Assembly: GCA_028534125.1 (NCBI GenBank)
Contig: CM052816.1
Location: 78,308,001-78,372,000, forward strand
From: Lama glama
Taxonomy: Eukaryota
Length of the DNA: 64,000 nt
Reading direction: 5' to 3'
Shown here: positions 1-64,000 of the stretch, in pieces
How positions within the stretch are numbered: position 1 is the stretch's first letter
Layout: every line of letters begins with the position of its first letter
Notes under the pieces: generated by a model
Databases searched by the model: none
What the model was told of the DNA's origin: nothing
Seen by the model: the letters and a program-made list of their open reading frames with translations, nothing else
Made by a program: the position numbers and the translations under genes

Positions 1-166
1 TCTGGTTAGAGCAGGACTGGGAGTACCTTTTAATGTTTAGTTTCTCACTTGCCTTTAGGTGGTTTTTAGGCGAGTGGCTAATGTGAAACTCAAGATACCT
101 AAGACAGTAACAGCTGTTTGTTTCACTTCTTTTTTCTGGGGGGTGGGGTACTATTAATTTTAACAG

Positions 167-246
167 CATTCCACAGGAGCAGTTCACTGTCCAAGGGAAG
201 AACTGTTCGAGGCATGCATGGAGAAAAAATCAGCTGAACAGAAAGG
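167..246 (+). CDS. CPLANE1: CPLANE1 exon (HSTGAVHCPREELFEACMEKKSAEQK)
   Basis: taacag| acceptor, |gtaag donor, 80 nt; ends in phase 2, matching the next exon. Confidence 0.75.
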
Positions 247-684
247 GTAAGGGGGGGAAAGTGTGAAAGTGATTATAACTGCCTTGTTTACCTCACTGAA
301 CAAAGCCCAAGGTTTATCTGGGATTCACTTGATGAAGAGGGTTTTTTTCCCTCATAATTTACAATATATATTTTATGATGATATTGTGTTCCTAGTGAAA
401 TTGTAACTTCAATTTAATAGAAATGGCAATGATGATTTTTTAGTAAATGTTATACTTCTAAATCTTGGTAGCGTGATACAATGATACCTAAAACGCCTTT
501 TGTTCTATTACTATCAGCCTTATCAAAGTAAAATATAGCTGTAAACGGACCAGAGTGCATTCAGCTGCTAATTAGGGAAACTACTTTTCCATACTCATTC
601 CACTTTATTGGACCAAGTGAATAATCATCATGTGTCATAATATATATATATATATATCGTCTTTCACTGTTGTGGTATGAGAAC

Positions 685-739
685 CACACTGTCCATAGGG
701 CTGTGATGTACACACTGTCCATAGGGCCGTGATGTGCAC
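685..739. repeat. 26-bp tandem duplication
   Basis: cacactgtccatagggcYgtgatgtR x2. Confidence 0.9.
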
Positions 740-1380
740 GTGCTCTGCTAGCTAGCTTATCATTGCTTCAAGGAGAGCTGGAGGCGGTTTTCATTTGTTG
801 TAGTTTGAGCATGATTTCTTCATTTTTAGAGTTTTTGAAGTTTTAGAGTTTTAGAATTACCTTGGATAAGAGGAGCAACATAATTAGATTTTCTTTCTCT
901 TCTCATATATAAATTTTGTTTGGTTTTTCTGTGGATAATTAACAAAACAAATATGTTTAATGTCCTGTGCCTTTATAAGTAATATCAATATTTCTATTAA
1001 TAAAAAACTAGTCATTATAGTTGCAGGTGTGATAATGGGTTCTGTAGTGTTCCTGAGCAAAGTGTCTGCCTCTTCCTAAGTGAAATTTGAGGTCCCAGCT
1101 AACTTCATTTCCCCTTATTTTAGATTCTGTTATTTCTGTTGCCAAGCGCTTAGTAGTGTTCAAGTTGTTTGTTAAGCCATACAGACATATTCTTTGCTTT
1201 TGTTTGAATCTGCTACTAATTGCTATGGGGACGATGTAAACAGATTATAATTATGAGCTAAGCATTATAGAAGATTAGAGGATGGTTAGACTCTTAGATG
1301 ACTGAGCGTTAGATCACCTGTACCTTAGATAATGTGAAGAATATCTTGCTTCCTAATTGATTATTCATCTTTAATTACAG

Positions 1381-1458
1381 TATAATTGAAGCCTTTTCAG
1401 ATCCTGAGCACATCATTCCTCATTCATTTTGTGTAGATACAAGTTCAGAAGTTTCTAG
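1381..1458 (+). CDS. CPLANE1: CPLANE1 exon (IIEAFSDPEH...DTSSEVS)
   Basis: ttacag| ... |gtaaga, 78 nt, phase 2-2. Confidence 0.85.
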
Positions 1459-2910
1459 GTAAGAATTTCTGGGTACTGCACCATTTTGATATGATTACAA
1501 GTAGATAAGAGAATGAAGTTATGCCTACTGTACTGTTTTGAAATAATTACTAAGCATCTTGGCCAAAACCAAAAAATAAAATGAAAGCAGTATTAAGCAT
1601 TGAAAGTGAGATACACATTGAAATAGATACACATTTCTGACACCTTTAAGTTTGTTATTGAAAGAGTAGTTTTAAAGACATAAGGAACTATTTTAGAACA
1701 AGTCTTTTCTGAAAAAAAGTAGTTGATTCATTACTGAATGATGTAGTTGTTGCTCATTTTCAGCCTGTAAGAGATTTCTAATAGCATATGAAATCCTTTG
1801 AATTCTCTCATAGAACAGATTCATCCAGTTCTGTCTTTTGAACTTCTTTTACAGCAGTTGAACAGTGTGTATAGTATTTACAAATTACGTTGAAATAGGA
1901 GAATGATACAGCACAGCTTTACTTTAGAAAAATTCTCCATAATTAGAATTTATCTCCTTGCTACTTGTAGAAAGTAAAGGCCAATAAAGTTGTCTTAAAA
2001 TAGGCAAGTCAGTTGTAATGCCTGTTTTTCATGGATTTGTCAAACACAGTTTTGTTATTAAGCACATGAAATGCTTGATAAAAGACAAATATTATTGCTG
2101 AAAGAGAATGAGTGTAAACCCAAATAAATCTACATTCAATTTAATGTGTTATTTTCTTTTTAGAGACGATCAGTTAATTTGGATGTGATAGTGCCTGCTC
2201 CCTAACTTAGTTTATGAAATTGATTTGCTTAGAAAATAGAGTAAAACATCTCTGTTTTAAGGAATCATCCCCAATCATTTTTTTTTAAATTTAAAACTTA
2301 CTTTCATCTTTAATTTTTATTTCCAAATAGCATTTTTTGTTAGGGTTTAATTATAAACATGAACTCTGATTTGTTTGGAGATGAAATATTCACAAGACTA
2401 TTGTTTCACGTTTAATGACGATCAGCAGGGGTTTGCTTTACCCATCCCAGAATTAAACATTTTTTTAACCCATACATTTCCTAGTTTCCTTGATTCCACT
2501 CTGGATTAATAAATTTATCTGCCCCCAAATATATTCCTAAGCCAAATTACATAGTCTGTACAGCTAATCAGAGTGATTGCACAGGTCTCAAACTCAGATG
2601 CCTACAGGGACCCGGCAAGTAAAATTAATGTGTGAACTGTCCTGGATTGTAACACCATAAGGCGGGGGCCGTGGCCCACTAGACAACATGTCCACTAATA
2701 AAGGCATTTGGATAAATAACTGTGCTGATGACAAATGGGTCTGGGGCCTGAGGGGTGCAGTGAGATAGGCTTTAGGGTTCAAATTTTCTGGAAAACTTCC
2801 AGAAAACCTTTAAAGTAGAAGAAAAAAGTAAGCTCAAAATATCCAGATTATCAATATCTAATTTGTTTTTTCTTGATTAGTGTATTTTTTATTTATATGC
2901 TTCCATGTAG

Positions 2911-3103
2911 TGCACAGATCTCTGCATGTAAAGATAAATCCTCCTCAGCTCCACCTTTGGCACCAAATGGAATTGATGTTTCTTCACAAACACCTCTGCC
3001 AACAGCTCAGCCAGCCTCGAGAAATGAACCCAGGGCTCAGTTAATGCATTCTTCCGATTCTGTTAGGCAGATGCTCCAAGATGAAATGTTTAAATTAGTT
3101 CAG
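2911..3103 (+). CDS. CPLANE1: CPLANE1 exon (AQISACKDK...QDEMFKLVQ)
   Basis: atgtag| ... |gtaagc, 193 nt, within ORF 2873..3154. Confidence 0.9.
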
Positions 3104-4534
3104 GTAAGCACATCTCCATATAAACAAGTAAATCTACACGCGATATGTATGTAAGTTTCTAAAATATGAACAAACTTCGAGAAACAGACAAGTTAAAATT
3201 AAAATTACAGGGTTTCTCTGCTTTGGGCACTCTTCATTTGTCATTCAGAAGTTCCTTACTCTAGGGCTTAGAGTCTAGGCTGAGTTCCCTACTTCTCATG
3301 ATTTTTTTTTTACTGAGCTCGTGGGGATGTGGAGCTGCTCACAAAAGGGAGGTGGGGGGTAATCAAACCAGACGAGAGGACTCCTGCTGAAAGGTATCCA
3401 AAGTTTATTTTCTAACACAGCCTGTCACATCCTGTTTATCACTCTCAACCCAGTGTTGGCTTGTTTGAAATCGTCAGCTACATTTTAAACTACTGTTTGC
3501 TTTGACTTCTGTCTTTTTCTCACCTGGTTACCCTTTTCTCTGTCAACAATTTAAAAATTATTTCCTTTCTCTGTTTTATTCCTTAAACTTTAATTTCCCT
3601 CCGATCTAATATTCTCTTCACGTGTTCTGCATTCACTACCATATTTTTTTATGTGATGCAGTGTACCATTTTCATGTTGATAATTCTTGGCACTAATTTT
3701 CTCTTTGAACTTATGGGCCTTGATAGGAATACTTTTTCAGCATGTCTCACCTTTCCGTGGAACTTATTGAAACTGATTTTATTTTCATTCTGCTGAGCCT
3801 CTTCTTCCCCTTTTCTGTTTAGTAGCATGACCGAGTCTACATGCTTGAAGTTTCACAAGCATTTGTCAGACTTGTTGTTTGGATTACCTAGGGACTTTGC
3901 TGGTCACTGCCCTGTGTATTTAACAAGTTCTCCAGATAATTCTGATGCACACAAAAGACTGAGAAGCACTGTCTTAGAGAGTCGTCTTTATCTTCTTTCA
4001 TTACCCATATCCAGTGTTTTACCGTGCCCCCTTGGCTCTTTTGCCCACATCGTATGTCAGTACAGCCACTTGCTATTTCTGTAAGTGTAGCCAACCTTAG
4101 ATTCTTAGAACTTCACACTTCCAGTGTCTTATATGTGCATTTCTAAGACATTTTTCTTCAGATATTGTTTTAATATTGTTATTTTCCTGTTTTAAAGTCT
4201 TCAGTCAATTTCAGATACAAATTTGTATACTATATATCAATCATGTTTTAAAAATACAGAGAGTGAAAGGAAATATACTAAAAATGTCAATACTAGTTAT
4301 CTTTGGGTCTAGGATTATGAATGATTTTTTTCTTTTTTATGCTACTTTGCTCTTTTCTAGAGGAAGCATGTATTTCTTTTATAATTAAAGGGAACCTATT
4401 TTTTTATTTTTTTTTTTACAGCCTGCAGTGTTTCCCTGTTGATTTGTTTTATGAAGTGCAGATTCTTCTTTTGGGCTTGAAAGATCCCATGACCAGCTTT
4501 ACCACCCTCTTTTTGCACCATACTCTCACAAGTC

Positions 4535-4719
4535 CAGTAGTTCTCAAAGTGTGGGCCCTGGACCATTAACACCAGCATCACTTAGATGTTAGAAACACAA
4601 ATTCTTAGGCCCCCATCCCAGTATTGAAATCAGAAACTCTGGGGATGGGGTCTCAGCAGAGAGAGCTCTGACAGGTCCTCCAGGTGACTCTGATGCATGC
4701 TGATGTTTGAGAACTACTG
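4535..4719. mobile_element. MER5A-type hAT-Charlie MITE
   Basis: Perfect 14-bp TIRs cagtagttctcaaa/tttgagaactactg; internal aatcagaaactctgggg motif. Confidence 0.85.
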
Positions 4720-5407
4720 TGGTAACCTCTCTTCTCATTAGCTGTAAATTTCCTGCTCCCTGTAAGCCAGTGTGTATGTTAATGGTCCCCAAGATTTTTT
4801 GCACATTGAAATCACCTGGTCATCTCAAAAAATTCTAATCCTGCTCATATACCCAGACACTCTGATTTTAATAGTGTGGAGTGTGACCTAGCCATCAAGA
4901 CTTTTTTTAATGCCCCTCGGGGGATTTTATCGTTCAGGGTTTGTCAGCCACTGTGCATGTCCTCTCCTTTCACTCAGTCAGCTCTTCCACAGAAATTCTT
5001 CGTTTTTCACCTGCTTGCTAATCTCTGCTTTTTTCTTGCCTGGAAACCTGTTCACAGCACACCCATTTTAGGAATTCTTTCATTATCCTCACCCACTCCA
5101 TCAGATCACTCCTTTATGAACCTTGGGATATTTATGTAAACTGCTTTACAGATAGTCCCAAGTCTCATTATGAATTCATATTCCCAGTTCACAACTCCTT
5201 GAAGACAGGAAGCTATTCTTCTTTTTCTTTTTTTGAAAAAAAAAAAAAAACTCATCCAGCTATGCTTCCTGCTCAGCATTTACGGGTCTGACAAGACATC
5301 AGTAAGACGGAAGTATGACTGTTCTGGAATACCCAGGTAATTGTTGCTGCTTCTTTAGGTTCTTCTCATTACACTAAGATGTTTCTTTAATTATTATTTT
5401 ATTCTAG

Positions 5408-5695
5408 CTGCAACAGATCAATTTCATGAGCCTGATGCAAATAGTAGGATCATCCTTTGCTAACCTCCCGGGTGTGCATCAACTTCTACAGCAGCCTCAG
5501 TCTGTGCATTTGGTGGGAAGCCAAGTATCAAACCCCACAAGAGGGAGCAATGATGTTGAAGACACCAGTAGAAATCTGAAGGAGAGATTTTTCATTAACC
5601 CACAACCCATGGGAGACTGCGCCAGAGAGCCTGGCAAGAACAGTCCTCACTGCCATGAAGAAGTTGTGCAGTCTGGCAGTAACAGAAGTCTAAAG
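5408..5695 (+). CDS. CPLANE1: CPLANE1 exon (LQQINFMSLMQIVGSSF...NRSLK)
   Basis: ttctag| ... |gtagtg, 288 nt, phase 0-0. Confidence 0.9.
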
Positions 5696-5876
5696 GTAGT
5701 GCGTTTAAATCATGCTGTTAAAGTTGTCCTGGTAGTTCAGTTGTTGGTTATTTGAGTAAGTAACTTTTTTAGCACTTATTATATTCTACCCCTTCCAAAG
5801 CATATTGAACATCATTTACAAAACAAGGAGTTTGTAATGTATTTTAAACTTATATAATAGCTTTTTTTAATTCCAG

Positions 5877-6647
5877 AATATTCCACATGGGAGTGTTTCA
5901 TCTTGTCAATTAGAAGGCCATCCCCAGAATAGAGGACTAACTGCACCATCTCAGAGCTTACCAACCACTTTACTGTCTCCAGCTGCTGATGGAACTGCTC
6001 ACCTCCACCTTTTGTCCACATCTTCTGCCATTCCAAAGACACCTAAACTTATCCCATCTGCAAAAGCTTTCAGACCTGGTGATCGTTTTCCTTTGCTTCA
6101 GTTTCAGCCTAAGCATGAATTTAAGCCCCTTTCCTTACATACAGGAAGAGTCCCAGAAGTTCCCTCCAGGCCTCTGCCGCAGCCAAGAGAGGCTTGGGGA
6201 TTATCTGATTTCTTCCAACCTCCTTTGCCAAAGAGTACAATGGACACTACTTCAATGTCCCATTTGAATTCAAGCCAGTGTAATACTGAAACTGTAGAAA
6301 AAGCAGTGGAGCAGAAGAAATGGGCAGAAACAATAATTACAGAAATCCCTAAGCATGCGAGCTTGGATCAGAATGTTGGACAAGAACACCTGACACCTCA
6401 ACAGGACTCTTCAACATTTATAAAACCAGAAAAGCTGTTTGATGTTAAACCAGGGCCCTTTGAGATACCTCCTCAGAGTTCCCTTGGACTTCCATTATTG
6501 CACCTGCAACTTAAACCTCCTTTTATGTTTTCCTCTGTCTCAAGGGCATCAGTTACAGTTCCATCAATACCTGTTAGAGCTAGAGCAGAAGAAAGAAAAT
6601 ACCCAGGACTGTCACTACTTCATTCATGTCTATCTTCAGAAAACATG
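5877..6647 (+). CDS. CPLANE1: CPLANE1 large exon (NIPHGS...LSSENM)
   Basis: ttccag| ... |gtaatg, 771 nt open, includes most of ORF 6012..6668. Confidence 0.9.
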
Positions 6648-7867
6648 GTAATGATTTTTGCAGAGTGATACAAAAACACAGTCCTGCATTTTTCATACCA
6701 TAAATATACACTCAATGAAAAGCTCTTACATATCTCTTTTTTAAAAAATAATGCTTTTGTTATTGAAAATGGCATAAAAATTTAGTTTAAAATAATATTT
6801 GGGTATCTTAAAGATTTTATGTCTCTCTTGTACATCAATACCAGAGTTTTCTAGACTCTCATAGATATTTCTGAGATTCTGCTCAGAGAAGAAATAAGTA
6901 AAATAAAATGACCAGTAGTCTTGTTCATGTGTGTAGGGCTGTGTGCGTATGTTTGCACATGTGTGTGTGCATGCCTGTCTGCCTATCTAGAGAACATTGT
7001 TTGAGGTTCCTAGCAATTGTGAGATGATTGCTTTCAAATCTGTTACAGGTTAAAATTGTTAAATAGACTCAGGTCTATAAATAGTATTAAAAAATTGTAT
7101 CGTTTTAAAGTAGTTAAAATACAAAGATTAAATCTTTATAGATCTACCAAATCCTCTTTAAAGTTGTAACCTTCGGTTTACGAGATTTAGGTTGTGTAGG
7201 TTCTAATTTTGTAAGCCAGTAATTGGGTAATTGAGTAGTTGATTGTCTGTTGCACTTTTAAGATTTGAAGATGGTCTTGGAAAAGAAATGGTTGTTCTTT
7301 TCTTAACCATGTACCTAACCATGCCTTCTTTTCTTCTGAACATTTTAAGAACAGAAAAGAAAGGATTAAAAGAGTGGGAAAGTAGACATTTTGAGATGGT
7401 TTTAAAAAAAACTTAAAGTTAGTATAGTGTCATGACCCATGGAGTTACCATCATTCAGCATTGGTGATTATCAACATATTGCTAATCAGTTCCTTTCATA
7501 ATCTCCACCCCCCTGCATTCTCCCTGTTCCAAAGAATTTTGAATCAAATACTAGATAGTATATAATTTCAATTATAGGAAGGAAGATTTCTAAAATGAAA
7601 AAGAAATTAAGAAGATGAGGACTTCTAGCTTAATTTCTGAAATAAGATGCCCAGTTGAAATTTTCAGAAAATGGTATCTAAAATCATTTATTCTTTAAGA
7701 TCTGGATACTCATCTTAGCAGTCCAGTCAATTTGTTATCTTTGCTATGTTCTATCTCTTGCAAATCTTAGTTTAATATAAACAAATGTTTTTCTCAATTT
7801 TTAATTTATATATTGCACATTTGAGGTTTATCATTTAAAATCACAATGCCTTGTTTCTTTCTTATAG

Positions 7868-8034
7868 TACCAAAAACCGCAGCTTATTCCACTTGAAAAC
7901 GTCATTGCTTTTAAACAAAGCCAACAGAAATTAACACATAATTTATTTGAACAAGGTGATCCTGGACACTTCCAGCTTCTAAAGGTCAAAATAGAATCAT
8001 CTGAAGTGAGACAAGTAAAGGACAGTAAAAAAAG
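7868..8034 (+). CDS. CPLANE1: CPLANE1 exon (YQKPQLIPLENV...KDSKK), GC donor
   Basis: ttatag| acceptor, AG|gcaagt donor, 167 nt, phase 0-2. Confidence 0.85.
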
Positions 8035-9122
8035 GCAAGTTTTAAGTGAAATTTTATTTGAACATATCACATACCTGCAAGTTTATTAATAGTGACCAGC
8101 TGGAAGTTATCTGGTTCAATCTCCCAGCCTGTACATAATTGCCTATTCAATTTCCTTGTCAAGTGTTATACATTTGGACACATCCTGTGATGAGGAAAAT
8201 TCCTATATTGTTAGAAACAAATACTATTTTTTTTCCATTTTATTAAGGAATTTTTTCCTCACATTCATAGGCTATGGGTTTCTTTTACATTTTTCTGTAA
8301 CAGAATGAGCAGTCATGTTTTGCAGCACAGATATTTGGTGTTTCATGCAGTATTCCATTTACTATCCCGTACACTAAACTAACATTTATTGTTATTCATC
8401 TTACCATATCCTCCAGACTCTCATAGAGGAGGCAGGAGGGTAGGTGATGTGAATTGTTTCAGGGCACTAAGAAATGTGCGTGTAAAAAAAAAAAGCAAGG
8501 CTGCGACCTATAGTGAGGAGCATTTGTAGTGTTTTATTCATAACGGATGTTCAATACATGTGTTGACTGGTAGATTACTACTGAGTCTAGACACTTAAAA
8601 AAATTCGCATTTATCAGACCCTAAAATCTACTACCAGTGCTCTCTCCAGAAATAGTTCTTTCCTTCCATCTTTTCCAGGTAAACTCCCTTCAGAGTAAGG
8701 TTTCCCCTTTGCTTTTTTGGGCCCTCTTTCCTCCTTGCTGGGATTTCCTCCTTGTGGAGCTGACTAAGTTTGCTGTTTAAATAGTAAGTGGAGGTATCTG
8801 ATAGAGTTTCTGGGGCCAGTTTAGAATCTCAGAAAAGAGAATTTCAAAATTGTCCAAAAGTTGTAACTCTAACCTGAGATTCTAGAGACTAACAGAAAAG
8901 TCAGTTCAGTAGTAGAGGAGCTAGAAGTAATTTTCATGTGACCTGACTGCTGCTTGTATTTGCTTGTATTCTAGCAGAACATCTTGCTAATTTAATTAAA
9001 TGCCATTGAAAATAATTTATTTACGTAATTGTGATAACTGTCTCCCTATTTAGCATGATAAAAACGAAAAACTGATGTTATTAATATAGTAGAAATATAT
9101 TTTACACTATTGTTTTTAACAG

Positions 9123-9255
9123 GCAAAGACGACGAGCTGAAAAAGAGCTGCAAGAAAAAAGATCAGAGAAGCTAAGGAGAAAACCAAGTGTGGCTTTCCA
9201 GCCAGAGGATTCCATCATTGATGATAATAATCCAGAAATAGTTATGAAACCCAAG
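9123..9255 (+). CDS. CPLANE1: CPLANE1 exon (QRRRAEKELQEK...MKPK)
   Basis: taacag| ... |gtaacg, 133 nt. Confidence 0.9.
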
Positions 9256-10113
9256 GTAACGAGAAACCACAATATGTTCTCCCCTAGTTTACGCGTACAC
9301 AGACTTTGGAATGTCTCTGTGGTTTGTCTAGTCTTCTGAGTGCTGGGAGCTTCTGATTGTGACTGGGAGGATCTTAGCGCCAGTAAGTACATGAATCCCT
9401 CTGTGCAAAGCAGATGTGCAGCTGTGAATGTGTAAAGCAGCTGGATGGTGAATCAAGAAACTGGTTTAGAGCATCTGCTTGTGTGACTTTTTTATACTTG
9501 AAATCACTGCTTTTTTCTGTGACATCTTCACACATACCATGTGTTATTGGGTTTTTCCTATAATAGTTTCACTTGTCTCTTTAGGTGCCTTTTGGATTCC
9601 CCAAACATAGGTTTGTTATACAACCTGTATTTTTAATCTTATCTTTTCAAACATTCCTTCTAAATTTGGTGACTTATTTACCTATTTTTGCAACAAGAGA
9701 TTAAATAAACAGGAACAATTTTATTTACGTGAATTTTTTAAAAGGCACACTTTTTCAGCAAGTCCTTAAGAACATGTCTGGAGGTGTACATGTTAGAATA
9801 TTGAGTCCATAAACAGTTTTGATACCATTTGAGTGTTAAAGCTACTCTGCAGGAGAGCATTACATACCATAATTTAGTTACTACATTAAACTGGTAATGC
9901 TCTTTTTTTTAATTGTTTGACTTGTGAATTTCATGAAGTCCTTTGTAGACTTACTTCAATAGAGTAAGTAATTTGATAGGATAAATATTTCTAGAATTGC
10001 AGGATTTAACCTATACCTAAAAAATCAATACTCTTCATAGCTATTGAATATTATTTCAAAATAATAAGTGTATTTGAGTTAATCATTAATTGATCATTTG
10101 GGGGTTCATTTAG

Positions 10114-10168
10114 GAGCAACAGGAACATTGTGATTCCCAGCCATTGGATGACTTTGACATTTCTTTTG
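10114..10168 (+). CDS. CPLANE1: CPLANE1 exon (EQQEHCDSQPLDDFDISF)
   Basis: atttag| ... |gtatgt, 55 nt, phase 0-1. Confidence 0.85.
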
Positions 10169-10331
10169 GTATGTATATGCATGATTAATATTAATACAGT
10201 GTCTCCATTCAGAGTTAAAATCAGCTCTCTCAAACTATATGTATAAAAATGAGACAGTTATTTTCATGTTATCTTTGACAAGATGGTGTGTGTATGTGTG
10301 TATATGTATTTGCTTTGATGTGTTATCCAGT

Positions 10332-10566
10332 AGAGCCGTGGTTAACAAGTTATAGCCTGCAGGCCAGATCTGGACCATATCTGTTGTTGTAAATCAAGTT
10401 TTATTGAAACACAGGCATGCCCATGTATTTACACGTTTTCTGTGCTGGCTTTTGCACTGCAGCAGGGTTCATTTGTTGAGAAAGGGGCCATACGGTCCAC
10501 AAAGCCTAATATATTATTATCATATAATATATGACTCTTTATGGAAAAGATTTACCAACCCCTACT
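10332..10566. mobile_element. MER58A-like hAT MITE
   Basis: ggccagatctgg...gtaaatcaagttttattgaaacacagg...tttaccaacccct motifs. Confidence 0.75.
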
Positions 10567-11584
10567 AGTGGGGCAATGCAATTAACTGGAATCTCAAATA
10601 AGATACTGATATATAAGGCCTAAAGGGAAATTATGGAAGAACATGCCTAGGGTCAAACTGATCCTAGAAAACACATGCACATAGTAAAGGAACCAGTTCA
10701 GAAAAGAGAGCTTGTTTATAGGTAGTGAATTATTTTCTTTCTTGAATTGGTCAGTTTACTTCTTGCCACTGAATGTACATTCCCCAAGGTTTTCTCTTCG
10801 GTATTTTTCACACACATACACACACTCTTGTGCCTCTAGAGCCATTCACTCTCATGGGTTTGGCTCTTAAAGTTTTTTTTTGATGACACTCAAGTATACA
10901 CCTACCCTCTCTCATCTTTCTTTTCTACTTTCACCTTAAATTCAGTAAGTCCAGAGTTTAAACCGGCATCTTCCTGTTAGTGATAGCACCATTCTTCTGA
11001 CTGGTTGAGATTTTTACCTTGGAAGTGGCCCTCTGTTGCCCCACTCCTTCACTTAGTCCTTGACATGGTCCCCTCCCTTCCTCCGTGCCCCTGACCAGCA
11101 TCAGGCCCCCGAGTGCCCGCGCCGAGCAGCTGTCTCCTCACTGACCTGCGTAGCCTCCTGATCCATCTGGTGCGCTGCTTTCCCACTCAGTTGTCTTAAA
11201 ACTACTTTCTTTTTTCATTCTTAGTAACATATTCTCCTCTTCATAAAGATAATACGTATTCACTGGAGAAAATTTAGAAAACACAAACAAGGGAATAAGA
11301 CAAATATTAAAATCTCCCATAATCCTTTTGTCTAGAGATAACTAGTATTACTATTCTAACAGAGTTTATTTTCTGAATGTCTACTCACATATATCTACAA
11401 ATGCACATGTATTTAAAAAGAATACCTCCTCTACTTGTTTTAACTCACTGTTTTTACAGACTAGTATTAAGGTATGTCTCTTCCCATATCACTAGATATT
11501 ATTCTATAACGTCATATAAAATGACCACATAGTACTCCAGTCATTGGAGTGGATGTGTATTATGTCATTTTAAGCAATAATTCT

Positions 11585-12285
11585 CTGTTTTCTGGCACTG
11601 AATGTCTGATAATTCAATTCAATTATAATACTACTAGTGTAGAGATAACACAGACCCCACAGGTTAAGGGCTCAGTCCCAAAAGACTGTACTTCAGACAC
11701 CAGCTGTGAAAGTGGTTCCCAACACCTACATTTCTGTTCGGTCAACTACAGATTCGGGGGTTCCCATGATGCCCCCTCCAGGTTAACTACTTTGCCAGAA
11801 CAACACCAGGACTAAGAAAAGTGCTTGGCTTGTGATCACAGTTTCATTATAAAGGATACAGCTCAGGAGCAGCCAAATGGAAGAGATACATAGGGCAGGG
11901 TGGGGTCTGGGGGCACAGCACTCCCACACCGTCTTTGGGTGCACCACCCTCCTCACACATACTCCTACTCACCAACCTAAAGACCCCTTAGCTCATCGTT
12001 CCAGGGGTTTTACTGAAATTTCATTACATAGACACGACTGATTACATCATTGGCCATTGGCGATTGAACACCATCTGCAGCTGCTCTCCGCTGTCCAAAG
12101 GTGGGAGTGGGGTGGCCTGATGCTTGTTCGTTCCTCTGGTGACCAGCACCCATTCTGAAACTGTCCAGGGGCCTGCCGAGAGTCACCTCATTAGCATAAA
12201 CTCAGGTATCAAAAGGAGCTCATCATGAATAACAGAAGATGCTCCTATCACTCAGGAAATTCTTGTGGTTTAAGGAGTTCTGTGT
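11585..12285. mobile_element. LTR remnant (MER21-like, ERVL group)
   Basis: cagaccccacaggttaagggctcagtccca and agtcacctcattagcataaactcagg motifs; family assigned from memory. Confidence 0.6.
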
Positions 12286-12747
12286 CATATATTTGTCAAG
12301 AACTTCCTTTGTATAAATTTATCTGCTCTCTTTTTCTCACCATTACAAGGTGCTTATCTGAACTGCTGCAGTAGCCTCGTCTATCTGATTGCCTTACTTT
12401 AATTTTGTCCACTCGAGTTTATGTCCCACACACTGGCTGGGGTGGTTTTTCTAGACCGTGAATCTGACCATATCCCTTCCCTGCTTAACAGTTTCTACTG
12501 GATCTTCAGCAGCGAGAAGAATAAGTTTCTAGCCTGGGCATACAGGGTCCTCCACAATTTTGGTTTTGATTCCACTAGACTGCCTTTGAGGATCAGCTTA
12601 GACACTACCTCATTCAGAAAGTGCATTTTGTTACATCCCAACACCCCACAGCTCACCTTCCTTGAGTTAGGTACTCTGCTTCTAGGCTCCTGGTAATATG
12701 TTGGTTTCTCAATGAACTTTTTCTAATATTTTATTGCTATATTTAAG

Positions 12748-12852
12748 AAAAGCTCCAGAATGATATAAATACTTCAGCTGGATTGCATTTCATGGCCTCT
12801 GTAAGAAAGAAAGCTATAGAATGTCAGGATGCAAGTACAAATACAGACCCAG
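12748..12852 (+). CDS. CPLANE1: CPLANE1 exon (KLQNDINTSAGLHFMAS...STNTDP)
   Basis: tttaag| ... |gtaaag, 105 nt, phase 1-1. Confidence 0.88.
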
Positions 12853-13305
12853 GTAAAGTGCTATTTTACTTTAATTTTTAAAATTCATTTATTTTGTGGT
12901 ATTTAATATATCTTGACTTTTTCTTCAAAACAGTGATTAAAAGAGAATTTAAAATTATGTGATATTAATTACTCATTCCAGGTTCTTGCCCACAGCCCTG
13001 GTATATACTTTTCAAATTTAAAACTAAAATTAACTTTTAAATTGAATTTATGATAACTTAATTAAAACACAATAAGTATTTGTTAAAAAGTTCCGTTAAT
13101 TTACTTTACTGAAATTTCATACTTGAGATTGAGAGGCCTGAAGCTGTGAAGATGAGTTAGGAAGAAGAATAGACTGGGTTTAGTGTGGGAAGAGTGTATG
13201 TAACTGTGTCCAAGTATAGAGGAAATAAATGTTGGAGGAGCTATTATTTGGAATTTGGCCTGACAAACTTCTTTAATGTAAGTGCTCTGCTCTTTGTATT
13301 GTCCT

Positions 13306-13410
13306 GATTATTATTATGATTATTATTTTTTAAATGAAGGTACTGGGGATTGAACCTAGGACCTGTGCATGCTAAGCATGAGCTCTACCGCTGAGCTATT
13401 TCCCTCCCCC
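13306..13410 (-). mobile_element. Camelid tRNA-derived SINE (Vic-1 type)
   Basis: Reverse complement of gggg..tagctcagcggtagag..cttagcatgcac.ggtcct.ggttcaatccccagtacc plus (TAA)n tail. Confidence 0.85.
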
Positions 13411-16400
13411 TATAGTAATTCTTTTTTTTTAATTAAGCATTTTTCAGTTTATTAACTACATTCCTACACATTTTCTCATGTTATCTTTACAAGAACTCTG
13501 CGGCAAAGCAGGACTGATTATCTTCATTTTACAGAAACTGTGTCTTAAAAAAACTTAAGGACTCAACACATGGCAACAAAAGCTAATGAGCAGAAGAACC
13601 AGGACTCAAGCCCATTTCTGCTGTTTTCAGATCCCATCACTTTTCTATCAGGAGGTCTTATGTTGCAGGAGGAGATATTCTGCAGAGGACCTAGTAGACA
13701 GGGTGCAAGCTCATTTTCAGAAAACAGGAGAAAAGATAAAAAGTTTAGAATCTACTCTGAGCGTAGTGCCACGCTGCTTACTCTGGCTCCTTCCCAGCCG
13801 TCGCCAGCCGCAGTCAGTGCTGCTTCTCTGATTCACTGTGATCATTTCCCCACCTGAAATAGATGCTCATCCTTGACTGACATGCTTCTCTCCTCTCACA
13901 TGAGCATTTTAAAAATTGAGTTTAATAATTTTCAAACACTAATTTTATTTTTTCGCATCTTTTGTGAAGTATTCTCTTGGCCTTCAACCTCACGTTCAAA
14001 CCTAAGTTGGAGATTCTTTCCTGTTGCTGACAGAGTATCTCATGTGGATTTCCAGACTGTGCTTACCAATTATACTTTTTTCTCTTTCTTTCTCTCTTTT
14101 CATTCTCTATGATAGAGCAATGGGAAAAAGAACTCAGCACCTTCACTCCTGAGGGATGGGAAGTGGCCAAGGCCAAAAATAGGGCTGTTGTTTCTTTTTC
14201 TTTTTCTTTTTCTTTTTGGTCTTATTTTTAATTCTTTATGATATTTAGAAACAGTTTCTCTTAACTGTGTATGGAACCTTGTAAGTGCCTCTTTAAACTT
14301 CTAATTTTTTATATTATGAGATAGTATTTGTTGGTATGATTTCAAAGTAATGTATGATCATTGTGGAATATTTGGATAATATAACAAGCTAGGAAGAAGA
14401 TGAACTTAACTGCAGTCACACCACTTAGAAGTGACATTTTGATGTTTCTTTCAGTCTTTTGTACTTTTTACAGAGTTAGATATGATATATAGTACAAATG
14501 TCCTCTCTCACCATCTTGACTCTCTCTGTCCAGATACCATTGCTTTTTCCCTGATAGTTTAACACTTCATGGTCCCAGTATTTGTTCTTTCCCAGGTGCC
14601 TTGGGATGCTCTCCAGTTAGAGTGTATATTTAACATATCATTTCATTCTTTATTGACATTGTAGTACCTGTTTGCTCCAGTGCTACAGATAATTCATATC
14701 TGATATGTTTAGTATTATCGCATATCGCACAGTATATCATGGATTAAATGTTAATTAAAAACTGATGTTTAGGGGAGGGGAAAAAAGAAGTCATGTTTAA
14801 AATGCTTTATAATAGAAATCTTAATAGATAGTTATTTAGGTGTTTAAGAGTTATTTAACAAAGATTGGGAGTATTGGAATATCTGGGACATCTTTTTTAA
14901 TTTAAAGTGCTTCAGTAAAATCCTGGTATCTGACTAGGCAGCAAATTTTCAGGAATGGATTCAGTTTGGATAACAGGGGTTACCTATATTTTGTATCCTT
15001 TGCTTTTCACTGTGATTTCTGCTTCTGCCAAACATTTCCCTATGTCATCAAAAAGTATTTGGTAAGCTTATTCCTTCTCCAGCTGTGCCAAAAAATAGTT
15101 AACTAATTCCTTATTGCCAAATGCATTAGGTGGTTTCCAGTATTTTTCCCCTGTAAATGATGCTTCAACGAGTAACTTCTAGCATAAGAGGTTTTTTTTG
15201 GGGGGGGGGTTATCACTATGATTTAGCTAACTCATTTAGCCTTTACCAATCCAACAGATCAAAAAAAGGCATCTCACTGTTATTTGTCTCTTTCTGAATG
15301 AGTCTGAGCATGTATAAGATGTTTTTTGATGCAAATAATGAGTGTGCACTTGAGAAACATTCTTAAATGTGTCTTTGAGAAAACTTTAGAGGTACTTTAC
15401 TGCTCTGTAATTTTCTGAAGTCGGCAGCCTATTTTCTAGGAGTGTGTAATTCATTCAAGTAATCAGGCCCAAGATATATATAAATCATGATGAAATCTAA
15501 AATTATCATATTAATTTAAAAAATTAAATTCTAAGCTGTCAGTCTACTTTTCTACCACCATTTATATACAATATCTAAAAAAAATCTGTATTTATATTTT
15601 TACCTTTCTGTTTGTGAAATCCATTGTCTTATTCTGTTTTCTCTTTTCACCTCGAATCTCCTAATTCACGACAAGATAAGGAAGCTCCTTCTCAAGAAGT
15701 TGTTTCTGAATGTCACAAAAGTCAGCAAATCATTTCTTCCACTTCAGGTGTGATTTCTTTCTTCTCTTCTGAGAACAGTGTGGTTATGTCTGATGTCAAA
15801 ATAGGAGTTACCACCTCTCTTGAAAGAGTAGTTAAACCAGTCAATTGATGTAATAGAGACAGAATGATAATTTAAATATATTCACTTTCCTTTTTCTAGT
15901 TTTTTTGGTTGTCATGGTTTAAATTCAGCCTTGTTACCAAGTTTCTAGTACTCAATATTATAATGAGTTATATTTTGCTTATGAAATTTGAAAGTGATGT
16001 TCGATTAAAAATAAAATACTAGGGAGTAAGATTAGAGTCCTAGAACAAAAGGCACAGAGCAAACCTGTGTCGTCACAGACTTTTTTAGTGTTTTCAAAAA
16101 GGAGCTAATGACTTTTGTAGAATTTAGATGTTTAGCATTTTAAGTGGTAAAATTTAGCTTTGGGCTCTGAATATGCTAAGAACCACTGAATTGTAAAGTT
16201 TTAAAGGATGCGAATTATATTGCAATAAAGCTGTTTAAACAAACAAATAACAAGAAACCATGTTGAAAATAAAAGAATTAATTAGTTATGGATTAATTTC
16301 CTAAAATCTGATTTTATTGAAACTTTAAGCAAACATGGCTCAATCGATCTGAAATGGAAACAGGAAATTATAGCATTCTCTTGGTATGCCTTACTTTATG

Positions 16401-16622
16401 ATTCTTGTGAATCACTCACACGAGAAGAGCAGTGGTCAGTCTGTATTTAGTTAGAACAGAATAGAATTTGCCTTAATTTATTTATACCTGTGAAACTTCT
16501 GCTTAGATTTTTAACAAATACATTTTATGTTGTTAGTTGCTAACTTGTTCTTACAAAGTTAATGACCTAGAACTATTTATAGATTTTTTTATATTCCTGA
16601 TTTTTATTTCCTTAATTTTCAG

Positions 16623-16732
16623 AATGTGAATCCTTGAATGTTCCTCAGCCATTGACTCCAGATGTATATCTGAATCTCAGACTTTCCACTGAAATATCAG
16701 AGAAACCTTTGTCACCTTCAGTGTCAGATAAG
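16623..16732 (+). CDS. CPLANE1: CPLANE1 exon (CESLNVPQPLTPDVYLNL...SVSDK)
   Basis: tttcag| ... |gtacta, 110 nt, phase 1-0. Confidence 0.85.
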
Positions 16733-17068
16733 GTACTAATTTGGAAGTTTTCATTATACTTTTGTGCTGAAGTTTATTATGGTCATCTGCATTATTCGGT
16801 TGTACAGATGATGTGAAGCTAAAATCTCATCTACATAGCTTTCTTGGAAAGGTCAAAAATTAATGTAAGATTTAAATATTATGCCCCCAAATATTGTAAA
16901 CTAAGACCATAACACATACTTCTCTGCAGCTTTCCCTAAGTTAGGCTGATTGAAGCTTTTCTTGACTTTAAAATTAAGCCTTTTTTGGGGGGGTCGAGGG
17001 GCAGGGTAGCATGGCCATATGAAGTAAAAAGAATGTAACCCTCTTTGATTTTACGTGTTTTGGCTCAG

Positions 17069-17261
17069 GTTGGACACACTTACATAAATGTGATTGACAT
17101 TGAAGCTGATGATCTACAGCAGTTACCTGTCAGGGAGGCGCCTTCAGATGATATTATCAAACAGCAAACTGATCGTGTAGAGGTCCCATCTTCTGCAGGA
17201 TTACATTATATGGCAGCTTCAGTTACTAATGCTGTTCCCCCGCATAATGTTAAGAGTCAAG
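17069..17261 (+). CDS. CPLANE1: CPLANE1 exon (VGHTYINVIDIE...NVKSQ)
   Basis: gctcag| ... |gtaata, 193 nt. Confidence 0.92.
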
Positions 17262-17549
17262 GTAATAATTCTTTCTACTTTTTAAACAAATCAAAAACAT
17301 TTTGAAAAATTCTTTAGTATAGCGTTGTTAATCCTCTTTATGTCTCTGAGCTCTCCTCCTAGAAACCCACTTTACTTTTAGATGTTTATGTTCACATTTA
17401 GAAGTGTTCTGTTAACATTGATCGCCACATCACCCAAATCTGGGTGACAGTTGTGTTTCCTCGGGGCCACCTGATCCACAGTTGGCGATCAGTGTGCTAA
17501 TTTTAACACCTTGTTTAAAAGTGTAGAGTCAGTCTTTGTATGCCTTCCG

Positions 17550-17965
17550 TATTTTTTTTATTAAAAGACCTTATTTTTTAGAGCAGTTTCAGGTTCATAG
17601 CAGAATTGAGCAGAAAATACAGAGTTCGCACATAGCCCTCCCCACCCACACATATATACTCCCCTACCCTCAACATCCCCCATCAGTGTGGCATATTCGT
17701 TACAATTGATGAACCAACATAGACACATTATTATCAACCAAAGTCCATCGTTTGCATTAAGGTTCACTCTTGATGTTGTACATTCAGTGGGTTTTGACAA
17801 ATGCATAATGACATGTAGCCATCACTATAGTATCATACAGAATAATTTCATTGCCCTGAAAATCCCTTGTGTTCCATCTGTACATTCCTCCCTCCCTTCC
17901 TCTCCCCAGACCCCTGGAGACCACAGTCTTTTTATTGTTTCTGTAGCTTTGCCTTTTCCAGAATG
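17550..17965 (-). mobile_element. L1 3' end (L1MC-like), antisense
   Basis: ttttagagcagtttcaggttcatagcag...ttgccttttccagaatg, typical old L1 3' UTR. Confidence 0.8.
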
Positions 17966-17988
17966 ACTGCCTTTCATATTCTTGATAG

Positions 17989-18138
17989 AATCTTCCAATT
18001 CTGCCATGGATTTATTTTTTAAACCTGTTAAAGTGTCTCCATCCTCTTTGGATGGAAGAAGCTGGAGAGCAGGCATCACAGAAGTGAAGGAGCCCGGTAT
18101 CACCTCGCCTACACCATTAGACATACAACAGGACAAAG
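17989..18138 (+). CDS. CPLANE1: CPLANE1 exon (SSNSAMDLFFKP...IQQDK)
   Basis: tgatag| ... |gtgaat, 150 nt, symmetric phase 1. Confidence 0.82.
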
Positions 18139-19199
18139 GTGAATGCCCTAGATTTATAGCATGACTCTCCCCCTTCCCCGAATCACTGTTCTATTCAAAA
18201 TAAGCACTGAAACTTGGTAATTGCAAAAGAAACCAGAAAAATGCTTTTACCTTGCTAAGGAGAGTGGGGGCAAATAGGTAAATGAGGTAGAGTCATGGTT
18301 CCAAGAGATATTTTGCAGGGAAACTACAGATCTATTTGTGCATATGTCTTCTCTCAGTTAATGAGGCTAATATCCTGTGGGATTTCATGAGTATTTTAGT
18401 GTTAAGGAGGAATTCTCATATTTTAGAAGTTGGGAACTTCTAGACTAGCACACAGAAAATACACAGACATGGTAGCCAACAGTACTTTATGAGTAAAATA
18501 CTCAATTTTATAGTCATAAATCAGGTTGCATTATTGTAAAATATTTGCAAGATTTAGAAGAGTATTTCTCCAAAATCTAAAGTGGTTACATGCTATGAAT
18601 CATTAGATTAACCTAACACATAATCAGAGATTCAGTGTCTCTTCTGGGTTTCACAGCTCTTGGGAGGGGTGGACCCCGTCCTGTGGTTGTCAGGTGCTTG
18701 GGTGTAGAGTCTGGCACAGCATGTGTATCCGCAGCGGGCACTCAGGAGATACGAGCAGCAAGGAGGCGATGAGTGGCAAGGAAACTTCACTTACGATGTG
18801 TTAGGGCATGTGTATGACAGCTATGTAAAGAAGTGAGAGCCACTGATTCAGATGTTGACGCCTTTGCCCCCTCTCTCCCCTGTCATGGGGCTGCTGGGTG
18901 CGTGGGTCGCGGAGGGAGAATGTATGAAGCCAGCCGTCTTTCAGGCTGGGGAAGTATGTGGGGAAATGAAGAGAGCTTGACTTTTAGATTCAAATAGAAC
19001 AGACCTGGGTTTCAATCCCAGCCTTGTTAATAGCTTGGGGACTTTGCAAGTAAGTTAACTTTATCTGATCCTCACTTGTTTCTCTGTAGGACACAACCTC
19101 ATAGGGTTGTCATGAGGATTGCATCTAGCCAAATGCCTGTGGCTACTTAAAGTTCCCTGTTAGTTTCCCTTCATTTTCACACCAGTTAACTTTTGAAAT

Positions 19200-20250
19200 T
19201 CTGACAAACTGAAACCCAGACTCATGGGTTCACCTCTAGGGGGAAAGGAAGGCAGAGAGGTAAAGAGGTGACTGTGATGTAGCCTGGTAAGTGCTGTTGT
19301 GGTGACATGGATGAGGTTGTTGGGAAATAGAGCATCAAGTCCATCTCTGGGGCTATTTAGGGGAGAGACCTAAATGGAATCTTTAAAGTATTGTTTAATG
19401 AAAGAAAGGGCATACAGACAGGAAGAACAGATTGTGCAACGACTCAGATTTGATGGAGCTTGCTGAGTTTGAGAAAATTAAAGTTTGGTTCTTGGAGTCA
19501 GTGGAGTTTTGTTTTGAATGAGACGACAAGAGATGAGCTGGAGAGGCAGGCCAAGGAAAGATGGTGCCACTTTCTTTCCTGCTAAGGCATTTGGACTTTT
19601 AAGGTGAAGGCCTCAGGGAGGTGCTGAAGGGTTTCAAGTGGTAAAGGAACAGTATCAGATTTGTGTATTAAGAGATCTCTCTAGGGCCTGTGTGGAAGTT
19701 GGACTAGAGAGGAGTGAGAGATAAGTTAGAGAGAAGGGTGCTGTTTGGGGTCTGTCGATAGTGAAAGCCTCATCTAAGCACTGGTGGTAGGAAAGGAGAT
19801 GACTGGTAGGTAGATCATCGGTATCTGGTGTCACTTTGGATCTGAAGGAAGACAACCTTGAATGCCTCTCAGGCCTCTGGTCTGGGAAACTGAGTGGATC
19901 ATAGTGCTGTTCCCTGAGCTGGGGAATCAGGAGGAAGGAGCAGGATGGAAGGGCAGAAGCGATCAGTTTGGTTTGATACGCATTTGGGACCACCTAAATG
20001 AGATGTCCAGGACACAGATGGTTTAAGGGGCTGGAGCTCAGAAAGAGTGCCGATGAACGTGAGAGTCGGCAGTGCCTCGTGACCTCACCCAGAGACAGTG
20101 GCTGGAGTGAGAAGAGACTTGAGCTGAGACTGGCACTCTGAAAATACTGAAGGGTAAAAGGAGGGAGTGGCGGAAGAGAAGACCAAGAAGGTAACTGAGA
20201 AGGGAGAGGCATCGGGAGGAGAAGGCCCAGAAGCCAGAAGAAGTGTTTCA
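19200..20250. mobile_element. Degraded L2 LINE fragments
   Basis: Purine-rich tract with tttggacttt, atcagatttgtg and gagatgtccag L2-like motifs. Confidence 0.55.
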
Positions 20251-20720
20251 AATCTGGGACAAGAATCAGTTTGTGTAAAAAAAGTATAGAGACTCATTGG
20301 CTTTGATACTGGTTTTGGGAGGTTTGTTTGCCTGAGATCCCACATAGAGACAGGAACAGCCAACGCTGTCCCTAGCTTTTATGGTGTGACGTTGTTGGTT
20401 TTCAAGTAGAGTTTTAAAAAGTCATAAAATTATTAAAGTTGCTTCTTGATGAAGTATATTTTTGTAGCAGAAGATAAAAGTAACATTCAAGCTGCCTTGT
20501 ATATGGAGCTTTGTGGTAATAGTAACACTATTTTGTATTATCTCACAACAAAGACAAATCTCAGAAATCAAGAAGCTGAAATGGCATTTCTAGGCATATT
20601 AAATTAAAACTGATTTGGAAGGAAATGTTATGCTGACTTAAAAAGAGGTCTTCAAAAATTAGATTGTCAGCGTCTACTTTTTTTGTAATCAATACTGATG
20701 TTATCTTTATTAATATTTAG

Positions 20721-20974
20721 ATTTGCTGAAGCCAGATTTCCAATTGCAAGAACAGAGCTCAAAGTCAGATACTGCAGATGATTATCTGCTAAGGGAACTA
20801 CTGCAGGGTATCTCTGCCACTCAGCCTGCGCCACACTCTGCAGCGCGCCGGCTGGAGCATCTCACATCTAAGCTTCAGCAACTTGATGAGCAGCTGTTAG
20901 CAATTCAGAACATTGCTGAAAGGATAGAGCAGGATTACCCCAGACACGAAGTGCTGCACCGACATTGTATTAAG
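20721..20974 (+). CDS. CPLANE1: CPLANE1 exon (LLKPDFQ...KLQQLDEQLLAIQNIAE...HCIK)
   Basis: atttag| ... |gtagac, 254 nt. Confidence 0.92.
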
Positions 20975-20988
20975 GTAGACTGTCTTCA

Positions 20989-23535
20989 TTTTTTTTTCTC
21001 AAACCCTTAATTAATCCCTGCCCTCCCTTCCCCTTTGGTAACCATAAGTTTGTTTTCTATGTCTGTGAGTCTGTTTTTGTTTTGTAAATAAGTTCATTTG
21101 TCTTATTGTTTTTAGTAAGTGATAAAATGCGGTACTTGTCTTTGTCTGTCTGACTTATTTCACTTGGTATGGTAATCTCTGGGTCCATCCATGTTGCTGC
21201 AAATGGCATTATTTCATCCTTTTTTTTTTTTTTTTAATGGCTGAGTGGTTTCCCATTGTATAAATGTACCACAACTTTATCCCGTCATCTGTTGACAGAC
21301 ATTTAGGCTGTTTCCATGTCTTGGCTGTTGTACGTAGTGCTGCTGTGAACATTGTGGTGCATGTATCTTTTTGAACTAGAGTTTTTATTTTTTCTGAATA
21401 CATACCCAGAAGTGGGATTGCTGCATCATATGGTAAGTCTATTTTTAGTTTTTTGAGGAATCTCCATACTGTTTTCCATAGTAGCTGCACCAGTTTACAT
21501 TCCTGCCAACAGTGTATGAGGATTCCCTTTTCTCCACACCTTCTCCAGCATTTATTTTTTACAGATTTTTTGACAATAGCCATTCTGACCAGTGTGCAGT
21601 GATACCTCATTGTAGTTTTGATTTGCATTTCTCTAGTAATTAGCAGTGTTGAGCATCTTTTCACGTGCCTGTTGGCCATCTATATGTCTTCTATGTAAAA
21701 ATATCTGTTTAGGTCTTCTGACCATCTTTTAATCAGTTTGTTTGCTTTTTTGATATTGAGTTCTGTGAGCTGCTTGTATATTTTAGATATTAACCCCTTG
21801 TTAGTCACATTGTTTTCAGTTTTTTTCCCATTCCATAGGTTGTCTTTCCTTTTTGTTGATGGTTTCCTTTGCTGGGCAAAAGCTTTTAAGTTTGATTGAA
21901 TCCCATTTGTTTACTTTTGCTTTTATTTCTTTTGCCTTGGGGGATTGATCCAAGAAAATACTGCTACAGTTTATGTCAGAGAATGTTTCCTATGCTCCCT
22001 TCTATGAGTTTTATGGTGTCATGTCTTATATTTAGGTCTTTAAATCATTTCGAATTTATTTTTACATATGGTATTGGAGAATGTTCTAATTTCATTCTCT
22101 TACAAATAGCTTTCCCAACACCACTTGTTGAAGAGACTGTCTTTTCTCCGTTGTGTATTCTTGCCTCCTTTGTCTTATATTAATTGACCATAGGTGCATG
22201 GGTTTATTTCTGGGTTCTCTGTTCCATTCCATGGATCTATGTGTCTGTTTTTGTGCCAAAACCTCTCTTTTTATTACTGTAGCTTTGTAGTAAAGTCTGA
22301 GGTCTAGAAGGGTTATACCTGCAGCTTTGTTCTTTTTCCTCAGGCTTGCTTTGGCAATTCTGGGTCTTTTGTGGTTCCATATAAATTTTAGGACTTTTTT
22401 CTAGTTTATGAAAAATGACATGGGTGTTTTAATAGAGGTTTCATTAAATCTGCAGATTGCTTTGAGTAGTGTGGCCATTTTAACAATATTAATTCTTCCA
22501 ATCCAAGGACATGGGATCTCTTTCCATTTCTTTGCATCATCTTCAGGTTCCTTTGTCAGTGTTTTTAGTTTTCAGCATATAGGTCTTTCACCTCCTTGAT
22601 TAAGTTTATTCCTATGTAATTTTTAATGTGATTTTAAACAGAATTGTTTTTTCACTTTTTCTTTCTGATATTTCATTTTTTACATATTTCATTATTAGTG
22701 TAAAAAAATACAACAGATTTCTGTATATTAATCTTGTATCCTGCTACCTTGCTGAATTCATTTATTAGTTCTAATAGTTTTTGTGTGATTTTAGGGTTCC
22801 CTATATAGAGTATCATGTCATCTGCAGATAGTGATAATTTTACCTCTTCTCTTCCATTTTGGATGCTTTTATTTCTTTTACTTGTCTGATTGCTGTGGCT
22901 AGGACTTCCAGTACTTTGTTAAATAGAACTGATGAGAGTGGGCATCCTTGTCTTGTTCCTGAATTTAGTCGGAAGGCTTTCAACTTTTAGCCATTGAGTA
23001 TTATGTTGGCTGTGGGTTTGTTGTAAATAGATTTTATCATGTTGAGATATGTTCCCCCATACCTGCTTTTGTGAGAGTTTTTATCGTGAATGGATGCTGA
23101 ATTTTGTCAATTGCTTTTCTATGACTATTGTAATGATTACATGGTTTTTGCCTTTTCTTTTGTTAATGTGGTGTATCACGTTGATTGATTTCCATATGTT
23201 GAACCATCCTTGCAACCCTGAAGTGAATTCAACCTGATCACGGTGTATGATTCTTTTTATATGTTGTTAGATTTAGCTTGCCAATATTTTGAGGATTTTT
23301 GCATCAATATGCATTAAAGATAATTGGCCTGTAATCTTCTTTCTTTTCTTTTCTCTTCTTTTTTTTATATTGTCTTTGGTTTCATTATTAGGGTGATGGT
23401 GGCCTCATAGAATGAATTTGGAAGTGTTCCCTCCTCTTCAGTTTTTTGAAAGAGTTTGAGAAGGATAGGTATAAGTTCTCATCATATATTTGGTAGAGTT
23501 CCCCAGTGAAGCCATTTGCTCCTGGACTTTTGTAG
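20989..23535 (-). mobile_element. 5'-truncated L1 (ORF2 3' part plus 3' UTR), antisense to CPLANE1
   Basis: ORF 21209..21679 encodes the L1 ORF2 C-terminal Cys-rich region ([12 protein letters not shown]...CWRRCGEKG...[10 protein letters not shown]); upstream ORF2 is disrupted. Confidence 0.93.
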
Positions 23536-23544
23536 TCTTTTTAG

Positions 23545-24105
23545 TTTGCTGTAATCCTTTTTACTTTTATTGCCCTTGCCTAAGGAGATAGTTCAAAAAA
23601 TATATTGCTAAGATCAGTGTCAAAGAGCATATTGCTTATGTTTTTTTCTAGGAGTTTTATTATTTCAAGTCTTACATTTAAGTCTTTAACCCATTTTGAA
23701 TTTATTTTTGTGTATGGTGTAAGAAAACGGCCTAGTTTCTTCATTCTTTTACATGTAGCTATCCAGTTTTTCCAACACCATTTGTTGAAGAGACTTTCTG
23801 ATAAACAAAACAAAGTTAAACTTTAGTTACAGCAGAAACAGATTAATAGATAGAGAACACCCCGGTGGTTGCCAGAGAGGACATGGGTCGGGAATGGGTG
23901 AAATAAGTGAAGGAGATTAAGAGGTACAAACTGCCAGTTATAAAATAAGTAAGTATGGGGATGTAATGTAAGGGAAAATAGTCAATAATATTGTGATAAC
24001 TTTGTATGGTATTAATGTATAAAAATCTTGAATTACTATGCTGTACATCTGAAACTATTATAATATTGTAAGTCAACTATATACATCAATAAAAAAGAAA
24101 AGAAA
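23545..24105. mobile_element. L1 with 5' inversion (antisense ORF2 piece plus sense 3' UTR and A tail)
   Basis: ORF 23580..23813(-) is L1 ORF2 ([10 protein letters not shown]...WVKDLNVR); orientation flips near 23798 to a sense 3' UTR ending caataaaaaa. Confidence 0.75.
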
Positions 24106-24417
24106 GGTGATCTATATAAATAAAAAATAAGAAAGGTTTTGTCTAGATGATAGTTAATGTTCCTCCCCATTCTAGAATTATATGACGCAGTTTTCCTGAG
24201 CCTCTTAAAAGGGTAACTCAGTTAACATACGAATAAGTAAAAATTTACTCCTCTTTATCAATCCCCACCATTTAACTCATGTTGAATTTAATCCCATTCT
24301 TCCATTTGTTGCATTAATACAAATGTTTAAAACCTACATAAAATTATTTATGATACTTTGAAACTATCGAACTATAATAGTTGTAACAGTTATTTTCTTG
24401 TGTGTGTTTTTCTACAG

Positions 24418-24505
24418 GTTGAACCTCTAGACCGCATTGAATTGTCTTCTGGTCCTGAATCTGAAAAAATGTTGCCTTCAAAAAACATTAGCATTTCTGA
24501 AGAAG
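24418..24505 (+). CDS. CPLANE1: CPLANE1 exon (VEPLDRIELSSGPE...ISEE)
   Basis: ctacag| ... |gtttgt, 88 nt, phase 0-1. Confidence 0.88.
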
Positions 24506-24899
24506 GTTTGTGAAGGGTTGGGAGTGGGACTAAAACCTTTCTTTGAAGAAATAAGTATTGCTTTTGAGAGTCCAGAACTAGGAATAGTTTTCACGTGTGA
24601 CCTGAAGCCATCAATCCCCTGATTTTTAGATTAGGATCATTTTTGTGATAAAGTGATTGGCTCCCACCTCAGGCCTTTTTTTTCTTTTCTTTTTTTTTTT
24701 CTGAGAAGCCAATGCTATAACCTCCTGTTTTGTACCAGAGTGGGGCAGTGTGGGCTGGACCTTATTTTCTGTGACTCCACCCACTGGCCACACACTACTA
24801 AGGATTACACAGAGCTTTGTGCTCAGGTAGCTGTTTGTCTGTAGTCATCAGCTGAGCTGGAATTTGAGGTTCTGATTAAATGGCTGGGCAATGGTGAGG

Positions 24900-27800
24900 T
24901 ATGAAGTTTTTACGTTCCTTATTGAAAGAATGAAATTAGGGCAGTTATTTAAATAAATTTCTACTGTATCTGTAGTTGTTATTTGTATCTGCATTCTTAG
25001 TCTTGTCAGACATTTAATGCATTTTTGCAAAAAAGCAAGCTTTGGCTTGTTGATTCTCTATTGTTTCTTAATTTTCTTTTTCATAAATATCTACTTAGCT
25101 TTATTATTTTTTCTGCTTTTAGGGGCTGAACTTGTTGGGTTTTACCTAACTTCATTCTTTCTTTTTTCTCTAATAAGTGCAGTTGAGGCTGAACATGTTT
25201 CTGCAAGGACCCAGAAAAGAGTTGTGTGCCATCCTTTGGTAGTTTGCAGATCTAGTTTGCAGTTTGTATCAAGATTTCTCCTTCAACTCGTAAAAGGGTT
25301 TTTTAGCTTCCAAATATTATGGGATTTGGGCTATATTTTTGTAATTTTCATTTTAGTTGTATTGTGATTGGATGAGTGTACAGTAATACCATTCTTAGAT
25401 ATTTATTAGAATTTCCTTTGTAGCCCAGTATATATAGTCAGCTTTTGTAAATGGTCCATATTTTTTTGAAAAGAATAAGCATTTTCTATTAGTTTATGTC
25501 AAATTTCTAAGTTTTATTTTTCAGAAGGGTGCATTAAAAGTTATATCTACAGTGTTTGGAATTGTTTATTTCTCCTTGTAATTTTGTTAAATGTTGGTTT
25601 ATGTAGGTGAGGCTATGTTATAAAATGAATGTAGTTCATGATTATTATATTTTTTGTTGAATTTTATCCTTTTTAATGAGTTGTAATGATAAAAGTTAAG
25701 TAATGACTGTCTTTATCCCTAAAAATGCTTTTTAGACTCAAAGTCAATTTTGTCTAATATTAATATTTCCATTCCTGCTTTCTTTTATGTGGTGTATCTT
25801 TTTTGATACTTTATTTTTAAAAAATTTTAATGGACAGTTTCAAACCTATTTCACTAGAAGACAGAATAGTATAATTAACCTTCATGTACCCAGCCATCAA
25901 TTTTAACAGCCATCAACTCATGGCCAGTCCTGTTTAATGTGTCCCCAGCACTCTTACTTGCCTTTTCCTGAATTATTTTTAAGCAAATCCCAGACAGCAC
26001 ATTAGTTTATCCAAAAATATTTTATGTGTATGTCTAAAAGATAAGGTCTCTTTTAAAAATATAATAATATTTTCACTTCTTTTTTTTTAAAATCTTAATA
26101 TTGTCGTATATCTAATCAGTGTTCATGTTGCCAGTTGCCTCAAAAAATAAGTTTATTTGTTCTAGTTGGAGTCCAGATAGCTCTATACATGGCAATTGGT
26201 TGATGACTTAAAAGTTTTTAACTTCTGGGTTTCTCCTCCATCTCTTTTTCCCCTTGCAGTTTATCTCTTCAAGAAACGCGGATGTTTGTCCTGAAGTATT
26301 TTTTCAGACTCTAGATTTTGCTAATTAAGTTTTTGTGCTGTCATTTAACATGTTCCCCTGTTCCCTATATTTTTAGTACATTAGACATCCCTTTACTTTC
26401 AAGCTGAGTGATTATGTTGTGGTTGTATACATACAGTGTATAACTTGATTTCATTCTTTTAAATAATTTTTTTACTAGTTTTCTCTGTTTCATCTTTTTT
26501 CTAAATTGAAGTGTAGTCTGTTTACAATGTTGTGTCAATTTCTGGTATATGGCATAATGTTTCAGTCATACATACACATATATATATTCATTTCGTATTC
26601 TTTTCATTGTAGGTTACTATAAGATATTGAATAGTGTTCCCTGTGCTATACAGTAGAAACTTGTTTATCTAGATAATTTGTTATTCATCAGGTATAATGT
26701 TTCCATTTATTGTGGTTACTGATCAATTTGTGCTTATTTCTGTTCTCTTTTTTGTGTTTCTGATTTCTTCTATATTTTTTCTTTACTTTTCGTCCTTTCT
26801 TTCCTTCTGTTGGATTGAGTTTTCTGTATTTTTCTTATTCCTCCTCTATTGGTTCAGAAATTATGCATTCTATTTTTAATCTCTTAGTGCTTATTCTTGA
26901 ATTTTCAACATTCAGAGTTGAGTTAAAATGTGAGACAAATATATTTACCTCCCAAACTATGTAAGGACTTTAGGGCTTTTAACACTGATCTGCTCCTTCA
27001 CATTTTCTCTGATACTGTTTTCTAATATTTTAGTTCTACCTTATTTTTAACCCTCCCTTGTCTTTTATTTTTTAAGTCAATACTAATTTGCATTTGCCAG
27101 CATATTTGCCAGGTTCTTTGCCCTCGATTGCTTCTTTACTTAACAAAATATAATTACATAATGTAAATATGTAAACAGTAAATACATAAAACACCGGTTT
27201 CATCAGATAATACCCTTATTGCCTGAGATGCACTCTGGCATTTCCTATTCTCTGCTGTTGTTGCCCACAGTTATTTCCTGCATCCACTTCTTTGACGATT
27301 GTTTCCTTCTTCCTTCTTTTATCAGTTCTTTCAGCTGGAGTCTGTGACTAGCAAATTCTCCCAGACTTTGAACATAATTTTAATTATACTACAATTTGTG
27401 AGTGATGACTTATAGCTGAGTACAGAATTCTAGGTTGATGCTTATTTTCCCTCAGCATTTTAAAGATATTCCGTTTTATACTGACATCTCTAAGTGCTGA
27501 GTTTATACTACCTACGTCCTGCGTACTTGCTGTTCTTTTACCTCTGATTGCTTTTAAAGTTTTCGCTTTATTTTGCATTTGTGACACAGTGTGTCTAGGT
27601 GTGTATTTTTATTTATGCTATAATGGAGCAGGAATGAGTCTTTAATTTGCAGGTTTAACAACATTCGCTCTGTTTGGTTTTCTAAAACACCTGTTAGAGG
27701 TATGTTGGACCTTCTCACTTTTTGCCCTGTCTCTTAACCACTTAATTTCCACCTTTGTATCTTTCAGTGATGTGCTCAGGATGTTTCCTCAGATCTGTCT

Positions 27801-27950
27801 TTTAGCTTACTAATTCTCTCTTCTGCTATGTCTTCTTTGCTATAGGATTTTAATTTTGGTGACTGTATTCTTAATGTTGAGAAGTTTTACTTCTTTTTCA
27901 AATCCATCTGTTCTTTGGATGTACTGTCCTGTTCTTTTACTGTGGTTTCT
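24900..27950 (-). mobile_element. Old degraded L1 (L1M) fragments with a nested younger L1 3' end at ~26497-26670
   Basis: T-rich antisense L1-like sequence; ORF 27384..27587(-) shows L1 ORF1-like IFKMLRENKHQPRILY. Confidence 0.65.
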
Positions 27951-27988
27951 ATACCTTCTTTTATCTATTTAATAATTTTAGTAGTATT

Positions 27989-28120
27989 TTATGACCTTTT
28001 ATTTTTTATTTATTTATATATTTTGTTAATGGAGATACTGGGGATTGAACCCAGGACCTCATACATGCTAAGTACACATTCTTCCACTGAACTATACCCC
28101 CCACCCATTATGACCTTTTA
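27989..28120 (-). mobile_element. Camelid tRNA-derived SINE with 13-bp TSD
   Basis: TSD ttatgacctttta at 27989-28001 and 28108-28120. Confidence 0.9.
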
Positions 28121-29009
28121 GATTATTTTACTTCACGTGTGCATATTCTCAGTTATCAAATCTTTGTACTGACCCTTTCTCACAGTTGCTTGTTTCTTTG
28201 TGTGATTTGTAACGTTTTATCATGTGCTTATCTTTGTGGGGATTTTGCTAGTTTTTATTTAGAGTGGTTTTGTATTTGCTTCTTGCTGTTACTGAAGTAG
28301 AAAAAATATGAGGACAAGTTTTTATATACATTTCTTGGCTTGGAGTTGCTGTACTACATAGATGGCATAAATTCAGATCCCATAGCTGCTTGTGGCAAGA
28401 CAGACTCTGTTTCTCAGAGTTGACTTTTATTTTTCTCCCATCCATTATCCATGCAGATAGAAAACTTCTTTGTTGCTTCTCCAGGATAGTTTTTCTTATC
28501 CCCATTTTATGGACAGAGCTGTCCTTCAACGCTCTAGGCCATGTGAAGATAGCTCAGTTCTCCTCACTGAAGTCTTCAGAACCCATATCTCCTGTTCCTT
28601 GTGGACTGTGCCAACATCAGTACCCATTCATTGCCCAGCTTTGAGATCCTTTTCCTTTCCTAGTACCAGGAGATTTCTTTATTTACAGGTCTTGGTTGTG
28701 TATGAATCTATTTTTTTTTAATTTAGCATTTTTTCTGTGTTTTTATAATAGGGCATGGGCCCACCCACTGTAGCTCAATCTGCTGTTTTCTGAAGTTGAT
28801 AATAAATTTAATATTTCTTTAATATGGGAGAGTTTGAAATTTAAATATCAAATTGTTTAATTATACTGTAAATAGGAAGCTATCAGAATAATAGGTTGCA
28901 GACTTCTAATGTTTCTGATTCCGTGTGGAAATGTTAGCTAAGTGTTGTATCTTTTCCATGTGATTTTTTCTACTATTTTCTTTTAATTGTAATATATATT
29001 GTGAACTAG

Positions 29010-29156
29010 TGCATTTCCTGGCGCATACAAATAAAGATCAATGGGACAAAGAAGAGATTTCAGTAACGGAAACTCATTCTAGTCAGAAAACCTGTATGTT
29101 TCCTTCTGCTGATTCAGCCACCAGCCTTTCCAGTGACCAGAATGCGACTTCTCGTG
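29010..29156 (+). CDS. CPLANE1: CPLANE1 exon (HFLAHTNKD...DQNATSR)
   Basis: aactag| ... |gtattg, 147 nt, phase 1-1. Confidence 0.85.
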
Positions 29157-29848
29157 GTATTGTTCTTAACCTTTTTCATTTACTCTTATTTTCCAAATAT
29201 ACTGTCACTGCAGAGTACTTACTAGGACTATAGTTGTGAAGGATTTGTGAAGCCATTTTGCAACATTTATAACTTTCAGGGGAGGGGAAATTAAAAATTG
29301 TGCCCTTTACATGAACAACTTGTGTCACCTTGTCACCATGAGATACACTGCACACATGTATAATATCTCTTACTTGTTAATGTTAAATATATAGCAACTG
29401 GAATATTATACTATCATATTGGAATGTTATACTTTGATACTATATAATATTTGATTTTTACAAAAATAGGGAAATTCAATCTCTGCCAATTATGGGAGTT
29501 TTAATTTAAAAACAAAGTAATAGCTGTAATTTATTGAGCCTCTGCCCTGTGCCAGACCTTGCTGTCTTACGTGCATTGACTCTGGGGTTCGCCTGACCTG
29601 TGAGGTCAATACCATTATTATCCTCATTTACAGGTGAGGATACTGAGTCTTAGACGAGTGCAGTTCCACTGTTCATTCCATTTCGTTTGGAGCTGGCAAT
29701 TCAAAATGCTGTTCCTTAGTCCTAACAGATACATTGTGTCACATGAATAACAGGGCATAGTAAATGTAACAGTTGAACCACTGACAGTGACTTTGAAATT
29801 TTTTTTTTTTTTGCCCACAGATAATGATGGTCAATAATAATGATTTTA

Positions 29849-29985
29849 GCAGGGACGGTATAGCTCAGTGGTAGAGTATGTGCTTAGCATGCACGAGGTC
29901 CTGGGTTCAGTCCCCAGTACCTCTGTTAAATAAATAAATACATACATACATACATACATGCATAATTTCCCTCCCCCTCAAAAAA
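29849..29985 (+). mobile_element. Camelid tRNA-derived SINE
   Basis: A box tagctcagtgg, B box ggttcagtccc, (TAAA)/(TACA) tail. Confidence 0.9.
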
Positions 29986-31978
29986 TGGTTTTACTTAGTG
30001 TTTACAATATGTTTTATTACCATTATTAAAGGAAGACTAGGATGGAGGTCTAGATCAGTTCGTGAGCAGTTAAACTAATCTCTCCCATGCAGTGATGAGG
30101 ACCTGGACAGTGTTGTGGGAAAAGGGAAGAAAAAAAAGACATTCTGCATAGGCAGGTGATGGTACTCACCAACTAAGTGGATGGAAGGGGAGGAGGAGGA
30201 GAGAATGAATGACTGTTTACCTAATTGTATAGTCAAGACTTAGTGCATCTGTTTCCTGCGGGAAAGATGGAAAAAAGGGGAAATGCTGTGGACCAGGCTG
30301 TGAAATGTTACCCATCAGAGAGCGAGGGGAGCCTCCCCAGGGAGGGAAATGGGGGAGGGACTCTGGTGAAGAACAGTGTGTCTAGAAAGGTGAAGGGATT
30401 GTCAAGAAAAAGTGAGTGGCTAACAGTTTCACATGCCGCCAGAAAGTCAAGAATAAAGACAGTTTTTTTAAGGACTTTGAGAACTTTCAGTGTAATTTCA
30501 AGAGAAGAAGGCAGGCTGGGGACGAAGACAGGCTCAAGAAGCTGTAACTATAGACAACTTCAGAATGCCGACAGTAACAGGGAGTAGGAAAATGGGTAAA
30601 GGAAATGAAGTCAAAGATCATTTCAGGATGGGAATAAATACAAACTCTAGTGTTTAAAGACAGAAGAAAAAAAAGTAGCAGGAAAAGAAACTAAGGAAGG
30701 GATTCAGGATTGTAGTGGTCTCTTAAACTAGGGGGCAAGAGGGGAAAAAGGAGAAATGTCAGCAAGTGGCATAACACATATAAAGATGGATGAATAGAAA
30801 TGTTTTTCATGTTTAATTGTGAATTTAAAATTTCAGTGTTTAATTGTAACTTTAAAAAGAAACTAAATTAGTATTTTATAAAAAGTGCTGAATTTAGATG
30901 CCCTAATGGGTGTTCTCTTCTCCAAGACTGGTGTCTTGGAAAGATGTGTAGTCATTCTCTTACTTCTAGTGCTCACAAATAGCTTAGATCTCCTCTTTTG
31001 TAGTTCTTAATAGTGGCGAGTAATTTATTCACTGAGGATGAATTTAATTTTTAGTAATGGCCATATGTTATTCAGACATCTCTGATAAATGAAGTAGATT
31101 ATCAGGCTGAGTGTTACTGTTTGGAATTTTTTTAAAAAGGAGTTGTGCTTATCAAGGACTGAAACTATTGTGTTTAGTAAATTGTGAAGGCAGTCCCAAA
31201 GGAGGCATTCCAAAATTGATTTGAAGGTGAAGTAAGGATAGACTTTTCCTATGTAACTACATTTAAAGGTATTTACTTGAATAAAATACTTCTCTGCCTT
31301 TTGATAAAAGGAATCAGTTTCATTTCTTAGTAGTCACATCTTTTATAACTGATTAATCTATATTTACACTGTTATCAAAAAACTCACAAATGGCCGGACT
31401 CTGAGAACAAAGATAATGTAAAATTCTTCATTTGAGGATTAATAAACAAAACAATATGTGATTAAGAAAGCAAAATTATTTATTATTAAAAACATGTGGA
31501 TGTCTAAGTCTTAGGGGCAGGGTGGATTTATCTTGTTATAAGAAAGTCTTAACACGGAAATGTTTTTGAGAAGATATGCCAGAACATTTTTCCCTGTATT
31601 AACTTAATTGTCTTTGTTAAACATATGAAAATTGAATAGATTAAATTTGCTTTAAAGACATGTATTTTGCTTTAAAGACATGTACTTAATATTGGACAAG
31701 GTTTAAAAATTATTCTTTGGGTCATATTCTTCCAAGTAAAGGCTCTTGGATTTAAATTAAATATTCTCCCAAATGTATTACTTTTAGGTCGTTAGAAGTT
31801 TTTCTGTTTGCTTTTTGTTTAGTAAATTATACTCCAGTATGCTAAACTATGTCCAAAAGCAAAGAAAGATTGTACCTCCTATTAGAGTACTCTGAATAGA
31901 AAAGTTCAGGTTAATAATAAAGTAGAAAAAAATAACTGACCTGAAGTTTTTATTAATAGTAATGTTTCTTTTTTTAAG

Positions 31979-32009
31979 GTGTGAATAACAGTGATGAGTT
32001 ATTTGACAG
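31979..32009 (+). CDS. CPLANE1: CPLANE1 31-nt micro-exon (VNNSDELFD)
   Basis: tttaag| ... |gtaaat; needed to go from phase 1 to phase 2. Confidence 0.85.
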
Positions 32010-32536
32010 GTAAATATCTTAAGAATTAATTCACAATTTTACCTAAAGTTGGGTATAAATTAGGTGTTCTGGAAATTTTTTTCATATGTGTGTAAACTTC
32101 TACATTACATATTATTTTGTGGATTAAAGGAGTGTAATTAATTCCCATTGGGACTGGGGTATTTTAAGAAACAAGGATAATTACATTGTATCCCCTATTG
32201 TTTTAGCATAGGTAATTAGAATACGGTGGCCTACATTTGCTGTATTTTCTTTTATGAACTATGTATTAAATTTCAATAGGCAAGAGAGGTGGAAGTTGTC
32301 CAAGGCCTTATATTTGCTTTTCTAAGGGCACGTATGAAGTTATCAATTATTGATGATTAGTCTTTTCCACTGAGTATTATTGGAGTTAAAGCAATAGAAG
32401 GAAATTAGTCATATGTTTATAATGTTTACATTCATTTATGCTGTTGGAGGGTATAGTTTTACAAGTTCATTTTTGCTTCATGTAATTAAGTTGTAGATAC
32501 TGATTTGTATTTCTTAAATTGCATCTGCGAATGAAG

Positions 32537-32668
32537 TGTTGAAATAGATCCACTCCAGATGAGTGAATTGACTGACGTCGCAGACATCATCAACGACCTT
32601 ATAACAAGAGACAGAGTTTCCAGTGAAGAGCTCGGCTTAACGGAACAACAGGCTAGGAGGATCTCCAG
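32537..32668 (+). CDS. CPLANE1: CPLANE1 exon ([18 protein letters not shown]...RIS)
   Basis: atgaag| (weak acceptor) ... |gtaatc, 132 nt, phase 2-2. Confidence 0.85.
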
Positions 32669-33339
32669 GTAATCACTGAGTAATTCATTTTTAACCTATT
32701 TAAAATGTTTATGGTTCAAGAATATTCAAAATTGATCATGTTTTAATGTGATCTTTAGGACACAAATTCAAAGCTCAGAATGTTTTTTTCTTTGTAAATA
32801 TATTTTGCGTTGTCTGTGGGCCATTCCTCCCCCTACTAAGCAATAATAAATAGACTGGTTTATTTAACCAGTACCGCACATCTGTATCCTGTGAGCTTTC
32901 CCAAGATCTCGTCACTCTGAGTACAACATATTTTTAATCCTATTTCTTTTTAGAAGTAATTAATGATTTAGTTCATAGTACTTCACCCTAAATATGAGCC
33001 CCTAGAGTACATTTTAAATAGCTTTTCCTTGGAACATTAGGTTAAAGTGTTTTTCCTTGCAGCCTTTCCTGGGCCAGAAATGTAAAGGCTATCTCTTCTA
33101 CTGATGCTTCTTTGGAATACCTACACCTCTTGGTTTATTGATTTACTGGGGGCTGGTCAAGTAGGCACTTGGTATGTGCCTGGCACATACCAAGAGTCCA
33201 GACTTTCAGAAGGAAAGCAGGTTTTCCGTGTAGGTTACATCATCTGTGTCCATGACCCATCTTCTAGTTAGAATGTTGTCTTCTTCACACACTGCATGAT
33301 GAGCCTGCCCTAAATCCCCATCTTACACCGCCTGTGTTC

Positions 33340-33725
33340 TTGAATTGTTCTCAGTGGTCCTTGTGTAGAAGCCAAAATGGGATTAGAAGTACAAAAGATT
33401 TATTGGGAGACATGCCTGTGAGGGGGAAAAACAAGTAGGGAGAAGCATCAGACCACAGTGCAAGTCTGACCCCTCTCTGTGAAGGAGAGAGGGCTGAGTA
33501 TGTGATCTCAGGGTACAGTGTAGTTGAAGAAAGTTTCACCCGGGTCTGTGGTGAGACATCAAGCCAAAGTCACGTCGGAGGAGTCCTGTGTCCTGCAGGA
33601 CCGGGCAGCTGCAGCATCCTGCCCTGCTCGTTGTTTAGCTCGTGCCGGCCCCTGGGAAGCACAGCTCCAGCATGAACGTGAGGCCAGATCCAGAAGGGCA
33701 GCAGCTGAGAAGTTGTCACTGCATT
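33340..33725. mobile_element. ERVL-type LTR remnant (LTR16/LTR33-like)
   Basis: agatttattggga...cctgtga...aggagagagg motifs; family from memory. Confidence 0.5.
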
Positions 33726-34152
33726 GACGTTTTGGAGGTGATTGAGAGTCCAGAAATAGACTATAGGTGAAGAAATCCAAACCAGAACCTTTACAGACAT
33801 TAATATTGAAGTGATGAGTAGAAAAGAAAGGAGCCAGTGTAGGAGGCTGCATCGTGTTTGAGAGTTAGGGAAAGACCCAGGTAAGAGGGAGTCTAAAGCA
33901 GAAAGGAGAAGCCAGTGGTACCAAGTGTCATGGAGAAGTTCAGTAGGGCGAAGACCAAAGAGGCTGTTGGTGACCCGAGACGTTGTCAGTGGATTTCAGG
34001 GGACAGGTTGGAGCAAGCTGACTAGAGGTCATAAGTGTCTGACTTTTGGAGGTGGGGCAGACGCTTTCCAAATAAACAGTGTCTAGTTGTGATGCTTCTT
34101 ATCTCCATAATAAATTTAAAATCAGTGATGCCTTGCTTGTTAAATTTCTCAG

Positions 34153-34318
34153 GATTCAGCATTCCTGTGGCAGACGTCCACGGAGAACTGAGAAGGAGCG
34201 AAGGGAGATACAAATCTGGATGAAAAGAAAACGAAAAGAGAGAATGGCAGAGTACTTAACTCAGCTGGCAGAAAAGAGAGGCCAGGAACACGATCCTTTC
34301 TGCCCCAGGAGCCGTCCA
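34153..34318 (+). CDS. CPLANE1: CPLANE1 exon (IQHSCG...[10 protein letters not shown]...CPRSRP)
   Basis: tctcag| ... |gtaagt, 166 nt. Confidence 0.93.
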
Positions 34319-36137
34319 GTAAGTCTGCAGTGTCAAGGGTGATGGACTTCTCACAGAGTATGTGGCAAGTGTTCAAGAAAAGAATTAACATAATTTGGAT
34401 GCAATTTTTCGTTTGATAGAAAAGTCAGCATTTTTCTTAAGTCCGGAAGAGTTAAGAAATTACCTTAACAAAATATAGCAGGGAATTCTACAAACCATGT
34501 TCTGTTGAGCTATCTTAAATATTTTTTCTCTCCTGGGCTAATTATGGCTCTAGCATTTTAACCAAATGAAGAGGCTGCAGGTTGGGTGACGGATTGGAGT
34601 TGTTCCCTTAATTTTCAGTCAAAGTCAGTGGCAGTTGAACAGCTGACTGTGTGTGTAGTAAAGCCATTTAACAATCAGTTCTCTATCCAGAAGTCATCTC
34701 CGGAAAATCTTTTCAAGTATGATCCAGTCGTGGGACCAGAGAACATGATACTTGTGTGTGTGTGTGTTTCCACTGCCCTTTGAACTGTCAGCATTTATGT
34801 CCTGAGCCCTGGCTGTGGACAGCACCAGGGCTAAGTCAGAAGGGTTTTTCTTCAGAAGGTGAAACAAAGCAATGTTACTTTGATAATTCCATTACTATGA
34901 AAACCATGTTTAGATTACACTTTGATTACAGTTTATCTTTTACTTTGTAATCTGATGTAAAATATAGTAGTACTTCATTTTTTTCAGCATCATTAGGTGA
35001 TCACATTCTGTAAGTGAATTTTCCAGATAAGGCTGTCACATTTAAGCACCAAATGGTGCAAAAGTAGGTGAACTATTATTTACAGTATATAATTTACTTA
35101 CCGGTGTCTGGAAAGAGCACCCTGGTGTGATAATAACATTTTGTTGCCAGCCCTGGGGACATGGCATTGACCTTCAGGACTGCTTAAGACCAGCATCTTA
35201 CAGTGCATCTGTGTATGTGTGTGTTCTTCCACCCTCCATTGTCAGCCAGGCAGATGCCCCAGATGGTTAGAATTGTGTCCAAATTTAGAATAAATTAACT
35301 CAGAGGACGTTGGGATTGTTTTGTTGATAGACTTTGTGACTTTTCCTTCAATATCACAGATACTTGTTTCTTTATCTTTTAGCTTCTATTTAGGTAAAGG
35401 TTTGGAACCAGTGAGGAGTTAGTGTAATTAGAATTTTCACTTGCATTTCTGTCAGAAATCAAAAAGACCTTTAATTTATTATTGACTACTTCTCTATAGG
35501 ATCTTGAGAAAGTGAATCCACTTCTGTGTTTATGTTTTTATATACAGAATTGTGTGTGAAAGGACTTACCCTCATTAGTATTTTACTGGATAAGATGTGT
35601 ATAGCTGATATTGGCCAGTTGGCCTTAAGTTTTGAAGAGTTTGCAAGTCTCAGTGAACACAGTGTAGTAGGTTTCTGGTAAACATTTTAAAATATTAAAA
35701 TAATGGTTTTAAATGTGTGACTCATCTCTGCTTTGTCAGCCAAGCTCTTGGTGAGATTAATTACAAGACTGAGTACAAAGTATACGTGTCTCCATCCTAA
35801 AAATGTTCCCATTTTCCATTTTAAATGCAGCTTAATAAGGTTCTTTCCTTTTGATAAAATACATTAATTTAGCTGTTAAGATAGATTTTGCATCCCATTT
35901 TTTAAGCTGGATTTTCACTTTAATTACATGATGCTTTAGTTTAACACTTTCATGTTTTGTGCTGGGGTAGGAAGCTTCACACGTAAGACAGTGTTGTGTA
36001 CTGTTCCCTAAATAACAAAATTATGGTTTAACCTCCTGTTAAAATTGATCAGTAGAAGTTTCATGTTTCCCATGGATCATAATGGTTTAATTATTTGAAC
36101 TGAAGAGTAGTGAACTGACTGGTTATTTCTTGTGCAG

Positions 36138-36196
36138 TTTTACATGACTTCCAGGGAAATCAGGCTGAGACAAAAGATGAAGCATGAGAAAGACAA
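36138..36196 (+). CDS. CPLANE1: CPLANE1 exon (FYMTSREIRLRQKMKHEKD)
   Basis: gtgcag| ... |gtgagt, 59 nt. Confidence 0.92.
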
Positions 36197-36386
36197 GTGA
36201 GTTTGGGAGTTGCCCTGAGTGTTCCCTCTCGCTTGTTCACCTGAGGCCATAGATAATGCGTTAGGGATCCTCTTTTTCACACTAGTCCCTTTTTTGTTGA
36301 TAAACAGAAAATTATGGGAGAAGACTGAAAGGGAAATAACTAGACTCCACTGGCCTTTTTAGAAATTTGTTTTGAAATATTATTCC

Positions 36387-36536
36387 TTCAATTTTTTTTA
36401 GTTTTTTGGGGGGTGGGGGGTGGTAATTAAGTTTATTTATTTTTAGAGGAGGTGCTGGGGATTGAACCCAGGACCTCATGCATGCTAAGCACACGCTCTA
36501 CCACTTGAGCTATACTCTCCCCCTCTGCTCAATTTT
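36387..36536 (-). mobile_element. Camelid tRNA-derived SINE
   Basis: Reverse-complement SINE head at ~36445-36523; probable TSD tcaatttt. Confidence 0.88.
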
Positions 36537-36784
36537 AATAAGTTTTATTTCTGCTATTCCCCTCCTTCTCCCAGTCCACATTTGTATGTGCATTTTGAAA
36601 ATACCTCCAAGGCCATAGCCACAGCTGCCCTTACTAACACCTCCTAATGGTTTTCAGAGATCTGAAATTTGAATTTGCATTGAAGAAAATTAATGCTAGG
36701 TGGTCTTTGAACACTATGTTCCCTCTAGAAATATGAACTGAAAGTGATTCTTTTATTAAATGTTGTTTAATTCTTCCTCTAAAG

Positions 36785-36952
36785 ATTGCTACTCTCTGAC
36801 CACTATAGTCGTCGAATCTCACAAGCATACAGTCTGATGAATGAACTTTTATCTGAATCAGTACAACTTCCAGCAACTGCACAGAAACCATTGCCTAACA
36901 AACACAGAACTGCTCAGATTCCTGGAAGGCAGCGCTCCCCTTCTCCAGGAGG
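36785..36952 (+). CDS. CPLANE1: CPLANE1 exon ([22 protein letters not shown]...SPG)
   Basis: ctaaag| ... |gtaaga, 168 nt. Confidence 0.92.
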
Positions 36953-38026
36953 GTAAGACAGGTTTGGCATGTCATTTGGCAAGATAATGTCAAGCGTGAT
37001 TAGCTTGAAGTGCTTTTATGACCAAAGTCCAGTGTGTTTGCATCTACCCTGCTCTGAATTATGATCGTAAGGTGAATGAGAAAATGGCATCCTAATTATG
37101 AGATTTTTATTATTTTATAGAATCACCAAGGAGAAAGACAAAAATTGCATTAAATCTCTAATTACGATATAACAAAACACTTCGTATACCTAATACATTT
37201 CGATATCCGTTCAGTCTTATTTTCTACTTTTCTGCAGTTTTTGTTCATAATGCCTTCTGTAATCTGCCTCCTAACTGCTCTCCCTGTTTCTCCACTGGCT
37301 CCAATCTTGCAGAAGCCGACAGCCCCCACCAGCTCACCACTTCCTCCTCCGCTCTCTCTTCTGACCCTGACTTGCTGATTCGCTTGTAGATACTGTTACA
37401 TGTTTCTTCTTTGATGACCTGCAGTAGGTTTGGATATGAGTTCAGTAGGCAAGAATTAATTAGTCATAGAAGGCTAAAGAAGAGTACCCAGGCATAAAGT
37501 TTCTTATATATGTTAGACACACAAAATAGTATTTGTTGGTGATCCATAAAGTGGATATGAATTGGCAGTACATGTTGTTGAAAATTACCATCTTTGACAA
37601 AATAAATGATTAGGATTATAAACAAAATCATATAACTTAAGAGCCTAGAGGAAATGCTACCCAACACAAATGCAGCTGTAATCAGAGCACTTTGTGTGTG
37701 TGTGTGATTTGGGATGTCCTCAAAATAGCAGAGACTTCCCTTGAGTATTTTCTAGAATAATACAGGGTATTTAATATGTAAGTAACTGCCAAATGTATAG
37801 AGCATTTGAAATGGATAGAGAGATAAACACAACAATTTCTTTGGGGGAAACACGAGTGAAGTTTGAGTTTTGAGGAGAGTTACACACTAACCGCGCCACT
37901 GAGGAACAGAGTGAGCAGGATCAGGGAATGTATTCGTCTGAGCTGGAGTTCGGGCTTTTTGAAATACTGTAGTTTGTCTTTGATAGAGATTCTGGGAATA
38001 TAGTAATTATATAATTTCTACTTTAG

Positions 38027-38154
38027 AGAGAATCGACATGGGCACAATTTTCCAGTCCATCAACCTGGAAAAGTCAGATGTATATCCACCAGACCAAGTT
38101 ATACCCCAAAGGCAAGACCTTTCAGGCAGCCTCAAGGCTCACCCTGGCCACGTG
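38027..38154 (+). CDS. CPLANE1: CPLANE1 exon (ENRHGHNF...QGSPWPR), last visible exon
   Basis: ctttag| ... |gtaaga, 128 nt, ends in phase 1. Confidence 0.9.
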
Positions 38155-50336: not shown

Positions 50337-50776
50337 GCTTTTAATCCCTTGACGCCGGGAGTTGGGATTTCCCAGCACACTTCCATTGCCGGCAATGAGA
50401 CGCACCGTGACCGCCAGCGCCAAGGGGTTAACATATACTTGTAAAACCATGTAACTCTTAATTTGTACCCGTGTCTTTACTCTTATTGATATATAAAATT
50501 ATATATACATATGAACCATAAAGCTACATAAAACTTAGCAACAATAAAAAAGGATAACACACATTAATACAATTCAAAGAAAAATTAATAACCTTTTATG
50601 CTGGATAAATCTCATTTCTGTTTTTTTCTTTTTTATTGTCTTTTATGTTAAACTTTCTACAAAAGGATGTATAAATGGTTAAGTAGAGAATATCTACAAA
50701 ATATTGTCTCTCATAAGTATTACATTACTTGGTGTACATTTAATAGACTGACATGTATAAGCACATAAAAATCATT

Positions 50777-50821
50777 TTACGTAATACGCTGCGAAATACG
50801 TTGACTCCTCCTCCGCCTCAC
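50777..50821 (-). CDS. NIPBL: NIPBL isoform B read-through C-terminus (VRRRRSQRISQRIT*)
   Basis: Frame continues past the exon 46 donor to TAA; matches the known isoform B end. Confidence 0.9.
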   Translation of the reverse strand: MRRRRSQRISQRIT

Positions 50822-51010
50822 CCCTGAAGTGCCTCCTCCTCTATCCTCCCCATCACTTTCATCATCTTCTGTCTCTGCTGCTGCATTATTTTTAGGGCTG
50901 CCTCCTCCAAGCAGCGAGGTAATTGCTTTGTTCCGAGCATTTGTGCTGGCTGACACTTCCCCTTCTTCCTCCTCTTCATCAGGGTCCAGATGTTCCATGA
51001 GAAGTTTGAA
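50822..51010 (-). CDS. NIPBL: NIPBL exon 46 (FKLLMEHLDPDEEEEE...GGTSG)
   Basis: 189 nt, donor GGG|gtgagg. Confidence 0.96.
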
Positions 51011-51164
51011 CTACGAAAATTAGATATTAATTTAGAACTTCAAGCAAATATTTCAAACAAAACTGTCAAATTCCTAAGTGTTTTTCTTTCTTTTACATTT
51101 TTTTCCCTAAATGTTTTCCATGGATGTAGTTTGATGTGGGTGAAACAGACTTTAGCTACTGTCC

Positions 51165-51333
51165 AAGTCCAAGCTGGCAAGTATTTTCTGTAGTCAGATA
51201 GTGGTTTTGGCTTTGCAGGCCAAAATACAATACCCAAATGAATGGGCATGGCTGTTGCAATAAAATTCTACTTTACAAAAACATGCAGTTGGCTAGTTTT
51301 TGCCCATAAACCAGATTCTACTGACCCTGGTCT
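51165..51333. mobile_element. MER58-like hAT MITE
   Basis: ggctttgcaggcca...aaatgaatgggcatggctgt...aataaaa motifs. Confidence 0.65.
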
Positions 51334-51639
51334 AAGTCATCAAGTAGCTAAGTGATTAATAATTACTGATAGACATTTTAAAATTTTCTAACTCCTTTGC
51401 TCTCTGCCAAGATAAGAGGATACAAGAGGAAGCAAAAGATGTCAAAGAATTTTAAAGAAGAACTAAAATAATTTTCAACTTTAGAGTATAAAATTCGCAG
51501 TCTATGAATGATATGAAAACCACTGTGGAGGTTACATTCTTGATCAAAAAATCATTATTAAGCTATGTTCAGCTACCTGCTTTAAGTACGTTAAAATTAA
51601 CTTTATTTTCACTTTTTAGGACAGTCTCAAAACATTTTT

Positions 51640-51900
51640 TAAAACATTAAAAAAATTTTATTATGGTAAAATATATATAACACAAAAGTTACCATTTTAA
51701 GCATTTTAAAGTGTTTAATTCATTGGAATTAAGTATATTCACAATGTTGTGCAATAACCACCACCATTATTTCTAAAACTTCTTCATCATCCCACACAGA
51801 AAGTCATCTTGTACTCATTCAGTACTCTCCATTCTCCCCTCCCCATTGGCCCCTGGTGACCTCTATTCTATTTCTTGTCTCTCTGAATTTGCCTATTCTT
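51640..51900 (-). mobile_element. L1MB-like 3' end
   Basis: ttattatggtaaaatatatataac...tattcacaatgttgtgcaa...aatttgcctattct. Confidence 0.75.
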
Positions 51901-52342
51901 AAAGACATTTTTAAAAGCACATTTTACACACACACACACGGAAAAGTAGTAACACTGACCGCCAGAGGGGAAAAGAACACAATGACTGAAGAGGACAGGA
52001 GGGCGACTTTTCATGGTTTTTCCTTTTACGAAATATAAACCATATAATCCACTGAATTAAAAATTTACGTATATGGGGCATAGCTTTTTCCTAACATTTG
52101 CCTAAAAACCTTCATTTTTGATAAAATAAAATTAGTGGTGGGCTGGTATTTCCTAAGAAAAAATAATTATGATGCAGTGGGTTAAATGAGAAAGGTATTC
52201 TTAAAGTAACTCATTAAAATAATGGTGATGGTTCATGAAACTCATCTTCAGTATAACGGAGGTAGCTATCTCCCCACCCCAGAAGTTGACTTTTCAGAAA
52301 AGCCATTATCAGAAGGAAATACGTTTTGGTTTTACTACTCAC

Positions 52343-52517
52343 ATCTAGATACTGTTTTACTATACTCCTCTTCACATCTTCAGTGATTTTGGAATTAGCC
52401 ATATCACTCCGCAGGAAGTCCAGTGTTTGTTTAGGATGAAAATGAACTCCCGTTTTTCGGTTTATCGCTTTATCATACACTTTTGCAGATTCAGATGGAG
52501 AGTATTTCTGAATTTTA
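52343..52517 (-). CDS. NIPBL: NIPBL exon 45 (KIQKYSPSESAK...KQYLD)
   Basis: 175 nt, ORF 52214..52540. Confidence 0.96.
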
Positions 52518-52998
52518 CTGTTTTCGGGAAATAAAACCATTAATTAAAATTTTTTTCAGACATTTACATTTAAATTGATTCTAGTTAAATTTTATTTACT
52601 TGTAATTAAACTTCTTGTCATACAGATTTCAACCAGTGAAATTGTATATAAAAATATAATTTAAAAAGGGAAATAAAGACAAAGATTAAAAAGAATAATA
52701 TTCTCTTATTTCTGTTGTTATTTGTCTTGAATAGAGGCTTCATTTCAATGAAAGTAGCTTCCCATGTCTATTTTTAACACCATGATTGTGACTGTAGGAC
52801 AGTTTTAATACAAGTACTCAATGCTTCCTAACTGGTTTACCGCCTTCTACTTTTTTGACTCCCAACTATTCATTCTCTACACAGCAGCCAGAATGACTGT
52901 TTACAAACCTGTTTCATATTATTAACAACTGTTTAAAAATCCTTCCAAATCCTTAGGACTACTCTAAGACCTTACAAGGTTTTAAATTATTCTGCATA

Positions 52999-53470
52999 CA
53001 AGTATACCTTGGGGACACTGAAGGTTTAGCTCCAGACCATTGCAATAAAGCAAATATTGCAGTAAAGAGAATTATATGAATTTTTTGTCCCAGTGCATAT
53101 ACAAGTTAGTTTACACTGTGCTGTAGTCTATTAAATATGCAAATAGCATTATATCTAAAAACAATGTATATCTTAATTAAAAAATACTTCATTGCTAAAA
53201 AATGCTATTATCTGAGCCTTCAGTGAATAATTTTTTGCAATAGTAACATCAAAGATCACTGATCACAGATCACTATGACAAACATAAAAAAATGAAAAAA
53301 CTTGAAATACTGTAAGAATTACCAAAATGTGACACAAAATGAACAATTGCTATTGGAAAAATGGCACCGACAGACTTGACACAGGGTTGCCACAAACCTT
53401 CAACTTGTGAAAAAAAAGCAGTATTTGTGCGATGCAACAAAGAGAAGTGCAATAAAACAAGGTGTGCCTG
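52999..53470 (-). mobile_element. Internally deleted Tigger1 derivative (Tigger1a-type)
   Basis: Termini caagtatacctt... and ...aaggtgtgcctg resemble the Tigger1 TIR CAGGCATACCT; TA on the left. Confidence 0.85.
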
Positions 53471-54243
53471 TGGTTACCAACATTTAACATCAAGGTATTT
53501 CTCATTAAAATCTGGTGTATCTAGCTTCTCTCAAAAAAAAAAAGGAAGCTATAGCCACATTATGCCCACCCTCTTCGGTGGCAACCAGTTGATGAACATC
53601 TGAGTAATATCTGACCCCTTCAGATGAACCATATTACTTCCATTTGCCACTGATCTTCTACCAGGTCCACTCTACTCATTTCATTATCTGCCCCCCATGA
53701 ACATTTGACTTCATACAGTTTCAATGAATGTGAAAAACTGTCCAAAATTCCAAGCGTACAGGCAGAAAAGAGATATCTATAGTGACTAATGGTAGGGAAA
53801 ATTACAAGGCAGTCTCATTTATTAGTACTTTTCTATATCTTACTTTATAGAGTACATTAAAGACTACTGGGGTCTGCCAGAACTCGGCCTAGTTGGTCTA
53901 CATTTATTCTTCATTTATAGCTCTTTAAAAACTTAAATTTGCAATCCATTTTAAGATTAGTCTAATTCTCCATTTTTTAAGGAAATCAACAAAATAAATC
54001 CTTAGATTTATAATGCATTATTGCCAATTAGAGAAATTCTGTTTTCCTCTCTTCAATAACAGAATGGACAAATTATGGTATATTATAAAACAAAATACTA
54101 TAAATCAATAAAAAGGAACAAACTCCTTTTTTAAAAGGGGCATTTTTAATATTAAATTCAGCATACAGTCATAACTGGGTTTCATATTTGTTCATTCTCT
54201 GAACAGAGCAAAGTTTTTTCTCTCACTGCTTATGGAAACTTAC

Positions 54244-54518
54244 CTATCAGAAAATCCACAGAGATTCTTCAAATGTTGTTTTAACATCAGAAGCAATAAA
54301 ATACCCTGGGAGACATTTGCAAACTCAATTAAAGGAGCTGAATTTTCTGGCAAACATTTCATCACTGAATTTATATCATCTTCTGAATCTGAATCTGAAT
54401 CTGAATCTACACGTTTCCGGGACTTCCGAGGCCTGGAGACTTCTTCTTCGCTCTCACTTGACTCATTTTCCTTACCAGGAGATGATTTTCTCTCTTTCCT
54501 TTTGTCTTTTACCATAGA
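54244..54518 (-). CDS. NIPBL: NIPBL exon 44 (SMVKDKRKERK...LCGFSD)
   Basis: 275 nt, ORF 54240..54569. Confidence 0.96.
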
Positions 54519-55159
54519 CTGAAGAAAAAAAAAAAAGGAAATTATTCTGTTTAAAAATAATAAAAACAAAACACCACTAACAAATATACATATGCTCCAT
54601 TCAACAGCTTCAAAAGCGTCCTTAAATTATTATCTTATATGTCGAAACCCTCTGATTTTCCATAAACAACTGGAGATGTAACCCATGGAGGAAAAATTAG
54701 GTTCAAGACTAACTAAAATAACGCTCCTCCAACCACTGAGTCACCCTCCCCAAACCCTTGTGAAATATCACTCTAAGGGAAACAACTTTCTTATAGTAGA
54801 GTAATGAAAGATAAATTAATTTAAATCATTTTAGACGAAAAGCAGTAATTATAATTTAACTGAGGAAAATATAATAGGCTTGAACTCCCCCAGCTTCTGT
54901 CAAACTAAGAACTTTTCACAGCAAGATGTGCATCTTTTCTTAAACTTAAATTCTGTTTTTTTGTATTTTATGAAACTGTCAGCTATTAAAAAGAAACAAA
55001 GTCAGCTGGTTTCAGGAGACTGAAAAGACCAGCTTACAAAGCAATATTCAAAATATAACTGTTAAGAAATAAAAGAGGAGAAACATTTACAAGTATGTCC
55101 ACAACAGTAAGTGAAGTAAAAATAAGATAATATGATGGCCCAAGTTCCTAGGAAGTTAT

Positions 55160-55320
55160 TAACTTCTCAAAATTTAATGTGCACATTAAACACCTAGGGA
55201 TTGTGTTAAAAATGCAGACTGTCTCAGCAGGTCTAGGGTGGGGCCTGAGGTTCTGCAGTTCTAATAAGCTCTCAAGTGAGACCAGCGCTAACGGTCTTGG
55301 CCTGAACTTCAAGTAGCAAG
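55160..55320. mobile_element. MER5A-like MITE
   Basis: ttctcaaa...cagcaggtctagggtggggcctgag...ttctaataagctc motifs. Confidence 0.75.
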
Positions 55321-56136
55321 GGCTTAGATACCTCTGTAATTCCAACCCTTAGGTATTAATCCCCCTGATTTACAAGTTTAACCACACTGAGTTTTGAGCA
55401 CTACAATTCTGTAAGATGAGGTATCTGTTTACATCGTCAGGCACATGAAAATAGTCCAATTAATTTATGAAGAATGCACTGAGTGCCTGCTGTGTGTCCT
55501 GGGCTACACCAGGTGCTTTTACAATTAAACCAATTACATTTCCTCCTAAAACTATAAAAGAAAAGACATAAAGTTCACAACAAGAAACTTAGTAAAGATT
55601 TTGGGCACACAATATGCCAGCTCCATTATGATGCTGGTGTTCAGGGATCAGGAAATTGACATTATTACAAATTTTCTGTGTTTTCTTACTATATCTGTAT
55701 CTCCTCAGGTATACTATTATTATCTACATCATTACCAGATTTATAAAATAGCAAAGTGTTTTAAAATGGGGTTTAAATGAATATATGAATGGATACCAAA
55801 CACTCAAGGTCAGTGCTTAAAGTGAGAGAAATAAAGAAGTGGGATGACCTATCAACAGAACAATCCATATATGTATGTGTGTCATGTGTGTATATAAATA
55901 TAAATTCCACCTAAGTGATCTGAAGTAAGATGGTTTAAAAGTCTTTCTTAACAGAAATGAAATGGCACCCCACTTCCTCTCCCCAATTCAAGCACTACCC
56001 AGATTTCAGTAAGTTCATTTAGAAAGATTTTATATACCTGTGAAAAGAATAAGAAGAACAATGAGAAACAAAACAGTGAAAATAGCATGCCTGCACTCTG
56101 AAAGATGCATTAAGAATAGTAATGTGTGTAACTTAC

Positions 56137-56283
56137 CTCCTTGAAAGACTGCAGTAGGTTACTACCAGAAACTGAGAGTGTAATGTCTATATGATGCATT
56201 ATAAACAACGGCTCTTCCTGTGTCTGGTATGGAAAACAGGCTAGATTGTCTGCTATATACAAGAGCATATTCACTTCTGTTTT
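56137..56283 (-). CDS. NIPBL: NIPBL exon 43 (KTEVNMLLYIADNLACFPY...SFKE)
   Basis: 147 nt, canonical splice sites. Confidence 0.95.
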
Positions 56284-57274
56284 CTGTAAATTTTAAAAAA
56301 AGGTACACATGTTTAGTGGATAATCTAGAAATCCATCCAAAAAGCCTTTTTAGAAAAAGTAATACAGGGCACTTTCACCTCAGTTAATGTTTCAGAAAAA
56401 GAGAGAGAGAGAGGGAAGACAGAGACGGAGGGAAGAAAAAAGGAGAGGAGGGGACAAATGGATTTTATAGAATAATCTTAAACCCATTTTAAGAGATTTC
56501 ATAATGACTTAAACCATGGTACCTTAAGAAGAGGTGAAATTTTTTAGTGCACCCAAGTGGGAGTTCCTAAAGTTTTCTTATATAGAGTATATATGATAAA
56601 TCCATACCACATCAGAAAGTATACATATGAATTCATAATTATTTGTCTTTGTGCTTCTAAGAGTTTAACCCATATGGAGATCAGTTACACACAGTTACTA
56701 TTCTGCCCTCAGAAGTAAGTGGTAACTATAGTACTAATATGTGGGTTAAAAAAAAAACAAAGTTCATGTACTCATAAAACAACTGTCAGTTTCCTATATA
56801 AACATAATTTAGAACATCAGAGTCATTCTGACAGTGCTACTACAGTTTCACACCACAAAAACTCTGGAGGTAAGCAAAATTTAAGGGAGAAATTATGATT
56901 ACTACCTGTTTGTTTGAAAAAGAAGTAACAAACAGAATTTCAGCATTTTGTGATCATACAGAGTATGAACAGAAAGATATATTAATATTAAAATTCCTTA
57001 AAAATATTTACAGCTTAAAAAAAAAAGAAAAAGAAAAAATAGCAATTAAAAACACTCCTTCCTACTCTCTCTCTTCTGCTGTCCAAACAACATAAAATCC
57101 AATAGCAGCAACAGCCAACAACAAAAAACCCATAGGACAGATGGAATAAACTTGCTATTCGTTATCACGAGACTCATTCTACTTTTTATTTTTAAATATA
57201 TATCTACACCTACATGTTAAATTTGGGGAAATGCAGACATAGAACCCTACCTCATCTATTAGTTTTAACATTTT

Positions 57275-57296
57275 ACACACACACACACACACACAC
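57275..57296. repeat. (CA)n microsatellite
   Basis: Direct reading. Confidence 0.9.
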
Positions 57297-59407
57297 TTTC
57301 CTCTCAAACTGAAAATGTTCAGTACTACTCTGAATAAATCTTTTTAAAACTCTGAAATTCTTCAACTTTAGCCATAAAGTCCTATATTGCTCCTTCCTTT
57401 TAAAAATCAGACTTCTTTAAAAGAATAGCCTAGAGCGGCTCCTTCCATGTCTTCCCTACCAGTCTTTTATTAACTAAAATCATGCTCTGTCCCTCACTGC
57501 TTGGCTGCTTCTGCCTGCCAAATATCCAACTCCACTTCTCAGTAGCATTGAACACTGTTATCCACCCCTCCTTCCTGAAAACTTCTTCCTTAGTTTTCTC
57601 TTCTGAGCTCTTTGACTATTCCTGTTCTATCTCCTTCTCAAATCAACTCCTTTTCAAAATGCTTTTAGCAACATTCTATTATTCTCTTAGGTGCTGAGAA
57701 CAAAAATAATCCAGTTATCCTTTTGCTATTCTTCTCACAGTCTTGTTTAATTCATTCCTTCCTTTCCTTTTCTACTATCCATTCTTTTCTTTCCAGCTGT
57801 CATCATAACAGATCAATCCCTTACTACCTTCAGTGTGAACACAATGCTAAAAAAATCTGTGTCCCTAAAATGATCTTCCACACCTGTCCTCATCACTGTA
57901 CTGGACACTTTAAACAGTTTTCCACTGTCTACAAGATCTTCCATGAACCATGCCTCACTATGACCTTGCTTATGCAGTTAAATAACAATCTATTCATTAT
58001 TTCCCACACATTCTATCCTTGTGCCTTTATTCATGCATTTATCCCTGCCTTAAATAGTAGATCCATCTTATCTAATCCCCCTAGGCCTTCGGTGATTTGT
58101 TCCTCCTCTGACATCCTTTATTGGAGGTGGTCAGAAGAAAGCACTACCTTATGAGAGCTGATTTCCAGTTTAACATTTCACATGCTGAGGTGACAGAACA
58201 TCCAGCTAATGACACACAGCAGGCAATGAAAACATGTAGGAATGAAGCTCAAGGAGGAGGCAGAGACTAGAGTAATATCCATACAAACCAGTTGGTACTT
58301 AGATTATGCTAACCTTAACTATTATTTCCTTTATTTTGTGTCCTATCCTCCCACCTGGAGATAAGATCCAATGAGGATAAGAGCACATTATCATACCATT
58401 TTGTACTCCTATCAAAATGTCTTACACACAATGAAAGCTTAATACTGATGATGATATGATGATGATGGCCCTTGTGATGATTAAATTATATTCCAAGTAT
58501 TTCTGAAATAGATGTTTGTAATATTTATTTGCTAGATCATATATCCAAAAATTTCATGTAGTATTAAAAAGAAGAGGTCTAGTAAGGTATCTACATTCTG
58601 GTAATTTTAATTTTGCTTTACTGAAAAAAATCTGGTGTTGGAATAACAACAAAGTCAAGCTACCAAGCGATTAAGGAAAGAAATTTTTTTTTCTTTTTAA
58701 AGCTTTACACACTTATACTAATTGGTAAGATCTATGTGGAAAGATACCACACCTGTCCTATTTACTATTTTATCTTCATCGCCTAGCACAATGGCTACCA
58801 TGTAGCAGACACTGAATAAATATTTATGTAAAATGAATAAATTAAGAGGAAAGCTTAAAGAACAGGATGTTCATTTTTCTTGCCTTATGGGCCTGGCCAA
58901 TGCAACTTGTGCAGTAGCCCAAAGGGTCAAAATTGTAATTACACAAAAGTGGGCTTTTCATTAAGGAGGTCAAATTGAGTAAGTAGGGATCTTAGCAGCC
59001 AAAAACCTAAAACAGTTACTCTAACAATATTTGAGTGTGATAAAAACAAGTGAAATCTCTCTCGCTCGCTCGCTCGCTCTCTCCATCTATCAAATCTATC
59101 CCTGAAAGTGAGACTTTAGTAACTTAGCTTATTTAAAGGTATGCTTCAAGAACCTGCTATCAAGACTTATAAGATATTGAGTATGGAGACACAATTATAC
59201 TTTATCCCTCATTGTGTTTATTCTCATAAAAAACTTCCCCTTCAATTTTGACTGCATACCTTATAATTAACATAGACTTAAAGAAACACAAATTTAATAC
59301 AGTCACTATTATTTACTAAAATGGTAATATTTTAAAATGTTGACTACATTAGGCATAAAATTCATAGAACATTTATTTTCTTAAAATAATAAGTTTGTTA
59401 TGCTTAC

Positions 59408-59608
59408 TGCTGTGTCATCAAAGAGGTTGAGTAAAGAAATTAGAAAGGCTCGTCTGTGCTGGCGGTTTCCACGGATCATGGAGTAAAGGTGTGAACACAA
59501 AGCACTAGAGGACTCGTCTTGTCTGAAACCCCTTACAGGATCTTTTAGGCATGTGTTGATTGCCTGTTGTACCTGGTAAGACATCTTCATACCAGCCACC
59601 GCTTTCAT
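59408..59608 (-). CDS. NIPBL: NIPBL exon 42 (MKAVAGMKMSY...LFDDTA)
   Basis: 201 nt, ORF 59381..59608. Confidence 0.96.
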
Positions 59609-60096
59609 CTGAAATCAATAAAAGCCTTATTTTTGCCATGGAAATTGAAAGTCAAATTAAAAATATAATTTTGAGCATTATACTACAAGGCTAATAACTT
59701 CATTATCTGGTTTTATTTAAAATAATTAAAATCATAGAATCCAAGTGCTGGAAGGAACCTTGAAGACCATCTATTGCAAACTGCTCACTTCACAGAAGAA
59801 AAAAGGGAGACCCAGAGGAGCCATCACTGCTAAGATCACACAATAGGAAACAGAACCCATGCGTCCCTGGATATTTAGTCCAGCACATGTGCTGGACTGT
59901 TATCTCCAGCTCAGTCTTAAGAGTTAGTGTGAAACAAGAATAGACACCTTGGCGGACAAACCTAGTAGCATGTTTAGAAGTGGATACTAAACAAAATATT
60001 TTATTCTAATACGAATGTGAACAGGACATTTGCCAAAGAAATAGGTTATCAGAGAAAGATGTTTGAATTTAGGTTATACAATTAAAATATACATAC

Positions 60097-60204
60097 ATGA
60101 ATGAATCCAGCATATTTTTTGTCTATTTCCACAAGCTGCTGGTCAGCCTTGTTCCGCATAGCTGGTTCTGGGTCTGTGCCCATAGCAATTAAATATGGTA
60201 CACA
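60097..60204 (-). CDS. NIPBL: NIPBL exon 41 (CVPYLIAMGTDPEPAMRNK...GFIH)
   Basis: 108 nt, canonical splice sites. Confidence 0.95.
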
Positions 60205-60879
60205 CTGGAAATAAAAACAAAGAATTTGTAAGACATCACAGTAGTAAAAGCTCTACATGTATCTTGACATACATTAAAACTTGCTGTGTATCTGGGCTAC
60301 ATGAATTTAGCTTTACAGGCCTTCCTATTAATGCCATGTTTTAGTGTTCTTTTAAAAATTATTAATCTTCGCTTAGATTTAGTCTAATGCAAAAAAGCCT
60401 GGAGCATCAACAAAACTACTGATGTGGTGAAATTTAAACAATTTCACTGTGAATTTAAGGTTCTTTAAAATGAACAGGCTTCCAGCCTAAAAATATCCAT
60501 TTAAGATTTTGATATATACTACAAATGTACAATCCAATGATTTTTTTCAAACCTGATTGAATTTTCTAAGATAATATTGGAGAAAAAGCAATTCCTCCTC
60601 CATACTCAAAACTAGAAAAATATAATTTTTTTTCCACAAAGCTGACTTTAGATATGGCTTCAATGATCAGTCAGTTGAATAGGTAGTTAATTTGGTAACA
60701 GCCACACTCATTGTATACTTATAAAGAAACACCACAACTATGTTTAGTAAATCTGAATCAGAGAGCAGTGAGGAAACTAGAAAAACAAGAACAAAAAAAA
60801 AAAAAAAAAAGAAAAACAAGAACAATAACAAACGAACAAAAAGCTTCGAAAAAGTAGACACGGCACCAAACTAAAATCC

Positions 60880-61220
60880 TGGAAAAAAGTCCATAAAAAA
60901 ATACTATTAGCTTAACTTGCAAAATATGAAAATGAACTATATATCAGATAACATTGTATCAATGTTAAATTTCCTGAATGACTGCATTATGGTTTTGTTA
61001 GAGAATGTCTTTGTTCTTAAAATATATATGCTGAAGTGTTGAGGTAAAAAAAAAATCATGATATATGAAACCTACTATCAGATGATTCAGAAAAAAGCAT
61101 ATGAATGGAGAAAGAGAGAAAATTTGTGGCAAAATGTTAAATGGTGAATATAGGTGAAGACTATAAAGGAGTTTATTGCCCCACTCTTGAAATATTTTTT
61201 ATTAGTGCGAAATTTGAAAG
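60880..61220 (+). mobile_element. Old L1 (L1MC/ME-like) 3' end
   Basis: tgtatcaatgttaaatttcctga...tgtggcaaaatgttaa...ggtgaag motifs. Confidence 0.65.
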
Positions 61221-62097
61221 GGAAGTTTATAAGAAGATATAACAAAGGCACAACCAGCTCAAACCATTTAGAATACCAGCAAAGAACCCTAAGTATCTAA
61301 AAAATTTGAGTCTCAACCAAGTACTGCCAAGTGATCTTGCTGATGACGACAGTGACTCATGGAGAACAGGCTAAATATTCACTAGTGTGCTTTGTTTCAG
61401 GACACAGGGAGGAACATGGCATAATAACATACAGCATATTTTAGGGAAAGTTCCACAAAATACAGCCAAAGTAAAAATCTTAAAGGGCACAGGCTTTGGT
61501 TATCTAATAAATTCACTTCTGCAGCCTAGCGCACACTCCTGAACACATGAGATGGTGTAAATACTACTATATCAGCATTAGCTGCCAATCCTCAGTAGTA
61601 CTAATATGTCTTGAGTACATCATTTAGTCCACGCATCAGTGTTCTGAGGTGTTGGGCAGTTGATGTTACTTCCAGTTAAAGATGAACTGCGTTCAGATTA
61701 CACAGTTTATTTTTCTGCAGATTAAAATCTACCCTGTGTAACAGTTAGATTATTAACCCAGTTAACTTTCTTGACATTACATGCTGCTGGTTCTTAGGGA
61801 TAAAAGTCAATATGAATTAAAATGAATCTATCATCTCTACTTAGAAGAAATAATTCTGAGTACATATCCTACAGATATAAATTGGAAGTTTGTTTAATAG
61901 AGACAACATTATGAATATATGGGTATTTTGTAGTAATGATAACCTAAGAGATGGACTAAAACTTAGATTCTTAAGAGTTTGGGACAAAAAATATAACCAA
62001 GAGGAATAAAGAACTACTTATTCTCTAATCATAATGTCTTCAAATAACAATAAATTTGGCTCTTTTAGTAACGACTGCTGCTATAAAACATACTTAC

Positions 62098-62288
62098 TTG
62101 AACTGGATGAATAAGACCTTGGTTTAGAGTCAATGCAATGACATTTAGGGCAAAGTGGCGTACACTTGATTGGGTGTGAAAAAACGCCTCAAGCACCTGT
62201 TTGAGGTAAAGCTGCATGATGGAACTACTCATCCCTGAGGAAACATCACCCATTTCTTTTAAATCTTCCTGTTTTGCAACCTTCTTCC
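62098..62288 (-). CDS. NIPBL: NIPBL exon 40 (KKVAKQEDLKEMGDVSSG...LIHPVQ)
   Basis: 191 nt, overlaps ORF 62065..62253. Confidence 0.96.
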
Positions 62289-62640
62289 CTACAAAAGGAA
62301 GTAAACATGTATATTAACTTTACTAAATACACCAAATTAGGCCACAACCAAAAGCACAAAATGTTATAGCTGGTTCAATGATTCTTAATTTTTGTTGTTG
62401 TTATCTCTGTTAGAGACTCCTTTGAGGACCTGATGGAAACTGTAATCCCTCTCCCTTTGTCAAAATGTTAACATCAGCACATATATTACATTTTACAAAC
62501 CGGAGTTTATGAAGGATTCTTATCTAACTGAACTCCTTCATCTAATAGATAAGGAAGTTCAGAGATCTAGTTTAAAAAAGAGCCACAGAGTATGCTAACT
62601 GCAGCCACACAGTCAATTCTGAAAATGTGTTCTCACTTAC

Positions 62641-62814
62641 AGTCTCGATCTGCCTGCTGCATACGTGTATCTTCTTCTTGTAGGTAGGTCTGGAGGTTTT
62701 TTAACACCTGTATTTTTAAATTTACTGAGGAGTTTTTATCAGACAAAATATTATTATATAGATTTTTCACCTCTTGTTCAAACATTAGACTTGGATGCTG
62801 AATAAAGGCAAATC
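62641..62814 (-). CDS. NIPBL: NIPBL exon 39 (FAFIQHPSLMFEQEVKN...QQADRD)
   Basis: ag/gt boundaries on - strand, 174 nt. Confidence 0.95.
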
Positions 62815-63056
62815 CTAAAAGAGAGAGAAAAAAAACCTCTTGATATATTCATATTAAAATTAAATATAACATTTAGTGAAAATGTTGATAAATTATATAT
62901 AAATAGCTCCTTATTTCAAAAATTAAAACTTAAAATGACTGGAAAAATATGCTGGTGGCCTTACCTAGAGAAGTATTAGAGCAGGTACTTCTTTCCTCAT
63001 GAATTAAAAACAAGAAATTGCATTTCAAAGGGGAATTTCACACAAGAGGAAACCTT

Positions 63057-63300
63057 GAGGGAGCAGGGCCTAGTGGCTAGGGGAGTGGATTAGGAGTCAG
63101 GAGTCTTGGGTTCTATTCCTGGCTCCACCACTGACTTGTAGTGTGACCTTGGGTGAGTCACATAATCTCTCTGTGCCTCAATTCTCCATCTGTAAAATGG
63201 GGACAATAATATTTACCACCCACCTACCTCAACGGGATGTTTTCAGGATTTAAGAAGTAATGTTTGCAAACATTTTTCAGATCCCTAGCAGAAGGTCCTA
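63057..63300 (+). mobile_element. Near full-length ancient CORE-SINE (MIR1_Amn/MIR3-like)
   Basis: tRNA head (ggcctagtgg..., gggttctattcctggctc), CORE (tgtgaccttggg...tctgtgcctca...catctgtaaaatgggg) and tail gtttgcaaaca..tt.agatcc. Confidence 0.8.
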
Positions 63301-64000
63301 CCTTGGTGTTGTTAAAATATATATACATATATACAATCCATCCATTTGATGAAACAGAATAATCCTAAAACAAAGTAAAGCTAAAAATATCTTCTATTTA
63401 TTTCTCATGTCATTATAATGAAGTCACAATGCTGAATTCTATAATCACAAGTTAACAGCTACAAAATAATATTATCCACACTTATTTGTACAAAAAGTTT
63501 ATGTGAGATAAAATGAAAATCCTTGATGACAGCAAGTATTATTGATGTCAAATAACAAACTAAATTCAAAGCATAGAGTGATCATTCAACTAGCCGAAGG
63601 TCACACAGGGTAACTATGGCCCAGGCAAAATCTTTTATTAACTGGTCTAGAGGCACTATTTTCTGGATAGTGTTGCTTCTTTAAGTTAAAATTTATACTA
63701 TTTGTTCTCTGAATTAGATGTAACACTATTAGTTTTTGCCACTTTACATAACATTTGTCCAGATTGAATATTCAAAGGTACACATTTGACTTAATGGCAA
63801 TCCTGCACCAATATAACTCACTAGTAAGTAATATCTGTAATGTTTACTATCTTTGTTGTATGTAATTTCCTAAAAGGGATGAAGGAGGAATAAGATATTA
63901 AGATTTAAATTTTTTTAAAGAAGTCAGTAAACATTTAATGAGGTTTGTGTAACTTAGAATCTTCCATTACTCATTTTTATTGAAATGACTAATATCAACA

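Follow-up and report, generated by a model that had tools for sequence, protein, structure and literature searches.

How do cells choose between the two C-termini of NIPBL, and does an RNA structure in the last intron of the gene take part in that choice? Isoform A is 2804 aa long and isoform B 2697 aa, and the two are common to residue 2683 (PMC5372497). In human, isoform B extends exon 46 by 211 bp of intron 46 (PMC4100155, Table 2), and the acceptor of exon 47 is rated weak, with a score of 0.41 (PMC4100155). Both isoforms show the same tissue patterns, from which the authors infer a coordinated regulatory mechanism (PMC5372497). We found no description in the literature searched of how cells set the A:B ratio.

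The window analyzed here is the whole 64-kb stretch of DNA, which includes 500 N and carries NIPBL on its minus strand. The exon before the last intron ends at 50822 and is followed by an intron of 558 nt (50264..50821, minus strand). The first 45 nt of this intron (50777-50821) hold the 14 read-through codons of isoform B and their stop, which lies at 50777-50779. The coding part of exon 47 (49898..50263, minus strand) supplies the C-terminus of isoform A as 121 codons plus a stop. This layout, with exon 47 on one side and intron read-through on the other, matches the published difference between the two isoforms.

A Y-shaped hairpin in the last NIPBL intron

Within the intron lies a 91-nt element (50341..50431, minus strand) that is predicted to form a Y-shaped hairpin in the NIPBL sense RNA. 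A preliminary description of this DNA had reported an 83-bp element flanked by TTAA, with 14-bp imperfect inverted termini, and the sequence agrees in all details. The TTAA copies occupy 50341-50344 and 50428-50431, and the termini 50345-50358 and 50414-50427; a repeat finder recovered them as arms of 18 nt that are 83% complementary and 55 nt apart. The fold starts with a GC-rich terminal stem of 13 bp, continues through three further pairs and then divides into two arms. The 5' strand of the terminal stem corresponds to RNA positions 6-18 (50414..50426, minus strand) and the 3' strand to positions 74-86 (50346..50358, minus strand). As had been claimed, all 13 positions pair in the sense fold, two of them as G-U, and the same two are A-C mismatches on the plus strand.

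The long inner arm (RNA positions 26-58; 50374..50406, minus strand) is rich in G-U pairs and is tipped by a perfect palindrome of 14 nt (50384-50397). The short inner arm (RNA positions 59-68; 50364..50373, minus strand) is a mini-stem of 3 bp closed by a 4-nt loop. Palindrome and mini-stem had both been noted before, the latter in a region that we located at 50363-50374, and both are present. An extension of the stem through UUAA/UUAA, also proposed earlier, appears in the centroid structure, with pair probabilities of 0.3-0.7 in context. The element does contain the 7 CpGs attributed to it in otherwise CpG-poor DNA, with a ratio of observed to expected CpG of 0.91, compared to 0.22 window-wide. 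Additionally, part of its interior (50365-50379) shows 80% complementarity over 15 nt, with seven consecutive pairs, to a stretch of exon 47 (50214-50228), which is probably at chance level.

Stability of the fold

The sense RNA of the element has a minimum free energy of −38.8 kcal/mol (z −2.97), and none of 200 shuffled sequences was equally stable. When we scanned both strands of the 64-kb window in 91-nt windows at 10-nt steps, the sense element ranked first by energy among 12,664 windows. After regression on GC content, it was 8th of the 6,332 windows on its own strand. The terminal stem is also insensitive to its surroundings, with pair probabilities of 0.98-1.00 in contexts of 291 nt and 623 nt; the inner arms reached 0.5-0.9 in context, and the mini-stem 0.76-0.82. 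A separate stretch of the window, the AT-rich 30861-30951 on the plus strand, forms three hairpins and has the strongest z-score that we saw, −6.67.

The terminal stem on its own is unremarkable, because stems of 13 bp occur at four loci per strand in the 64 kb when up to two G-U pairs and loops of up to 60 nt are allowed. The NIPBL element is the only GC-rich one among those loci (10 of 13 arm bases). The abundance of such stems is compatible with a purely linear explanation, in which the last ~190 nt of the intron are a regulatory block of binding sites for splicing or 3'-end factors and the hairpin is a by-product of GC-rich sites. The weakness of the exon 47 acceptor in human (PMC4100155) would also suit such a block. 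Against it stands the rank of the element as the most stable of the 12,664 windows, and we consider this explanation unlikely.

The hairpin was first proposed to be strand-specific. The sense strand does have the advantage of its G-U pairs, but the antisense RNA, at −34.7 kcal/mol (z −2.71), likewise outperformed all 200 of its shuffles, so the strand preference is real but modest. The non-random antisense fold leaves room for a role at the DNA level, with the element acting as an intragenic enhancer or a cluster of factor-binding sites conserved as double-stranded DNA. The mini-stem resembles what we take to be an NF-κB-type site, and the palindrome presumably two spaced half-sites. The high CpG ratio in CpG-poor surroundings fits a DNA-level role as well, as does the listing of NIPBL among genes rich in ultraconserved elements (PMC13513235). 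Nevertheless, the two mismatches between the arms have been kept as G-U pairs rather than repaired to a perfect DNA palindrome, and the element, which borders on poly(A) hexamers, is no more than 190 nt away from a regulated acceptor. Given these features, we judge a DNA-level element to be quite improbable.

Conservation of the hairpin and its flanks

The sequence of the element occurs, wholly or in part, mostly in human sequencing runs, which implies that human DNA contains identical 31-letter words. A second view of its conservation came from a stop-free frame at 50208-50498, which has its start codon at 50450, runs through the whole element and is read in a phase other than that of exon 47. 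Gene callers have predicted this 81-codon frame on public contigs, and by word-index, exhaustive and cluster look-up we collected 24 distinct translations across the element (P0001-P0024), one of them identical to the window. One variant was present on 347 contigs and another on 63, each from three source collections; several are known from one contig each. Across the full 81 codons, 19 of the 21 aligned variants shared 92-100% identity with the window. Because five of the 24 variants shift frame within the block, the frame is not coding, and we ruled out a micro-protein.

Read in this way, the conserved block measures at least 243 nt (50208..50450, minus strand) and is made up of 19 nt of upstream flank, the element, the 77 nt that lead to the acceptor and 56 nt of exon 47. 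In the 5' arm, no codon showed an amino-acid-visible change in any of the 23 variants that cover it, and in the 3' arm, read in two frames, all 24 variants keep the amino acids. These comparisons see nucleotides through amino acids, so silent positions (about a third) are invisible to them, including one base of four of the seven CpGs. With the frame-shifted tails of P0004, P0005 and P0011 excluded beyond codon 37, the 21 aligned variants contained 4 distinct amino-acid changes in the 6 codons of the upstream flank, 8 in the 31 codons of the element, 11 plus one insertion in the 25 codons between element and acceptor, and 1 in the 18 codons of exon 47. The eight amino-acid-changing differences within the element are confined to RNA positions 25-70, which leaves the arms unaffected. 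The majority of natural changes in the element fall in the long inner arm.

The human-run words and the 24 public variants bear out the idea that conservation extends outside one lineage, and at the level of these sequences the element is conserved beyond close relatives rather than lineage-private. Since this conservation reaches into both flanks, it is not creditable to the fold alone, and a linear block of factor sites would account for the protection of flanks and hairpin together. Such a block accords less well with a pattern in which interior and flanks vary but no change is visible in the arms. Farther upstream the intron appears to be less well kept, as the human isoform-B primer (PMC5372497) aligns to 50679-50700 with several mismatches, which suggests lower conservation in the 5' half of the intron than in the 3' block.

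A match to the exon 47 peptide in a metagenome collection led to a distant, fish-like NIPBL locus (L002), whose last exon is 73% identical to that of the window. In this single organism, nothing similar to the intron or the element was found in the 880 nt before the acceptor, a stretch that ends short of the preceding exon, and a covariance model of the element had no match in the locus. L002 does contain a short tandem-repeated unit at its positions 740-775, ~110-140 nt upstream of the last-exon acceptor. Searching prokaryote-genome and viral collections with the exon 47 peptide gave no match.

Natural variation and the predicted fold

We inferred the base changes behind the variant translations by minimal edits, which reproduced the first 50 residues of five window-matching variants and the codons of the element in P0018, P0021 and P0022. 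Several of the changes preserve pairing. U58C, found in four variants including the one on 347 contigs, turns a G-U pair into G-C; A70G replaces U-A with U-G; and C30U replaces C-G with U-G. Three others, C25U, G43C and A69C, lie at positions that are unpaired in the predicted fold. G54A and G31C, known from single variants on one and two contigs, respectively, each disrupt a pair of the inner arm. As predicted breaks in the inner arm, these two changes would count against a role of the fold, as would the lack of the element in the 880 nt before the L002 acceptor.

The most divergent full-length variant, P0024, requires five changes within the 91 nt. Four are inside the fold, namely the deletion of one unpaired inner base, U58C, a change in a loop and A70G; the fifth alters the last base of the 3' TTAA. 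Reconstructed by minimal edits, which reproduce the first 50 of 80 residues and thus cover the element, P0024 adopts the same Y shape, with −45.5 kcal/mol in the sense orientation and −36.4 kcal/mol in antisense. Of 3,000 randomly drawn sets of changes, each with three transitions and one deletion, only 2.5-2.9% attained the energy of P0024. In this model, the changes in P0024 are consistent with selection on the sense fold. That they improve the fold speaks against linear sites alone, and that they favor the sense fold more than the antisense fold argues against conservation as double-stranded DNA.

No compensatory double change was present among the variants, and every pair-keeping change was one-sided. 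With invariant stem pairs and no two-sided change, the variants are uninformative on covariation, and the absence of compensation is also what a sequence-only block would predict. We infer that selection may have acted on the RNA fold rather than on the bare sequence, with the choice between isoforms A and B as its target.

Origin of the element

TTAA on both sides and imperfect inverted termini of 14 nt with C-rich tips led to the earlier proposal that the element is an ancient piggyBac-type MITE, that is, an old, non-autonomous transposon inserting at TTAA that was fixed, conserved and finally exapted. The piggyBac superfamily is characterized by TTAA duplication and by termini of 12-19 bp (PMC5381638), a range that includes the 14 nt seen here. 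Human piggyBac-like elements can also contain inner inverted or palindromic repeats (PMC12324416), and there is an inner palindrome in the NIPBL element too. The human elements MER75, MER85 and Looper share with it the TTAA flanks, the short C-rich inverted termini and the inner palindromic repeat, in a comparison of their described traits (PMC5381638; PMC12324416).

Closer comparison is less favorable to this origin. According to PMC5381638, the first six terminal bases of piggyBac elements follow C[C/A/T][C/A/T][T/G/A][T/A/G][T/G/A], with the first C conserved. The right end of the NIPBL element fits this motif at five of six positions and the left end at four of six; the left terminus begins with T instead of the conserved C. 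At 83 nt, the element is short for the family, and the 3' TTAA is altered in two of 24 variants. Moreover, TTAA is self-complementary and doubles as stem; as its own reverse complement, it makes target site duplications indistinguishable from an extension of the hairpin.

A MITE would be expected to have multiple copies with shared termini in the genome, and no second copy was found at the sensitivity of our searches. In a BLAST search of the 91 nt against its own 2.35-Gb genome, the element itself was the only match. A merged pattern of the 18-nt terminus, with up to two mismatches allowed, matched 209 times, compared to 154 for a backwards control, and the 100 of the 209 matches that were listed included no nearby inverted pair. 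The same kind of BLAST search performed well on a positive control from the same window, a hairpin of ~89 nt at 17412-17500 (plus strand). It is Y-shaped, with a 13-bp terminal stem, a free energy of −38.7 kcal/mol and a z-score of −4.34, and it proved to be a genuine miniature repeat, with 40 scored copies from 244 candidates and 84-93% identity among copies. This MITE and the NIPBL element are alike in length (~90 nt), stem (13 bp), Y shape and energy (−38.7 and −38.8 kcal/mol). Yet the MITE is multicopy, and no further copy of the NIPBL element was found. A covariance model of the NIPBL element, run on the window and L002, matched only the element itself and its mirror strand, and not the MITE.

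With the element as the only BLAST match and 40 copies found for the control, the NIPBL element is single-copy at that sensitivity, which very old, decayed sister copies would escape in both the BLAST and the pattern searches. Unlike MER75, MER85 and Looper, it is single-copy, shorter, only partly in agreement with the terminal motif and conserved across lineages. With no paralogue found in its own genome and a terminal motif that fits at four and five of six positions, the piggyBac-MITE origin is unsupported, and we think exaptation of such a transposon unlikely. A transposon origin concerns only where the element came from and is compatible with either functional reading, as RNA fold or as linear sequence.

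Comparison with known RNA classes

An intronic hairpin of this size could also be an independent small RNA, similar to a snoRNA, tRNA or microRNA, that is excised from the intron. The long terminal stem would suit such an RNA, and intronic snoRNAs favor positions ~77 nt upstream of the acceptor, which is the spacing seen here. The element nevertheless lacks the marks of each class. Box C/D snoRNAs carry a C box, RUGAUGA, and a D box, CUGA, beside a terminal stem; both motifs are absent from the 91 nt, and we rejected this class. We saw neither C/D nor H/ACA boxes in the 91 nt, and no snoRNA family matched the element. A canonical microRNA precursor has a single terminal loop on a stem that runs unbranched for roughly three helical turns, and we rejected it on the grounds that the stem here runs for 13 + 3 bp and then enters a three-way junction.

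The preliminary description had also directed attention to Rfam, where no family came near threshold. A search with 1,201 nt returned nine matches at E ≤ 10, all far below threshold, and the only one on the element, CRISPR-DR17, scored 19 bits against a gathering score of 42. ARAGORN found no tRNA genes in 50000-50800, and these sub-threshold scores and null result led us to reject an Rfam family and a tRNA. Taken together, the sub-threshold Rfam overlap, the ARAGORN result, the missing snoRNA boxes and the branched stem make an excised small RNA very improbable. Elsewhere in the window, 43641-43731 (minus strand) folds into the shape of a tRNA, including a hairpin that resembles a T arm, and continues into an A-rich tail; it looks like the head of a tRNA-derived SINE.

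Our literature search yielded no description of any element in the last NIPBL intron, and the supplements of two conserved-structure screens, searched as text, do not list NIPBL. What appears to be new here is a conserved intronic RNA structure beside an alternative last exon, for which we found no matching Rfam family or published description; prior annotation is possible.

A putative structure between poly(A) signals and the exon 47 acceptor

A proximal AAUAAA (50632..50637, minus strand) and the CA that comes after it at 50620-50619 agree with a transcript end ~203-211 nt into the intron, and by its position this hexamer would define the 3' end of isoform B. The element starts farther downstream, 391 nt into the intron of 558 nt. 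Its assignment to the last NIPBL intron was correct, but its placement in the isoform B 3' UTR probably was not. Because human isoform B takes 211 nt of intron 46 and the element starts at 391, the element probably lies outside the annotated isoform B 3' UTR and downstream of its poly(A) site, assuming that this site is shared with human.

At its other end, the element is joined to two further hexamers. An AUUAAA (50340..50345, minus strand) is built on its 3' TTAA, and an AAUAAA (50331..50336, minus strand) begins 4 nt after it. The position of this AAUAAA and the distance of 77 nt from the element to the exon 47 acceptor (at 50264) are both as first described. The codons of the AAUAAA are kept in 24 of 24 variants, and the AUUAAA is lost in three (P0006, P0023 and P0024). 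A U/GU-rich tract follows within ~30 nt of the distal hexamers and, judging by its location, likely overlaps the branch-point and polypyrimidine region of the exon 47 acceptor.

Two of the variants, P0004 and P0023, diverge fully from the others at ~50300-50330 (minus strand), within ~20 nt downstream of the AAUAAA, which is roughly the expected cleavage position. These divergences could be lineage-specific insertions, chimeric contigs or transcript ends.

We propose that the element is a cis-acting structure in the NIPBL pre-mRNA that takes part in deciding whether the transcript is spliced to exon 47 or polyadenylated within the intron, a model that we regard as plausible, if somewhat short of an even chance. 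In the intron, the transcript would either be spliced to the weak exon 47 acceptor or be cleaved at an internal poly(A) site, of which there may be one or two. Standing between the isoform B poly(A) site and the distal hexamer pair, the hairpin could bias the outcome toward A or B, possibly including a longer form of B. It might do so by putting a duplex in place of the usual single-stranded region upstream of the distal poly(A) site, with 91 nt compacted, or by masking or presenting the adjoining hexamers, as the AUUAAA would be partly paired. Alternatively, the hairpin may serve as a platform for protein binding.

One precedent is the polyadenylation-inhibition element of the U1A pre-mRNA, a folded RNA near a poly(A) signal. 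Like that element, the NIPBL hairpin is a conserved folded RNA that directly precedes a poly(A) hexamer, and the transcripts of both are subject to 3'-end regulation. Unlike it, the hairpin displays no U1A-type loop heptamer, the nearest look-alike being paired in the palindrome stem, and it is intronic and close to a 3' splice site, not part of a terminal 3' UTR. The locus also resembles the highly conserved intronic flanks of regulated alternative exons and the ultraconserved elements of chromatin and RNA-processing genes, in that near-invariant non-coding sequence adjoins a weak, alternatively used acceptor. It differs from typical conserved flanks in that no local RNA fold in the 64 kb is more stable than its core, which retains 7 CpGs. 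We know of no such fold in typical conserved intronic flanks.

Implications for NIPBL

In its most specific form, our proposal is that a conserved RNA switch between two intronic poly(A) sites and the exon 47 acceptor sets the A:B ratio and dates back to early mammals, where it may have arisen from a captured element that inserts at TTAA. This version is speculative, and we consider it doubtful. The choice would decide whether the protein receives the tail of isoform A, which carries a putative DNA-binding function. If the fold were irrelevant, the finding would shrink to an ordinary conserved intron flank. NIPBL dosage is critical, and a near-invariant hairpin at the decision point offers a concrete target of 91 nt for minigene assays, editing and the study of patient variants. 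[quoted passage not shown]
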